In this document: positions 1 to 64,000 of the stretch, piece by piece
Layout: each line of letters starts with the position of its first letter
Position numbering within the stretch: position 1 is the stretch's first letter
Assembly: GCA_000004985.1 (NCBI GenBank)
Contig: GG738868.1
From: Naegleria gruberi
Lineage: Eukaryota
DNA: 64,000 nucleotides
Reading direction: 5' to 3' (one strand)
The notes under the pieces: generated by a model
Database searches by the model: none
Seen by the model: only the letters and a program-made list of their open reading frames with translations
Told to the model about the DNA's origin: nothing
Made by a program: the position numbers and the translations under genes

Positions 1-1048
1 CCAATACTAATTCTCTATCCCTTTTGAATGATTCATTGGCATAGTCAAGTGCGTAGCCATTTTGTTTAACTGCCTTCAAGACAATATCTCTGGTTTGTTC
101 AAAGTTTGAAAAGGCGAAGTTTGTAAATAGCCTTAAAGCTTCTCCATTAGATTCAATTGCTTCCAAAATAAAGTCTGTGTTATATTTAAGCGAATCATCA
201 ATAAAATCAAGAGCTTTTACATTTTTCTTTGTGGCCTCCAACACAATTTCTCTATTTTTAAAAAGTGAATGGTTTGTGTTTTTGAAAGGTAATCCATTTC
301 GAATAGCTTGGATAACAATTTCTCTATCAATATTCATGGAAATATCAGATAGTTTAACACCATCTTGCTTGATAGCATTCAATTCAATTTCCTTTTTCAA
401 TTTTTCAGCAATGGTAATATAGGCCAGGCCGTTTTGTTTAACAGCTTCCAATATAAACTGTCTATCACTTCTAAATGAACTATCTGCAAGTCTAAGTGCA
501 CAGCCATTTTGTTTAATAGCTTCCCTAACAATTTCAATGTCTTGTTTGAATGATGCATCTATATACGGCAATGCTTCACCATTTAATTTCACAGCTTCCA
601 ATACGAATGCTCTGTCTTTCTTAAATGACGAATCAGCATGACTGAATGCACTTCCCTTTTGTTTAATTGCCATCAGTACTATATTTCTATCGTTTTTAAA
701 TGAATTGTCAGCAAACTGTAATGCAGTGCCATCCTGCTTAATGGCTGCCAACACAATTCTTCTGTCTCTTTTAAGAGTTTCGTCTGCAATCTCTAGTATT
801 TGGCCATAGTTTTGTTTGATGGCTTCCAAAACTAAACCTCTATCTTTCCACAGTGATGGATCGGCATAAGATAATGTGTGACCATGTTTTTTAACTGACG
901 CCATCACAATTTCTCGATTCGCCTTTAATGAAGAATGTGCATATAAAAGTGAGAGCGAACAATCTTGTTTAATACCTTGTAAAATGTATTTTTTATCTTT
1001 TTGCAACTTTTCATCGTTCATAAGTGATGAAACATCATACTCTTTCAT
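1..1048 (-). CDS. DUF4116-repeat protein, partial. The start codon is at 1048 and the C-terminus runs off the window edge. It carries at least 9 tandem repeats of about 36 aa (…AVKQNG.AL.YAD.SFK.DREIVL.A…).
   Basis: The minus-strand frame is open from ATG 1046-1048 to position 1 with no stop. Translation gives repeated 'IVLEAVKQNGYALDYANESFKRDRELVL'-type units matching the DUF4116 repeat consensus. The track ORF 177..422(+) is its antisense shadow. Confidence 0.6.
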   Translation of the reverse strand, partial: MKEYDVSSLMNDEKLQKDKKYILQGIKQDCSLSLLYAHSSLKANREIVMASVKKHGHTLSYADPSLWKDRGLVLEAIKQNYGQILEIADETLKRDRRIVLAAIKQDGTALQFADNSFKNDRNIVLMAIKQKGSAFSHADSSFKKDRAFVLEAVKLNGEALPYIDASFKQDIEIVREAIKQNGCALRLADSSFRSDRQFILEAVKQNGLAYITIAEKLKKEIELNAIKQDGVKLSDISMNIDREIVIQAIRNGLPFKNTNHSLFKNREIVLEATKKNVKALDFIDDSLKYNTDFILEAIESNGEALRLFTNFAFSNFEQTRDIVLKAVKQNGYALDYANESFKRDRELVL

Positions 1049-1147
1049 TCTTCTTATTTTTTGATTTTAATCATCACGTTTGACACAATAATTTTCATTC
1101 GAACGAGAAAACAGATTTCTTTGGAGAATTAAACAAAACAATAAAAA

Positions 1148-1912
1148 ATGGGACAAAATCAAGGCTCACCATCATCTGGACAATTAATAAATATTCCATC
1201 GTTATCAAAAGATTTATTAGATAAATTGGCTCATCAGACACATTATGATAAGAAGGAAATTAAACAATTACATACTCAATTCTATTCCGAAGTACCTAAT
1301 GGGGCTATACCTAAAGAGGTTGGTTTTTTAGATCATCAATTTTTAATTTTATTGTGATAGGATTTTTGTCAATTAACGGAATTGATGGGAATTAAAGATC
1401 CATTCATAACTTCATTGGTATTTAATGCTTTTGATAGAAATTGTGATTCGAGTATTTCATTTGATGAGTTTTTGATATCGATGAGTATAATGACAAGGTA
1501 GGTTTGATTAGTTTCGAATAATTGATTAAAATTATTCGAAAAGAGGAAATGCTGATGAAAAATTGGAATTTGCTTTCAAGTTATATGATCTCAATCATGA
1601 TGGATATATTTTGAAAAGTGAAATGACAAGAATTGTAACAGCTCTTTATCAAATGTTGGGTGATTTACTGACATTGCAAGGTGATTTTGGTGGGTTTTAT
1701 TGGAATTTATTTGATTAATTTTATTATGATTTCAGATAAACCTTCAAAACTTGTAGATAAAATCTTTGAGGAAATGGACACAAATAGAGATGGAAAATTG
1801 GTATGTATTTTGGAATACGAATGTTAACTAATTTACAAAATAGACTTTTGAGGAATATAAAATTGGAGCAAAGAAATGCCCAGAAATTGTAAATGGACTA
1901 GCACTTTTCTAA
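1148..1912 (+). CDS. NCS1: Neuronal calcium sensor (NCS-1/frequenin/recoverin family) EF-hand protein, N-myristoylated (MGQNQGS…). Five exons: join(1148..1318,1361..1497,1544..1680,1736..1800,1844..1912).
   Basis: The spliced translation 'MGQNQGSPSSGQLI…AIPKE|DFCQLTELMGIKDPFITSLVFNAFDRNCDSSISFDEFLISMSIMTR|GNADEKLEFAFKLYDLNHDGYILKSEMTRIVTALYQMLGDLLTLQ|DKPSKLVDKIFEEMDTNRDGKL|TFEEYKIGAKKCPEIVNGLALF*' aligns colinearly with NCS-1 (…FKLYDLDNDGYITRNEM…DKNADGKLTLQEF…). All four introns (42-55 nt) have GT..AG ends and the correct phase. Confidence 0.75.
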
Positions 1913-1939
1913 ATAAATTATTGTAAATTATTCTTGTAA

Positions 1940-3319
1940 TCATTCTCTGGATAATTGAAAGAGTGAAAACAAAGAAATTGGATAAATTTCATCACCATCC
2001 ACGATTAAATTACCTGAATCATGAAGAGCTCCGAGTTGTTGCTTAAAGTTAGATGGAATTGGCTCTTCCTGCAGGGCTATCCACAACTTCATGGCTTCAG
2101 AATACTTCAATGGAGTGAAAGATTCCAAATTGGCCTTTCTCACCTTATTCATATCGAGTTCAATATTTTCCTTAGAAAGTGAGAAATCAAATAATCTTGC
2201 CAATATTCCTCTATTATCTGAACAAAGTGATTCAAAAAATTCAGTATTGATTTCCAACATTTTCTTTGTAATTTCTAAAAGGAATTGATTTGAATCATCA
2301 CCAAGCTTGTGAGAATCAGAGATGGAGTAGGAAATATCCAACTCTTCCATCACTAACAATTTGCTTATTTCCCTCATGTTTCCTCCTGTGAGGAAGGTTA
2401 TCTCATTGGCTCTTCCTGATTTACATTTCAGGAACTCTTCAATATTCTTTGAGTTGGTTGGTTTCACAGAAGGGAGTCTAATTTCCAAGAACTTGCTTGG
2501 GGAGAATGCACGTTCTGATTTGAATGGAATGTTGACTTCAGATGAAGGAATGAAATTGGAACAGCTTAGAGTTACGGGAATTCTTCCACTGGAATCCCCT
2601 GCAAGAGTGGACAACCAGGCAATATGAGCATGTGCTTTTGGAAAGTCTTTGGTGTTCAATTCATAAACTTTCTCAACATTGTCAATTATTAACATTAAAT
2701 ACTTGTCGCTTGATTCGAGAAGGGTTGACAATTCATGAAGCTTATCACTATAACCTGACTTTTTTCTCTTCAACGAATGTTCCCTTTCCAATTCACTGAA
2801 AATCAAATCAATTGGTACAGTTTTCTTAAAGCTCTCATTTCCACAAATATGTTCGTATGTTAAATAAATTGGAATAACCTTAGGGTGGAAAACTTGGCAT
2901 GATTGAACAAAGTTTTTGTAGGTCATACTCTTTCCAATTCCTGAATTACCAACAAGAATGATATTGCTCACTCCAGTCTTTCGTACGAAATAACCACTTT
3001 CCAATAAGAAAGCTCGATGGGAAAGTTGCTTAAAGATAGAAGCATGAACAGGAGTATTCGCAATCTCGCTAACAGTAGAAGGATACTTCTCCTTACATGA
3101 TTTAAACATCCTTCTCCATTCCTCAAAAGTTACTGTCTGACTGTTGTAAAATTGTTTAAGTTTCAAAGTCAATGGATTATTCCTATTGGCACTCATTAGA
3201 AAAGAAGACCATTTCGATCCAATAGATGATTCTGATTTGCTGTACATTCTTACCATTACCTTGGGCTTAATCATCCTCAACAGATGATTGGAAGTACAAA
3301 GTTTGTGAGTTTTGAACAT
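1940..3319 (-). CDS. P-loop NTPase of unassigned family (459 aa). Walker A is ILVGNSGIGKSMT, Walker B is LMLIIDNVEKV, and a sensor-like segment is VTLSCSN. It resembles an AAA+/STAND-type NTPase.
   Basis: Uninterrupted ORF with a true ATG at 3317-3319. The Walker A and hhhhDN Walker B motifs have the spacing typical of AAA+/STAND NTPases. I recognise no named family with confidence. Confidence 0.5.
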   Translation of the reverse strand: MFKTHKLCTSNHLLRMIKPKVMVRMYSKSESSIGSKWSSFLMSANRNNPLTLKLKQFYNSQTVTFEEWRRMFKSCKEKYPSTVSEIANTPVHASIFKQLSHRAFLLESGYFVRKTGVSNIILVGNSGIGKSMTYKNFVQSCQVFHPKVIPIYLTYEHICGNESFKKTVPIDLIFSELEREHSLKRKKSGYSDKLHELSTLLESSDKYLMLIIDNVEKVYELNTKDFPKAHAHIAWLSTLAGDSSGRIPVTLSCSNFIPSSEVNIPFKSERAFSPSKFLEIRLPSVKPTNSKNIEEFLKCKSGRANEITFLTGGNMREISKLLVMEELDISYSISDSHKLGDDSNQFLLEITKKMLEINTEFFESLCSDNRGILARLFDFSLSKENIELDMNKVRKANLESFTPLKYSEAMKLWIALQEEPIPSNFKQQLGALHDSGNLIVDGDEIYPISLFSLFQLSRE

Positions 3320-3665
3320 TTTTTTGTTAATACTTGAGGAAAATCTTAATATGTGAATTTCCTTATAAATAATGAAAGATGCTTAACTGGACACATCAAA
3401 GCTAGTTCCTCAATTAATTGAATCAATAGTCCCAACTAAACTTTGCTAAATGCTTTCACCTGGCTTTATTAATAATTACTTTTGACTTGAGTAAGCTTGG
3501 ATAAACTTGTTGATCTAAAAAAAGATTCAAATTTCCAACAAGAAAAAATACATCAACCTGGTGTTTGGTGGATCCTATTAATAATACATTTTTAAAAAAA
3601 CACTTGTACATCAATCTTATTTCCTTGTGATCAACAAGATTTAAATAATATAATACAACATCATC

Positions 3666-5104
3666 ATGGGTAACGCACCGAGTGGAGGACAACAACCTTT
3701 CCAACTTCCTGGCGCTGGAAAAAAGCAGAATAAGGACGATAAGAAAAAGAAGAAGGAAAAGAAAAAGTTTGAACAACCAGTACCAACCCGTATTGGCAGA
3801 AAAAAGAGGAAAAAGGGTCCACAAATTGCTGAAAAGCTTCCAGAAGTTACACCAGTCTCAAAATGTAAACTTAGAATACTACGATTGGAAAGAGTTAAAG
3901 ACTATCTTACAATGGAAAAAGAATTTGTTACTAATCAAACAAAACTTTTGACTGCCCAAGAAAAGAGCAAGGATATGGAAGAGGAACGTAACATGGTCGA
4001 TGAATTAAGAGGATCACCAATGGCTGTAGGAACTCTTGAAGAAATTATTGATGATAACCATGCTATTGTTTCTAGCAGTGTTGGTCCTGAATTCTATGTT
4101 TCAATCCTTTCAATTGTTGATAAGGATCAATTGGAACCTGGTTGTAGTATTTTAATGCACAATAGATATTTGGCTGTTGTTGGTATTCTTCAAGATGAAG
4201 CCGATCCAATGGTCTCTGTCATGAAAGTCGATAAGGCTCCTCTCGAATCATATTCACAAATTGGTGGTTTGGAAGATCAAATCCAAGAAATCAAGGAAGC
4301 TGTCGAATTCCCATTAACACATCCAGAACTTTATGAAGATATTGGTATTAAACCACCAAAAGGTGTTATACTTTATGGTGAACCAGGTACAGGAAAGGTA
4401 TGTAGTAATTATTTATACAACAATGTATTAATCATCATCATTATACTTATATTATTGAATATGTATAATCATATTAGACACTTCTTGCCAAAGCTGTAGC
4501 CCATCACACCAGTGCTACTTTCTTGCGTGTTGTTGGTTCCGAACTCATTCAAAAGTATCTTGGTGAAGGTCCAAAACTTGTTCGTGAATTGTTTAGAGTT
4601 GCTGAAGAATTGGCTCCAAGTATTGTATTTATAGACGAAATTGATGCTATTGGTACAAAGAGATTTGATTCAACATCAGGAGGTGAACGTGAAATTCAAA
4701 GAACTATGCTTGAATTGCTTAACCAATTGGACGGTTTCGATTCCAGGGGTGACGTTAAGGTTATCATGGCCACTAACAGAATTGATTCTCTTGATACTGC
4801 TTTGATTAGACCTGGTAGAATTGATCGTAAGATTAAATTCCCATTCCCAGATGTTAAGACAAAGAGAAAGATCTTTGAAATTCACACTCGTAAGATGAGT
4901 AAGGCTACTGATGTAAATTTGGATGAATTTATTTCCTCAAAGGATGAATTGTCTGGTGCTGACATTAAAGCTATTTGTACAGAAGCAGGTTTGTTGGCTC
5001 TCAGAGAACGTAGACTCCAAGTTACTCAAACAGACTTTACAAAGGCCAAGGAAAAGGTTTTGTACAAAAAGCAACAAGGTATTCCAGAAGGTCTTTACAT
5101 TTAA
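3666..5104 (+). CDS. RPT2: 26S proteasome regulatory ATPase subunit Rpt2 (PSMC1/S4), N-myristoylated. join(3666..4397,4478..5104).
   Basis: 'MGNAPSGG…[15 protein letters not shown]…[24 protein letters not shown]…GEPGTGK|[44 protein letters not shown]…[35 protein letters not shown]…' is near-identical to PSMC1 along its length. One 80-nt GTATGT..TAG intron splits the Walker A codon block in phase 0. Confidence 0.92.
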
Positions 5105-5451
5105 ATCTACTACCTGCACCTAAAGTGTATAATAAAATTTATTGTATTGAATGTAATATTAACAAATTTCAATGACCTTGAACATTTAGTTAATGATTCA
5201 ATTTTGTTGTTATGTAATGCTATTAGAAAGATGAGGTGAATCATTTTCTTAGAACCAAATAGACGAATAATCGTAAGCGAGCAGATATCAACAAATTGAG
5301 AATGTGAAACTATTGTTACTAGCTCAACAACATCCAAGTCAACCTTTAAAGTTCTCCAACATGACCTAACAGCGATACAAAAGTTAATATTGAAATCCTT
5401 TACAATGAGTTTGTATTTCTTTAAAATCTTCCGCCCAAAAACTACAAAAAA

Positions 5452-5756
5452 ATGAGTCATCCTTCCACACCACAAAACGGCACCTCAAGACAACGCTTAT
5501 TTCTGGGTACTCTTGATCCGATTGAATATTTGGATCAGACACTTGTGACAGCACATTTGAAGAATGCTCTCACTCAAGGTATGTTGTTTAGAGTTGATCT
5601 TATGATTGAACTTATTTCTAATAGTGTTGGAGGTGAAACCTGATGATCCTTTGGAATTTCTTGCAGAATAGTAAGTGTTGAAGTGTATGGATGTATTTGT
5701 TTATTCATTAAATTAGCTTTTCGGAAGTGAACATCGAAAAGAAAACTCATCCTTGA
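5452..5756 (+). CDS. DPY30: DPY-30-domain miniprotein (about 59 aa). Model: join(5452..5578,5625..5670,5717..5756). An alternative ends at 5671 (57 aa).
   Basis: '…PIEYLDQTLVTAHLKNALTQ|VLEVKPDDPLEFLAE|YFSEV…' matches the DPY-30 dimerisation motif (…YLDQTV.P.LLQG…RP.DPIEFLA.YL). The introns are 46 nt each (GTATGT..AG and GTAAGT..AG). The third exon is less certain. Confidence 0.45.
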
Positions 5757-5895
5757 AGACACTCGCTCCATTGGTTTTCATCAACAGAAAATAGATGAAA
5801 ACCAGAAATTGGAACGATCTAAAAATTTGCTTACCGTTACAATTTCCATCAACTCTAATTTTCCAAAAAATAGAGGAAATAAATTATTAAAAAAA

Positions 5896-6963
5896 ATGTG
5901 TGGAAGAAGTAACCTCTCTTTACCTCCTCAACGCTTGAGAAATGCCGCAGCACCACATATCGGAGCAAATTTAAACACTACCCTGTGGGTCAATCAAGCT
6001 CTCTACCAACCAAATTTTAATTTAACCACTGGAGCTCACTTGCCACTTTTCTTTGTTGACAAGAATTTAAACGATCAAGAAAAGGACATAAAAAAGGAGG
6101 TTCCTGACAGTTGTGATAAGAAGAAATTAATTAAATTGGAGGCACAAGTTAAAATAGAAGAGCCAACATTGGCTACTAAAATCAAGGACGAATTTGTTGA
6201 AGTGAAGAAAGAAGATAACCAATCGAATATTATTCTAAAATCGGAAGAAATTGTAAAGAAGGAAGAATTGGAAACTATTGAAGGACTATGTATAAGAACA
6301 ATGAATTGGGGAATGTACTCACAAAAGGCCAAGGCGTTTTCAATGAATATTAGATCAGAATCAGTTGCTGAAAAGTTTGGATCCATTTTGAGAAGAAATA
6401 GAGCTATTTTATTTGTTGAAGGATTTTATGAATGGAAGAGTTCTACAAGTGGAGGAAAGGGTCAACCTTATTATATTCATCCAAAACAAAAGGGCAGTCT
6501 GATATGTTTGGCATGTTTATTTGATAAGAAGAAAGGAGAGTCAGGAGATGATTATCAATTTTCAGTATTGACTGTTGATGCTGACAAGACATTCTCACAA
6601 ATACATCACAGAATGCCAGCCATTCTTACAAACATTGAGGATGTAAGAAAATGGTTAGGTATCTCACCAATCAAGGAAGAAAATCAACTACAGTCTCTTC
6701 TCTCCCTCTTGAAACCTTATGAATTTTCACAACACCTTGAAATGTACAAGGTTTCAGATTTTGTAAATAGCACTGCCAACAATACCTCCAAATGTATCAA
6801 ACCACTCTCTGAAATTCAACAAGGAAAAGGAAGCTTACATTCCTTCTTTAAACCTCTATCAAAGAAAGCCCCAGCAGAAAAACGTGTCAAAGACGAAACT
6901 GAAGATTCCTCTTCACATCCATCCTCAAAGAAAATCAAATCAGAACCAATAGAAATTGATTAA
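5896..6963 (+). CDS. HMCES: HMCES/SRAP-domain protein (abasic-site DNA-protein crosslinking peptidase family; YedK/DUF159).
   Basis: It begins MCGRSNL, so the catalytic Cys2 follows the initiator Met. '…GFYEWK…GKGQPYYIHPKQKGSLICLACLFD…FSVLTVDADKTFSQIHHRMPAILT…VRKWL' parallels human HMCES (…GFYEW…QPYFIYF…TIITVDS…IHHRMPAIL…WL). The track ORF starts upstream at a non-ATG codon. The true ATG is at 5896. Confidence 0.75.
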   Translation: MCGRSNLSLPPQRLRNAAAPHIGANLNTTLWVNQALYQPNFNLTTGAHLPLFFVDKNLNDQEKDIKKEVPDSCDKKKLIKLEAQVKIEEPTLATKIKDEFVEVKKEDNQSNIILKSEEIVKKEELETIEGLCIRTMNWGMYSQKAKAFSMNIRSESVAEKFGSILRRNRAILFVEGFYEWKSSTSGGKGQPYYIHPKQKGSLICLACLFDKKKGESGDDYQFSVLTVDADKTFSQIHHRMPAILTNIEDVRKWLGISPIKEENQLQSLLSLLKPYEFSQHLEMYKVSDFVNSTANNTSKCIKPLSEIQQGKGSLHSFFKPLSKKAPAEKRVKDETEDSSSHPSSKKIKSEPIEID

Positions 6964-7141
6964 CTCAATAAACCATGCATTTTATCAATCGCAAGAAATA
7001 CAAAAATCAGACGGTCAACCCCTCTTTATTGTAAACCAAGACATTCAAAGCTGAGATTGAAAGTTTGAAACTCTGCACATTTAATAATAGAAAAAAATAT
7101 CTGGATATCGAAACTAGGCCACACACTTTTAATTTTTAAAA

Positions 7142-7864
7142 ATGAACTTTCAAGCTATTCATCAATCATCCTCTTCCTCTACCTCATCAGGATCATCATC
7201 GGAAAAGAAAAGAGGTGGTAGAAGAGAAATGGGAGAAACAGAAAAAGTTTCCCGAGCACTTTCTAAATTATTGAGACATAAAGCCGATAAAACTAAAGGA
7301 ATTAATTTGAGAGCTGATGGATATGTTCTCATTCGTGAAATTCTTGCATTGAAGGATTTTAAAGGAGTCACTCAACAAATGATTGAAGAATGTGTAAAGA
7401 ATAATGATAAACAAAGATTTAACATGACACAAGATGCCACCACAGGAGAATATATTATTAGAGCTAATCAAGGACATACCATTGCTGTTGAAGTGGAAAT
7501 GGAAGAAATTGATTCACCATCTAAATTGGGAGAATATGCCAATACAGTCATGCATGGAACTTATCATGATGCCTATGATAAAATTGTGCAATCTGGTGGC
7601 CTATCAAGAATGTCAAGACAACACATTCACTTTGCAATTGGAGAACCAGAGGAAGGTCACGTTATTTCTGGTATGAGAAAGAGTGCAGAAGTTTGTTTCT
7701 TTTTAGATGTACAAAAGACCATTGATGAAGGTATTAAATTACTCAAATCATCCAATGGAGTTATCCTCTCACCAGGTAATGATAAGGGACTCATTCCAAT
7801 GCATTGTTTCTCTCAAATTATCGATAGAAAGACAAGAAAAGTACTCTACACTAACAAACCATAA
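7142..7864 (+). CDS. TPT1: tRNA 2'-phosphotransferase (Tpt1/KptA), which removes the 2'-phosphate at the tRNA splice junction.
   Basis: '…SRALSKLLRHKADKTKGINLRADGYVLIREIL…IIRANQGHTIAVEVE…HGTYHDAYDKIVQSGGLSRMSRQHIHF' carries the Tpt1 signatures (LS..LRH, RA.QGHS, HGT, SRM.R.HIH). Confidence 0.8.
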   Translation: MNFQAIHQSSSSSTSSGSSSEKKRGGRREMGETEKVSRALSKLLRHKADKTKGINLRADGYVLIREILALKDFKGVTQQMIEECVKNNDKQRFNMTQDATTGEYIIRANQGHTIAVEVEMEEIDSPSKLGEYANTVMHGTYHDAYDKIVQSGGLSRMSRQHIHFAIGEPEEGHVISGMRKSAEVCFFLDVQKTIDEGIKLLKSSNGVILSPGNDKGLIPMHCFSQIIDRKTRKVLYTNKP

Positions 7865-8023
7865 ATAAATGTTCCATTTGGTCAACCAATTCAATTGAAT
7901 CATTGTAATCATTCGCAGTTAGCAAATAAATGGACTAATTAACATTGCAACCAATCAACTGTGCATGTAACCCATATTGATAATATCATTACGGTAAACA
8001 CTTCATATTGGTTATAAAAAAAA

Positions 8024-9248
8024 ATGAACGACACATACGAAGAACAAGTGGATGAAGTTGGTATCAGTGGTGGTGGAGGAGGTGTTGGTGGATCATCAGC
8101 CTCCAATCAACATCGTTATTATAGTGCAGGAGATTTAATGGATGAAAAATCAAAGAAACGAGTTTCTAGAGGTTTTATTGCCATTGCTGCTTTTGTTATT
8201 TTGGTAATTGCTTTGGGATTGTTAGCCTTGTTGATTTTGTCGATTGCTTTATATTGGACACGAGCAAACAAACACTTATATCCGAATCCCGAATATTCAC
8301 AGAGTACAGATTATATGCATTTTGTAGTTGTAGGCGACCAGGGAAGAGGAAATGATGCACAAAAAACTGTTGCTGCCTCTATGGGAAAATATTGTGAATC
8401 AAGTGCAAGTATTGGCAAAGCATGTCAATTCGTTATTGGTGTTGGAGATAATATTTATGATAATGGTGTCACTGATATGTATGATCAACAATTTAAGACC
8501 AAGTTTGAAGATATTTATGGAACTATTGATGGTTTGAAGGATTTGAAATGGTACATGATGCTTGGTAATCATGGTATGTAACTTGTTAATTAATGAGATA
8601 TTAACTGAGTTTTTAGATTATAGATTGAATCCTGAAGCTCAAATTCAATATTCTCAAATTAATCCACGTTGGATTATGCCAGATTATTTCTATTCATTTG
8701 AAAAGATATCAACTCAAGGAGGATTCAATGTTTCATTTGTTGTGACTGACACTAATCCATTCGTTAAGAGTTATTTCTCTAAATCAGTAATGAATCAAAC
8801 TGCTTTAAATAATAGAAAGGTCAATAATACCGATCAATTAACCATGATTGAAAGTATCATGGAAAAGAATTACAAGAATCCAAACAAATGGACTTTAGTT
8901 TTCGGTCATCATCCTGTATACTCAACTGGTGTTCACTATGATACTCCTGAACTTTTGGCAAGTTATGAACCAATTTTTGATAGATATAAATTACCACTTT
9001 ACATGAGTGGTCATGACCATTTATTGAACTGGCTCTCCAATCCAAAACTTCCATACACTCAATATGTAATTTCTGGTGGAGGTGCTGGTAATACCAAACC
9101 AATTTTGTACAATGCAAATTCCTTGAACGAGTGGAATGATTCTGGATTTTTCTCAATTGAAATTCAATATTCTTTCATATTCGCCAGAGCTTTTGATAAG
9201 AATGGAAAGGAATTGTGGAAATTTAGAATTGACAAACCAACTTATTAA
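8024..9248 (+). CDS. ACP5: Tartrate-resistant (purple) acid phosphatase type 5-like metallophosphoesterase with an N-terminal signal-anchor TM. join(8024..8573,8617..9248).
   Basis: The metallophosphatase motifs GDQG, GDNIYDNG and GNH|D are present. The last is rebuilt across a 43-nt GTATGT..TAG intron. Then '…SGHDHLLNWL…YVISGGGAGN' matches ACP5 (GHDHNLQYL…YVLSGAGNF). A hydrophobic segment (FIAIAAFVILVIALGLLALLILSIALY) lies near the N-terminus. Confidence 0.75.
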
Positions 9249-9359
9249 ATATTTTATTGATAATTTAAATGAACTATCATGTGAATAGTATTATCTTCAC
9301 AATTTCAAATCTTAAAATATGTTTTTCTAAATTTTTGTTGAATTTCAAGCAACAAAAAA

Positions 9360-9856
9360 ATGGCCAGAAAGAACAATAAGAAAATAAAGAAGAGGTAAGA
9401 AAAATATTTGAACTTTTGCGATGCTGAGACAAAAATCAATTTCCGTTCGGTTTTTATTATTAATTTACCATCATGATTATTGATTGTGTAAAATCTTGTG
9501 GAACAAAACTTCGGATTGGATGTGATTAAAATTGTCATCAATTATTATTCAACAACAACAATAGATATAACGATTATTTACTCGAGGAAGAAAAGAGAGA
9601 CGAGGAAAAGAAAAAAGCCAAAGAAGAAGTTAGAAAACAAAAGAGAGAAAATGAAGAAATGTTGGATGAAGTTAAGAACAATCCTCTTGTAAAGGAAGCA
9701 AACAAACAAGCTAAAATAGCCGAAAAGAAGGAAGCCAAAAAGAAAAAGGATGAAGCTGCAATGCAAGATGTTCAATCAGAAGACAAAATGACAGACGAAA
9801 GTCAAGACGTTGAAAAACGACCAAGACGTCACAAGCAAAGAAATAAACCATACTAA
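9360..9856 (+). CDS. Small highly charged K/E-rich protein (about 109 aa), two exons: join(9360..9394,9565..9856).
   Basis: 'MARKNNKKIKKR|RYNDYLLEEEKRDEEKKKAKEEVRKQKRENEEMLDEVKNN…KRPRRHKQRNKPY*'. Exon 1 is 35 nt with a GTAAGA donor. The 170-nt intron ends CAACAATAG. The frame continues into the track ORF 9659..9856. The family is not recognised. Confidence 0.35.
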
Positions 9857-9857
9857 T

Positions 9858-11879
9858 TTATTCCACTTTTTCTTTTTGTTTGAAAAGAGAAATTATTGAG
9901 GTTCCAACCAAGACAGTCCAAGTTGGAATCATGACAACACAGAAACTGATATAGAATAGGTTTTGAGGTAGGTCAGTAATTGTGAAAAACCATTCGAGTT
10001 GACTTGAAATAGCTTCTCCAAAATAGTGTTGTCTTACAAGAATATTTACAATAATCAAATTGAATGGACAAGCTGCAAGTAAGGATACAAGCTGAACAAG
10101 CTTGGCAATAATGTTAGTTGGAAAAACTGTTGTCAAAATGCACAAAATTGATAAATAAGAGGAAAGGAAAATACACAAGGCACTCGAATAAATCATGATT
10201 GCTCCTACCATAATTCCAGAAAAAGCAATAGAAAGAGATTTGGCATATCTCCAATGGATTGGATTTGGTTTAGCTTTGAATAAATACTCGTAAATTCTAT
10301 TAACAACTGGGTAGAACAAAGTGAGAGAAGAAAGTACCAAAATTACAACTATTGAGATCCAATAAGTGGCAAATTGTTGCGAATCAAGAGCCAAATGACG
10401 AAGAGTATCCTTCAATATAATTGGTGTCAAATAAATTAAAACTCCATTAGCAAAATTAGAAATAACAAAAATGACTGCATGAGCAAGTTCTTTTTCGGAT
10501 GCAGTACTGGCATAGTAGTTTCCAATAAATTGAATAGCCAAACAACCAAGGAACATTAATAAGTTTGGTAAATAATGTTCAAATCCATAATAATGTTGTG
10601 AATCAGTAACATAGTACAAAAAGAACGATTGATGCAACTCTTCAATAAGGTTGTTCAAGCTTCTTATACTAATTTCCATAATTCTTCCCATCATGTAATA
10701 GGTATGCATGACACCAATTTTTGTAGTGTGCTGAGTAACAGAGTTAGTCAAAGTAATTGCATGAGTTAATTGTTGTCTGAACCAGGCATGTGGGCCAGTT
10801 GGGATGGAAATCAATTGATTATACCAATGGTTCAATACAATAACACTTCGTTCCATAAAAGAGTTTGGCAAATCAATTCCAAATGATCTAATCATTTCCA
10901 AAAATGCATGATGTAAATAGATAAATGCTGGTACATGATCCTTATAGTTTGGATACTGTTGCATGGTGGCATCAACATTTGGTGTTGCAGTCAGGTCAGC
11001 TTTAAAGAAAGTAGGAAGACCACCACGACCCATATTATAATGACTTTCACTCAATAAACCAGTCACAACATTGACCATGTCAAGATTTGGAAGTTCTCCA
11101 TTGACACCTTCAGTAAGAACAGCAACTTGTTGAAAATCAAATGATTCCAAATCCAAAGTAATGGCCTCTCTCATTCTACCAGTAGGAATAGCAGCAGATT
11201 TGATAAAAGCTTCTTCACCAGCCCAATTATGTTCATATCCATCACTAATAACCAAAATAATATCATGATTAAGCCATTTAACTCTTGAAATATATTTCAA
11301 CAATGCCAACGAGAAGGCCAAACTTTCAGATTTAAAATATGGAACTGTCAATATAATAGATTCCTTTCCATTACCTCTTCCTGGTCTAATAGCAATATAT
11401 AAATTTTCACCTCTCACATTTTCAATCCTATTAATATATCTTCTTTCAACACTATACTCATGTCTCTTCATTTCACTATAAAAAGGAATACTCTCAGAAT
11501 TTAAATAACTTTCAACAGCACTATAAGTTTGATTTCTAAAATCCAACTTGGCTGATCTACTATCCAATGTTTTTAATTGATTCAAAATTGAAACTCCATA
11601 ATCAGCATCTTGTTGATTAAATTCTGGTGTATGAAAAAACACAGAGAGAGCATTCTCCGAATAATAAATGTTTTTCGTAACGAAGGGCCAACATAAAAAC
11701 CATCCAATGGCTCCGATAAATAATAAATAGGAAACAATATTAAAGTATTTAAATAGGTGAAGAATAACTCTTCTCATCATGGGAACTTGTGTTGTATTGT
11801 TATTATTTTCATCAACATTAGGATCTCTTTCATGATCACCACGAGCGATCACTTCCTTCTCTTCGTCTATTTGTTCCAT
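9858..11879 (-). CDS. GPAA1: GPI transamidase component GAA1 (GPAA1)-like. It has an N-terminal TM, a lumenal M28-like domain and a C-terminal multi-TM region.
   Basis: 673-aa ORF with a true ATG at 11877-11879. The topology and size are typical of GAA1 (an early TM, a large hydrophilic domain, then a hydrophobic C-terminal third). I assign it by overall resemblance rather than a single motif. Its stop (9858) lies 1 nt from the stop of the convergent gene at 9856. Confidence 0.55.
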   Translation of the reverse strand: MEQIDEEKEVIARGDHERDPNVDENNNNTTQVPMMRRVILHLFKYFNIVSYLLFIGAIGWFLCWPFVTKNIYYSENALSVFFHTPEFNQQDADYGVSILNQLKTLDSRSAKLDFRNQTYSAVESYLNSESIPFYSEMKRHEYSVERRYINRIENVRGENLYIAIRPGRGNGKESIILTVPYFKSESLAFSLALLKYISRVKWLNHDIILVISDGYEHNWAGEEAFIKSAAIPTGRMREAITLDLESFDFQQVAVLTEGVNGELPNLDMVNVVTGLLSESHYNMGRGGLPTFFKADLTATPNVDATMQQYPNYKDHVPAFIYLHHAFLEMIRSFGIDLPNSFMERSVIVLNHWYNQLISIPTGPHAWFRQQLTHAITLTNSVTQHTTKIGVMHTYYMMGRIMEISIRSLNNLIEELHQSFFLYYVTDSQHYYGFEHYLPNLLMFLGCLAIQFIGNYYASTASEKELAHAVIFVISNFANGVLIYLTPIILKDTLRHLALDSQQFATYWISIVVILVLSSLTLFYPVVNRIYEYLFKAKPNPIHWRYAKSLSIAFSGIMVGAIMIYSSALCIFLSSYLSILCILTTVFPTNIIAKLVQLVSLLAACPFNLIIVNILVRQHYFGEAISSQLEWFFTITDLPQNLFYISFCVVMIPTWTVLVGTSIISLFKQKEKVE

Positions 11880-12014
11880 TTTTTATTTATATTTTAATTC
11901 AAGTATTTATTATTAATTAAATTTACTATTTAAACTTTATATTTTGAATTAATAAAACAAGAGAAAGCCTTTGAATCAAGATGTTGATATGCTTTCAATT
12001 CCCATCTTTAAAAA

Positions 12015-12960
12015 ATGGAATTGGCAACACCACTTGCTAACAATACCCTCTCTGATGATCATCATGGTAAGTAGATGATGATCGGAACAAATATTGAACA
12101 ATTAGGAATTAATTAGATTATTCATTTCCTGATGATATTTGCTTTGAAATTTTGTCATTTCTTGATCCGTGGTCGATTTTGAAAAGTTGTTTATTAATTT
12201 CCAAGCAATGGATGACAATTATTGAACAACGTGTTCAGCTTTCGTTAGAGTTTACGGAAAGGATGAATTTAAGATCGAGCCAATTGTTTTTAAAGAGCCA
12301 ATTTTTAGGAAATATTATCAATCTACAATTATCAGATAAGCAGATGAGTCTTGAGGTTTGGGAAAATGTTGTGAATGCTCTATTGTCTATGGGGAAATTA
12401 AGAATATTGATGGTTGAGAATAATGTGGATATTGAGGGAGCTAAAGTTATTGGAAATATCAAAAGTTTAACCAAGCTCAATATTAATACCATGTCAGTTG
12501 ATTTTTATAGTAGATCTTTTTGCAGACAGGTAAAGAAGGAGCTGAATATTTAAGCGAATTAATCAATTTGAAAGATCTTGATATTTATGATGATAGTATT
12601 GGTGATGAAGGAGCTTTGTCAATTTTTAACTTGAGCAACCTTACCCACCTTGATATTTCAGCAAACGAAATTAGTGATGAAGCTGCGAAATCAATTGGTA
12701 ATTTAAAAAATTTGACTGTTCTTATAATTGGAGCTAATTTAATAAGTGATGAAGGTGTTAAACCAATCACTAATATGAGCCAACTGACTCATCTTGATAT
12801 CAGCAGCAACCTAATCAAATCCACTGGAGCAAAATCTATTAGTGAAATGAAGAATTTAACACATCTAGATGTTTTTGAAAATAATATTGGTGAAGAGGTA
12901 CTGAGTGGAATGAAAAATTTGAAAGAATTCAGAGAAAATTATTGGGACTTTATGAATTAA
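12015..12960 (+). CDS. F-box/LRR protein (ribonuclease-inhibitor-type 24-aa LRRs). Model: join(12015..12066,12117..12496,12526..12960). The last junction is a 29-nt GT..AG gap, which is anomalous.
   Basis: Exon 1 is 'MELATPLANNTLSDDHH' with a GTAAGT donor. Exon 2 is 'DYSFPDDICFEILSFLDPWSILKSCLLISKQWMT…' (F-box). The LRR units (L.NLTHLDIS.N.I…GAKSI) continue in a different frame from 12526. Removing 12497..12525 (gttgatttttatagtagatctttttgcag) restores exact 24-aa register (…LTKLNINTMS|TGKEGAEYLSELIN…). Confidence 0.5.
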
Positions 12961-12985
12961 ACAATTATTTGAAGACGTTATATAT

Positions 12986-14527
12986 TTAAGGTAATTTCAT
13001 AAGTCTGACAGTGTGGGCCATATGATTGACAGTTTCAGCACCAATTACTAAGACTACCAGATCGCCAGGTTGGGCAAATGACTTTTCAACCAAATATTTA
13101 CAACAAAGCTCTTCGACACTGTGAGGACCTGTGATGTAATCCGTGTTATGGATTAGTACAGGAGTAATTCCCCAACCTAATGTGAGACGATTGAATGTAA
13201 ATTCTTGATCTGTCAATGCAATGATTGGAACATTAGGTCTGTATTGAGAAATACTGACAGCTGTTTTCCCTGAATTAGTGATACAACAAATTAATTTAAC
13301 ACCAGAGTGCTTATTTGCAATAGTAGAAGCAGCCATGCAGCTAGCATTTTCAATAGAGTCAGTGGCATTACTGTTGAAATCATTCTCATGAGAGTCCAAT
13401 CTACCAAACTTGTGAGAATTGATGTCAGCTGTTCTCACAATTAAGTGCATAGTTTTGACAGAAAGAACTGGATATTTTCCCATAGCTGATTCATTACTCA
13501 ACATGACTACATCTGTTCCATCAAAACATGCATTGGAAACATCTGTAACTTCAGCTCTGGTTGGAATTTTACTTTCAACCATAGATTGCAGCATTTGGGT
13601 GGCTGTAATATCAATTTTACCTGCTTTGGAGGATTTTTCAATTAATTCCTTTTGGAAAATTGGTAATTCATGGAAATTAGTCTCAATCATCAAATCACCT
13701 CTATGTGAAATAATTATCAGAAAAAAAATCATTCTACAAACTTACCTTGCAACCATCAATCCATCAGCTTCCTTAAGAATGGCATCAATATTTCTAATAG
13801 CTTCAATTCTCTCAATTTTTGCAATAATTGGAATAGTTTTACCAGCAAATTTCATCATTAGATTCTTGGCATCAATAATATCTTGAGCAAATCTGACAAA
13901 ACTCAAACAAACATAATTAATTTCACCACATTTCATACCAAATTCCAAATCAGCAATATCTTTTTCTGTCAATGCAGGGGCTGAAATAGTTGCCCCTTCA
14001 TCAACCATATTAATTCCCTTTCTTTGAGATAACATTCCTCCTGTTACAACTTTACAAACCATTTCAGTTTCTTCTTGATTTTTAGAAACAACGTGCACTT
14101 CCAAATAACCATCATCAATCATTAATTTAGAGCCAGGTCTACAATCCCTAACCAAATTTGGATAAGAAGTAGAAACTTTTCTAGGTCTAGTTTCATTATC
14201 TTCACCACTCGCAATAACACTCTTATCTGTAGTGATCACAATTTCCTCTCCCTCAACAATCATGAAAGATTTACCCAATTTACCAATTCTAATCTTTGGA
14301 CCTTGAAGATCTTGAACAATTGCAAATGGAATTCCACCCAATTCCTTCTGTGCCTCTCTAATCTTTTGAATCGTCTCCAAATGAACGTTGTGTTCTCCAT
14401 GACTAAAGTTTAATCTAGCTGCGTTCATTCCTTCCATCATCATTTGCATTATTATAGATTTATCGGAAGAGCTTGGGCCGATCGTGCACAATATTTTGGT
14501 TCTTCTATCAGATGCTGTTCCGTTCAT
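12986..14527 (-). CDS. PYK: Pyruvate kinase. complement(join(12986..13700,13746..14527)).
   Basis: '…RTKILCTIGPSS…MNAARLNFSHG…GPKIR…MVA|RGDLMIE…' plus the C-terminal 'MLSNESAMGKYP…' are pyruvate kinase hallmarks. One 45-nt GTAAGT..CATAG intron splits the MVARGDLGIE motif in phase 2. Confidence 0.92.
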
Positions 14528-14781
14528 GTTGTTGTGTTACTGTTTTGGTGAGTGATCAAAAAATTGATTAGATCAAGCTTGATGGAACAGATTAATGTGG
14601 AGATATTTTTTTGCTTGCTTGTAATTTGACAAGTTCATTGTAAGGGAAAGGTTTGAAAGAGCATTCTGGTTGTGATGATGAGATGTTCACAATGAATTGT
14701 CTAATGGCCAAATAATTCATTGGACAAAGATGTAGAATTTACATTTATGGAAATCATTTTTAAATTGAAATTTAGAAAAAA

Positions 14782-16476
14782 ATGAAGGAAGATATTACCA
14801 GAACGCATCTTGTAACGAATTATGGTAATAGAGATTTCTCGCATAAGCATCGATCCAATATTTACAAGCAATATCGTCAGAGTTTTAAAAATTCACCTCA
14901 GACAAATGAACAATCTGGCCATGATGACTCATTCGTCCAGAGTCGATTAGCAACACTGCTACAACAATATTTGTTTAAAACTAATCTCAGTTATCAGGTA
15001 GAAACAATTAGTGGAGAAGAAATGAGACTCTTAGAACAGTACAATGAATTGGCTTCGTATAAGAGACAATTCGATCCAGAAGGTTCACCTCCAGAACTTC
15101 CTGAATTCTTAAATGAACCATTCTATTACATTATTGATTTGAGAAATCTCATGTCAAGACCCAATTTTAAAACTCTCTTTCCAGAGTTTGCAAGAACCGC
15201 CTTAACTGAAGAATTTCGACAGGATTTGGAAATATTTTGGAGGGCGTGTTGTAAAGTATTGAATAGAAACTTTGCATTCATAACCCATTTAGATTTGGGA
15301 GAGAATGATTTGGAAAATCTAAAGCCATTCAGAGAATTATCTCAACTCAAACGTTTGACATGTCTTTCATTAAGAAATAACAAGATTTTATTCATTCAAG
15401 AATTGAGATACTTCTCTGGATTGGTTATTAATGAATTGGATATGTCTGGTAACCCATTCATTAACACTGGTGGTTATGTGAGGGAAGATGTCATTTACAT
15501 GTTGTCATTGTTCCCATTTTTAGAAATAGTGGATCAAAATTTCATTCCAGACGATGTCAAAGAAGAGATTGTTATTCACTCATCTTCCAATGTGTCTTTG
15601 TTACCAGATATTAATATTCAAAGTACATTTGAAAGTCAAGAAGAAAGGGCCTGGATTGAATGGTTTCTCAATAATTACTTTACAACATTCGATACTAACA
15701 GAGCTGAAGTAATGTCATGTTATCAACATAATGCAATCTTCTCGTTTTCATACGATATCAATGCCTATGCTGATTTACCTGAGACATTCGAATCTAAATT
15801 AAGTTTAAGATATCTGAAGCCATTCTCCAGAAATTTACTTTACATTCTCAGAGATTCTACTGCAAGAGAAACTCTTCTGAACGAATCTCTCACTCTTCGA
15901 ATTGGAAAAGAAGCAATTTATGAACTTCTTATTGCTATGCCAAACACAATTCACAATTTAACAACTAATTTAATTGATGTATCGTCATATGACGTTATCA
16001 AAATAGTAGATGAACTCAATCCATATCAATCCCCAATTACTAAACATATTATGGTCAATTATCATGGACAATGCCAACAAATGGACGAAAAAGGTATTAA
16101 ATATCCAAGGTCAATTGATTGTCAATTGATTCTCACACCTAATTTGAATCCACTTACTCAACAAACTCTTCGTTACCTCATCCAAAATCAACAATATCAA
16201 ATTAGACCATATGTTTCACTCAGTTTGACCAAGATCTTCAAAGGACATGAAATAGAAAGACCTTCAACTCCTTATTCTTTCGTTGATACTGGATCAAGAA
16301 CTGAATTAACAGCGCTACACGAAAGCATAATAGTTCAATTCACATCAATTACTGGATTAAGAAGAGAATATGCACTTCCATGTTTGGAATATTCAAATTG
16401 GAATATTAGTAACGCAATTAACACTTTTAACACGGAAAAGATGAATGGAAATATTCCACTCTATTGTTTTCAATAA
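14782..16476 (+). CDS. NXF: Nuclear mRNA export factor (NXF1/TAP/Mex67 family) with an LRR, an NTF2-like domain and a C-terminal TAP-C/UBA-like domain.
   Basis: 564-aa ORF. An LRR segment (…ITHLDLGENDLENLKPFRELSQLKRLTCLSLRNN…LDMSGNPF…) is followed by an NTF2-like region (…WIEWFLNNYFTTFDTNRAEVMSCYQHNAIFSF…) and a C-terminal UBA-like tail (…LTALHESIIVQFTSITGLRREYALPCLEYSNWNISNAINTF…), as in NXF1. Confidence 0.6.
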   Translation: MKEDITRTHLVTNYGNRDFSHKHRSNIYKQYRQSFKNSPQTNEQSGHDDSFVQSRLATLLQQYLFKTNLSYQVETISGEEMRLLEQYNELASYKRQFDPEGSPPELPEFLNEPFYYIIDLRNLMSRPNFKTLFPEFARTALTEEFRQDLEIFWRACCKVLNRNFAFITHLDLGENDLENLKPFRELSQLKRLTCLSLRNNKILFIQELRYFSGLVINELDMSGNPFINTGGYVREDVIYMLSLFPFLEIVDQNFIPDDVKEEIVIHSSSNVSLLPDINIQSTFESQEERAWIEWFLNNYFTTFDTNRAEVMSCYQHNAIFSFSYDINAYADLPETFESKLSLRYLKPFSRNLLYILRDSTARETLLNESLTLRIGKEAIYELLIAMPNTIHNLTTNLIDVSSYDVIKIVDELNPYQSPITKHIMVNYHGQCQQMDEKGIKYPRSIDCQLILTPNLNPLTQQTLRYLIQNQQYQIRPYVSLSLTKIFKGHEIERPSTPYSFVDTGSRTELTALHESIIVQFTSITGLRREYALPCLEYSNWNISNAINTFNTEKMNGNIPLYCFQ

Positions 16477-16539
16477 ATTGTGATTTAAATTATTGTAAAT
16501 TATTTGAAAAATCATTATGAAAATTTCAAATAACCAAAT

Positions 16540-17628
16540 ATGAACCTTCAAAATTGGTTAACAAACTTGGATTTGCAGCATTTCATTAATTTTAAATCAA
16601 ATTTTAAAAAAATGAGAAAACAATTAATAAGCAAACTCTCACAAATTGTCTCCCGTGATTTGGGTAATCGTGGCATTGGAAAATTAATAGAAAAATACAC
16701 AAATAACTCTTCCGATTCTACTATCAAACAATCTGAACTGTATTGTGGCAATGAACATTCTATCGGAAAGATTGTTGATGAATTTATAATGCCAAAGGTT
16801 GATTGCCAAAAAGATGTTATTTCTAACAAGTACATTTCGATAATTACTGGATTTTCTGTGCCACCAAATGGATTTTCGGAGAATGATGGACCTTTGGGTG
16901 CAATTTGGATTGGATTGGGAATTGTGAAATATTCCAATTTGAATGTTTTATATTTTGTGGATGAGAATCAATACAATGCAATTTCCAAGTTTGCCAATAT
17001 GGTTTTTGAATCAATGAAAGATAGAATTAAAATTGTTAAAATTACAAAGAGTGATTTGGATAATGTAAAACAATCATCAAGTATTTCTGAATGTATTGAA
17101 AATATTGATTCAATGATTTCTATTGAAAGAGTTGGAAAAACCAAAGATTCTAATTATTATAGTATGAGAGGAATTGATATTTCAAGTTACAATTTGTCAA
17201 TGGATAGATTAATTGATCATGTCAGAGAAATCAAACCAGAAACTCAACTAATTTCTATTGGGGATGGAGGTAATGAAATAGGAATGGGAAATGTAATTGA
17301 TGGAGTTGCACAATTCATCCCAAACGGTGATAAAATAGCATGTGCTGTCAAATGCAATCAGTTATTAATTTGTGGCGTCAGTAATTGGGGTGGTTACTTA
17401 CTCTACCTATTATTTGAACATTGTAATTCATCGCTCACTCTTCAAACAATGCAAGGTATTAATATTGAACTCGATAGAAGCTATCTAGAATATATGAATA
17501 ATGAATGTAAAATGGTAGATGGTGTTAGAAATCAGCCAACTATGAGTGTTGATGGTCTTGAGTATGATCTAGTTCATGCCAACATTCTAAAGGAATTAAA
17601 TGAATGTTTCCAATCATCTAACCAATAA
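16540..17628 (+). CDS. Conserved hypothetical protein (362 aa) with a glycine-rich 'IGDGGNEIGMG' motif. It is possibly of the DUF4392/D-glutamate-cyclase-like family.
   Basis: Clean ORF with an ATG at 16540 and an A-rich upstream context. The family call rests only on the GDGGNE.GMG motif from memory. Confidence 0.45.
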   Translation: MNLQNWLTNLDLQHFINFKSNFKKMRKQLISKLSQIVSRDLGNRGIGKLIEKYTNNSSDSTIKQSELYCGNEHSIGKIVDEFIMPKVDCQKDVISNKYISIITGFSVPPNGFSENDGPLGAIWIGLGIVKYSNLNVLYFVDENQYNAISKFANMVFESMKDRIKIVKITKSDLDNVKQSSSISECIENIDSMISIERVGKTKDSNYYSMRGIDISSYNLSMDRLIDHVREIKPETQLISIGDGGNEIGMGNVIDGVAQFIPNGDKIACAVKCNQLLICGVSNWGGYLLYLLFEHCNSSLTLQTMQGINIELDRSYLEYMNNECKMVDGVRNQPTMSVDGLEYDLVHANILKELNECFQSSNQ

Positions 17629-18388
17629 AAATTGGTGTACCCATTCCATAATTATTAATTTCAAAGATTATATTCAAAATCAACCTTGGAATTAAGGATG
17701 AAAATGAAAACTCTGAAAACGATAGACATCTGAATAGATTCTTTCTCTAAATTCTAAAAATCTCAATATTTTGACAATAAATATATCAAATCTAATCAAA
17801 TCATCATAACGATTTGAAAAACTCATTCAACAGATTGAACGACTACAATCCATTTCCTCAAAAGCTCACTCGTCAAAACTTGTATACAACCACATTTAGG
17901 ACACCACCTAAATTGGTGCCAACTGAGAGACAGTACCCACTAACTCCAACCATTCAAAACAACAACAAATTATCGATATTATTAGACTATTTGATTGCAA
18001 TATTAAATACTTACAAAACACATGTTTGGTTGGTATAATTAAAATGTTCCCGATTATTTTTACTTGCTTCCTTCTTAGGTGGTGAGAGAGGACACATCAT
18101 CAACAAAAGCCGCGCAAAAGAATGCCTGGTAGTAGCTATTATTAATTTTTTGCAACTCAAAAAAAAACCTTGCGCTTCTTTCCGCAATTACAAACACAAA
18201 AGAATCTTCGGGTGCTTAGCCTGCAAAGCGAATCACAACGACGACAACAACTTTTTTGATTGTTTTTATTTCCCTTGTTATAACAACAACCTGACATCTT
18301 TTTGGAACTTTTTGTTCGCAAAAGCAAATTATCATCCATAGTATTTTTTAATACGTAGTAGTAGTACAATAATTGAAATCACTTTGAA

Positions 18389-19089
18389 AATGCAATTGTT
18401 TAGAGATTTTAGTTTTTTGAATTCTCCGCATACAAATAATAAGAAATCTACTCAGGTTTCTTGTTACACTAAAGACACTTGTGGTGTTAAGGAGAACTTG
18501 TACTTCTTCAGTCATGATGACGGTAGAGGGCCTATTCGCTATTTTTGATGTGGCTCTTTTTACCTTGAAGGAAATGGATTTCCACTATCGTCCTCTTGCT
18601 ATGGACGACTCTAACCTCGACTCTCTCCAATATTCTCTCACTCAACAACTCGACCAATCTATGAATTTCCTTTCCAATACTACATTCAAAAATACCCAAA
18701 AACTTTCACCAAAATCTGTAATGTTTGTTTATACTATTGGTGATGAATTACCAGATTATGACGATGCTTCATCAGAATCATCATTGGAATCTGACTCAAG
18801 TGATGCTAATATTAGAACTGGATTTACTGGTATTATCGACTTTGAAAAGAACGAAATGACAATTTATCCACCTTCTAATTCTTCATGCATGAATAAGGAT
18901 TCTGTTATTAATCTTATGGACATGGCTGATTGCCTCGGTATTTCAACTTTGTACATGTGTATTGAAAAGAACCATCAAGAAATTAGAGAGTTTTCTCGTG
19001 GTTTCATTTATGCTGGTTTCGAATTGATACAACCAAAGATTAAGCAATTGTCTTCAACTGAATGGGTTGTTTTTGGTGCTGAATTGTAA
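18389..19089 (+). CDS. OAZ: Ornithine decarboxylase antizyme (OAZ). The antizyme domain is encoded from 18547 (or ATG 18513) to 19089. A candidate short ORF1 runs join(18389..18410,18475..18548) and ends at a +1 frameshift site, UUU-UGA-U (18543..18549).
   Basis: The C-terminal '…LMDMADCLGISTLYMCIEKNHQEIREFSRGFIYAGFELIQP' matches the antizyme signature (…LLEFAEE.L…HVF.CFHKNR.DRA.LLRTFSFLGFEIV.P). The zero frame is open for 43 codons up to TTT-TGA-T, then the +1 frame (GAT GTG…) carries the homology for 180 codons. Confidence 0.7.
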
Positions 19090-19502
19090 AAAGATTTTTT
19101 CGGAATTGGAAAGATTTTTGTAAATATTTAATTGGTCAGAGAGAAGGAAACGAATTCAATCTACACGATATCTTATAGAACTTGCAAACCAAAACTTTGG
19201 ATGACGGATTGAGCATTGTAAACTTGAATAACGTCGGTTGTTTGGGTTTTGTTCTTTGTTCACATAATCTTGATAGTGGAGTTGTTGGAATGCAATCTTT
19301 CTATTTTAGAGGATGACTGAAGATTGTCTTTGAACCCTTTTCTCATTTTAATAAAGAGAGAGTTCGAATAATACTTTTACTGTTTCTTTAATTTGAGTCT
19401 ATGACAAACAGAGAAGGTAGATCTGAAGATGTTTTCAAGGTTGTAATTTGAAATCAATAATTTTATTCCAAAAAGATTCACATAATGAGAACAGGCGATA
19501 GT

Positions 19503-22500
19503 CTAATCAGAGTCTGTACTTGCATCTCCATAATCATCTTCCTCTTCAACCTTCATAGTTTCTTCTTCCTCAGGATCACTATCACCATTGTCATCAATAT
19601 TGTCTTCCTCCTCTTCTTCATTCTCCTCATCACTGTCAAAATCAACTCTTTTTTTAGCCTTATAATTAATCAGAGAAGGATTCATTGAAGAGGTATATCC
19701 AAAACAGAATACTTGAAAACCACCAACTCCATTCAACAACATTTGAGTTTTTTCACAAATTTCCAATTCACACCATCCTCTTTCAGCTGCCTCCTTCTTT
19801 GTTGGAGTTGGATTTTTCTTTCCTGGATTGGCACTAACTGTGAGTAAGGTTTCCTTTCTCAATTGATTTTCTGGTTCTTCCCAAAAGTCATCTGAGCTAA
19901 TTGGTAAAATACCTTCCATAGAAGGTAAGAAATAAGTATTCACAGCAGAAGTCAAATAGGAAATAGTATGGGTTGGTCTCTTGAGATTATGAATCTTGTT
20001 TTTCAAACTATCATTCACTTGATAGTTCCACATAGCTACTCTTCCAATATGTTTCTTATTGTCAAATATGGATTCCAACTGTTCAACCAAAAATCTTGCA
20101 ATTTGAATGTCAGGATTGTTGAGTTGAATTTCTTTCAATAATTCAATAAATTGTTGAGGATTGTGAATTATTAATTTAAGAGTTGATTCTGAGGATACTT
20201 CATTAGTAATTTCTGTTATTCTACTATTATACTTTTTTCTTGATGGACCTTTGATCGATTTGATATATTCATCCAAAATGTCCAACAAGTGAAATCGTCC
20301 ATTTCCCAATTCTTCAATGATTTGATCAGTCAAATTGTATTTTAACTTGAGTATTTTCAAGCAATTAGCTGCAAACTCCGGTTCCAGTAGAATTTCTTTC
20401 AACTTTGCAAATCTAACCCTAGAAACGTTTGGATTAAATAGCTCAGTATGTAAAACTTTTTCCATAAATTGTAAACTTCTGAGCATTGATGTTTCATGTG
20501 AAACAAACAATTTTTGTTGTCTACTATATTCATAAAATTCTAAAATGTCATCTTGAATAATATGAATGCATTCAAGTTTAAGAAATTGACCAATTGCCAA
20601 AATTGAGGAATGAACAATGCCAGGTCCAAGAGGCATATTAGATTCCAAAACAATAAAATTGTAGTCATCCACTCTATTTCCATTAGATATAATCCATTTC
20701 TTATATCTATTGATATATTTTGATTCTGTTACAATGGTTACACAATTTGGAATTGAATCTGAATGCAGCTTCTTCACGAAATTAGAATAGAGATAAGGTT
20801 TCCAAAATTTTCCTCTTGGTCTTGATTTGATAAATAGAGGTTTCAATCCATCACTAGTGAGCGTTGAAATCTGTTTCAGTTTAGTCAAAAAGCTTTCTTC
20901 ATTATAGGAAATTTCTAGAATTTCATCATCTCTATTAAACTTGACCAATATTTCGTTATCATTCGAATAGTTTCTATCCATTACTTTAACAGGAATTGTG
21001 TATCTATCTCTCTTCTCGAATTTGAATTTCAACAAGGCATCGTTATGTGAGCAAAATGATTTTTGTTTTTCTTGCTTTTTTGCTTTCTTCTTTTCCTTCT
21101 TCTTCTTTTCCTTCTTTTCAGGGACAGGAGGTCTTAAATCAGTTACACTTTCAGATTCTTTATCTGGAAGATCTAATTTACATTCTTCCAATCTTTGTGG
21201 GAATGGATATTTGTCTTCAATGATTACCTCACCAATTGATGATTTCTTATTTTGGTACTTTGTCAATAGTTGTTTAACATTTTTGTGTAAACCAAAACTC
21301 AATTCTTCCCATGATTGGACAGTTTCCTCAAATTGAACACTAAAATCATGTTCAAAATCTTCCACTGCTTGCACAATATCTAGAATTATCTTTTCCTTTG
21401 ATTTGTCCTTTTCCTCAAAATTTGGATTCAAAGAATAGCACAAAGACTGGACCCACTCTAATGGAATGATAGTATCACTTCTCAGGTATGATTCTTGCAA
21501 AATAGATGTTAATTTGGCTTGGAATCTTTTAGTAAGAGTGTTGAAACAACTTAAAAAGCTCTCTAATTTTAAAAAAAACCCACTGTTAAAATACCCAAAG
21601 CATTGCTTCCACCTCTTGATTCTCTGTGGTACTTTCAATTGGTTTAGTTTCTTTTGTTTTGTTTTTTTCAATTCAGGTACAATTTCTTTCCTTTGAAAAC
21701 CTAATACAATAGGATTGGTGTAATAGGATGAAAACTTCTTTACGAAAGAATCTATTGTCTTTTCTTTTAAGGCATCCACATCAGGTATATTTTCTTTCAA
21801 TCCATCAATAACACTTTGCAATTTCTTCTGAATTTTCTGGATACATGACTTCAATTCTTTCACGAACTTTAATGGAAACTTTTGTACTTTCTTAATAGTT
21901 GTATTAGACAGTACAACAATAGCCATGTCTCTTAATTGACTAATATTGTTTGATATAATCTTTTTTCTATTGTTTTCAATAATTGATTGTAAATTGGAAA
22001 CAAAGTGATCTCTCATTTCAACGTTGTTAGGTGGTGGAAAACAAACTAAATCAAAATTATCATATAATCCCTTTACAAAATCATACTTGTTTTCCATATC
22101 AATTTCATTGGTATTGATATTATTGGCTTCTAATTCCAAGTCGAAAGGGACATCATCTAGCTCACAATCGAAATGAAAAGCAAGTTGCTTTCCATATGAT
22201 TCTTTCATGGGTTTGAAAACGTTTTTTGTCATAACCTCATTCTTGTAGCTCTCCTCATTCATTACCTTATTATTAGCTAAGATTGCAATGTAAGGTTGAT
22301 GGGTTTGTTGTGGTTGATGGATACCATAATCCCACACCTTTTGTACAATACCATCATCAAGAATGATCCTTTCATTTTCAATACCACACAATAACAAGCA
22401 GGTGTCATATAAACTTTCTCTTATCAAATGCTTGTAGGATACATTTTCATGGACATTTACTGGATCAGTAGTTTGCTTTTCATCATATCCAGGCATATCT

Positions 22501-23243
22501 CTGAGAATTATTTTGCTCCTTTGAAGGAACTTGGAAGGGATTTTCAAGATTAACTTCTTAATATGGACTTTCTTAAAGTTGGTGTCAGCATCAAACTCTA
22601 AAATCTTGTTACGTGCTTTAGTGGCCAGAAATTCATAAAGTTCCTCTTCAGAATTTCCATTGTCAATAATATAATTTGATTGATTGTCAATTTCACAATC
22701 TTTCAAAGTATCAGTAGCAAGTTGTTCAACTTTCCTTGCACACAACTCTTGTTGTGAACAATACTGAACAGTCAAACTGTAAGTTGGTGAATACTCAACA
22801 TCAACAACTGTACGTGTCAAACCCTTTCCAAACTGAACAGCAGAAGGAAGAGGAGCATTAGTCATTTTGAAATCAGACAACAATTGATCAATGATGAAGG
22901 ATTTACCATATCCTGGCTTACAAAACAGGGTAACCACAACTTTGCCCCGAAAATCCTTGATGATTCCCTCCATAGACTCTAAATGTTCAGAACACATTGT
23001 CCTAATGGATCCCTTCTTATTGGAACCGTTTAAATGTTCCTTGTAGAATGTTTTAACCTTATCAAAATCCTCAGTTTCTGTCTTCATTTGTTTATCCTCC
23101 TGCTGTTCATTGCCATTCTCTGGTGATGGGTCCATTTTGATTTTCTTGGGTGCTTGTTCTGTAGATGATGAAGCAGTTGCAGCAGCAGCAGCAGTAGCAG
23201 TAGTAGCACTCGGAGAGTGAGTAATCTTTCTCTTTCGAAGCAT
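19503..23243 (-). CDS. Large (1246 aa) TRAFAC-type GTPase of a septin/AIG1(GIMAP)-like 'DMPG' family, with a poly-Ala/Thr N-terminus and an acidic C-terminal tail.
   Basis: True ATG at 23241-23243. G1 is 'LFCKPGYGKSFIIDQLLS', a G2-like segment is 'GLTRTVVDVE', and G3 is 'ILRDMPGYDEK' (hhhD.PG, as in septin DTPGFG or GIMAP DTPGLFD). The C-terminus '…DSDEENEEEEEDNIDDNGDSDPEEEETMKVEEEDDYGD' is strongly acidic. Confidence 0.6.
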   Translation of the reverse strand: MLRKRKITHSPSATTATAAAAATASSSTEQAPKKIKMDPSPENGNEQQEDKQMKTETEDFDKVKTFYKEHLNGSNKKGSIRTMCSEHLESMEGIIKDFRGKVVVTLFCKPGYGKSFIIDQLLSDFKMTNAPLPSAVQFGKGLTRTVVDVEYSPTYSLTVQYCSQQELCARKVEQLATDTLKDCEIDNQSNYIIDNGNSEEELYEFLATKARNKILEFDADTNFKKVHIKKLILKIPSKFLQRSKIILRDMPGYDEKQTTDPVNVHENVSYKHLIRESLYDTCLLLCGIENERIILDDGIVQKVWDYGIHQPQQTHQPYIAILANNKVMNEESYKNEVMTKNVFKPMKESYGKQLAFHFDCELDDVPFDLELEANNINTNEIDMENKYDFVKGLYDNFDLVCFPPPNNVEMRDHFVSNLQSIIENNRKKIISNNISQLRDMAIVVLSNTTIKKVQKFPLKFVKELKSCIQKIQKKLQSVIDGLKENIPDVDALKEKTIDSFVKKFSSYYTNPIVLGFQRKEIVPELKKTKQKKLNQLKVPQRIKRWKQCFGYFNSGFFLKLESFLSCFNTLTKRFQAKLTSILQESYLRSDTIIPLEWVQSLCYSLNPNFEEKDKSKEKIILDIVQAVEDFEHDFSVQFEETVQSWEELSFGLHKNVKQLLTKYQNKKSSIGEVIIEDKYPFPQRLEECKLDLPDKESESVTDLRPPVPEKKEKKKKEKKKAKKQEKQKSFCSHNDALLKFKFEKRDRYTIPVKVMDRNYSNDNEILVKFNRDDEILEISYNEESFLTKLKQISTLTSDGLKPLFIKSRPRGKFWKPYLYSNFVKKLHSDSIPNCVTIVTESKYINRYKKWIISNGNRVDDYNFIVLESNMPLGPGIVHSSILAIGQFLKLECIHIIQDDILEFYEYSRQQKLFVSHETSMLRSLQFMEKVLHTELFNPNVSRVRFAKLKEILLEPEFAANCLKILKLKYNLTDQIIEELGNGRFHLLDILDEYIKSIKGPSRKKYNSRITEITNEVSSESTLKLIIHNPQQFIELLKEIQLNNPDIQIARFLVEQLESIFDNKKHIGRVAMWNYQVNDSLKNKIHNLKRPTHTISYLTSAVNTYFLPSMEGILPISSDDFWEEPENQLRKETLLTVSANPGKKNPTPTKKEAAERGWCELEICEKTQMLLNGVGGFQVFCFGYTSSMNPSLINYKAKKRVDFDSDEENEEEEEDNIDDNGDSDPEEEETMKVEEEDDYGDASTDSD

Positions 23244-23847
23244 TTTTTTTGTGGTTATTTTAAACTATGACGAAGAGTCCCAGCAAGAAATAGAAATTCG
23301 GAAATTAGAAATTTTGTCCGGAAAACAAATACAGAACAAACCTTTTTGTTTGCATGCAAATAGTGATTGAAACATTACAATTAAAGTTGAAGTTCCGACT
23401 GTAAATTGTTCTGAGAACAAGAATTCTAGTATGTAATTTAAATATTCATGAAAAAGCAATTCGTTGAAATTTGTAAAAGCTGGTTAATTTTGCACAAAAC
23501 ATTATTAAAATTGGAATAATATTATTCGTCAGCACACAACTTGATTAGTTTTGTATCTGTGATACGCTAGTAAATGTCATCGCGAACACAAGCTATAATT
23601 TTTACTAGTTCTGATTTTTTGAAAGGTATTTTGTTTATTTACAATTTCTCAGTTAGTTACCATGACGATTTACAATTTCTGATTTCAGTTACCATTTATT
23701 CTTTTACAAAGTTGATTCAAAAAGCTTGTCTTGCAACTTTTTTTCCAGATATTCAAGTTCTTATAAATCTCAGCAAGAGGTGCTGCTGCTTCTAAATCAA
23801 AAAAAGTAGAGTTGGAATAAAGAGTTGTTTATTTTGGAATTGTTCAA

Positions 23848-25146
23848 TTAATCATGAGACTTTTCATAATTATTATTTTTCTTAATAATTTGAATGGTAC
23901 TAGTTTGGGCCGAGGAAATTTTAGCATGTGCTACCTCAACCAACTTCAAAAGTAATTTCAAATGCATGTATTCGAAAATCTTGACAATTTCCTCATTTTT
24001 ACATTGGAATTTGGAAATGAATGGAATTGGATAGTCAGCAGAAACGATATTCTCAAAGTTTCCATCGCCCGTCTCTAAAATATCCCATTCATAGAACAAT
24101 TTCAATACATTGGCTTTGGTGATTTCAATTGGAACTTCATCTTGAGTTCTCATATCAAGTATTGGAACACTCTTCTCAATGTAATCTCTGAAAATGGAAT
24201 GGCCATCAATTTTAGAGTAGCAATAAATGCACGAGGTGGAGAATTCAGAGGAAATATAGGATGGAATCGATGTATAATAGTCAAGCATGGTTTCCTTAGT
24301 TTTAGATTCTGTTGAGAACATGGTTGGATTGTTAATAGGAATTGGAACAAACACAGCATGAGGAGCATCAAATTCTTGTGCAACTTGTTCAAAAACTGTC
24401 TTGAATAAATATTCAGAAAATTCAAACTTCTCAATGAGTTGCTTTTCGTTATCGAATTTGAAAAATCCTGGCATATCTTGAAGATAGATCTTTTCAAATT
24501 TTTCGACATCATCAATTGGGATCTTGGATACATCCTTAGTGAATGAATTGAGATAGTCTTTGGACGGATTTTTAGCATCAGAGAGGATCTTGTAGGCCAT
24601 TTCCATGAAACTTGCACTACCTTCCTTAAATGGAACTCGTTTTGATTTGAGTGTTTTAAGAATTCTATTCAAGATGGTTGATTTTCCACCAGATGCAATG
24701 GAGACACCAGCCAAAGTGATTTGATTATCACCAATCATCTCCAATTGAGTAATAATCTGTTCCTTCAGCATTTCACAATTAAAATCAATGTGTAACAGTT
24801 CTGTTGTTTCCTTTTTGAGAGATTGTACCATTACATTTTCAACTGAGTGAACTACTATTCCATCCAAAGTTTCAATTCTTGCATTGAACAGAATATTTTC
24901 TGGAACAATAATAGAACATCTAGCTTCCTTGGTTTCTTGATCATAACCATCTCCTGCCACAAAGAGCTTTTTTACAATTTTCTTATCGAGATAGCTTACA
25001 ACTACTTTGAAAGCTGTGTGGGCAGTTTCATTCACGATAGTGTTAAACTTGAATTGAAATATAACCTTGGCTAATCTGGTAATATGATGTGAAGGGTTGA
25101 ATCTTGGTGGTGTAACTTTGGTTTCGGCTGAGTATTGGTTTCCCAT
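23848..25146 (-). CDS. Small (432 aa) paralogous TRAFAC-type 'DMPG' GTPase. It is predicted to be N-myristoylated (MGNQYS).
   Basis: True ATG at 25144-25146. G1 is 'GVSIASGGKSTILNRILKTL' (compare septin GESGLGKSTLIN) and G3 is 'IYLQDMPGFFKF'. It shares the P-loop plus DMPG[FY] arrangement with the 1246-aa neighbour. Confidence 0.6.
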   Translation of the reverse strand: MGNQYSAETKVTPPRFNPSHHITRLAKVIFQFKFNTIVNETAHTAFKVVVSYLDKKIVKKLFVAGDGYDQETKEARCSIIVPENILFNARIETLDGIVVHSVENVMVQSLKKETTELLHIDFNCEMLKEQIITQLEMIGDNQITLAGVSIASGGKSTILNRILKTLKSKRVPFKEGSASFMEMAYKILSDAKNPSKDYLNSFTKDVSKIPIDDVEKFEKIYLQDMPGFFKFDNEKQLIEKFEFSEYLFKTVFEQVAQEFDAPHAVFVPIPINNPTMFSTESKTKETMLDYYTSIPSYISSEFSTSCIYCYSKIDGHSIFRDYIEKSVPILDMRTQDEVPIEITKANVLKLFYEWDILETGDGNFENIVSADYPIPFISKFQCKNEEIVKIFEYMHLKLLLKLVEVAHAKISSAQTSTIQIIKKNNNYEKSHD

Positions 25147-25378
25147 CTTGTATTTTTTTAATGTTTTGAGTTTTGTTTTTGAATGTCAAAACGTGTTGCT
25201 ATTTAAATGAAAATCATGATATTCGAAACGTGAAGTGCTTCTGATTGGATGGTGGTTGTAAACTTCAATACGAAATGGATTCCTTCTTATTCAATGCAAA
25301 TTTAAAAATACTTTCACGTTTGATTAAATTTGAAAATATATTAAGGGAAAAACTGTAGATATATCAGCTTACTAAGCA

Positions 25379-25500
25379 GAACAAGCTTGGCATTAATGTT
25401 AGTTGGAAAAACTTTTGTCAATTTGCTCAAAATTGATAAATAAGAGGAAAGGAAAATACACAAAGCACTCGAATAAATCATGATTGCTCCTACCATAATT
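25379..25500 (+). repeat. 122-bp intergenic copy (about 93% identity) of GAA1 coding sequence (10094..10215), in the same plus-strand orientation. It is a gene-fragment duplication.
   Basis: Direct alignment: 'gaacaagcttggca(t/a)taatgttagttggaaaaact(t/g)ttgtcaa…aaaattgataaataagaggaaaggaaaatacacaa(a/g)gcactcgaataaatcatgattgctcctaccataatt' in both places. The flanks are unrelated. Confidence 0.7.
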
Positions 25501-25526
25501 TTATTGATATTAAATAGTTAATTTTT

Positions 25527-26261
25527 TTATTGAGATGATTGCCTTAATATTTCATTTGCCTTATTTGAAATTTCATAATCTCCAAATCCTTTAATTGCTA
25601 TATATGGAAAATCAGAAGAAATACCATATTTAACTAGCAATATATCAGCTCCATTTGCATGTTCGCTATTTAGTTTTTTCGCACTTCTTGTTGGTTCAAA
25701 AGCAATTTGTCTCATTTTGACCTTTTTTTTAAGTTCACTTATCTTGAAAATCGTTTGAATTTTCTCATCCAATTTGGAATGATTGCAATTATATCCCAAA
25801 TAATACAAATTCTTAATTACTATTGATTCAGTTTCCCTCATAGCTTCGTTTACAGGTGTTTCTTGCGTTTTCTCTACATTCTTCTGATTTTCTTCATCAT
25901 CAGTTTCCTTTCCATGTGTTTCACCATTTTTCTTGACATTCTTCAATTTAGATTCGTCCACATATTCCTGAATTGGTACAATAGCAGCAGAACTTGTCGA
26001 ATGATCAACGCTCATCGTATTATAGTTGGTATTTTGATTTTCCTTATTGAATTCTTTTGATTCTTCATCCACTTGACTAGGATTTCTACACAATTTACCA
26101 ACTACAAGTGCAGGTTGATTGAAAACCAACAATGCCATCAACATCATTTGTAAATAAACAATATATGGAAGTAAGCCAACCAATAAGAAACCCAAAAAGA
26201 AGGCAACAAGTACATTTCGTTGATCCAAACATGTCTGAAAAAGATAGAGTGGTAGAAACAT
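25527..26261 (-). CDS. Single-pass membrane protein A (244 aa): an N-terminal TM, a low-complexity linker and a conserved 100-aa C-terminal domain of unknown family.
   Basis: True ATG at 26259-26261. The TM segment is 'VLVAFFLGFLLVGLLPYIVYLQMMLMALLV'. The C-terminal domain is 'SIVIKNLYYLGYNCNHSKLDEKIQTIFKISELKKKVKMRQIAFEPTRSAKKLNSEHANGADILLV…FPYIAIKGFGDYEISNKANEILRQS'. Confidence 0.55.
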   Translation of the reverse strand: MFLPLYLFQTCLDQRNVLVAFFLGFLLVGLLPYIVYLQMMLMALLVFNQPALVVGKLCRNPSQVDEESKEFNKENQNTNYNTMSVDHSTSSAAIVPIQEYVDESKLKNVKKNGETHGKETDDEENQKNVEKTQETPVNEAMRETESIVIKNLYYLGYNCNHSKLDEKIQTIFKISELKKKVKMRQIAFEPTRSAKKLNSEHANGADILLVKYGISSDFPYIAIKGFGDYEISNKANEILRQSSQ

Positions 26262-26649
26262 GATCTATTGTAAGTTAAAGAGAAATAATGAACTGGCCTT
26301 CTCATTGAGAAGAATTTGCTTGAATAATTTCCATTTTCCAGTTTCTGATGTTTCGTCGGCCATAGAATCGGCCCTTTTCACAAAACACAACATGATTGGG
26401 AAGAGATTGGCCAATAAACAAAGTAGGAAATGTGAGAAACCATATTGTTGAGTGGTTCTGAAGGAAAGTGTCTCAAGTTTCGTATAGGTCATCATACGAG
26501 AATATAACTTTAATTTTTTTCAATACCTCTCTTCCAAACGTGATTCAAATATTTTGATTTATTTTCATACCTTTCTTCCAAACGTGATTTTGAAAAACGT
26601 GTAAGTTTACAATCCACCAGTATTCGAAACGTGATTCACTTTAAAAAAA

Positions 26650-27339
26650 ATGCTCAAATTTATTAGTGGAGTTGTTTGTGGAAGTGGAATTACAACACTA
26701 GCCCAGTTCTATGTATCGTCAACCAAATTAGAGAGTCCACCAGGCAGTGAAATTTCACAAGTTGAACCTTTACATGTTGTGATGAATGATTCAACTCCAT
26801 CACCCAGTCATTCATTGGCAATTCCAAGTACGGATTCATCTCTAAATGTTATAGGATTGACTTTGGGAGGAAATTTTGTTTTGATTTGGGTGGTGTTGTG
26901 GGAAGTGGGTAAAATCTTATTTGGTAAGAAGAACGAGAAAAGGGAAATGAGAAAGGAAGAAGCTCAACAAGACGAAACAACAAAACTGAATAATTCTGAA
27001 GGAAAAATTGAAACTGAATCAAGTATCATTAAGAATTTGTATTATTTGGGATATAATTGCAATCATTCCAAATTGGATGAGAAAATTCAACAGATTCTCA
27101 ATACTAATCAACTTGAAAAAAAGGTCAAAATGAGACAAATTGCTTTTGAATCAACGAGAAGTTTGAAAAAGCCAACAAGTGAACATGCGAATGGAGCTGA
27201 TATATTGCTAATTCCTTCTGGAGATTGTCTTTTTATGGATATTCCATATATAGCAATGAAAGGATTTGGAGAATATGAAATTTCAAATAAGGCTATTGAA
27301 TTATTGAAACAATCTGTACAAATAAATTCAAATTATTGA
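26650..27339 (+). CDS. Single-pass membrane protein B (229 aa), an inverted head-to-head paralogue of protein A with the same C-terminal domain.
   Basis: The C-terminal domain is 'SSIIKNLYYLGYNCNHSKLDEKIQQILNTNQLEKKVKMRQIAFESTRSLKKPTSEHANGADILLI…IPYIAMKGFGEYEISNKAIELLKQS', about 70% identical to A over 100 aa. The TM segment is 'LTLGGNFVLIWVVLWEVGKILF'. The two start codons are 388 bp apart. Confidence 0.55.
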   Translation: MLKFISGVVCGSGITTLAQFYVSSTKLESPPGSEISQVEPLHVVMNDSTPSPSHSLAIPSTDSSLNVIGLTLGGNFVLIWVVLWEVGKILFGKKNEKREMRKEEAQQDETTKLNNSEGKIETESSIIKNLYYLGYNCNHSKLDEKIQQILNTNQLEKKVKMRQIAFESTRSLKKPTSEHANGADILLIPSGDCLFMDIPYIAMKGFGEYEISNKAIELLKQSVQINSNY

Positions 27340-28184
27340 AGATTATTCTGGGATGAACACAAAAAACGAGTAAAGCATGTTAATGGTGGAAGATTGATGA
27401 TGGAAATGGCTTTATATAATAAGGATGAGGTATTAAGCCATTTTTTGATATTGTTCAACAGTAATAGTTTTCTCTCGTTTATCGGAGCCGGACAGATATT
27501 AATGTCATTGAATTTTATTAAGGATTCCCACATGAAAACACTAACTCATGTTAATTGCTGACTGCTGACGAATATATCAGCAGGTTCCATCATCACATGG
27601 ACATTCACATAAGAACATGTCGTATTAATTGATGATACAACCAGTGAAGTGTTATGGTTGTTAGACGTAAAAAAGATTAACATAGAAAATTCATCTTCTT
27701 TATCTTCTAATTGAATTCATTCTTTGAATATTATTCATATTGGTTTGTTGTATTCTTTGCATGGTCTGATTATGTGTACGAATATTATTCATATGAGTTC
27801 TATGATTACTTTCATTGGTTCTTCTGATGGTTTCATTGGTTCTCCTGATAGTTTCTTGGGTTATTTAATTACTTTGAGAGAACAGCCAAGTCACAAAGCA
27901 TGGACACAACAAACCAGGTGCTTTTGGAACTTGTGACACTATTCATCAAACTTTAATTTGAGTGAGTTACTAAACTTTATCTTCACATTTATCGGAAACA
28001 GTGCAACCAACCAAACAATTGGATTTGTGCAAGTATTGTAAAGTGCGTATCCAAAACCAAGTTGACCAATAGAAGGACAACCAGGTTCTTCCGATGTTAC
28101 AATCACTAGTTTTGAAGATTACATTTCGCGACTCATAAATCGCCTTCAAAGCTGAATAAGGGAAAATTGTTTCTTTCAAAAAAA

Positions 28185-30077
28185 ATGTCTTCACTGCATA
28201 CTACTAAGAAGGAAACCAAACCAACAAGAAGACCTCTATCTTCAGCAGCTAAGAGATTACTTGAAGATTTGAAACAATTAAATCGTCAAAGTGAGCTCAA
28301 ATACATATCTGCTCAACCACTGTCTAATAATTTATTTGAATGGCATTGTAATCTGTATGGAAATGAAGAATCCATGTATAAGGAGTGTTGTTATCATTTC
28401 ATTATCAAGTTTCCAAAAGATTATCCTCACAATCCACCACAAATTGAAGCATGTTCTGATTTGTTACATCCACAAGTTTACAATAGAAAAGTATGCTTGG
28501 AATTGACTCAACAGAAGGAAGGCACCGAAGAGAATGCAGATGGATGGAGTTGTTCATATACTGTATTTTCAATTCTAATGCAATTGCAATCTTTCTTATT
28601 CGATTCCAAGGTCTCTAATAGACCAATGATTAAAATTGAGCAAAAAGATGCATACAATGTAAAATGCAGCAAATGTGGGCATGTACCAAGAGATGGTAAC
28701 ATATTTCCATATCATGAAATGAATTCCATTTGTTTCTCAGAGTTAAAAAAGGAATTGAGGAATTCTAGACCATCTAAATCAAGTAATAGGAAAAAGGAGA
28801 GAAGTAATATTGTAATTATTGAAAATGAAGAAGATATTGAAAAGATGTACTCAAATCAATCAGGACAATCCACTAGTTCTGTTCCAATCAAGAATGGAAA
28901 TACAATTTCCAAACAAGTACTTTTTCACATTTTCAAATTCTTGGAAAAATCAGAATTGGATTCGACCATGTTTAAAGTTTGCAAGGAATGGAAGGAAATT
29001 TCTCAACATCCTCTCTTTGGTAATAGAGAAAGAATTTGTTACTTTACAAAACAACCATGCAGAGATGAAGAAACCATTTTAGGATATGGTGTCGAACCAA
29101 AGTTTACAAAAACTGGAAGATTGATTAATATTGATTCACCTTATGAATATCTATCTTTTCATTCGTTTAGAAATTTGAACGTGAGAACTAGTGTTTGGAA
29201 TATTTCCTTCCAAAATTGGATTCCAATTCCAGTATTTACAATTCAAATTGGAAATGAATTGAAAAATGTGGAAGAATATTTGTTTAACCTATTTAAGGAT
29301 TGTGTATCAGAAATATATTACTTTCTTCAAAGTGATTCAACAGTTGAATTTCAATCTCTTGATTTGTTAGGTAAAATGATGAACTCTATAATTATTAACA
29401 TTCTCAGAAATCAAAGTCATGCATCTGTCAAAGCACTTGATGCCTACATCAATTTACACAGATGGTTAATTATGTTATGTGAAAAGTATCCAAATGTACT
29501 TTTACTCATTGATGAGAAAATTGAAAAATTCATCCAAGATGAAGAATTTAGAAGTAAGGAACATGTCCCTGCCCTTGGAGAATTCCTCTGCTTACTCTCA
29601 GTTTCAGAAAAGTTCACTTGGGATGAGATGGCACCTGCTATTATTAAGGAATCTCTTGATAGAGGAAGTTTGTGGGGTGTCTTTTCAAATGAAAAATTGA
29701 AAGATGTGATTGAATATCATTTGGAGGAAGATAAGGAAAGAGAACGAATGATTAATACATTCGAGGCAACAAAATCTAATCTGCATAATTTAGCTTTCCA
29801 TAGTTTCCTAATTAGATATTTCAGAATGAAAACTAGAGTTGAAACTGCTGAATATTATGATAGAAATTACTTGACTCCATATATTGTAAATTCAAATGAG
29901 AAGGATCAAGAGAGATTGAGAAGTGCTCTTGTGGAAATTCAATCCAAGATTATTAACTATTATGAATTCTTCAAATATGTTCAAAATGTTGAATTGGATG
30001 AGATTTCAATCATGTTAAAATTAAGAGTTGCCATGAAGAATATGAAAAGAAGAGGATATTATGAAGAAAATAAATAG
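28185..30077 (+). CDS. Ubiquitin-conjugating (UBC/E2) domain protein with a C-terminal extension that contains an F-box-like motif (630 aa).
   Basis: The E2 core is '…AAKRLLEDLKQL…LFEWHCNLYGNEESMYKECCYHFIIKFPKDYPHNPPQIEACSDLLHPQVYNRKVCLEL…WSCSYTVFSILMQLQSFL' (HPN-like loop, active-site Cys, conserved Trp). An F-box-like 'QVLFHIFKFLEKSELDSTMFKVCKEWKEISQHPLF' follows. The true ATG is at 28185. The track start at 28167 is TTG. Confidence 0.65.
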   Translation: MSSLHTTKKETKPTRRPLSSAAKRLLEDLKQLNRQSELKYISAQPLSNNLFEWHCNLYGNEESMYKECCYHFIIKFPKDYPHNPPQIEACSDLLHPQVYNRKVCLELTQQKEGTEENADGWSCSYTVFSILMQLQSFLFDSKVSNRPMIKIEQKDAYNVKCSKCGHVPRDGNIFPYHEMNSICFSELKKELRNSRPSKSSNRKKERSNIVIIENEEDIEKMYSNQSGQSTSSVPIKNGNTISKQVLFHIFKFLEKSELDSTMFKVCKEWKEISQHPLFGNRERICYFTKQPCRDEETILGYGVEPKFTKTGRLINIDSPYEYLSFHSFRNLNVRTSVWNISFQNWIPIPVFTIQIGNELKNVEEYLFNLFKDCVSEIYYFLQSDSTVEFQSLDLLGKMMNSIIINILRNQSHASVKALDAYINLHRWLIMLCEKYPNVLLLIDEKIEKFIQDEEFRSKEHVPALGEFLCLLSVSEKFTWDEMAPAIIKESLDRGSLWGVFSNEKLKDVIEYHLEEDKERERMINTFEATKSNLHNLAFHSFLIRYFRMKTRVETAEYYDRNYLTPYIVNSNEKDQERLRSALVEIQSKIINYYEFFKYVQNVELDEISIMLKLRVAMKNMKRRGYYEENK

Positions 30078-30117
30078 TTGCCTAGTCAACCATACGGTTT
30101 ATTGACATTTGAGGCTC

Positions 30118-31392
30118 CTAATCTACTAATCCTTCAAATTCTCTCTTATCTTTCACTTTAAAGTATGAATAGAGATAGGTTCCAACTACTGTAAATGCAG
30201 AAGACAATAATCCATAAGTAGAAACATGAGTATTGTGAACTGCAAATGATAAAAATGATTCCACAACAGATTTCATTGAAATAGTGACAGAAGTAGTCAA
30301 TGGAGAGGTATAACTAATTAACATGAAATTAGAAATATTGACAACGTATGCTATTAGGGCTGTTGTTGTGAGAATTGCTAAAAACTTTGGTTCAAATAAA
30401 TAATTAACAGAAATTGCCTTTTCAAATTCTCCTGTAAAATAGCAAACAGGGAATAAAAACAAAATGGCACAAACAACGTTATAAATTAGAATAATCCAAT
30501 GATTTCTGTGTGAGGAGGACATTAATTTCTTTAAATAAATTGAATAAAGTGCCATAAAGCAACTGGACATCAATCCAAAAGCAAATCCAATCGACTGCAT
30601 TTTAGAAAGTTGTAATTCTTCAAATCCAGTCATGAAATATCCAATAGCAATCATTAAACATGCTCCAATAATTCTCTTCTGAACTTTTTCTCCCAATAAA
30701 ACTGATGTGAAAATCACCGTGAAACAAATACTAATACTTCTTGCAGTGTGATAGGTGTGAATATCTGCATAATCCAAACACAAATTATTAAAAGTAACCA
30801 TTCCAACATAACACAATGATACAGGAGCTATTTGTACTGCTGTATCAAATTTAAATTCAAAATCTGGTAAGAAACTAAAACAAGTTCTAATTAAATGATT
30901 AGTTTTTTTCAATTTGAATAAATCAATTACCAACCTATTTAAATTATAAGTACAAATAATACACAACAATGAGACAATCAAATGAAACCAAGCCATAGTT
31001 AATGGAAAATGAAATGAATATTCACCCATATCCATCAAGTATTTTGTCAAAAAGACAGATAGAATTGAAGTTACTGAAAAGAAAGAAATGGCCATTCCAA
31101 TTTGTCTTTTTTAAAACATGGGATTAATACCATTTCAACAAATGATGACTTACAAATTTGATGCTTCTTTCCGCAGCAAATGTTGGTGATGAGTGTTTAA
31201 TCTTGCAGAAGTAGGTGATATTGGTTTAAATTCTGTGTTATCCTCCGAATGTGGTGAGTGTTGTCTGTTATTGATTCCTAGTGTTGGTGGCGAGTGGATG
31301 GGTACTTGTTCCTCATCGTCGTCTTGTCTAAGTTTTGTTCTCACCACAAGATTTGGTCCCGAGAGAGAATTGTCATGATGAAGTGAAGACAT
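30118..31392 (-). CDS. SLC35/TPT-family nucleotide-sugar (GDP-fucose-type) transporter with a His/Pro-rich N-terminal extension. complement(join(30118..31105,31154..31392)).
   Basis: The 10-TM body (…FHLIVSLLCIICTYNLNRLV…VGMVTFNNLCLDYADIHTYHTARSISICFTVIF…) is typical of SLC35C/TPT transporters. Upstream exon 1 'MSSLHHDNSLSGPNLVVRTKLRQDDDEEQVP…LLRKEASN' joins through a 48-nt GTAAGT..AAAAAAG intron in phase 2 to 'LQIGMAISFF…'. Starting instead at the internal Met (31095) is also possible. Confidence 0.55.
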
Positions 31393-31484
31393 TTTTTAGT
31401 TGATTTGTTGGTATTCATGTCATAATAACATGAAATATTATTTGCTGATGAGATTCTTTTATTTAGACACTAAGTATTCACATT

Positions 31485-34070
31485 TTAATTACGATGTTGT
31501 GGTGCTGTAGTATGGAAGAGACTGGATTGTTGTTGCTGTTGTTGGTAGGAAGGTCCAATTGTCAAATCAGAGGAAAAAAGTGAGCTATTGGAATTACTGA
31601 AAGGTGTTTGAACAAAATCACGTCTCATCGGTTGTGGAGGAGTAACTGGATTTTGGTGAGCATAAGTTTGTTGGTTTGGCCATTGTTGATACTGTTGAGG
31701 ATACATTGGTTGTTGCATCATAAATCCATTATTAGTATTCATTCTTGGTTGAGGTGAGAAACTATTCATATTGTTCATTCCATTAATACCACCCATATTA
31801 TTCATGTTATTCATGTTGTTCATGGTATTCATATTATTCATACCACCACCAATATTATTATTCATCCAATTCCATTGATTAGATTGTCCAAATAAGTTAA
31901 AATGTGAATTGACGTTTTGGTTATTTGAAAATCCAATACCATGACCACCAGCAAAATAATTACTGTGAGGTTGAGAAATGTGTTGAGGTTGTTGAGCCAT
32001 AAATGGTTCTGAATATTGATTCTGGTTAAAGGCATTATTGAAGGCATTATTAACATGTCCAGGTAAGAATTGATTAAATTGGAATGCGTTATTCATTGGT
32101 TGCCAATTACTATTAAATCCATTGTTTTGTTGATTTGGAGGGGATGGAGATTTTCCAGTAGGGGTTGGTTGCACAATTGGATCATTGTTATTCACAATTT
32201 GATCCTGATGGTTCAAAGGATTATGGATTGGTTGTGGTGAGGTCATCATTGTATTGTTGGTTGAGGTGTTTCCTGACGACATTGTATCATTGGAAGAAAC
32301 ATCTGTTTCAGTACTTTGATTTGAGGTAACCGAGTTATTACTTGGTATTGGAGGAGGTTCAACAACAGTTGATGGCTTTACCGTGATTGTCCTTGGTTTC
32401 TTTTCGTTAATGGTCGGTTTGGCTTGATATCTCGGAAATTGCTCAGGAGTAATCTTTACATCACTCATATCATTTTCGAATAGCACTTGAGTAATTTCTT
32501 GTTCATTCTCTGGCTCCTCTTCATAAGATGAATCTTGATCTTGTTTCACCTCTTCAACTTGCTTTTGGGCAGAGGCTTCCTTCTTTTTCTGCTTTTCCTT
32601 CTTTACAATTTCTATCATTTCCTTTTCTATCTTTTTCCTTTCCTCTTCCATTTTCTTTTGCTTTTCAAGTTCTTGTTTCTTTTTTTCTTGCTCTTTCTTT
32701 TTCTTTAACTTCTTTTCTGACTTTTCCTTTTCACTCATCTCTTCCTCTTCAATAAGCTTGGCCTGCATATCTAAAGCTTGTTTTTCTTTGAAAGCAGTCA
32801 AAATATTCTCATAAAAGGATTTAGCAGCAAACCAATGAAAGACTCTTCTACTTTCTCTCCATTTAATATAAGAATCTTCAGGATTTTCACTTTCTATCTC
32901 AGAATCCTCGTCCACGTCCTCTTCATCATCACTCTCCTCACCTGATATTTCATGGTCAGTATCTTCATCCTCGGAACATTGATCATCATCGTCCTCGTCA
33001 TTGTCGTCTTCATATTCATCATCCTCTGAATTATTATTATTATTATTTTTCTTATCCTTGTTCAATATTAAATTTTCCAAATTATTGTGTTTGATATTAT
33101 GTTCAAATTTTTGTAATAAATGGATAATATCGTTGGATTCGTTTTGCTTTATCCAATCCTCGGAGATTGTTATGATACCTTCTCGACTGATCGAAAGATT
33201 CTTTCCAAAGTCATACTGAACACTATCTTCTTGACTATCTTCAGGTTGAATAGGTGGAGGTGGTGGTAAATGCTGATTATTTTGTTGTGAACCGTTTTTC
33301 GAATCTATTGGTTCGGTGTTTGAACCATTAGTTTGACTCTGTTTAGAAATAGCCTTTTCTCTATTATCCTCTGTGATATCTTCAATAATAGGACTACTTG
33401 CTTTGTCATTTGGATTTACTTTTGTTGTAGAATAGTATTTTACAGTTTTTTCAATAACTCGTACGTTACCACTTTTCTTTACGGTTGTTGTGGTTAACAT
33501 TTCAGTTCCATTGCTGATGACGGTTCTCTTAGTTGTTTTTGGACTTCGTGAGTTGTTGCGAAGTTTAGATCTGTCTGATGAGTTGGAGGTGCTACAAAAA
33601 TTGAATACACAATCAACATGATTCTGATATGCAAGTTCTTTGCAGTAATCAGTAAAAAGTCTATCCAATTCTCTATCAAGAATAGATTTGTTTCTACCAC
33701 AAACAGTGCACGAACACACTCTTTGATATTGTTCCTTTGTCTTTTTTAGCAATGAACAGGCATCAACATGAAGAAGTTTTTTCCTTGTGCCAAAGTTTAA
33801 TGTTCTCCAAAAATCATTTAGAGTAGTGATTTGTGATTCAAGAGTTGTTGATCGTTTGACAGTCTGTGGTTGCGGAGCAGAAGATTTTTCGCTCTTGGAC
33901 TGACTTTTAGATGTACTCTTTTTCTTACTATTAGAACTCTGTGATGATGAAAATAATGATGATGTAAAATATTTATAAATTTTGTTGTTGTTGTTAGTTA
34001 GAGAGAAAAGGAGGCATTATAATAATGAGTAACTGCATGGTACGGAATTCTCTTACCTTTTTAGAGGGCA
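31485..34070 (-). CDS. Large Q/N-rich low-complexity protein (about 822 aa) with a Cys-rich N-terminal motif (VCSCTVCGRNK) and a central K/E coiled-coil. complement(join(31485..33938,34056..34070)).
   Basis: A 15-nt first exon ATGCCCTCTAAAAAG with a GTAAGA donor, a 117-nt intron ending CATCACAG, then an open frame 'SSNSKKKSTSKSQ…LLHVDACSLLKKTKEQYQRVCSCTVCGRNKSILDRELDRLF…' running into the track ORF, which starts at a TTG. No family is recognised. Confidence 0.45.
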
Positions 34071-34345
34071 TTTTTTTGTTTTGATTAAAAAATAGCCTGG
34101 CGGAAGAAGCCAACAAAACTTCATATTAGATCTTGTTCTGTACTCACACTGTGTGGTCAAACAAGCAGCAGCTTTAAAAGTAATATTTGTCAACAACAAT
34201 TCCGATTTAATCAATAGGTTTAATTGGAATTTGAGAACTCAAAGAGTCATACTGCCATTTAACTCTATTTTTATATAGTCTTCATTGATGAAGCAAGAAG
34301 CACTTTCTAATTGGCTGAACAAGTCGTTAAAATCTTTACAAAAAA

Positions 34346-35305
34346 ATGAGTACACCATCATGGAAACGTAAAGACAATACATACTGTAAGTATTGTCAGC
34401 AGTGGATTCGTGATACACCCTCCGAAAAAAGAAACCATGAAAGATCTAAACATCACGTAATTAATGTACAAAAACATATCAATAATCAACAAATTTCGGA
34501 AAGAAATAAACAAAAGGAAGAACAACGAAATCGGAAAATAGTGGATAACATTGAAAGGAAAGTACAATCGGGTTCTAATGGTGAAAATCAATATTATCAA
34601 GCCTTTTTAAAACATCAACAAGAAATGGATAAACTTCCTTCTGTTGTTATGGAGAATGTTTTTAATAGTTTTACAAATCAACAACAAGCAGATGATACTC
34701 CCCATCCTCCTAAAGAACCTCAACAAGATGATGTAATACAAGAGCCAGAGCAGTCTGACTCTTTTGAATGTAATGACCTACCTCTAGGAGCGATTGTCAA
34801 ATCTATCAAACCAGTGGAAACACATGTAGCACCAAAGACAAGTGCTCCTAAAAAAAAGACATATACTGAACCAACTGAGATTGGAAGTTATTATGACGAC
34901 CCAAATTTCTTTTACTATGAGCAAGAGGAAGAAAAAGAGGAGAAAGAAAAAGTAGAGGAGCAACCAATTGAGGAAGTGATAAGGAAGGAGAAACCAAAAT
35001 CAGACTGGAAAAATCAATATTCGAATGCTACTACAGCTTCAGCAAATACTTTTGGTCAATGGGAAATTGTTCAAGTATCCAAGATTGAAGCAGATGCTCC
35101 TTCTGAAAGTAATTCATCTGCCTCCTCCACCAAAACTCACCAAAACAAAGACGAACACGAAGAGGATCAATTTGGAGGAAGTTACAACATACCAGAAACA
35201 AAGAAGAGAAAGAATGAAACAATTGAGGAGTCTTCTAAAAAGGTGAAGAGCGAGGATAATGCACCACGTAAACCTCTTTCTTTTTCACTTGCAAAAAAGA
35301 AGTAA
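34346..35305 (+). CDS. U1-type (matrin-like) C2H2 zinc-finger protein, WBP4/FBP21-like at the N-terminus.
   Basis: 'MSTPSWKRKDNTYCKYCQQWIRDTPSEKRNHERSKHHVINVQKHI' matches the WBP4 N-terminus (M..YWK…YCDYCK.WIADN…HE.G..HK.NV.K.I). The remainder is low-complexity and acidic. Confidence 0.5.
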   Translation: MSTPSWKRKDNTYCKYCQQWIRDTPSEKRNHERSKHHVINVQKHINNQQISERNKQKEEQRNRKIVDNIERKVQSGSNGENQYYQAFLKHQQEMDKLPSVVMENVFNSFTNQQQADDTPHPPKEPQQDDVIQEPEQSDSFECNDLPLGAIVKSIKPVETHVAPKTSAPKKKTYTEPTEIGSYYDDPNFFYYEQEEEKEEKEKVEEQPIEEVIRKEKPKSDWKNQYSNATTASANTFGQWEIVQVSKIEADAPSESNSSASSTKTHQNKDEHEEDQFGGSYNIPETKKRKNETIEESSKKVKSEDNAPRKPLSFSLAKKK

Positions 35306-35422
35306 ACCACTTTTCAGAATTCTCATAATCGTTAGTTTTGTACATAATAACCATTTTTAGCTTCATTAGTCCCTTAATAAGTATATGTGAATATAAACAG
35401 ATTTTAAACATCCTCAATGTAA

Positions 35423-35495
35423 GTACCCTTGGCTCAATTGGAAGAGCATCGGCCTACGGAGCCGGGGGTTGTGGGTTCGAGTCCCACAGGGTATA
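35423..35495 (+). tRNA. tRNA-Arg(ACG): tRNA-Arg (anticodon ACG), 73 nt, no intron.
   Basis: Manual cloverleaf fold: acceptor GTACCCT/AGGGTAT (G1-U72 wobble); D-arm GCTC-AATTGGAA-GAGC; anticodon arm TCGGC-CTACGGA-GCCGG with U33 and anticodon A34-C35-G36; variable loop GGGTT; T-arm GTGGG-TTCGAGT-CCCAC; discriminator A. Confidence 0.85.
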
Positions 35496-35497
35496 AC

Positions 35498-35501
35498 TTT
35501 T
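35498..35501 (+). terminator. Pol III terminator T-run (TTTT) 3 nt downstream of the tRNA-Arg.
   Basis: '…GGGTATA|ac TTTT gtattttg' immediately after the discriminator base. Confidence 0.4.
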
Positions 35502-35674
35502 GTATTTTGTCTTGATTGTAAGTTTTATTCTTTCCATAAAATCTAAATCCCTCTTTATTAAGGATGGCGTACAAAAGAAACCTTTCTTCTTTCTCTTCAA
35601 ACCAACCGTAAAAACGATCACAACATTGTTGGCGCCTAAAAGTACATTTTTAATTTCAAAAATAACTACAAAAA

Positions 35675-37159
35675 ATGTTCAAAAGTGGTGTTGTTGGAGG
35701 TCTCACAAGAGAATTAAATTATTCAATTAATCAGAGAAGAAAACAAGAGGCACAACGCGATACATACAATAACATTACTCGGGTTGACGCCAAACAAAGA
35801 CTAGTTGCGGACTGGGAAAGTAAAACAACACTTAAAATACAACAAGGACAACTTCAACAACGATTGGACCAATTAAGAAAACAAAAGGAAGATGACTTGG
35901 AAAGAAGAAGAGCAATGCTCGCCGAAAAACTTGCCACAGAAGATGAAGAGTATAAAATGGAATTGGAATCAAAGCAAGAAACAACCGAAGAGAGACGTAA
36001 AAAACTAGAATCACGTGCTAAGGAACTTAAGGAACAACGTTTGCAAAGAGATCAAATGGTTGCCAGTGATAAATTACATCAACGTTTCATTCAAAATAAC
36101 GATATTCTGAGAGATGCCAAATCAAGGACAAACACCTTAAAGGTTGCTTCCGATAGAATGAGACAACAGGAGGAAAAGGAAGAGCACAAAATGATAGAAA
36201 AAGAAAGAGAAGAGTACTTTGACAGATTATGGGAAGAGGATCGTATGAAGAAGGAAGAAAGAGAACGCCAAGAACGTGAAAAACAATTACTCATGAATGA
36301 ACAATTAAAGAATACTCTTGATGAACAAAAGAGAAGATTAGAAGAAAATAAGGATGAAATTCAAAGATTGAAAGAAGAGGAAGGAAGGTTATTGAAACAA
36401 AAATGGGCTCTAGAAGAGGACAATGAAAGAAGAAAGCTCAAAGATAAGCAAGATAAATTGAGAGAAATGAGAAACAGAGTTGAAAGATTTAACTCTGTCA
36501 ATAGAAAGCAAAAGGAGGACGAAATGAGAAAAGAAAGACAAGCTGATCTTGAATTCTTGAACCAAATCCTCGAGCAAAAGAATCTTGAAGAAATTAGGGA
36601 GAAAACTAAAAGAGATCGTATCAAGGAAGAAGCTAGACAATACCAACAATGGATTATGGAACAAATGAAGAGAGAAGAAGAAGATACAAGAGTTATTGAC
36701 GATCTTATCATGCAAGAAAATGAAAGATCATGGCAAAAGAGACTCGAGCAATGGAGCAAGGAACAAAAAGCTCGAGAAAAGTTAATGCAGGAAGTGATGG
36801 ATGAAAGAAGAAATCAAATTCAAAATCGCTTAGAGGAAGCCAAGAAGAGAAGGGAAGAAAGTTTAATAGAAAGAGATAGGCTTAAGAGGGAAATGGTTGA
36901 ATCTCAATTGCAACAACAACAAGAACAAGAGGAAAAGAAGAAATTACTGAAAGAAAATCAAGGTGACATTTTGGATCAAATCAAATTTAATGACTACAGA
37001 CATCAAGAAAAGCAAAAACAAAAAGTTGCTGAACAACGAGCTCAAATGTTTGCAGAACAAATGTATCAACAAAAGTTAAAAGAGGAATTAGACAAGCTCG
37101 ATAGAGAAAAGCCATCCCAGTTTGCACATTTACGAACAAGAAAGAATAATATCTTTTAA
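35675..37159 (+). CDS. Coiled-coil E/R/K/Q-rich protein with a trichohyalin-plectin-homology (TPH) type repeat, of the trichoplein/MNS1/CFAP53-like class.
   Basis: 494-aa ORF that is almost entirely ER/EK/QR heptad-rich (…RRAMLAEKLATEDEEYKMELESKQETTEERRKKLESRAKELKEQRLQRDQM…). It has the composition and periodicity of TPH domains. The call rests on composition, not a motif. Confidence 0.45.
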   Translation: MFKSGVVGGLTRELNYSINQRRKQEAQRDTYNNITRVDAKQRLVADWESKTTLKIQQGQLQQRLDQLRKQKEDDLERRRAMLAEKLATEDEEYKMELESKQETTEERRKKLESRAKELKEQRLQRDQMVASDKLHQRFIQNNDILRDAKSRTNTLKVASDRMRQQEEKEEHKMIEKEREEYFDRLWEEDRMKKEERERQEREKQLLMNEQLKNTLDEQKRRLEENKDEIQRLKEEEGRLLKQKWALEEDNERRKLKDKQDKLREMRNRVERFNSVNRKQKEDEMRKERQADLEFLNQILEQKNLEEIREKTKRDRIKEEARQYQQWIMEQMKREEEDTRVIDDLIMQENERSWQKRLEQWSKEQKAREKLMQEVMDERRNQIQNRLEEAKKRREESLIERDRLKREMVESQLQQQQEQEEKKKLLKENQGDILDQIKFNDYRHQEKQKQKVAEQRAQMFAEQMYQQKLKEELDKLDREKPSQFAHLRTRKNNIF

Positions 37160-37186
37160 TAGTACAAATATAAATATATTCACAAA

Positions 37187-37714
37187 TTATTGTTGCTCAT
37201 TTTCTTGGCTGAGATAAAGAGTTTTCATTGATTCCATAATTGAATCAGATAAATCAATAATTAATTGTAAACTAGCATCAGATGTACAAATAAAAGAAAT
37301 ATATAAAAATTCTCCCATTTCATCATCATCCTCTTCTTCTGATTTCTTTTCATCTCCAGTATTTGCTGATTCTGTATACATTTGAAGGATTGAATAATCG
37401 TTATAACAACTAATAATATATTTGTTTTTTCCAAAAGGTAATTTGTTTGCTTGTTCAGCAGCTAATATATGTGTGGCAGGAAATGTTGTATCAAATTCAA
37501 TTTGACATTCCTCTGAATATCCTCGTGAAATAATATTACCATCGGAATCAGCTACTAATATCGAAACAAGTCCATCAATTCTCTTGAATAATTTTTCAAA
37601 GAATGGATTATTCTTAAATCTTTGTTCTTCCATAAATTGTTGTTGTTGTTTCAGACTCTGTGAGAGTTGTTGCATATTTTGCTGTTTGAGACTTGATGAT
37701 AAGAGACTACTCAT
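37187..37714 (-). CDS. LAMTOR3: Ragulator subunit LAMTOR3 (MP1)-like roadblock-fold protein with a Q-rich N-terminal extension.
   Basis: '…LVSILVADSDGNIISRG…THILAAEQANKLPFGKNKYIISCYNDYSILQMYTESANTGDEKK…FLYISFICTSDASLQLIIDLS' parallels LAMTOR3 (IVVSDRDGVPV…ATDQGSKLGLSKNKSIICYYNTYQVVQF…LVVSFIASSSANTGLIVSL). Confidence 0.6.
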   Translation of the reverse strand: MSSLLSSSLKQQNMQQLSQSLKQQQQFMEEQRFKNNPFFEKLFKRIDGLVSILVADSDGNIISRGYSEECQIEFDTTFPATHILAAEQANKLPFGKNKYIISCYNDYSILQMYTESANTGDEKKSEEEDDDEMGEFLYISFICTSDASLQLIIDLSDSIMESMKTLYLSQENEQQ

Positions 37715-37898
37715 TTTTTATTGTTGTTATTTTTAATCATCTCACCTTTCTTTCTTGAAATTTGGAGATTTTTCATCATCACAATCAAATATTAATCATT
37801 TGTTGTACTATTTAAACAATTTTCAGCTTTAAAACTGATAGTAATATCACACTTGTTAAATTATTATCGGTTATATTCACTTGTTAGAAAATTGATTT

Positions 37899-38387
37899 CT
37901 AATTTGTTTTTGGTGGAGGCATTAAATGTTGATCCGAAAGGCTTTGATCACCATTTAGCATGACATTCTCTTCTTCACTACTATTAACAATATTATTATT
38001 ACTCATAGAAAAAGATGAATGATGAATATTAATTGGAACTGGATCCCAAATTAAAGACGATTCATCAACAAATTCAATTCTTCCATAGGAAAGACATGAA
38101 GTATCCCTCTCTCTACGTCCCTTCTTATCAAACTTGAGAAATAGAGATGAATCTGAGAATATCCTGTCCTTCTCCTTGATTTTGTATGTTGATGAAGAGG
38201 TTGAAGCTGATGATGATGATTTTCCTCTCTGTGATGATTTGTTTGATAAATAGCCATCGTAGCCTTTGATTGCATTACCATTATGCCATGTATCTTGAAT
38301 GTAATTCTCCTCCGATTGATAGATTTCTTGTTGGAGAATCTTTAATTCGTCCTCTAATTTTTGTCTCCTTCTCAAAAGTTCTTCCAT
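37899..38387 (-). CDS. EAF6: EAF6/MEAF6-like NuA4 histone acetyltransferase complex subunit.
   Basis: 'MEELLRRRQKLEDELKILQQEIYQSEENYIQDTWHNGNAIKGYDGYLS…KEKDRIFSDSS' matches EAF6 (…L.ELV.RKQELAE.L.NLERQIY..E.SYLEDT..YGNII.G.D.YL…ERLFS.SS). The first ATG is at 38385-38387. The track ORF starts 5 codons upstream at a GTG. Confidence 0.6.
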   Translation of the reverse strand: MEELLRRRQKLEDELKILQQEIYQSEENYIQDTWHNGNAIKGYDGYLSNKSSQRGKSSSSASTSSSTYKIKEKDRIFSDSSLFLKFDKKGRRERDTSCLSYGRIEFVDESSLIWDPVPINIHHSSFSMSNNNIVNSSEEENVMLNGDQSLSDQHLMPPPKTN

Positions 38388-38617
38388 CCATACAGTACAC
38401 ACTCAATAAGAAAATTCTTTTCAATTTCAAAAATAAAAATTAATATTATATGAAAATAATTCAATAATGATTTTTATTCAAAAGGCAAGCCAAAGTTGGG
38501 ACATTATTATTCAAATTTCCAATTAAATTGCTTTGTGGAATGAATGCGAAAACAAAAACAATACGATTTGAATAAGAAATTTCACTTTAACATGGTAAAT
38601 AAAAGAAATTGTATTGT

Positions 38618-41600
38618 TTAGGATCTCCAATATTGAGCCCATCTGTGGATATTTTCCATGAGTTGAGGGAAGAGAGCTTTTTCACTTTCATTGATAATAC
38701 TTTGCATGTAGACGTTTGCTTCTTGATCATTTAGGTCAAGTTTAAACTTTTCCTGAACTTTCATGATATTTCTAATAGGATCCATACCTGCACCATGTTC
38801 CAAATCACGAATATTGGCATCAATCATGAGAATAAACATGTTCAAAATCAAGTGAGCCGACTTTCTCAAAATATTGTAAGCAGTCACACATAGCTCCTTA
38901 AATTTGATGTAACCTTCACTCTTACTTCCTCCCATACCTTCTACCATTTCCTTGCAGAGTTTCATTGGGGGAGGGAATGGTTTTGGATCTCTGCCCATAA
39001 TGAAACCAAAGTCAATGTGGAACATTAATCCTTGAGCTGTAATCAAGACATTGTCCAAGTGTCTATCACCAATACCAAGAATGTATGTAATGACACAATA
39101 GCCTGCACAGCTTTTAACAAAGTTTTGACAGGCAGTGTGGTAATCCTCATCCTCTGTGTTATTCTTTCTGAGCCAACCTCTAATATCTCCCTTATCAATA
39201 ACTTGAGCCAAAGCAGAGCAATTTGGTACGCACTCCAAACATCCAAAACTTGGACTGAAAGCCAATACAGAATATGGTGTAAGTTTCAAGTCCAAACCAT
39301 TGTTCTTCAAAAGTTTGTCCATAAGTAAAATCAATTGCATGACCAATTGATCTTGTCTCAAATCATCACCATTCTTTACAATTACACTATACTTGGCGCC
39401 ATTAAGATCAGAGAATGGAATCATCAAAGGACTTTGAGCACTCTTAAAGATGGTGGAATCCTCAGCAAAGATACCATTAACTTTAACTTCAGGATTGAGA
39501 GGTAATGGCAATGGTTCCTCAGGATAGTTCTTTGAAATATTGGAAAGGAAAATCTCAGTCCATGTGTATTGTTCCTTACTATCAAATTGAATGTTTGGAA
39601 TCTCACCCTTTGCAGACAATATCTTTTTAAAGATGGTAATCTTTTCTGGACGAGATAATTTAAGACCTTTCATGTATGAACCAATCTTGCTGAGAGTTTC
39701 AACCATTCTTCCTTGTCTGATAAGCTTTTCAAGGAAGAGAGGTGAATTCTTTTTAAGATGGATAAAGAATTTGTGTCTCATTTCCAAGAAATGTTCTCCA
39801 TACTTTGGATCTTCAGTTTCAACTGCCAGATACCAATTCAAATTGTTGGCAACATTGAAGTTTACACTTGCACGATCCAAAAGGAAAAGAGCCAATTCAG
39901 ATTCATGCAATTTAACTGAGCTAACCTCAATTTCATATCTCAAAGCTTGAACCAATTGTAATAATACATCCAAAATAGCTGCGTCATCAGCCTTTCTTAA
40001 AATATCTACAGCGTAGTCTCTGACAGCCTTTACATTCTTGAACAATCTTGAAAGCAATTCCAAAGCATCGACAGTATCGATCTTGTCCCATTGTGGAATT
40101 AATTTTTCAGCTTCCTTCTTTTGAGCCAAGTAGTTCCAATCGACACATCTCAAGAATTTAGTCAAGGCACGTTTGTTTGATCTCAAGTAGTATCTGTATC
40201 TCCACAACAAACTCTTGTCTTCTGTTGGCATTTCATGAAGCGGAGGATATTCCAATACTTTTTGTATCTTTCTTGTTTCTATGGCGTTTGGTTTGAGGTT
40301 GGTATCAATGAGACCACTTGATAAATTAATACTGAGTTTCAAGTGTTTTTCTTCTGCCAAGTTGGTTTGTTTGGCTTCAGGATCATCAATAAATTGATAC
40401 TTGGTACTAACAATCTCGAATCTGAAGTGATCCTTGTCAGAATCTTCGGAATATGGTACAGGGATAGTTGGTTTAACTTTTTTAGGGATAGGTGTTGGGA
40501 GATTTGGGAAGTAGGTAAAACCACTACAGAATGATGTGGCCAATTCATCACTAGTAGTTGCCAAATAATCAAAATCAACAACTCTTCTATCAAAAGTAGG
40601 AATTTCAATATTCAAAAATGTGTCAAGTGAGGATGAATTGAATTTCTTTTCTCTCAATTGTTCCTTCTTGGTAACTGTGAATTTATCCAACCACGATAAA
40701 TTAGATGTACTTGATGGGATGTCAGTTGTTTCATTAATATTGGAATTTCCAGATTTGTCAGCCTTGTCAGGTTTATCAGAGTTATTTGCCTGAGTGAATT
40801 GATTTAAATAAATGGAAATATTACTATTTTTTGGAATTGAGTTAATTTGTCCAGTAGTTTGTTTAGCATAAGCTTCAAGTTTTTCAACTTTTGCCAGTTC
40901 ATCTCTATAAAGTTTTGTACTATAATCTTCATTCAAAATTTCGTCAACATTCTTATGAGGATGAAGTGGAATTCTATATTTACCAAACTTCAGTCTTCCT
41001 TTCTTACCAAAAAGTGGTAAATAACTACTTCCAATAACAACTCTTTGTGTTGGAGAATAGACATCATAAATTGTGAAACATAATTTAGCCTTTGATGGAA
41101 TTTCATTAAATTTCACAGGAAATTGAATCCACTCATCCCATTGTCTTCTTCCCTCACGTAAAACAACATGACCTGTTGAACTTGGTACACAAATATCAGT
41201 GCCATCCTCAAAACAAAGTGTACATTCAACATACATATCCGTAAATGGACAACCAATAAGTGATTGATATTCATCATCATCTGCTCCATATTTATGATAA
41301 TAATTAGAAAAGTGTTCAAATAAATTTCCCTCCAAACATTCACTATTAAATTATAATTGTGCAATAATAAATAAACTACTATGATGACTACTATGATACT
41401 CACATTTTCACTTGAAATTGTTGATCAACAATATCGGCAATATTATAATAATATTGCAAATTAAAATTATCTGTTGATAAATTAGAAATATTTGGTAGAT
41501 TTTGTTGTTGTTGTGTATTATTGACTCCTGCTTCATCATTGATTGTCATGACACTATTCGTAGTAGTATTATTTGATATTTCATCCAATGTTCTCAAATC

Positions 41601-41696
41601 ATTATTATTACTATTGGTAACAAGTGATGATTCATCCATCATTGATGTTGTGGTCAACAAATCGGCATTCTGTTGTTCATCAACCGTTGCCAACAT
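38618..41696 (-). CDS. VPS34: Class III phosphatidylinositol 3-kinase Vps34 (C2, helical and kinase domains) with an N-terminal N/Q-rich extension exon. complement(join(38618..41342,41404..41696)).
   Basis: The kinase signatures 'GDDLRQDQLVMQLI', 'GIGDRHLDNVLI', 'HIDFGFIMGRDPKPFPPPMKLCKEMVEGMGG' and the C-terminal 'HRWAQYWRS' are colinear with human PIK3C3. The main ORF has no ATG (the track 'M' is a TTG). Exon 1 (ATG 41696…AAAAT|GTGAGT) joins through a 61-nt intron (…TTTAATAG) in phase 2. Confidence 0.85.
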
Positions 41697-41721
41697 TTTT
41701 TAAATATTTTTGTAATAATTC

Positions 41722-42078
41722 ATGTTGTGGCATGATTATCTTCATCATCTTGATCCTTCACTGTTGATCCCATCACGGTATTGGATGGAAATTCTAAAGT
41801 TGATCAAGAGTGAATGCACTCAAAGGCTTCATGAGCAAAACAGAACTCAATTAACTTTGATTATTTACTTGAATGACCGAACAATGACAATAAATGGATT
41901 AATCAGCAGCGCCACTACAGCACATCAACACTTTGAATTTCCCGAATTAATTCCTCTCCAAGTATTATTAACAATAACCACTTGGATTGAATTGAGTAAC
42001 CGATTGATGTGGTTCTTGATTGAAAATGTAGAATGCACTTTTTTGGGCCACTCAACAAATTTGCTACCCAAAGTGTGA
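41722..42078 (+). CDS. Hypothetical protein (118 aa, or 97 aa from the internal ATG at 41785), head-to-head with Vps34. Possibly the first exon of a longer gene.
   Basis: ORF with an ATG and non-repetitive composition (…WMEILKLIKSECTQRLHEQNRTQLTLIIYLNDRTMTINGL…). No family is recognised. It ends at GTG|TGA and could splice onward. Confidence 0.3.
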   Translation: MLWHDYLHHLDPSLLIPSRYWMEILKLIKSECTQRLHEQNRTQLTLIIYLNDRTMTINGLISSATTAHQHFEFPELIPLQVLLTITTWIELSNRLMWFLIENVECTFLGHSTNLLPKV

Positions 42079-42595
42079 GCACTATTTAATTCATTAATAT
42101 GAAAAAAAAGCAACGCAACTGTTCACTGCTTTTATGGACTTATAAACAAAAACACTAATAATATATAATGTACTTTTCAGAGGAGGATTTTGATGGGTTA
42201 TTCGAAAGACATGCTGCAGTATCGAATGCAGTTGAAAATGTTGAGGATGAAGAATTTACGACGAAAATTATTGAACAAGTTTATAGAGAAAGGAATAAGG
42301 GAGTTAATGGAATGTTGATGGAGGGGAGGAATGGGAGGAGGAAATTAATAAGTCATGAAATTGAAAACTTTGGCGATTATTGTAAAATTGTCATTAGGTT
42401 AGTTTCAGATAGAGTTTATATTGGAAATGCTAACAAATTCATAGTCATAATACGTTACTACTCTCATTCGAGGAGTGGATATTTTTGTACATACTCAAAT
42501 TATCAGAATTATTCTCCAACTCTATGAATTCTCTGCGGTCTTGGTTTAATAAATTGTGAATATTGTAAAGTTTTTAAATTCTTAATCAAAAAAAA

Positions 42596-43546
42596 ATGAA
42601 CAAACGCAGAAAAGTGGAAAGTAATAGTATTGACGGCTCTTCAAGCTCTCCTGCGAATCTACCAATCGTAAATCCATTTTTTGATGAATATTTAACAGAC
42701 GATTTGTTAGCAATAATTATTGAATTCATCGGAGATGATAAAATATTAAATTACATGCTCGTCAATAAGAGATTTAATCGAGTGATCAATGATGATCAAT
42801 ATGATTGTTTCAGACATTTCGAATATGAGCTCCCATTCACTTTTGATCCTCCGAAAAATTGTAATCTTGTTAGAAAATTAAGGATTTGTTCCATTGATGA
42901 AGATGTTTATGATTTTGATGAGGAAATTGCAATGATGAAATTTAACAAGGTTACTGAATTAATTGTTTTGGATGAATGTAGTTACTCATTCGGCTCTGCG
43001 TGTAAGGTTATCGATGCATCGAATGTGAAAATATTGTCTATTAATTTTGCAATCAGTACAGATGTTCTCAAACAAATTACTGAAGATTTCACTAATTTAG
43101 AAACACTCATTATTGCAGATTTTGAAGGTATTGCCCATAATGAAATTGAAAAGGAACTACCTACACTAACACATTTCATATTTAGTGAAGATTTAGATTA
43201 CTCATACAGTTACGAACCATTCGAAATTGATAGATTTTGTAATGTTTTCAATTTTACTCCAAATTTACGAACCATAGAATGTGAACCAATAGTTGGTTAT
43301 ATGAATTTGAATGCATTAATTAAGATATGTTCTCAATTGGAATCATTGGAATATATAAAGGTTGGAATAGTGTTGGAAAATAGCAAAATTGAAAGTTATC
43401 CCTCCCTAAATGAATTGATGAAACGAAAGTTGTTGAAACTTGAATTGAATTGTTACTCGCACATTGCTCTTGATGTGCTCACCAAATATTTTACAAATTT
43501 CAAAGATCAAACGAAGATAACATTGGAAGAAAGATTATACTTGTAG
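42596..43546 (+). CDS. F-box-like/LRR-like protein (316 aa).
   Basis: The N-terminal region after a basic stretch, 'LTDDLLAIIIEFIGDDKILNYMLVNKRFNRVIND', has an F-box-like pattern. Downstream there are irregular Leu-rich repeats. Confidence 0.45.
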   Translation: MNKRRKVESNSIDGSSSSPANLPIVNPFFDEYLTDDLLAIIIEFIGDDKILNYMLVNKRFNRVINDDQYDCFRHFEYELPFTFDPPKNCNLVRKLRICSIDEDVYDFDEEIAMMKFNKVTELIVLDECSYSFGSACKVIDASNVKILSINFAISTDVLKQITEDFTNLETLIIADFEGIAHNEIEKELPTLTHFIFSEDLDYSYSYEPFEIDRFCNVFNFTPNLRTIECEPIVGYMNLNALIKICSQLESLEYIKVGIVLENSKIESYPSLNELMKRKLLKLELNCYSHIALDVLTKYFTNFKDQTKITLEERLYL

Positions 43547-43925
43547 AACAAGTTATTGGAATCAATGATTGGATTATTATTCATGATGATAAGTTATCAA
43601 GACAAACAATCAAAACCTTCACATATCAACACAATGATTCGTTACCCGTGTTCCAAAAGAATCTTGTGTTCAATTGTATTGTAATGGAATGACAGATCCT
43701 TCATCCATCATTTCATAGTTTCTTTTGTTGTGCTCAATAGTGTCTCGATCTTTTGATATTATCACATTTCTTTAATATTATGTTAAATGTTAATAGACAT
43801 GTCAAATAAATAATTAACATCTGTCATGTTTCAATTTTACCATGAAGTAAATGAGCAGGAATTAAGTGATAGATGAACTAATATGTAAACGAATTAATAG
43901 ATGATATTTACTTCCTTTCAAAAAA

Positions 43926-46900
43926 ATGCCACAAGTCGAAACAATGACAAGAGACAGCAACAAAGGAGTTGGAGGTAACGAACGATCATCATCAACTCAA
44001 GCATTAGTACTTTATACGTTTGAAGCATCTTCTTCAAATGAAATGTCAATAATCGGTAAGTTTAATGTTGAATAAGTTTCGAATAAATTTGCAAAGAGAA
44101 TCAAATATTAACAGTTATTAAAAGTGATGATGATTGGACACTTTGTAAAAATCCAGAAACATCACAACTAGGTTATGTTCCAACACAATATATTCAAATA
44201 ATTGTTAAACCTCAAATTCGACCTCAACTAAATGTTAGCCGAAAGGTTTCGAATAATCAACAATCAACCACCACAACCAGTACATCGATCAATGTTTCAT
44301 CAAACAAACAACAAGAAAGAAATAATTCTGATCACGAAACTAATCAAAAACCTCCACTTTCGGCTAGAAACAAAGTTTCGTCTACACAAGTACCAACCTC
44401 TTCTTCTTCATCGAATGAGACAATAACAACTACAACACCAACAATCAATACCAAGTTAGCAGATTCACAAAAATCCTCATCTCCACAATCACCTGCCACA
44501 TCAACATCATCAACTGACAATTTTACATCTGTCAAACAAAGAATTAAATTCTTACAAGAACATCAATTACCAATTCCTGGTGCAAATAACACAACAAATC
44601 AACAAGATAAGTCAAAACGTGTTCAATTTGTTCAAACTCCAAGAAATCAAGATTCTTCACCAATTCCTAATACTGTTAATAATAATGTTAATGTTAATAC
44701 TACTACTAATAATAATACTGTTAATAATAATACCAATAATAGTGGTAATGGTAGTGGTATTAATCAATCATCAACAATAGAGAGTGGTTCTTCGAGTGGA
44801 AATGTTTCTGGAAGACCTCCAAAACCAAAAGGTTACTCAACTGGAACACCAAGTGGTAATAACAATGGTAATATTTCAGGAATTAATTCTAGTGGTTCAA
44901 CATCAGGATCTTCATCATTGAATGTTTCAACACCTCCAAGTGGAACTAGTCCAGTTCTCAATAATTATTTACAAATGTATGGAGCTGTTCCAATTTTACC
45001 ATTTGTAAAACCTATGCAAACAAAGAATTTGACTCCTGATGAAACTTATGAAAATGCAGTGAATAATTCAATTTCAAATAATCAATATAGTACTAGTGGT
45101 AGTTCATTGAATGGAAGTTCTGTGCCTACTTCTACACAAGATTCCAATTTATTGGTTGATACTCGTGTCGAGGATAAGAAGGGATTGGCTAAATTGGGGA
45201 GAAGTTTATCACGTAAATTTAAAAAGAATCATAAGAATCATCACTCTGCAGCAACTCCAACGAGTGGAGATGATGATGAGATTATTCAATCATCAACCAC
45301 TGGTCATACAGATTACTTGAAAACAAGTCCTAGAGCAACTACTTCATTCCAACAATCACCAATTACCTCACTAACTAATGAAAATGAATTTGATAAGCCA
45401 GCACTTCCTCCAAAGAAAACCAGAGGAATTGAAGAGGAATTAGATGCAGCCGATAAGAGAAAAACTCTTCCAGTCAACATGAGAAATGATCTATTCCAAA
45501 AGATGCACAGTCAATTGAAAATGCAATCATTCACAGGTGACAATGCTCCTTCACTTTCTCGAACTGGAAGTATTCTTCAAACAACACAGGCTGAAGATGA
45601 TGTTCAATTCATCAATGAAATAAGAAAACCATCAATGAGCAAATCAGTTGCTGTAAAATTAATTGCTGACAAGATGAAATTCTATAATAACTATAGATTA
45701 ATGAAATACTATCTCCAAAAAGATGAATCTCTCAAGAATGCCAGAATAAGAAAGCAAAAGGTGTTGGAAATTGTTAGTACAGAAAGAGATTATGTACAAA
45801 ATATTCATATTTGTGTTGATGAATTCCTAGCTCCAATGAGAACAAATCCAAAGAAGTTTGGTGTTAAAAACGAGCAATTGGATGTTCTCTTCTTGAATAT
45901 TCTCCAAATTTTACAATGTAATCAAGAATTATTGAAGAGATTGAATGAACAAGTCAATGAAAATCAACAAGGAAGAACAACATGTGTGAGGATTGGTATT
46001 GTCTTTAGAGAAATGGCTGTGTGGTTCAAACTCTACACAGATTATATCAATAACCATGAGTCTGCCACCAGCACTTATGATTCACTGATTGAGAGAAAGA
46101 AAAAGTTTGCTGCCTACATTGAAAAGCAACAAAATAATCCAAAATGTAAAAATTTACCACTTGCTGCCTATTTAATTCAACCTGTTCAAAGAATTCCAAG
46201 ATATAGTAAGTAGAAAACTATGAAATATTCAATTATTAACCTATTGAAATTTTACAATCAAAATAGGACTTTTACTTGCTGACGTTATAAAATTGACACC
46301 AACAGATCACGTTGATTTTGATGATCTGCAAAAGGGTTATCAAGCAATTCTTGAAATTGCTGATTGGGTCAATGAAAGAAAGAGAGAGAATGAAAATCAA
46401 CACTCTCTCACTAAATTACAACTCAAATTAACCGATTCAGAATTTAAACAAATTTTCCTTCCTCATAGAAAGTTAATTTCCAAGACTGAAACATTGAAAT
46501 CAACAATAACTTTTAAGGATCATGAATCTGATTTTGACAAGTATTTTGCATTTAACAGACAAACAGAAGCTTACTTGTTTTCTGATATGTTAATCATAGC
46601 ACTTGGAGAACAAGTTGATACTTCACAAGCTCTCTCCCAGCAACACATTATTATGAGAGAAAATTTGGTAATCATTTACTTTGTATTTGTAAAAATTGTA
46701 AAAGTAGAATATATGCAACCAGTTGAGGATGCTCCAGCACAAACTGATTCAGTTCCAAATATGGTTCAAATAGCATATGGATTGAGAGGAAAGGATTTAA
46801 TGTTTGAATTCAATTTAGAATCATGTGATAACCATTTCTCTAAAAAGATTCTCTCCTGTATTAATACATGTAAGAAGAATGTCTCAAATAAGACAGGCAT

Positions 46901-47300
46901 GGATCCAGAAAGTCTATTTGGTGTCTCTGCTCAATTCAATAGAATTTTGAGATCGATACCAGAAATTAAAGATCAAATGAAAAGAAAAAAGGAAAAGGCA
47001 ACTAGAATGCAAGCTGAAATAACGACCATATCTAAGGAAATTGAAAGAAAAGAACAGGAAGTTCTCAGATTATTGGAAGAAATCAATAATTTGAAAGAAC
47101 AAAAGATGCAAAATGAATTGGGAATTTCAGAGGCAGAACAAGACTCTGTTAAATCTTCCTCAGATTTCAAACAAGTAGCAGAAGAAAAGAAGAAATGTCA
47201 GGAAAATGTCTTTACAATTCTTGGAAATGATTTATTTGCATACACTGAAATGTTCGGTTCAATTTCAAATCGAGACGATCCTAAAATACTAATGGATTAA
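43926..47300 (+). CDS. SH3 - DH/PH (Dbl-type Rho guanine-nucleotide exchange factor) - coiled-coil protein (about 1084 aa). join(43926..44055,44115..46205,46267..47300).
   Basis: The SH3 domain is split by a 59-nt intron: '…ALVLYTFEASSSNEMSIIG|VIKSDDDWTLCKNPETSQLGYVPTQYIQI'. A long S/T/N-rich linker follows. The DH domain is '…VLEIVSTERDYVQNIHICVDEF…LPLAAYLIQPVQRIPRY|RLLLADVIKLTP', split by a 61-nt GTAAGT..AAAATAG intron in phase 1. Then comes a PH-like region and a C-terminal coiled coil. Confidence 0.75.
44675..44757 (+). repeat. Coding (AAT)n-type imperfect trinucleotide microsatellite encoding an Asn/Thr/Val-rich tract in the RhoGEF linker.
   Basis: 'gttaataataatgttaatgttaatactactactaataataatactgttaataataataccaataatagtggtaatggtagtggt'. 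Confidence 0.6.
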
Positions 47301-47319
47301 ATAAATAATGAAAGTTGTT

Positions 47320-49076
47320 TTATTCTCCATTATTGGTTACCCTCTTGAATACCTCAGAGTACTTTTCAATTTGTCTATAGACGAGAAAGTTTTCCTTCAC
47401 TCGTTTCTCTGAATTAATTCCATAAAGAGTTCTCTTCTTTTCATCTAACAGCATTTCGGATAGAGTTTGAGCAATTTCAAAATCATCTTGAGCATTCACT
47501 AAGCGACCATCAATTCCATCCCTCAATTGAATTCTCAATCCAACAGCTTGTCTTGAACCCATCACTGGAATTCCCTTAAACATTGCCTCAGTACAAGTTA
47601 ATCCGAAACTCTCTCTTAAACTATTCTGAACCACAACAAGTGAACATCTCTGAAGAGCATTGACAATGAGAGCATTTTGTTGAACGTTATTCATTGGAAG
47701 TGAGAGAATGGCAACATCCTCCTGTAGTTCAGGACTCAAATCAGCATAGAAAACTGACAATTCCTCAAATACTTGCAATCCTTCAGGATCATCTTGAATG
47801 AATTTAGGATCTGGACCTGCCAATACTTTACAAAACAATCAAATTTCTTTGTTTTTCAAAGAATTAACTTACCTAGCTTGACTCTCTTTAATAATTTCAT
47901 TTCTTCTTCTGTTAATTTCTCTGACATTGTTTCAAGATTTTGTTTCATTCTCAACCAACCTTTCATGAGTGGAATCCAACCTTTCAATCTGTCCCATCTA
48001 CTTATTTGAGTGACAATTGGATTGAATGGAATGCCTAATAGATATGGATCTCTGAATAATCTCTTAACTTTGTGTGGATATTTGGATTTCCACTCAAATT
48101 CTTCTTCACATCTAGTCAACCCAGATTGAACTAGAATATTCATAATTTCATTGGTTGATAAATGTTGATTCTTTGGATTGAATGGTGATAAACTTGGATA
48201 AATAATTGAAAAGTTATTCTTCAAATATGAAGGAGCATACTCTGGTGAAGTAAAAATTGAATGGTCAACCATTTGAATATATGGCTGAAGGAAATTCCAA
48301 GCACATCTTGTTTGAAAATTATGTTCATCCAATCCAATATGACATCTGAATATGACCTTCACTCTATTTCCAAATACTTCACGAATGCTCTTTACTAATC
48401 CCAAAGGTTGAGGATCATGTAATACTTTATGTGAAATAATTTCACAAATTATTAAGCTAAACTTCAAACCCATTATTGTAATACATACTCACAATATCAC
48501 CCTCACTGATAATACTACCAGTCAGGAAGCCCTCACTATTGGCATTCTCTCTATTCACATTTTCGTAAACAATTCGATCCTCAGATGTAAAGTCACGATC
48601 TTCTCCACTGCCATGAATGAAATTGTGAATCTTTTTAGTTACACTGAAAAACATTTCATCATCTGTATTGATTGTTAACCACGATGCCTGCATAATTGTA
48701 TATTGATTTAGCAATGTTTCATTATTTTGTTTTGTATTAATAAACAATACATACAGTATAGCCAACTTCATTCATTGTACCACATAATCTTAACTGATCG
48801 ATTAGAGAGAATGAATTGAATAAAAGAGATGATAATACGTACCAACATTTCTGCAACACCTCCTCCAACTGCTGTTGAATTAATGTGCCATATCTTTCTA
48901 TTGGAAAATGGTTTCACTTTCCTTTTCATTTTACCTTAAGAATGTTAATTCACTAACTGAATTATTTAAATAATATATTTACCAATTGCTTCAGAAAAGG
49001 AAGCATACTTTGATTGTTCTTCCAATGATAACGTATCTTCTTTGTCTTTGGCTTCCTTTACGAATTTTAGAGGCAT
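47320..49076 (-). CDS. Glycosyltransferase family 4, trehalose-synthase (TreT)-like, 6 exons. complement(join(47320..47825,47873..48424,48519..48687,48755..48793,48843..48934,48983..49076)).
   Basis: The spliced product '…RKIWHINSTAVGGGVAEML|LRLCGTMNEVGYT|ASWLTINTDDEMFF…NVNRENANSEGFLT|VLHDPQPLGL…|VLAGPDP…LRESFGLTCTEAMFKGIPVMGSRQAVGLRIQLRDGIDGRLV…' is colinear with archaeal/bacterial TreT (VNSTSFGGGVAEIL…NVNRENSKF…VLVHDPQPAAL…REGFGLTVTEAMWKGKPVIGRAVGGI). All five introns (47-94 nt) are GT..AG and phase-consistent. Confidence 0.65.
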
Positions 49077-49219
49077 TTCTTTTACTCAATGATTCTCTTT
49101 GATTATTCTAAAAGAGGAAAAAAGACAAAAAAATAACAAAGTAAATTGTACAAAATTAAAAGGGAGTTTTAGTTTAGGGGAGTTATTTGATACAGAGGAA
49201 GGAAAAAGGTATGATGAAA

Positions 49220-50797
49220 TTACCACTTCTTTTGATTTTGTTGATGTGTGGTATTATTGGTTGGATTACCTGATGGATAAGCTGGATAAACAATTTGGTT
49301 TGGATGTCCAAAAACGTAGCCAGATTGTGGGTATTGGGATTGGTAACCTGGGAGATAAGCTGGGTATGGATTAACCTTAGCTTCGTTTTGTGGAGATTCT
49401 GATTTATGCTTATTGTCCATTTGCATTTGTTGACTTTGTGGATACATGAAGAAGTATGGTTGTTGAACGAATGGATAGTTAGCATCTTGTTGATGTTGTT
49501 CAGCATCTTCAGAACCAGTAGCTTGATTGTACATTCCGAATCCTTCTTGACTATAACCAAAACCTTGATTAAAGTTCTTATTAGTATTAACACCTTGAGC
49601 ACCTTGAGGTTGATAATATTGATAAATGTATGGGTAATATTGAGGATGATATGGATATTGATGATTTGGAATGTATGGAATGCCATAATTGTGATGCATC
49701 TTTGGATCAGACCAGAATTGACCATTTTGCATTTGTGGGTTAGTTTGAGCGTTTGGTTGATTAACAGAAGAAGTAGGTTGAGATTTTGGAAGTGGTTGAG
49801 ATCCTAAATCCAAAGTACCGAATTGAATATTTTGAGTAGTATTGTATGGAATACCTGTTGGCATTTGGAGTTGTGGTTGTTCTTCTTGTTGAGTTGGTCT
49901 TTGTTCGAATGAAGTTTGGTAGTTTGATTGAGCAGATTGTTGTGGTTGTTGAATTGGTTGAGATGGTTGTTGGATTTCAACTTGTTCTTCAACTTGTTGT
50001 TCAACTTCTTCATTGGCCAATTCTTCTTCTGGTACTTCTTCTTCGACAACAGATTCTTGGACAATTTGTTGTTGAATTTGAACTGGTTCTTGGACAGGTT
50101 CTTTAACCTCTTCCTTTGGAGCCTTCTTATCACCCTTTTTCTTTCGTTGTTGATTTCGTTCATTCTTAGCTTTTTCCTTTTGATCCTTGGCTTGTTGTTC
50201 CAAAAGTTTCTTTTCTTCATCAATCTTCTTCTTTTCTTCATCTTCCTTTTTTTTGAAAGCAGCAGCAGCTTCGCTGTATGAAAGAACCTTGGCTTGTTGT
50301 GGTTGAGTTTGTTTTGGTTCTTCTACAACTTCGTCTTCTGGAGCAGAAAAATTACGAACTTCAGATGATGTTGTTTTGTCTTGCTTAGATGGTTTTTTCT
50401 TGTTTGGTTTATCATTTGTAGGAGAGGCTGGTTGTTGTGTGGTTGATGTTGATCTAGGGCCTGATGGTGAGGAACCAGCACGGCTTCCACCACGAGAACC
50501 ACCTCTACCTCCACGACCACCTCTACCACCTCTAGTAGTCTTTTGTGTTCTGATATCCTTTTTCTCTACGGTTGTCCAATCTTCCTTACCATCAACCTTC
50601 TTTTGTACTACAAGTTGAACATCATAGTTGTTTTCTTCGAGACATCTTTGGATTTCATTTTTTTTCCAATCACCGAACATTTCTTGGATTTGTCTTACTT
50701 TTTTCTCAACATCCCTTGGAAGGTTATCACCTTCAGAGTTATTGTTGTTGTATTGTCTTTTAGTGTATGTTTGCTTTCCTCCTTTGTTTTGGGACAT
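49220..50797 (-). CDS. CUE-domain protein with an RGG box and a long Q/P/Y-rich low-complexity tail (Def1-like architecture).
   Basis: The N-terminal 'LPRDVEKKVRQIQEMFGDWKKNEIQRCLEENNYDVQLVV' is a CUE-like ubiquitin-binding helix bundle. It is followed by 'RGGRGGRGGRGGSRGGSR', a K/E coiled segment, then QP/Y-rich repeats to the end. Confidence 0.5.
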   Translation of the reverse strand: MSQNKGGKQTYTKRQYNNNNSEGDNLPRDVEKKVRQIQEMFGDWKKNEIQRCLEENNYDVQLVVQKKVDGKEDWTTVEKKDIRTQKTTRGGRGGRGGRGGSRGGSRAGSSPSGPRSTSTTQQPASPTNDKPNKKKPSKQDKTTSSEVRNFSAPEDEVVEEPKQTQPQQAKVLSYSEAAAAFKKKEDEEKKKIDEEKKLLEQQAKDQKEKAKNERNQQRKKKGDKKAPKEEVKEPVQEPVQIQQQIVQESVVEEEVPEEELANEEVEQQVEEQVEIQQPSQPIQQPQQSAQSNYQTSFEQRPTQQEEQPQLQMPTGIPYNTTQNIQFGTLDLGSQPLPKSQPTSSVNQPNAQTNPQMQNGQFWSDPKMHHNYGIPYIPNHQYPYHPQYYPYIYQYYQPQGAQGVNTNKNFNQGFGYSQEGFGMYNQATGSEDAEQHQQDANYPFVQQPYFFMYPQSQQMQMDNKHKSESPQNEAKVNPYPAYLPGYQSQYPQSGYVFGHPNQIVYPAYPSGNPTNNTTHQQNQKKW

Positions 50798-51733
50798 TTT
50801 TTATGGGGGGATGATATGTCAAGCGAGACGCTTTGAGTTATTTTTTTTTGTAAGTTTTATTTTTGTTTTGCTACTTCCTTTGCGCTTTAGCTTGACTCTT
50901 CTCACAGCTAAAGGCCTTGTTGAAATACACACGCTTTGTATGAACAAAATTCCAGCCTTGTTTTGCTTTTTGATGTTGGCGCCAAAATTTTGTGCCACAA
51001 TACTCAACACCACAACAATAAATTGGATATCCATCTTCATTCTCTGTCTGTAACTACACTCTTTGGAACAAGGACTACTACCAACAAGATGACACAAAGA
51101 TGACAATGATCCATTCGGTTTGTTACGGAAGGTAGGTTATTGTTGATAACAATTATTATTATTTTTACCACCATCACGTTTGTAACCTTTGTCAACTTTA
51201 CAATGACAATTCCGATGTACTTCCATTGTGAAATGCAACATTTAGAAATAACAAGATTCATTCCTGACAATATGAATTAGCAATTCAATTTGGATATTAT
51301 TATGAAAACCTCAACGACTGTGCAGTTGTTGTCATGAACAATGGAATTCATAAACTCGATTTCAACTATAATTATTCATCCTCATCAACTCTCATTATTC
51401 TCTACTAAGTCTATACAGGATGATCCAATTAAGATTGAAGGTGTTGTTCCTCTCTAATATTCAGTCTATCCTTGATATATCGTCCAAATTGATTGAGCAC
51501 AATAAGATTCTCATCAAATATTTTACTCCAAACTTATCTTGATGTTCAATCCTCTATAAGTACTACAACAAAAGCAGCCATCATGATGTGATGCTGCTTG
51601 ATTTTTACCTGGAGAATCATCCTCCGAGTTGTGGCTGGGTAGCTTCAATTCTATCAAAATGAAAATTATTGCGAATATTTTACCTCCATGCTAAGAAGAG
51701 GACGACGGAATCATCAAACCAAATTTAAAAAAA

Positions 51734-53946
51734 AATGTTGGTCAAGAAATCTAGTGGAAGTCTCAGACAATTAAAACTCAATCCGTTGATGAGGAGTTCT
51801 GCATTAATTGTTGGTCAACCATCATCTTTCTTGGATGTACCTGTATATTCTTCTGTGCCAGGTGAGTTTTAATTTTCGGATGATGATGATTTAATTCGGA
51901 ATTTTTCTAGAATCTTTTTATACAAAATTGTTTTTAAAGAGAATGTTCCATACATCTACACTTTTAAAGGCATATAAAGTTAGTCCTTCAAAATTAGCTA
52001 GATTAGAATATGAAGCTCAAACATCAAATGATATGAATAGAAAAGCTGAATATTTACAAGCTTTGTGTGATTTGGAACAATATCAATTGGTAACTCAACT
52101 TGTAGATAATGGAAACTATTCATTGGATCATCCATTGATTAGAACTTCTTACAAAATTGCTTTGGAAAGAATTGGAGGTGTCAATCAATCGGACCTCTCT
52201 AGAACTTCATTGCATCAAACAATTTTCAATCAACAGCCTCAATATCATCAACCACAACAACAACAACAACAACCACAACAATCATATTATCCTCCTCCAG
52301 ATTATCAACAATATTCCAATAATTATCAATCACCTCAACCAGTCCTTCCTCAAAAATTAGTTGTTACTATGGATGATTCCTTCTTCTCCAGATTTAACAA
52401 AGTCAATATGAATAGAGCTATTTGGTCAATGCTTTTTAGTGCATCTATTCTCTTGGTTTTCTTCTATTTAACATTTTACTCTTCCGATCCATCCAAACAA
52501 AAACAAGGTGGAGGTGGAATAGGTTCAATGTTTGGGCAAACTACCTATAAACCAATTACAAATGTTGAAACAAGATTTGATGATGTCAAAGGTATTGATG
52601 AATGTAGAGGCGAATTGGAAGAAATTGTTGATTTTTTGAAAAATCCAGAAAAGTTTAACAAATTGGGTGGTAAACTTCCTAAGGGTGTTCTCCTTGTAGG
52701 TAAACCTGGTGTTGGTAAGACCCTCCTTGCCAAGGCTATTGCTGGTGAAGCTGGAGTTCCTTTCTTCTTCTGTTCAGGATCTGAATTTGACGAAATGTTT
52801 GTCGGTGTTGGTGCTAAACGTATTAGAGAATTGTTTGCTGCAGCAAGAAAGCAAGCACCTTGTATTATCTTTATTGATGAAATTGACTCTCTTGGTGGTA
52901 AAAGAACAGCCAGAGATCCATTCTATTCTAAACAAACACTCAATCAAATCCTTTCGGAAATGGATGGTTTCAAATCAAGTGAAGGAATCATTGTTATCGG
53001 TGCTACTAACTTGTTAGATTCTCTTGATAAGGCTTTAATTAGACCTGGAAGATTTGATAGACATATTGAAGTTCCTCTTCCTGATTTGAAAGGTAGAAAG
53101 GATATTTTGAGTTTGTACTTGAAGAAAGTACCAATTAATCCAGCTGTAAATATTGACACAATTGCCAAAAAGACAACAGGATTTACTGGAGCTGATTTAG
53201 AAAATCTTGTCAATGTTGCATCGATAAGAGCATGTACAAAGAATAAGGAACAAGTTAGTAATGATGATATGGATTATGCCTTCGATAGAATTGTTATGGG
53301 TATTGCAAGAACATCTAGTATTAATTTGATGAATGAAAAGGATAAGGAAATTACTGCTATTCACGAATGTGGACATGCTTTAGTTGTCTTACTCAATCAA
53401 AAGAATCTTACTCATAATAAGGATAATCTTCACAAGATCACTATTATTCCTAGAGGTAGTGCCCTTGGTTTCACAGCATCTTTGCCTGAACGAGAGGTTC
53501 ATCACATGTCTAAACAACAATATCATCAAATTATAGATAAGGCTCTTGGAGGTGTTGTTGCTGAGGAAATTTGTTATGGAAAGGATTATGTCACAAGTGG
53601 TTGTACATCAGATTTACAACATGCTACAAATATTGCCAGAGCTATGGTTACAAGATTTGGTATGAGTGAATTGGGATTAATCGATTTTACTGAAGAATCA
53701 GGTTCTATGTATCAAAAGGGTCCTGAGTTCTCTCCAGAAACCAAGAGATTAATTGATATTGAAATTCAAAAGATTGTCAATGGTTCTTATGAAAGAGTTA
53801 AAAAGATGCTTAAGGAAAATGAACCTCAATTGAGGAAGCTTGCCCACGAGTTGGTCAAGTATGAAACCTTATCAGGAAAGGAAGTTTTAGATATTTTGGA
53901 TGGAAAAGAAGTTACTCGTTCCATTGCTGGTGAAGTTGATTATTAA
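51734..53946 (+). CDS. YME1: Mitochondrial inner-membrane i-AAA protease YME1 (FtsH family) with a predicted presequence. join(51734..51860,51911..53946).
   Basis: The AAA module '[26 protein letters not shown]…[14 protein letters not shown]…[24 protein letters not shown]' and the zinc site '[10 protein letters not shown]' are FtsH/YME1 hallmarks. The 127-nt exon 1 '[42 protein letters not shown]' is basic and hydroxylated and lacks acidic residues. It joins through a 50-nt GTGAGT..TCTAG intron. Confidence 0.85.
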
Positions 53947-54158
53947 GCTCTAATAATAAAATTCTTTTTAATTGATGATAAATAATTCCCAGTTATAAAA
54001 ATAAAAACAATTATAAAGAATTATACATTTAAATTATTTTAATGTTTTCAGATTTTTAGAATTAAATTTACACTCTATTTTAATTGTCGTCATCACTAGG
54101 TGGTTCAACATAATCATTACTAAAATATTTGTCAAGATATTTTGATAATGTAAAATAC

Positions 54159-56196
54159 TTACTTTAAGAAAAATCTTACGTCTCTATCCTTGTCATTATC
54201 TAAAGTTTGTCTAATTGTAACAAAGATTGGAGTTTCTCTAAGTTGTTCATTTGGAAGAATAGCTCTCCTCATAACTTTAGCTAAATTCAATCTGACATTA
54301 GGTATGACATCTTTTGATAATTTTTCTAATTCAGGAGCAAATTCTGACAAAAACAAATTAATATCAATTTCTTGAACCAAATATTCACAAGCAAAAACAA
54401 AGATTAATCTTCTGTGGAATTCACCAGAAGCCAATTCATGAAGGAAACCTGTCAACTCATTTTGACCTTCCTTGCTTTCCTCATCACATAATCTCTTCAT
54501 AATTTTACCACACTAAAATGTTTGAGTAAATTTGTTTGTAAATTAGTTTGTTACTTACAGAAACAATAGAATTCTTTCGGACTACGGCAAAATCATCAGT
54601 GTACAAATCAAAAATAACATTGAGTATAGTATTCTTAACAGTCTCAGGTGAAACTAATTCAGCCAACAAGCCCAATTGTTTGGAAATTTCGCTCTTAATT
54701 CTCCAGTTATCAGTTTGCTCTGGAATGGAACAAATTGTTGATAAATACTTTTGCTTAGTTTCTTCAGAGAAGTGTTTGAAAAGGATTGATAAATTGGCAA
54801 TAACACCAATCTTGACTTCATCTAAATCTTTCAAAAAGAGTTCTAAAGCGTTAGCTAAACAAGTTTCTGTAACTTCCTGAGAAACAAGTTGTGCAACTTC
54901 GTGTAATGAACAAGCCAATGATCTTCTAACCTTCCATTGAACATCCTTAACCAAATGATTGTAGGCATTTTCAACTTGTGACCATTTAGTCTTTCCTATG
55001 ATTTGGGCAACAGCTGGGAAGTTATAAGCACAGTATTCTACCATATCAGTTTCATTTTGATCATTTTGGAATGCCATTTCAGAAAAGTATTGAATAAGTG
55101 TTTCAGGGATAGATGAAGGAACTTCAGGAGTATCAGGTTCAAAAGTAGCAATGAAAGCACCTAATTGCTTATATGCTTCCATTTTAACCCATCTGGAAAC
55201 ATCATCAGCAAATCTTTCAAAAAGTTCAACCAAAGTATTCAATCTAGTTTCTCTATCAACACACTTAGAAATTTCTGGAAGAGATTCAGCACAAGCCTTT
55301 CTAACACCCCATATTTCATCCTTACTTAAAACAAGATAGACTGGAAGTATTTTGGTTACTGTCAATTCTGGTCCAATTTGTTGACAAATTAAACTTAATG
55401 ATTGTGATACAGTTTTTCTAACCAAAAGTGATGGATCATCACTGAGGGAAATAATTTCTTGAACAACAACTTCCTTTACAAGATCAGGTCCAAATTGTGG
55501 TGCCAATTCGTTAAATAATCTAGCTGCTGCAATACGATACTCCTCAACTCTATCATCATGGGCCAAATTTACTATTACGGACAGCAATTGTGGCTCGATG
55601 TGATTTTGTTTTATCAATTTTGAAATTTTTACCAAGGCCTCAGTAGCACTATTTCCAACTTCAGTATTCTTATCAATGATCAATTCAAAAGTATATGGTA
55701 TAAATGTATTGATAAGTTCATTGTATCCTTCCTCTCCTCCATTTTCCAAAAAGAATGTTGCTAATGGATAGAGTTTTTCAGCGAATACTTGTCTGACTAC
55801 AGGTTCTGTGTCTGAAACGAAGTTTTGAAGAAGAGGTAATAAACGTTTCACACTTTCCTTGTACCCTGCTTCAATTGCTGTATCATGAACATCCCTAAGG
55901 AGTACAAGTCTGTTGTATAAATAATAATGATATAATTTGATGATGATGATGATGAAAATAACGTTATTTGTTATACAAATTAATTAGAATTGTATAACAA
56001 TAACAAAATACAAACCTCTGCAGAGAAAAATCAGAATTATAATACTTTTCCAGACGCGAAAGGCTGTCCAAAGTATCATCTATTGTGTATTCATTAAAAA
56101 TAAAATCGTCCTCTATTTAAAAAGTATATTAGTTTTTTGTTCTTCTTTATAAAAGAAAAACTAACCATCAAAAGAATCATCTCCGTTTTCATACAT
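54159..56196 (-). CDS. HEAT-repeat PP2A-A-like scaffold, most likely the protein phosphatase 4 regulatory subunit 1 (PP4R1) orthologue. complement(join(54159..54512,54559..55909,56016..56112,56166..56196)).
   Basis: The HEAT-repeat series ends with the PR65-like 'IPNVRLNLAKVMRRAILP' (compare PP2A-A 'ANVRFNVAKSLQKIGP'). It is too divergent for PP2A-A itself. Four exons: 31-nt exon 1 'MYENGDDSFD', 97-nt exon 2 '…LDSLSRLEKYYNSDFSLQ', then two large exons. The introns of 53, 106 and 46 nt are phase-checked. Confidence 0.6.
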
Positions 56197-56603
56197 CTTC
56201 GCGTCTTGTTATTCTTCCAAGTTGTAGGATAAAAATTTTTGAAGATTATTTTTTTTGTTCGTCTAAAAGCGTTATTCTCTTCAATGAGGGCGCCAAGTCA
56301 AAACTTTTGTAAGCCAAAATAATGGCTATTATTATTGTGAATATCTAACTATTTAATTATTATTGCAAATTATAATAATTTAATTTATTAATGTAATTGT
56401 TGTTATTCGAAAAATCAGCACTGCTGGGTGGAAGAAGTAACAAGTTGTTCGTAATGATGAAGAAACATCATCACCCATTTACAGCACGCGTTGATTCCTT
56501 TCAAGTTAATCGTACATCATCACAATTGAGTAATTAAGTATCAAGTTTCATCATAATACGCAGCTTGTCTCTCTATTCAGAAAATGGTATTTCAAAGTTT
56601 AGT

Positions 56604-57305
56604 TCAATAATCATAACATGATTGTTTCTTCTTTTGACCTTTCATTAGACTTTGAATGAAAATTGAGCTTTCAATTAGTTTATATTCCCATCTTTTGGAT
56701 TTTGATAATGCTTCATGAGATAGTTTCATAACATATTTGCAAAGTATTTTGAATCCAGTAAGGTTTTTTCTACTTTGTTTTGGAGAAACCTCACATAAAT
56801 TCACAACTACGTAATTGTGATTATGTTCACTAACACAAATTAAATCTCTATGCCTAATTATTTCATCAATAAATTCAGGTTTTTCTCCATACTTTACAGT
56901 AAAATTGATTGATTTTTTTTCTTTGGATTGAGTAAGGGGAATGTATTTCAGTAACGAAACGTCATTTTCTAAATACATTGATTTGACAGTTACTCTTGAA
57001 TCAAAATTTCTAATAATTAGTAAATTTGTCTTGAGCTTTTTATCATAGTAGGCTTTCTTAAAAAACTGCTCTGAAATACTTGTGTCAATACTATTACGAT
57101 CAAAAAACTCATCAACACCAATCTTACTATTCTTTCCACTAACTGAAATACATTTATAACACATAAATCTCCAAATATCGTTTCTGATTGCTACATTATA
57201 CCATTGCTTGCAAACTTGACCAACTCGGAGTGATAATTCTTCTGGTGAAAGGAAGAAGAATATTTGCATCAAGGATAGATCATCCAATAAGAGTCGTCTA
57301 ATCAT
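56604..57305 (-). CDS. F-box protein (about 234 aa).
   Basis: 'MIRRLLLDDLSLMQIFFFLSPEELSLRVGQVCKQWYNVAIRNDIWR' is a clear F-box. The true ATG is at 57303-57305 after an A8 run. The track start at 57350 is TTG. Confidence 0.5.
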   Translation of the reverse strand: MIRRLLLDDLSLMQIFFFLSPEELSLRVGQVCKQWYNVAIRNDIWRFMCYKCISVSGKNSKIGVDEFFDRNSIDTSISEQFFKKAYYDKKLKTNLLIIRNFDSRVTVKSMYLENDVSLLKYIPLTQSKEKKSINFTVKYGEKPEFIDEIIRHRDLICVSEHNHNYVVVNLCEVSPKQSRKNLTGFKILCKYVMKLSHEALSKSKRWEYKLIESSIFIQSLMKGQKKKQSCYDY

Positions 57306-57986
57306 TTTTTTTATCAGTTGTATTTTAATATTTAATGGTGAACTTGCCAAATCACCAGATTTGAAATAGATTACAATTGTTAATAATTATTAATGATTAT
57401 GAACATTTCAATAAAAACAAGAATTATAATGTTGTCTTTGACTTTTATATTAATATGGAAGGAATTTTTGCAAATTTGGAAATTTTTTAATAAGGGATTT
57501 TACAAGCATAAAATGTGTTTGGCGCCAATTTCACAACCAATCATCATGATATTTCAATGTTTAATGAATAATAAGAGGAAAATGAGCCCTGATGTTGATG
57601 AATTCTCTCAAAATAAGCTGTCCTCACATTGAATAATTTCCTTGATCTTGTTGGCGCTCAAGTTACAATTTATTCAAAATGAAATTGTTTACGATTATTG
57701 TTTGGCTGCCTTATATCTCCCTCAAACACAATTAAAAAATATTCAACAACGTTTAACCGATACATCAACCGAACAACCGACAAGGCCTTAGATCTACAAC
57801 TACTGCTTTACCTCATCATCATTATCAATAATTTAATATTGTAAAGGCACAATAATAGTAGAATTTCTCTCATATTTAATTGTAGATTATCAACTTAATT
57901 TGTTTGGAATTATCTTATCTTTATTTCCATCAAGTTTTAGGTTTAATAGTAAATAGTATCCAAACAAACACTCTCTTCCGAATAAT

Positions 57987-59438
57987 ATGAACACTACCAA
58001 TTTTTCTTACATCCTCCAAGACCAAAATCAACAGGGGCATACTAGCATAACATTAAATAATGATGTTAGCTACTTGAATCCCTCCACTTTTTCTTCAATG
58101 TTCAATCAGCAAGATTCCTTACAAAACATCCAAACAGAATGCGTCATTAGTAATGGTATTCATGTACAAACATCAAATATGCAAAGGCATAATAACAATA
58201 ACAATAATAATCAAAGAAGCATGAATACAAACGAACAGATTAACAATTCAATACAGGATAACCAATATTTTGGGTTACCTAATAATCAATTTATTGATTA
58301 TTGCTCTAATAAGAATGAGCCATTCTTTATGGCTAAAATACCTACTGCTTACTATGAAAAGTTGACATTCTTTTTCAAACAAATTAACTCTCCTTCCTCA
58401 GAAAACACAAATGCCCTCAAAGTTCCAAAACAAAGTGATGACCTCTCTGATGATTCATCAAATGATAAACGAAGTAATAAGGGTGACTCTGTAATCAAAG
58501 GTTCATGGAGTGAAATTGAGGATGAGAAGCTGTTACAACTTGTAAAGAAGCATGGTCCAAAGAGATGGTCATTTATTGCTTCACATTTAGAAGGAAGAGT
58601 AGGTAAACAATGTAGAGAAAGATACCTCAATCACCTGGATCCAAAGATTAAGAAGAATGCTTGGACAGAAGAGGAAGATTCAATTATTATTGAAATGCAT
58701 GAAAAACATGGAAATCAATGGGCTAAAATCAGTAAATTCCTTGAAGGAAGAACAGCCAATGCCATTAAAAACCATTGGAATTCAACATTGTCCAAAAGAT
58801 TGGATAAAAAGAAGGGTGAAGAACAAGGAGACAAACAACTCTTAGAACAAACACAAATACAAATGCCTCAACAATCAATACCTGTCCAACAAATGGTCTA
58901 TTCATCTGTAGACACTTCGATGTTAAAAGAAGGATTGAGAACAGACTATGCAGACCAAATCCCACTTTCTTGTAAATCAGACTTTGCAGACTTTTTCACT
59001 CCAACCCCACAAGCTGCTGAGAACACAAATAAGAGAACATTCCCTTCAGGAACCATCGAGTCACTGAGTAAAAAGATCAAAACAGAGGAGTTACAATTAG
59101 AGACTGAAGAAACTCTCAATTCATTCGATAGTGGAAAGGAAAAATTCAAAAAGCTGAGACTCAATCTTATAGAGAAGAGTGACGATGTAAATAGTAGCTC
59201 AACAGTGATATGTCACGATTCAGGAACTCCTGGTATATCTGGTGTTTCAGTAATAACAGAACACATGTTACCTTCTGGATTTACACCAAAAGGTTTTGAT
59301 CCCTCTCCGAGTGGTTTGTCTTTATTCTCTCCATCCAATTTTAATGATGGTGCCACTCCTTCCTCAACATCCTTAGGTAATATTTGGATGGATACAGATG
59401 GGTTTTTCTCCTCCCCTAAGAGTACTAAGAATGTTTGA
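57987..59438 (+). CDS. R2R3-type Myb transcription factor (c-Myb-like DNA-binding domain) with an N-rich N-terminus.
   Basis: 'KGSWSEIEDEKLLQLVKKHGPKRWSFIASHLEGRVGKQCRERYLNHLDPKIKKNAWTEEEDSIIIEMHEKHGNQWAKISKFLEGRTANAIKNHWNSTLSKR' has two canonical Myb repeats with the conserved Trp spacing. Confidence 0.8.
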   Translation: MNTTNFSYILQDQNQQGHTSITLNNDVSYLNPSTFSSMFNQQDSLQNIQTECVISNGIHVQTSNMQRHNNNNNNNQRSMNTNEQINNSIQDNQYFGLPNNQFIDYCSNKNEPFFMAKIPTAYYEKLTFFFKQINSPSSENTNALKVPKQSDDLSDDSSNDKRSNKGDSVIKGSWSEIEDEKLLQLVKKHGPKRWSFIASHLEGRVGKQCRERYLNHLDPKIKKNAWTEEEDSIIIEMHEKHGNQWAKISKFLEGRTANAIKNHWNSTLSKRLDKKKGEEQGDKQLLEQTQIQMPQQSIPVQQMVYSSVDTSMLKEGLRTDYADQIPLSCKSDFADFFTPTPQAAENTNKRTFPSGTIESLSKKIKTEELQLETEETLNSFDSGKEKFKKLRLNLIEKSDDVNSSSTVICHDSGTPGISGVSVITEHMLPSGFTPKGFDPSPSGLSLFSPSNFNDGATPSSTSLGNIWMDTDGFFSSPKSTKNV

Positions 59439-59642
59439 ATAAATACATATATTTAAACATTTACTGATGTAATATTTATTGAAGCTTTACTTTAGGTTTC
59501 TTGTCTGAAGTTGTTTTTAACTTTCCTTCCCTTGCTTCCACCATCTCACATCCATAACGCTCTAAAAAATTTTCATTGTAAAACAACAAATAACTGGTTG
59601 TTCTTTAAAAAATTTGTTGAAAAAAAAACTCGCAAATCCAAA

Positions 59643-60098
59643 ATGCCACCAAAGTCCAAGGAGAGAAAGCAAAAGGTTGAACAAGTTTACTACGGTCCAA
59701 GAAAGGGTGAAAACGAACTTGTCTTCGGTGTTGCTCATCTTTATGCTTCATTCAATAACACTTTCGTTCACGTCACTGACTTGTCTGGTCAAGAAACTAT
59801 TGTCAAGGTTACCGGTGGTATGAAGGTCAAGGCTGACAGAGATGAAGCTTCTCCATACGCTGCTATGCTTGCCGCTCAAGACGTTGTCGTCAGATGTAAG
59901 GAATTGGGTATCAATGCTCTCCACATTAAACTCCGTGCTACTGGTGGTGTCCTCACTAAGACTCCTGGTCCAGGTGCTCAATCAGCTTTGAGAGCTTTAG
60001 CTCGTGCTGGTATCAAGATTGGTAGAATTGAAGATGTCACTCCAATTCCTCACGACTCTACTAGAAGAAAGGGTGGTAGACGTGGTCGTAGATTGTAA
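59643..60098 (+). CDS. RPS14: 40S ribosomal protein S14 (uS11).
   Basis: '[102 protein letters not shown]…[43 protein letters not shown]' is essentially invariant eukaryotic S14. Confidence 0.93.
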
Positions 60099-60492
60099 AT
60101 GGTCTATTTTCATTTTCTCTCAATAAAAAAAATAAATAAATTCTAAAATATTAAATTGTTCTTGTCGTGGATTTTTGGTTCGGTAGATAGGATAACTAGT
60201 AAAATTTACAATATTGAAATTGTTTAATTATTGATCGAATTAATCCTCAATCCTTCTTTAAATTTTTAAGATCAAAATGAGTTTTTAAAGGAAAATTGTT
60301 TTGTTGTTTATTGTTTTGTGATTTGTACAAGGAGGGCCGGCAAAATTGTTTGTTGATTAGAAAAGTGTTTTGAAAATGTATGAATAAACTCTTAGGTTTG
60401 ATGAACTGTCACTCTCTCAGTTAACATCGTATTCTTAGTCGTGTCACACTATACACTTTAAAATTGTGGTAATTGATGATTGAATTGTTCAA

Positions 60493-61696
60493 TTATTGTA
60501 ATTGTTCACAAATCGAAGCCAAAACATCAATAGCAGACTTTGATTCGATTGGTTGATGGAAATAGAAAACACCAGGTTGTTGCCCAGTCATTGGAGAAAA
60601 GGCAAGAGAATAATCAACATCTTCTGTTTCTGAAGTTGTTGGTGAGGATGTTTCAGTTGTATAACCATCAATCTTTGAATAAATTCTAGCCATTGATCCA
60701 GCTACTTTTGGAGACAAGTTTTGCATATTGATTGGGGATGGTGGTTGATTCTTTAGCCTCTTTTTGAATGGCATGGAAGGGGAGTTAGTTGATTGATTTG
60801 GTGATGGAATACTTGTTGTTGGGGATTGAGGAGTTGCGTTGGATGAAATAACTGGAATCTTTTCACTTGGGAAATGTTCAACTACTCTTCTCTTTGGAGT
60901 TGATTCAGTTGTTGATGGACTTGTCACAATTTCTTCTTCTTCTTCATCTGAAGATTGTTTGGACTTCTTTGTCTTTTTACGTTTGTTATTAACTGTACGG
61001 TTTGGATTTTCTTGACATTCGCAACAAGTATAACTACCAGATTCATTATGTGGGTTTTTCATGCACTTTTTATGGATCCATTGATTGCAGTTAGTGCAAA
61101 TGAGCCAGAATTGCTTTTCATTTCTCATATCACTTTCTTTGAAAATTTCTAAACATTCTTTACAATAGTGACCTTTTCTATAATGAAGACCACACTTGTT
61201 ACATAAGAAAACTGTCTTGGCTTTAAAGTTATTCTTTGGACTTGCTTCTTCAATACACCAGCCCTATTATTACATTACTGTAAATGAAAATATTGAAATT
61301 ATTACTTACTTTTCTCCAGAGTGGTGTTTTGGTGGTACCACATTTAAAGTTTGCACATTGCTTAACATTTCCATTGACACTTTGATGAGCGTGGGTAATT
61401 GCTGCTGATGCCTTTTCTTCGTGATGATGTTGAGAAGTTGTTTGAATGAGAACACTATTAGCAGTTGGTACGGGAAGAAGTGGATGTGGATTGATTGTGA
61501 GAGGATTTGGTATTGTAGGAGTAAGAATTGGATTCAATGTTGAGGAGGATTTAATATTGACCAATGAAGGTTGAAGATTAGGTTGCAATGAAAGAGGAGG
61601 AGCAACAACGTTCATCACTGGTGTCATCTTTGGGAATGAATAAGAGAGACCATGAAAACAATCAGGTGGTGGTGGTGGTAATGCACTACTAGACAT
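60493..61696 (-). CDS. Zinc-finger protein with an atypical GATA-like finger (C-x4-C…TPLWRK…LCNKCGL) followed by a PHD-like finger. complement(join(60493..61233,61310..61696)). An alternative acceptor at 61263 gives a 46-nt intron.
   Basis: '…VKQCANFKCGTTKTPLWRK|NNFKAKTVFLCNKCGLHYRK' shows the GATA hallmark T-K-TPLWR…LCNACGL, but with four residues between the first Cys pair. The donor is AAA|GTAAGT in phase 0. Downstream 'YCKECLEIF…WLICTNCNQWIHKKCMKNPHNESGSYTCCEC' is PHD-like. The N-terminus is proline-rich. Confidence 0.55.
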
Positions 61697-64000
61697 TGTA
61701 GATAACTATTTGAGAGACGACGAAGGGAATGCGCGGGTATTTAATATTACTAGTTATTTGAAGGTAATCAGTTTTTTGATTCAAAATCTGATTTGGCGGT
61801 TTGATTGTTTTTTTTGTCTTCAATTTTATGTTGCACGATGGAGTGGCTCGTTTTGAAGTGAGCGGCAATCTTTCCCACGATCAATCAGTCTGATTCAGTT
61901 TTTCTCTTCGGGCTGATTGTTTGCATGCTTGGTCATAAAGAAATGCTGCTGATCGCATAGAGCTTGAATATCGACGGGAATGGATTCTTTAATTTACAAT
62001 TCTGAATACATCAATGCTACCAAAAGAGTTAGGGAATGTTGAGTGATGGGTCGAAAAAAGCATGTGTTGGCGCAATAAAACCAAATCCTACAGATATTGT
62101 CACAGTTTAATTGTGCTAATTGCCTGCATTATGTAGGAATAATATAATATACTCATTTCCTTTGTGGAGATTGACAATAATTGAAGTGGCCCATTCAAAG
62201 GCATTTTGCATAATCCGAAACGATGTGGGTTACTTGTTGGAGTTTGAATGACTATATTATTCTATACACGTTAGATATTTGATTTTACAATGAGGAGAAG
62301 ATCATCTACAGTGATTGAACATCTAAACCCAAAGATTTATCAGATCTATTGTGAAACAAACATGTCACCCACTACCCATCATCCACTATCTATTCATTGT
62401 ATCAGTTATTTCATCATCTACAGCGTTATCATTTCATTTACACTGTAGTGTTATCATTTCATTTACCAACTGCAGATATTTGCTCATTAAATTAATTGAA
62501 GTGAAGCCGAATCAAATAATATCGGTGTTATGCGTTAATTTGCAGACCACTCTTTCCTTATCTCGAAAAAATACCGTACGCAAACGGGACTTCGCAAGGT
62601 TTTTGAAAAAGGAGCAAAAATTCTCCTTCAACACATTTGAATACTACAACTTACAAAGAAGGTTTGTTAAAGTTATACAATCATCTCTGACAATATGATA
62701 TATTGTTTCTTTTGGATGTTTCATTTGCCTTCTATTTTTATAATGTAAGAGATTGAGTTTGTTTTGTATCAAAATGCAATAATTAGAGGTTTAGTCTCGA
62801 TTAATACAAAAATAGTCTTTTTATTACAGTTTTGCATAACAAGATTGATTTCAATTTATTTGGATCTGCTTCAACACATTTGAATCAATTAAGGATGTTT
62901 GATCAATTTATACAAAAAAAATCTCATTTAAAAATTCCCAAAATTACCTGGAAAGAGCCCTTAAATGGTGTATTGTAAATTGTATACAATGTTGATCTAA
63001 CAAACTCAGTGATCTAACTCAGTGTATTAATTTATTCTGCATCTCAACTCCAACAATTACAGTGATTTAAAATGCAATTTGAATGAATCTCTTCTGCTAA
63101 TTAAAATATGAATTTCTTATCTACTGATTGAAAGAAATTGTCAATTTGTGTATTGGTAGGGATGTTCAACATTTCCAATTCAAAACAAATACCAATCTAC
63201 GTTATTAGGGAAAATATTAAGTTTAATTCTTCAAATTATTCAAGATGGTTTATGGACGTCAGTAAAGATTATTCCAAAGTTGTCATCTGTTTCCAATTCA
63301 TGATTCTTGTTTCATTGGAAGTTAGCTTCAAAGCACATCAAGAAGCAAACCATTTTCGTTATGCATGTTCTAAGCCAACTATATCTCAAAACCTTCCATT
63401 AAATTAAGATATCACACCATACCAAACAGGAACCATTTCGAAATTAATCCATTTATACAATGTTGAAATTATTGGTTTTGGAGGATACAGATTAGAGAGT
63501 CTTTGGTATTGGATCACATTTTCTCTTGGTTTCATCTCTGATGGGGGAGCTGTTTTGCTGCCACCATTATTTTGTTTACATTTTCAATAAGCCAACAGAT
63601 TGACTGCAATTTAAGTCAACTTTCACCTTTCCAAATCACAATAAAAAAACATGAGAAAACCACCTAGGATTGAAAAATCGGAATGTTTCTGTCATCACTC
63701 CTTTTTATGCAATGGTTAGAGAAAAGCAGTACAATAATTGATGAACAGGTATTTGATAAATTTAATTGTTAAGAGATTTGCATCATGTCCCATCAATTTC
63801 TTCATCACTTAGCGTGAGGATTCAACAACACCTCTTTATTTCCCGCCAAGATTTTAGTACAACTTTTTATTCTAAATATCATTAAATTGAAAAAAATCCA
63901 TCACTGACTGCAATAGCATTAGTTTCAAATATATATTGAGCAGCTATTTTGTATGGAAAATAATATCCTTGATCCACAGAGAATAAGTGTAAATACTGAA

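Follow-up and report, generated by a model that had tools for sequence, protein, structure and literature searches.

A head-to-head gene pair of Naegleria gruberi sharing a C-terminal module within a short inverted repeat

Two divergent ORFs of Naegleria gruberi, here termed genes A and B, are arranged head-to-head with 388 bp between their start codons. An earlier note on this DNA had described them as a recent inverted duplication of one membrane protein gene, with a conserved C-terminal domain suggestive of a small nucleotide- or ligand-binding fold. This raises the question of how much of the two genes is shared, how recently the shared part was copied or exchanged, and whether its conservation tells anything about function. 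Here, "the window" denotes the whole 64-kb stretch of DNA that was analysed.

Organization of genes A and B

Re-reading of the sequence returned the same ORF coordinates, divergent orientation and spacing as the earlier note, and all motifs quoted there were found in A and B. In public records, both products are annotated as "predicted protein" and each forms a single-member cluster. Scans of the locus with Rfam and for tRNAs revealed no relevant match.

Gene A (25527..26261, minus strand) is a full ORF of 244 aa with a hydrophobic N-terminus, an E/K/N/T-rich linker and the C-terminal domain shared with B. Its public model (NAEGRDRAFT_49159, XP_002677250) comprises 205 aa and starts at Met40 of the ORF. 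Hydropathy analysis displayed a hydrophobic region at residues 17–58 (26088..26213, minus strand), with Kyte-Doolittle peaks of up to 2.66 over 19 residues and a continuous hydrophobic stretch of 40 residues, which might form one long helix or a hairpin of two membrane helices. With the Met40 start, just a signal-peptide-like hydrophobic N-terminus of 16 residues would be left. The start of A is uncertain, and the choice between Met1 and the annotated Met40 changes the predicted anchor and perhaps also the topology.

Gene B (26650..27339, plus strand) encodes 229 aa and is the same as NAEGRDRAFT_67696 (XP_002677137, D2VFP4). Based on hydropathy, it harbors a single strong transmembrane segment at residues 65–86 (26842..26907, plus strand), directly followed by the Lys/Arg-rich stretch GKKNEKREMRK, while its weakly hydrophobic N-terminus might be a signal peptide. 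Following the positive-inside rule, the Lys/Arg cluster would place the C-terminal side of B in the cytosol.

A ciliate-type genetic code and tiny introns were dropped as explanations, given the N. gruberi origin of the DNA and an intron in the proteasome ATPase gene that, by eye, appears to be of the ordinary GT...AG type.

Inverted repeat and mosaic divergence

BLASTP comparison of A with B resulted in 62% identity over 133 aa (E=3e-51). In the domain proper, the same residue was found in 76 of the 102 aligned codons (about 75% amino acid identity), so that A and B are paralogues over this domain. The shared domain, delimited by BLASTP and repeat comparison, covers residues 143–244 of A (25530..25835, minus strand) and residues 121–229 of B (27010..27336, plus strand), which form the left and the right arm of an inverted repeat. 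At the nucleotide level, the arms consist of a block of 204 nt with 88% identity (25632-25835 and 27010-27213) and a second block of 91 nt with 84% identity (25537-25627 and 27224-27314), giving two arms of about 300 bp with 1174 nt between them. Compared with that of A, the domain of B has two additional codons inserted and extends five codons further at its C-terminus; the copies differ by an indel of 6 nt, which is in frame. Similarity ends just before the stop codon of A and a few codons short of that of B. An assembly artefact was ruled out, as 47 of 306 sites differ between the arms, which lie in different gene contexts.

Homology turned out to be restricted to these last 102 codons. Between the anchor and linker parts, no similarity was detected (Smith-Waterman score of 29 versus 27.3 +/- 5.0 for shuffled sequences, P=0.34), and blastn found no further segments common to A and B. 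Since only the 3' 0.3 kb are demonstrably duplicated, in the form of the inverted repeat, the term "gene duplication" holds for this part and is an overstatement for the remainder, where the N-terminal 120-142 residues are unalignable.

The recent date proposed for the duplication agrees with the synonymous divergence of the domain, which is about 0.28 overall (dS=0.28, dN=0.15) and zero in its 5' half. Synonymous differences amounted to 0 in 19.7 sites over codons 1-47 and to 8 in 23.7 sites over codons 48-102 (Fisher P=0.004), and the longest identical run between the arms measured 63 nt (P=0.00025). Regions that were duplicated together with the domain would still show about 75% identity at a dS of 0.28; as the upstream parts cannot be aligned, the recent exchange was limited to the 3' end. 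The mosaic of differences speaks for recent copying or for gene conversion rather than for deep conservation, though a similar pattern would also arise if constraint acted at the nucleotide level or if the variable patches were under diversifying selection. We infer gene conversion between the arms from two sequences and with no outgroup. Constraint on the shared part is weak: its dN/dS of 0.54 lies below 1 without significance (Fisher P=0.07), the differences are spread nearly evenly over the codon positions (14/14/19), and relaxed or no selection would also be compatible with these values.

Paralogues in inverted repeats, the arms of palindromes, that are kept similar by intrachromosomal gene conversion are a general phenomenon, known for example from the palindromes of sex chromosomes. 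Like such arms, the shared parts of A and B are inverted and close to each other, with a sharp boundary of similarity and identical tracts amid divergent patches. In contrast to classical palindromes, they are only 0.3 kb long and, with 84-88% identity, far less homogenised.

Fold of the shared domain and searches for relatives

The ligand-binding idea had been derived from an "invariant" E-H-A-N-G-A-D motif and found no support in our analysis. With two sequences of about 87% nucleotide identity (n=2) that are identical even at synonymous sites in long stretches, the invariance of this motif reflects recency or gene conversion and not constraint. Likewise, the proposed alpha/beta fold could not be predicted: AlphaFold2 with two-sequence alignments reached pLDDT values of 39.5 and 50.0, unusable beyond a rough beta-alpha-beta-beta-beta-alpha order, and the Foldseek check of the predicted domain against the PDB yielded nothing, its best E value of 1.7 being meaningless. 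The main practical outcome of this study is a negative one, in that a nucleotide- or ligand-binding fold deduced from the motif is unsupported and the apparent conservation is explained by the recency of exchange.

The statement that the domain belongs to no known family stood up to all searches performed. Neither Pfam, NCBIfam and PHROGs nor the sequences of the PDB offered a credible family, and no well-characterised one was matched. An HMMER profile search for further members among 1.84 billion protein representatives returned A and B themselves and one spurious repeat protein, and scans of metagenome, viral and prokaryote contigs revealed no relatives of the shared domain. Within the collections searched, A and B would therefore be rated as a species-restricted pair of orphan paralogues; unannotated relatives may exist in the DNA of other Naegleria genomes. 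As for the orphan gene families of protists and other N. gruberi "predicted proteins", no homologue is detectable outside one species, and both genes share with protist orphans their short length, a hydrophobic segment together with a low-complexity region, the lack of a Pfam domain and a low-confidence structure. Unlike these, they form a family of two members whose common part is a C-terminal module of about 100 aa in an inverted repeat.

Two marginal matches to known proteins were followed up. A profile built from both sequences and run against PDB sequences ranked the glycosyltransferase YeGT (8ovs) first, with a whole-sequence E of 0.0066, and PaTox (4mix) at E=0.14; in both, AQASDILR...KDIDDIQIKGFG was aligned with ANGADILL...MDIPYIAxKGFG of A and B. 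The shared domain could accordingly be imagined as what is left, in degenerate and non-catalytic form, of the region that binds the sugar nucleotide in a clostridial-toxin-type (GT44) GT-A glycosyltransferase, from the "SDILR" helix up to the strand with the DXD. The likeness is weak and local, covering about 75 residues with the segments "A-x-x-(S/A)-D-I-L" and "D-I-x...IKGFG". However, the best single stretch scored 12.5 bits (independent E=1), which is non-significant, and the whole-sequence E value sums three non-collinear pieces. Where YeGT has D-I-D, B has D-I-P and A has D-F-P, so that the DXD is absent. With 102-109 aa, the module is less than half as long as a GT-A domain (299 and 336 residues in the chains solved for YeGT and PaTox, respectively), the rest of A and B being anchor and low-complexity linker. 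As no Pfam glycosyltransferase model was matched at E<=10, including Gly_transf_sug and TcdA_TcdB, and the exhaustive HMMER search delivered no glycosyltransferase, we consider this descent very improbable. Slightly less credible still is a kinship with the bacterial phage-defence candidate PDC-S05 of PADLOC, which might have entered the amoeba by horizontal transfer. Gene A matched the models PDLC04870 (E=4.9e-4, 17.5 bits) and PDLC04884 (E=0.024), but B, although about 75% identical to A, matched neither at E<=10, and about 59 of 214 profile positions were covered (43-101). Moreover, the prokaryote genome scan and the HMMER search contained no bacterial protein of this kind, the context of A and B is eukaryotic, and one match at such a level is not surprising after trying several libraries and proteins.

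Coding status and nature of the repeat

Based on codon usage, the in-frame indel and the ORF lengths, both genes look protein-coding. In this genome of 33% GC, the chance of a stop-free run is 2e-8 for 229 codons and 6e-9 for 244 codons. Codon-usage log-odds were +0.31 per codon in frame for B and +0.26 for A, all other frames of either gene being negative; both values lie among those of conserved neighbours, which extend from +0.19 to +0.55, with the unique and the shared parts behaving alike. In simulations with 47 random substitutions, the ORF of the domain stayed open in 4-8% of the runs. The earlier note had also considered that one copy might be a pseudogene; codon usage and ORF statistics gave no sign of decay in either.

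Two readings would nevertheless deprive the ORFs of their meaning. In the first, which we judge unlikely, one or both are non-functional: a segmental inverted duplication of recent date would have produced ORFs that are evolutionarily transient or in decay and owe their annotation to being open, with the similarity left as a neutral residue. The dN/dS of 0.54, not significantly below 1, and the 14/14/19 spread over codon positions would suit this, as would the lack of homologues in all searches and of a confident AlphaFold fold; the identifiers of A and B were also found neither in the searchable literature nor in two sets of proteomic supplements for N. gruberi. Against it stand 229-244 open codons at 33% GC (P about 1e-8), a gene-like codon usage that extends into the unique N-terminal parts, the in-frame indel and the retention of the ORF after 47 substitutions (P=0.04-0.08); in addition, ends so close to both stop codons would be surprising for a random segmental copy. 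In the second, to which we assign the lowest probability of all, the repeat is a mobile or foldback element with long terminal inverted repeats and a 1.2-kb core, or a locus for hairpin RNA, and contains the ORFs only incidentally. Its geometry fits, with inverted arms of about 300 bp lying 1174 nt apart, and blocks identical even at synonymous sites are compatible with constraint at the nucleotide level. Yet the 64-kb window, the part of the N. gruberi genome to which the count applies, contains two arm copies only, and collections of metagenome, viral and prokaryote contigs contain none. No target-site duplication is obvious, the flanks of the arms differ (ttattgagat versus tgtacaaata), and Pfam and PHROGs revealed no transposase-like ORF or domain. 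The arms also end within a few codons of both stops, inside long ORFs with gene-like codon usage. As for a hairpin RNA, transcription runs outward, so that no normal transcript has both arms and the mRNAs are similar, not complementary.

Proposed origin and role

Altogether, we somewhat favor the interpretation that A and B are two real, N. gruberi-restricted genes whose last c. 102 codons have one origin and whose products are membrane-anchored, with a cytosolic domain serving as an interaction module. Each product would consist of an N-terminal membrane anchor, a charged and probably disordered linker, and a mixed alpha/beta domain of about 100 residues, which the positive-inside rule would put in the cytosol. 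Its likeliest role may be that of a membrane-tethered interaction module, topology and function both being deduced from the sequence. With regard to origin, the 3' 0.3 kb of one gene could have been copied in inverted orientation. The architecture common to A and B makes it seem likelier to us that an older inverted duplication comprised the whole gene and that its 3' arms were later homogenised patchily by gene conversion, in which case the anchor and linker parts would have diverged beyond recognition.

The pair bears on no long-standing question, and no defined cellular process is connected with it. Provided that A and B are both expressed, they would illustrate in compact form how a protein module specific to one lineage spreads and is kept, with different membrane anchors of a deeply branching eukaryote having received an inverted partial duplicate or conversion tract. 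Structure prediction for orphan domains could, in addition, be tested on the pair.

Intergenic region and neighbouring genes

The divergent intergenic region of 388 bp (26262..26649) is presumed to be a shared promoter. A repeat search identified three imperfect direct repeats of about 37 nt (26509..26636, plus strand), each ending in AAACGTGATT, which are spaced 44 and 47 nt apart, the last one ending 14 nt upstream of B's start codon. Exact copies of this 10-mer in the 64-kb window are confined to these three. The repeats are candidate cis-regulatory sites.

The ORF list further contained an ORF of 76 codons (26265..26495, minus strand) in the frame of A, separated from the ATG of A by its TAG and one codon. 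It is probably non-coding: chance alone would produce about 26 ORFs of such length in the window, the codon score is weak (+0.12) and the GC3 of 0.43 is atypical. Splicing of this ORF to A was also considered and rejected: the GT...AG pairs examined by eye either disrupt the frame or span 29 nt and have a poor donor.

Two neighbours (19503-23243 and 23848-25146) had been labelled as GTPases. This label is based on visible P-loop-like motifs, namely Walker-A-like ASGGKST and PGYGKS together with DMPG, and on a sub-threshold match of the 432-aa protein to MMR_HSR1 (E=0.027; 15 bits, below the cut-off of 21.9 bits). The 1246-aa protein had no match in Pfam, and neither of the two had a sequence relative in the PDB. 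A homologue search with the 432-aa protein returned itself, so that it was found in N. gruberi alone. It is quite improbable in our view, though a little less so than the kinships weighed above, that the module represents a globular domain that is truly new, of recent birth and specific to N. gruberi, perhaps with a novel fold, and that its two anchored copies are co-regulated from a common promoter with the three AAACGTGATT sites and work with the adjacent lineage-specific P-loop proteins in a novel membrane-recruitment system.

For the E2/F-box neighbour, no relative exceeded 38% local identity and the best full-length match reached 29%. The neighbours further include a TPT transporter.

Gene pair and inverted repeat

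Two ORFs in this nuclear DNA stretch from the amoeboflagellate Naegleria gruberi, gene A (25527-26261, minus strand, 244 codons) and gene B (26650-27339, plus strand, 229-aa product), form a head-to-head pair whose ATGs are 388 bp apart. The ORF coordinates thus bear out the layout described in an earlier note; the pair is real, and all items quoted there were found at the locus. The product of B is identical to XP_002677137 (NAEGRDRAFT_67696, D2VFP4), and that of A contains XP_002677250 (NAEGRDRAFT_49159, D2VFP3), the annotated start of which is Met40 of the 244-codon ORF. Both were deposited as 'predicted protein', each is the sole member of its own 90% cluster, and their identifiers were absent from the searchable papers and from two supplement sets.

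The 3' ends of both genes form an inverted repeat with arms of 204 nt (25632-25835 and 27010-27213, 88%) and 91 nt (25537-25627 and 27224-27314, 84%), the offset between the two arm pairs being a 6-nt in-frame indel. BLASTP revealed 62% identity of the proteins over 133 residues (E=3e-51), and in the C-terminal domain proper the same residue is encoded at 76 of 102 aligned codons. The similarity has a sharp onset at the E-T-E-S codons and breaks off no more than a few codons from the stop codons. For the N-terminal parts (142 residues in A, 120 in B), the Smith-Waterman score of 29 corresponded to that of shuffled sequences (27.3 +/- 5.0, P=0.34), and blastn with a word size of 7 detected no further segment common to both genes. 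Gene duplication, as proposed earlier, is therefore demonstrable for the C-terminal part with its inverted repeat, but not for the unalignable N-terminal parts.

Protein architecture

In B, a weakly hydrophobic N-terminus is followed by a Ser/Pro/Thr-rich stretch, a strong hydrophobic segment (residues 65-86), and the sequence GKKNEKREMRK, a pattern from which a cytosolic C-terminal part is predicted by the positive-inside rule. A displays an unbroken hydrophobic stretch (residues 17-58) followed by GKLCRN, which could form one long helix or two; starting from the annotated Met40, the hydrophobic part shrinks to a signal-like segment of 16 residues. A single-pass topology, as suggested for both, is thus plausible for B and one of two options for A. 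The linkers are rich in E/K/N/T and differ in length (about 85 vs. about 33 residues). Judged by hydropathy and charge distribution only, our best guess is that both products are membrane-anchored proteins, each with a small interaction domain that would face the cytosol.

Evolution of the shared module

Comparison of the 102 codons (Nei-Gojobori) resulted in dN=0.149, dS=0.276, and omega=0.54, with 14/14/19 differences by codon position; over the whole module the synonymous excess was not significant (Fisher P=0.07). The differences were strongly clustered, as indicated by the longest identical run of 63 nt (permutation P=0.00025), a high variance among 15-nt bins (P=0.004), and the synonymous differences, of which none was found in 19.7 sites of codons 1-47 vs. 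eight in 23.7 sites of codons 48-102 (Fisher P=0.004). At motifs such as EHANGAD the two copies have almost the same DNA, down to the synonymous sites, which accounts for the invariance; these motifs are thus uninformative on a binding site, although EHANGAD was previously read as a hint at a nucleotide- or ligand-binding fold. The high identity of the C-terminal module of about 100 aa appears to be due to recent copying or gene conversion.

At a dS of about 0.28, an identity of about 75% would be expected for the 5' parts, yet these are unalignable, which leaves two explanations other than whole-gene copying at that time. Either the 3' 0.3 kb alone would have been copied onto a different gene, or an older inverted duplication would have been followed by patchy homogenisation of the 3' arms by gene conversion. 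Since A and B have the anchor-linker-domain layout in common, we favour the older duplication with gene conversion as the more likely of the two, judged from the two sequences only.

Search for relatives and predicted fold

A HMMER search with a profile built from both domains covered about 15 billion proteins, each 50% cluster being represented by one sequence, and matched only the two N. gruberi proteins and one repetitive protein of 2331 aa (E=1.3e-4), which was rejected as spurious. Using a degenerate pattern and tblastn, no relatives were detected in JGI metagenome contigs, IMG/VR viral contigs, or 185,579 prokaryote genomes, and Pfam, NCBIfam, and PHROGs gave no credible match for the module, in agreement with the earlier note, where it could not be assigned to a known family. 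A and B thus seem to represent a two-member orphan family restricted to N. gruberi. In protist genomes, such pairs of orphan paralogues are a common feature.

AlphaFold2 with two-sequence alignments yielded mean pLDDT values of 39.5 (pTM 0.30) and 50.0 (pTM 0.37). Both models agreed just roughly, on an order starting with a beta strand or short helix, continuing with a helix and three or four strands, and closing with a helix at the C-terminus. When the better one was compared with the PDB by Foldseek, the best E-value was 1.7. With models of such low confidence, the suggested small alpha/beta fold is plausible as a description of secondary structure, but the proposal that it binds a nucleotide or ligand is unsupported.

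Coding status and alternative readings

A and B might be non-functional, transient ORFs, which we regard as unlikely, though it ranks first among the alternatives. The chance of a stop-free run at this base composition is 2e-8 for 229 and 6e-9 for 244 codons. The in-frame codon usage score, in log2 units per codon, was +0.26 for A and +0.31 for B, within the range of a reference of ten, mostly conserved, window ORFs (six printed scores, +0.19 to +0.55); unique and shared parts taken separately were also gene-like, and all other frames scored negative. After 47 random substitutions, the 102-codon domain stayed open in just 4-8% of simulations. Based on ORF lengths, codon usage, simulated ORF retention, and the in-frame indel, we accept both genes as probably protein-coding, or coding until very recently.

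Far less probable is a degenerate glycosyltransferase fragment, which ranks second. Among PDB sequences, the glycosyltransferase domains YeGT (8ovs, whole-sequence E=0.0066) and PaTox (4mix, E=0.14) were matched over a segment reading A-x-x-(S/A)-D-I-L ... D-I-x ... IKGFG. However, the low total E-value adds up non-collinear pieces, the best single stretch having an independent E of 1; DIP/DFP stands at the DXD position, the module comprises about 100 aa vs. 299 and 336 residues in the matched solved chains, and no Pfam model of that kind appeared even at E<=10. A relationship to the PADLOC defence candidate PDC-S05 is slightly less credible still: copy A matched two of its models (E=4.9e-4 and 0.024), but copy B matched none at E<=10, and coverage was just 59 of 214 profile positions. 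Both resemblances are provisionally treated as due to chance. Least likely of all, the inverted repeat could be a mobile or hairpin element; no third copy was found in the window.

Divergent intergenic region

Within the 388 bp, immediately upstream of B, three imperfect direct repeats of about 37 nt (26509-26545, 26553-26589, and 26600-26636, plus strand; spacing 44 and 47 nt) each terminate in AAACGTGATT (ACGT/ACGTG core), the third stopping 14 nt before the ATG. As these are the only exact copies of this 10-mer in the 64 kb, the repeats are candidate cis-elements; one-mismatch copies elsewhere occurred at chance level (7 found vs. 8.8 expected). In the same region, gene A is preceded in frame by an ORF of 76 codons that includes a hydrophobic segment (26265-26495, minus strand); only TAG and one further codon stand between this ORF and the ATG of A. 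It might represent a 5' exon or uORF of A, but is probably a chance ORF: the window should contain about 26 ORFs this long by chance, the codon score of this one is weak, and an intron that would sensibly join it to A was not found at the locus. A 21-nt tandem repeat (27797-27859, about three copies, 80-90% matches) was detected on the other side of B, in the spacer towards the E2/F-box gene.

Neighbouring genes

Surrounding ORFs are ordinary eukaryotic genes, e.g., for Gaa1, NXF1/TAP, a Vps34-type PI3-kinase, a proteasome ATPase, and a nucleotide-sugar transporter. Two ORFs formerly called neighbouring GTPases, of 432 aa (23848-25146, minus strand) and 1246 aa (19503-23243, minus strand), harbor Walker-A-like (ASGGKST; PGYGKS) and DMPG motifs, but neither has a family match above threshold, their sole Pfam signal being a sub-threshold MMR_HSR1 in the 432-aa protein (E=0.027). 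No PDB relative was found for either, and no relationship was detectable between them. The protein collection holds no homologue of the 432-aa protein but itself. As it was likewise found only in N. gruberi, the four genes seem to constitute a run of lineage-specific genes. It is quite improbable that the module represents a fold of recent birth which acts together with these adjacent P-loop proteins.

Beyond the tandem repeat, a 630-aa protein (28167-30077, plus strand) combines an E2 domain (UQ_con, E=2e-22) with an F-box-like segment that stays below threshold (E=0.0045, 17.2 bits vs. a cut-off of 24.3), an unusual architecture. Its only relatives found, from marine eukaryote transcriptomes (29-38% identity), carry precomputed UQ_con and F-box-like annotations, some also SPRY. 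A 459-aa ORF (1940-3319, minus strand) with AAA_22/NACHT-like P-loop matches (E=3.5e-6 and 2.9e-4) is a possible STAND-type NTPase. The proteasome regulatory ATPase gene (3666-5104, plus strand) has an apparent intron directly after the Walker A GTGK, roughly 70-80 nt long with its AG end at about 4476 (by eye, frame-1 translation), and a tRNA-Arg(ACG) gene (35423-35495, plus strand) is flanked by two protein-coding genes.

What the first reader, a model, noticed from the sequence alone, without database searches (positions are those of the whole stretch)
28185..30077. Ubiquitin-conjugating E2 domain fused to an F-box-like motif in one 630-aa polypeptide
The N-terminal 150 aa form a recognisable UBC fold. 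It has the HPN-type loop (HPQVY), the active-site Cys (KVCLEL) and the downstream Trp, with an acidic insertion. About 100 aa later comes a sequence with the spacing of an F-box (VLFHIFKFLEKSELDSTMFKVCKEWKEISQHPLF), then about 380 aa of unassigned helical sequence. F-boxes normally recruit substrates to SCF E3s through Skp1. An E2 carrying its own F-box would be a self-contained E2 that docks on Skp1/cullin, an uncommon E2/E3-hybrid arrangement.
Basis: partly seen in the sequence, partly recalled or inferred. Interest (0 to 1): 0.6.

Follow-up and report, generated by a model that had tools for sequence, protein, structure and literature searches.

The report
E2 enzyme fused to F-box and UBR4-like module
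This Naegleria gruberi gene encodes one protein that joins a ubiquitin-conjugating (E2) domain, an F-box, and a C-terminal domain predicted to fold like the E2-binding catalytic module of the giant ligase UBR4, and it belongs to a large protist and fern family I found no description of.

Summary
Window 28185-30077 (+) is one intact 630-aa ORF in Naegleria gruberi nuclear DNA.

- **F-box.** The motif at 241-276 is below Pfam's cut-off here (17.2 against 24.3 bits). It is homologous to a clear F-box in relatives, including a paralogue in the same genome (40.9 bits).
- **Family.** The order UBC, CxxCxH, variable insert, F-box, UBR4-like module recurs in roughly a thousand 50%-identity clusters (only the top 150 checked), in Discoba, Amoebozoa, alveolates, stramenopiles and a fern. 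Relatives carry extra SPRY, S1, TerD, VWA or LRR domains.

My best reading is a single-chain E2-E3 ligase that can also dock on Skp1. Catalysis, zinc binding and Skp1 binding are inferred, not shown. This copy departs from several residues the family conserves.

The parts
28185..30077 (+). Complete ORF of 630 aa plus TAG stop. It is a single exon as read, and it aligns end to end with family members.
28242..28634 (+). UBC (E2) core domain, residues 20-150.
28467..28475 (+). HPQ, in place of the canonical HPN triad, residues 95-97. At the Asn position the family has N in 61, H in 29 and Q in only 2 of 104 sequences.
28494..28496 (+). Codon of the catalytic Cys104, which is Cys in 95 of 97 aligned relatives.
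28506..28541 (+). Acidic loop insertion TQQKEGTEENAD between the active-site Cys and Trp121. It aligns with the Ubc7 acidic loop.
28665..28682 (+). CSKCGH, the conserved CxxCxH element just after the UBC core (C161 in 89, C164 in 85, H166 in 90 of 104). It is a candidate zinc knuckle and is modelled with pLDDT of about 95.
28710..28904 (+). Linker rich in Ser, Glu, Asn and Lys, residues 176-240, mostly low pLDDT (<50 over 199-214 and 221-239; a helix at 180-193 is modelled more confidently). It occupies the position where relatives carry inserts, which are 10-1209 aa long (median 164).
28905..29012 (+). F-box-like motif ISKQVLFHIFKFLEKSELDSTMFKVCKEWKEISQHP, residues 241-276. The model gives three short helices at 243-250, 255-262 and 267-273.
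   Evidence: Pfam 17.2 bits, sub-threshold; family-column HMM 21.1 bits against 8.9 for shuffles; homologous columns are a clear F-box in relatives; the family profile hits PDB F-boxes; helices
29037..29240 (+). Beta-rich subdomain, residues 285-352, starting at the family-invariant Cys285 (104 of 104). It corresponds in position to the hemiRING part of the UBR4 module.
29241..30050 (+). Helical bundle, residues 353-622, resembling the UZI subdomain of UBR4. Family-invariant residues are W479, E489, R493 and W497.

Best explanation
The gene encodes a minimal member of a widespread, unnamed eukaryotic family of single-chain E2-E3 hybrid ubiquitin ligases. The parts come in a fixed order: a catalytic UBC domain (Cys104), a CxxCxH element, a variable linker or insert, an F-box, and a C-terminal module of about 345 aa that folds like the hemiRING-UZI E3 module of UBR4.

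Proposed mechanism:
1. E1 loads ubiquitin onto Cys104.
2. The C-terminal UBR4-like module holds and tunes the protein's own E2~Ub in cis. This would parallel what UBR4's module does in trans for UBE2A/B.
3. The F-box attaches the enzyme to Skp1, and possibly through Skp1 to Cul1-Rbx1.
4. In larger relatives, added SPRY, S1, TerD, VWA, LRR or CCCH domains select substrates. This copy has only a disordered linker, so it must use partners or the C-terminal module for targeting.

Shown here: the domain identities, their order, and their conservation. Inferred: thioester formation, cis activation, zinc binding and Skp1 binding.
For: - **F-box.** Relatives pass Pfam's thresholds: P0001 38.7 bits, the N. 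gruberi paralogue P0052 40.9 and 30.3 bits, and 22 of 52 sampled relatives. The family profile's best PDB sequence hits are true Skp1-binding F-boxes: FBXW7 at E 0.0027, then KDM2A/B, FBXW8 and SKP2. The window segment scores 21.1 bits against the family F-box columns, against 8.9 or less for 2000 shuffles. The model gives three helices.
- **E2 relationships.** The family's UBC profile scores UBE2B/UBE2A, the E2s UBR4 uses, highest in PDB (122 bits). This is essentially tied with UBE2D1 at 121.5 bits.
- **Fixed order.** The domain order is the same in all 104 aligned relatives, with inserts of 10-1209 aa.
- **Breadth.** Members occur in Naegleria, Protostelium, Chattonella, Polarella, Amoebophrya and the fern Adiantum.
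Against: - No biochemical data exist for any member that I could find.
- The UBR4 zinc ligands (CxxC ... HxxC) are not reproduced. Only Cys285 is invariant in the beta subdomain, and the CxxCxH lies about 120 residues upstream. The N. gruberi paralogue lacks the CxxC.
- I could not read the model coordinates, so cis docking of the UBC on the module and clustering of the Cys and His residues are both untested.
- This copy departs from residues the family conserves: N97Q in HPN, H354Q, H626Y, G563L, and LP to IS at the start of the F-box. It may be catalytically weakened or unable to bind Skp1.
Confidence: 0.55

Rival explanations
1. This is a degenerate paralogue. The family is an active E2-E3 ligase, but this copy has drifted into a weakened or non-catalytic regulator, for example a decoy or scaffold. 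It would have poor isopeptide-forming activity and no Skp1 binding.
For: - HPN Asn is replaced by Gln, which occurs in only 2 of 104 relatives.
- The family's near-invariant H354, H626, G563, F542 and L535 are all changed here.
- The F-box Leu-Pro reads Ile-Ser, and Pfam scores the F-box below threshold.
- A second paralogue in the same genome has a textbook F-box.
Against: - The ORF is intact over 630 aa and aligns end to end with relatives.
- Cys104, C161, C164, H166, C285, W479, E489, R493 and W497 are all retained.
- The family itself tolerates His at the Asn position in 29 of 104 members, so that position is flexible.
Confidence: 0.2
2. The F-box-like helices are not a Skp1 adaptor. Instead they are an integral N-terminal part of the UBR4-like module, comparable to UBR4's unresolved 4730-4830 region that raises E2 affinity. 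The protein would then be an SCF-independent E2-E3 hybrid.
For: - The motif always sits directly before the invariant Cys285, usually at a spacing of about 36-40 aa.
- UBR4 needs about 100 residues upstream of its hemiRING for tight UBE2A binding, a 75-fold effect (PMC10873205).
- F-box proteins that work outside SCF complexes are known (background knowledge).
Against: - Many members exceed the curated Pfam F-box and F-box-like cut-offs.
- The family profile's best PDB matches are F-boxes crystallised with Skp1.
- The family consensus keeps the Leu-Pro start and the hydrophobic pattern typical of Skp1-contacting F-boxes.
Confidence: 0.15
3. The resemblance to UBR4 comes from convergence or from a modelling artefact. 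The C-terminal domain would then be an unrelated substrate- or partner-binding domain of an otherwise ordinary F-box protein that happens to carry an E2.
For: - Identity is only 11%, with no HMM-level similarity.
- Only one model was made.
- The zinc ligand pattern differs from UBR4's.
Against: - The next non-E2 hit is UBR1, the known structural relative of UBR4's module.
- The model confidence is high in this region, with pLDDT mostly 85-98.
Confidence: 0.1

Closest known systems
UBR4 hemiRING-UZI E3 module (human UBR4 residues 4831-5183, PDB 8BTL; Barnsby-Greer et al. 2024, PMC10873205)
   Same: - Both have a small beta/zinc-type subdomain packed on a helical bundle at the very C-terminus of the protein.
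- In UBR4 this module binds and mildly activates a Rad6-type E2.
- UBE2A/B are among the best sequence matches of this family's own E2 domain.
   Different: - There is no detectable sequence similarity.
- UBR4's C2HC ligands (C4838, C4841, H4887, C4890) are not matched. Here there is one invariant Cys (285) plus an upstream CxxCxH.
- The module sits in a 630-aa protein joined to its own E2 and an F-box, rather than in a 574-kDa protein with a UBR box.
E2/E3 hybrid enzymes UBE2O and BIRC6
   Same: A UBC domain is embedded in a larger chain that supplies its own targeting or activating regions, so that one polypeptide can act as both E2 and E3.
Canonical F-box proteins of SCF ligases (FBXW7, SKP2, KDM2A/B)
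   Same: The family's motif of about 40 residues matches the F-box and F-box-like profiles and these PDB F-boxes.
   Different: The domain that follows is not a WD40, LRR or other substrate receptor but an E3-module-like fold, and the protein carries a catalytic E2. In this copy the Leu-Pro start is lost and the Pfam score is below threshold.
Acidic-loop E2s (Ubc7/UBE2G, Cdc34/UBE2R)
   Same: There is an acidic insertion between the active-site Cys and the conserved Trp, and it aligns with the Ubc7 loop.
   Different: The family-wide UBC profile is no closer to Ubc7 or Cdc34 than to Rad6 or UbcH5. The loop here is shorter, with 17 residues from Cys to Trp against 21 in Ubc7.
SCF-ARIH1 E3-E3 super-assembly (PMC7904520)
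   Same: This is a functional analogy only: a second catalytic ubiquitin carrier working at the substrate-receptor end of an SCF complex.
   Different: ARIH1 is a separate RBR protein recruited through neddylated cullin. Here the extra catalytic unit would be part of the F-box protein itself. This was not tested.

Membership tests
UBC / E2 ubiquitin-conjugating enzymes (Pfam PF00179) | Profile match above the curated threshold | tested here: met
   79.7 bits against a cut-off of 27, E=2e-22, residues 24-147
UBC / E2 ubiquitin-conjugating enzymes (Pfam PF00179) | Catalytic cysteine at the conserved position | tested here: met
   Cys104 aligns with the active-site Cys of Ubc7 and Rad6. It is Cys in 95 of 97 relatives.
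UBC / E2 ubiquitin-conjugating enzymes (Pfam PF00179) | HPN triad upstream of the Cys | tested here: not met
   The triad reads H95-P96-Q97. At this position the family has N in 61, H in 29 and Q in 2 sequences.
UBC / E2 ubiquitin-conjugating enzymes (Pfam PF00179) | UBC alpha/beta fold | tested here: met
   [not shown]
UBC / E2 ubiquitin-conjugating enzymes (Pfam PF00179) | Forms a ubiquitin thioester with E1 | not testable with these tools
   This needs an in-vitro charging assay.
F-box (Pfam PF00646 / PF12937) | Profile match above the curated threshold in this protein | tested here: not met
   F-box-like scores 17.2 bits against a cut-off of 24.3. PF00646 is not reported.
F-box (Pfam PF00646 / PF12937) | Homology of the segment to an F-box that does pass the threshold in relatives | tested here: met
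   The same alignment columns score 38.7 bits in P0001 and 40.9 and 30.3 bits in the N. gruberi paralogue. The family-column HMM gives 21.1 bits against 8.9 for shuffles. The family profile hits PDB F-boxes.
F-box (Pfam PF00646 / PF12937) | Three-helix F-box structure | tested here: inconclusive
   [not shown]
F-box (Pfam PF00646 / PF12937) | Leu-Pro start and Skp1-contact pattern | tested here: not met
   The window has Ile241-Ser242, where the family has L in 61 and P in 61 of 104. The downstream hydrophobic positions I249, F250, L253, L258, V265 and W269 are kept.
F-box (Pfam PF00646 / PF12937) | Binds Skp1 | not testable with these tools
   No multimer prediction or binding assay was available.
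UBR4-type hemiRING-UZI E3 module | Fold match to the solved module (8BTL chain A) | tested here: met
   [not shown]
UBR4-type hemiRING-UZI E3 module | C2HC zinc site (CxxC ... HxxC) in the hemiRING | tested here: inconclusive
   There is no CxxC or HxxC within residues 285-352. The conserved candidates are C161, C164, H166 and C285, plus H287 in 69 of 104 relatives. Isolated beta-bridges at residues 167, 172, 284 and 291 hint that these are close in space. Coordinates could not be read. The paralogue lacks the CxxC.
UBR4-type hemiRING-UZI E3 module | Sequence-level membership (Pfam PF13764 E3_UbLigase_R4) | tested here: not met
   It is not reported at E up to 1 or up to 10 for the protein or for 13 relatives.
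UBR4-type hemiRING-UZI E3 module | Binds and activates an E2~Ub | not testable with these tools
   This needs superposition on 8BTL chains A and C, or biochemistry.
UBE2O / BIRC6 E2-E3 hybrids | Shared non-UBC regions (CR1-3 in UBE2O, BIR in BIRC6) | tested here: not met
   [not shown]

The most novel reading that the evidence does not exclude
An ancient family, possibly dating to the last eukaryotic common ancestor, in which the UBR4-type hemiRING/UZI module grips its own covalently attached Rad6-like E2 while an F-box plugs this charged E2-E3 unit into Skp1-Cul1. In these organisms some SCF substrate receptors would themselves be ubiquitin-loaded enzymes. That amounts to a built-in E3-E3 super-assembly. 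It would also make the UBR4 catalytic module a mobile, independently evolving E3 domain rather than a feature peculiar to one giant protein.
Probability: 0.3. Interest if true: 0.8.

Novelty: new variant of a known kind. Interest (0 to 1): 0.66.

Why it matters
- **UBR4 module outside UBR4.** The UBR4 E3 module was described only in 2024, as an unprecedented fold with no close structural relatives. Finding the same fold at the end of about a thousand small protist and fern proteins, each joined to an E2 and an F-box, would show that the module is old and portable.
- **A tractable model system.** A protein of about 70 kDa with the E2 tethered in cis would be much easier to study than the 574-kDa UBR4 for working out how hemiRING/UZI activates an E2.
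- **A new ligase architecture.** E2, Skp1 adaptor and E3 module in one chain blurs the E2/E3/SCF division. Targeting domains (SPRY, S1, TerD, VWA, LRR, CCCH) are swapped in and out across the family.
- **Annotation.** Family members whose source names I looked up are labelled only "UBC core domain-containing protein", "ubiquitin-protein ligase" or "hypothetical".

Tried and rejected
- **First AF2 run.** Using only 4 sequences gave pLDDT 42 and was unusable. It was replaced by a 52-sequence run.
- **Libraries and coordinates.** The AFDB50 fold library was not available. Model coordinates cannot be read in the sandbox. I therefore could not measure Cys/His distances or superpose the model on the UBE2A-UBR4 complex.
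- **Word-indexed homologue searches.** These found few relatives: 4, 3 and 11. The exhaustive profile search was needed.
- **Exact-sequence look-ups.** Look-ups of this ORF found nothing. The organism was identified through a neighbouring ORF instead. A contig look-up of that neighbour also found nothing.
- **Sequence links to UBR4.** None was found. Pfam PF13764 is absent even at E up to 10, and the family profile against PDB shows no 8BTL hit at E up to 10.
- **Literature.** Searches for an E2-F-box fusion, for hemiRING outside UBR4, and in the Toxoplasma and Dictyostelium F-box inventories returned nothing relevant. Burroughs et al. 2008, on the E2 fold, which might mention such fusions, is not held.
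- **UEV-like pseudo-E2: rejected.** The Cys is conserved.
- **UBE2O/BIRC6 membership: rejected.** Only the UBC core matches.
- **Rad6-specific origin of the E2: not claimed.** UBE2B/A and UBE2D1 score within 1 bit of each other.

Full report
**Observation**

Window 28185-30077 (+) is a single uninterrupted ORF. The ORF opens at TTG 28167, the first ATG is at 28185, and the TAG stop is at 30075-30077, giving 630 aa. The window is eukaryotic nuclear DNA with about 32% GC and dense long ORFs. Its genes include Vps34-type PI3K, Gaa1, NXF1, FtsH, the PP2A-A subunit and Myb. It comes from Naegleria gruberi: the ORF at 34346-35302 is identical to XP_002677139.1, NAEGRDRAFT_49162.

**The E2 domain is real**

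Pfam UQ_con matches residues 24-147 at 79.7 bits against a cut-off of 27 (E 2e-22). The best PDB sequence matches are Ubc7, a Naegleria fowleri E2, and Rad6/UBE2A/B, at about 1e-15.

Across 104 relatives the Cys is kept in 95 of 97 aligned sequences. The HPN Asn position is N in 61, H in 29 and Q in only 2. The family is therefore not UEV-like, but this copy's Gln is unusual.

**The F-box is real at family level and degenerate in this copy**

Pfam F-box-like scores residues 245-276 at 17.2 bits (E 0.0044), below the 24.3 cut-off. The same alignment columns do pass the curated thresholds in relatives:
- P0001 scores 38.7 bits.
- The N. gruberi paralogue P0052 (XP_002671639.1, NAEGRDRAFT_59412) scores 40.9 bits for F-box-like and 30.3 bits for F-box. 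It aligns with the window protein end to end at 29% identity.
- Of 52 sampled relatives, 22 match F-box-like and 15 match F-box.

A profile of the family's F-box plus C-terminal region finds FBXW7 (E 0.0027), KDM2A/B, FBXW8 and SKP2 F-boxes as its best PDB sequence matches. An HMM of the family's F-box columns, built without the window protein, scores residues 241-276 at 21.1 bits. The best of 2000 shuffles scores 8.9 bits. The structure model places three short helices there.

In this copy the family's Leu-Pro start is Ile-Ser. Skp1 binding is therefore plausible for the family but uncertain for this protein.

**The C-terminal domain resembles the UBR4 E3 module**

Pfam finds nothing in residues 285-630. 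A first AF2 model from 4 sequences was useless (pLDDT 42). A model built from 52 family sequences reached pLDDT 81.8 and pTM 0.79. It shows a beta subdomain at about 285-352 followed by about 13 helices up to residue 622.

There are three caveats. This is one predicted model. There is no sequence-level similarity: PF13764 is absent even at E up to 10, and the family profile gives no 8BTL hit. The zinc ligands also differ. UBR4 uses C4838, C4841, H4887 and C4890. This family has one invariant Cys (C285, 104 of 104) at the start of the beta subdomain, plus a conserved CxxCxH (C161, C164, H166; 85-90 of 104) directly after the UBC core.

Isolated beta-bridges at residues 167, 172, 284 and 291 in the model hint that these two segments touch. 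That would give a C2HC set. I could not read the coordinates, and the paralogue lacks the CxxC. Zinc binding remains an untested idea.

**The family**

An exhaustive profile search of 1.84 billion cluster representatives gave 1013 proteins at E<1e-30. Only the top 150 were inspected. Among the 152 proteins then held (that top 150 plus two earlier hits), 134 have the UBC domain and 149 have the C-terminal domain.

The order UBC, CxxCxH, insert, F-box, C-terminal module is the same in all 104 aligned sequences. The insert ranges from 10 to 1209 aa, with a median of 164. Extra domains include SPRY, S1, LRR, CCCH and RRM; SPRY and S1 lie in the insert in the members whose domain positions I checked. 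VWA occurs at the N-terminus and TerD at the C-terminus in the members where I saw their positions (domain list). The window protein has only an 83-residue gap between the CxxCxH and the F-box, mostly a low-confidence linker, so it is a minimal member.

Named members come from Naegleria gruberi, Protostelium nocturnum, Chattonella subsalsa, Polarella glacialis, Amoebophrya and the fern Adiantum capillus-veneris. They are labelled only "UBC core domain-containing protein", "ubiquitin-protein ligase" or "hypothetical". The family UBC profile scores UBE2B/UBE2A best in PDB (122 bits). These are the E2s that UBR4 uses, but UBE2D1 is within 1 bit, so this is suggestive only.

**Mechanism**

My best explanation, at confidence 0.55, is a single-chain E2-E3 ligase.
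1. E1 charges Cys104.
2. The UBR4-like module holds and tunes the protein's own E2~Ub in cis. UBR4's module does this in trans for UBE2A, through hemiRING binding and a UZI loop.
3. The F-box docks the enzyme on Skp1.
4. Accessory domains in larger relatives choose substrates.

Domain identity, order and conservation are shown here. Catalysis, cis activation, zinc binding and Skp1 binding are inferred.

The rivals are:
- This copy is a degenerate paralogue. It carries N97Q, H354Q, H626Y, G563L and LP to IS.
- The F-box-like helices are part of the E3 module rather than a Skp1 adaptor. UBR4 has an N-terminal E2-affinity region in the equivalent position.
- The UBR4 resemblance is convergence or a modelling artefact.

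**Novelty**

I found no paper describing an E2-F-box fusion or a hemiRING/UZI module outside UBR4. Burroughs et al. 2008, on the E2 fold, is not held, so an earlier mention of E2-F-box architectures cannot be excluded.

Every part is a known kind of domain. What is new is the combination, and the recognition of the UBR4-type module within it. I therefore rate it a new variant of a known kind, with interest 0.66.

Noticed in passing
window 34346-35305 (+), and the window as a whole: The window is Naegleria gruberi nuclear DNA. This ORF is identical to XP_002677139.1 (NAEGRDRAFT_49162), a U1-type zinc-finger protein. Nine other simple ORF translations from the window, including the E2/F-box ORF, are not in the 15-billion-protein collection as exact sequences. 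The public gene models here must differ (introns or different starts), or some genes are not annotated.
   Followed up: partly
window 30075-30120: The E2/F-box ORF (stop codon ending at 30077) and the convergent TPT-family sugar-phosphate/nucleotide-sugar transporter ORF on the minus strand (ending at 30118) are only about 40 bp apart at their 3' ends. Their transcripts probably overlap or share a very tight terminator region.
   Followed up: no
window 31485-33752 (-): A 755-aa ORF has an NST1-like N-terminal match (PF13945, 30.7 bits). It also has a Glu/Lys-rich coiled region and a long Asn/Gln/Met-rich low-complexity tail that looks prion-like.
   Followed up: no
P0052 (N. gruberi XP_002671639.1) compared with window residues 161-166: The same-genome paralogue keeps His166 and Cys285 but has lost both cysteines of the CxxCxH element. 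It has a canonical F-box and His at the HPN Asn position. The two paralogues have therefore degenerated in complementary places.
   Followed up: partly
relatives P0134 (Adiantum) and P0019 (Protostelium), residues about 860-1020: A TerD domain, known from bacterial tellurite and stress resistance, is appended after the UBR4-like module in a fern member and an amoebozoan member of the family. Five of 52 sampled members carry TerD.
   Followed up: no
window 3666-4499 (+): A 277-aa ORF holds only the OB domain of a proteasomal ATPase (PF16450). The AAA part must lie in another exon, which shows that some genes in this window do contain introns.
   Followed up: no
window 27340-28184: About 850 bp upstream of the ORF contains only short ORFs of 66-74 aa on both strands. 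One of them, at 27970-28194 (-), overlaps the start codon. I did not test whether any is a real gene or exon.
   Followed up: no
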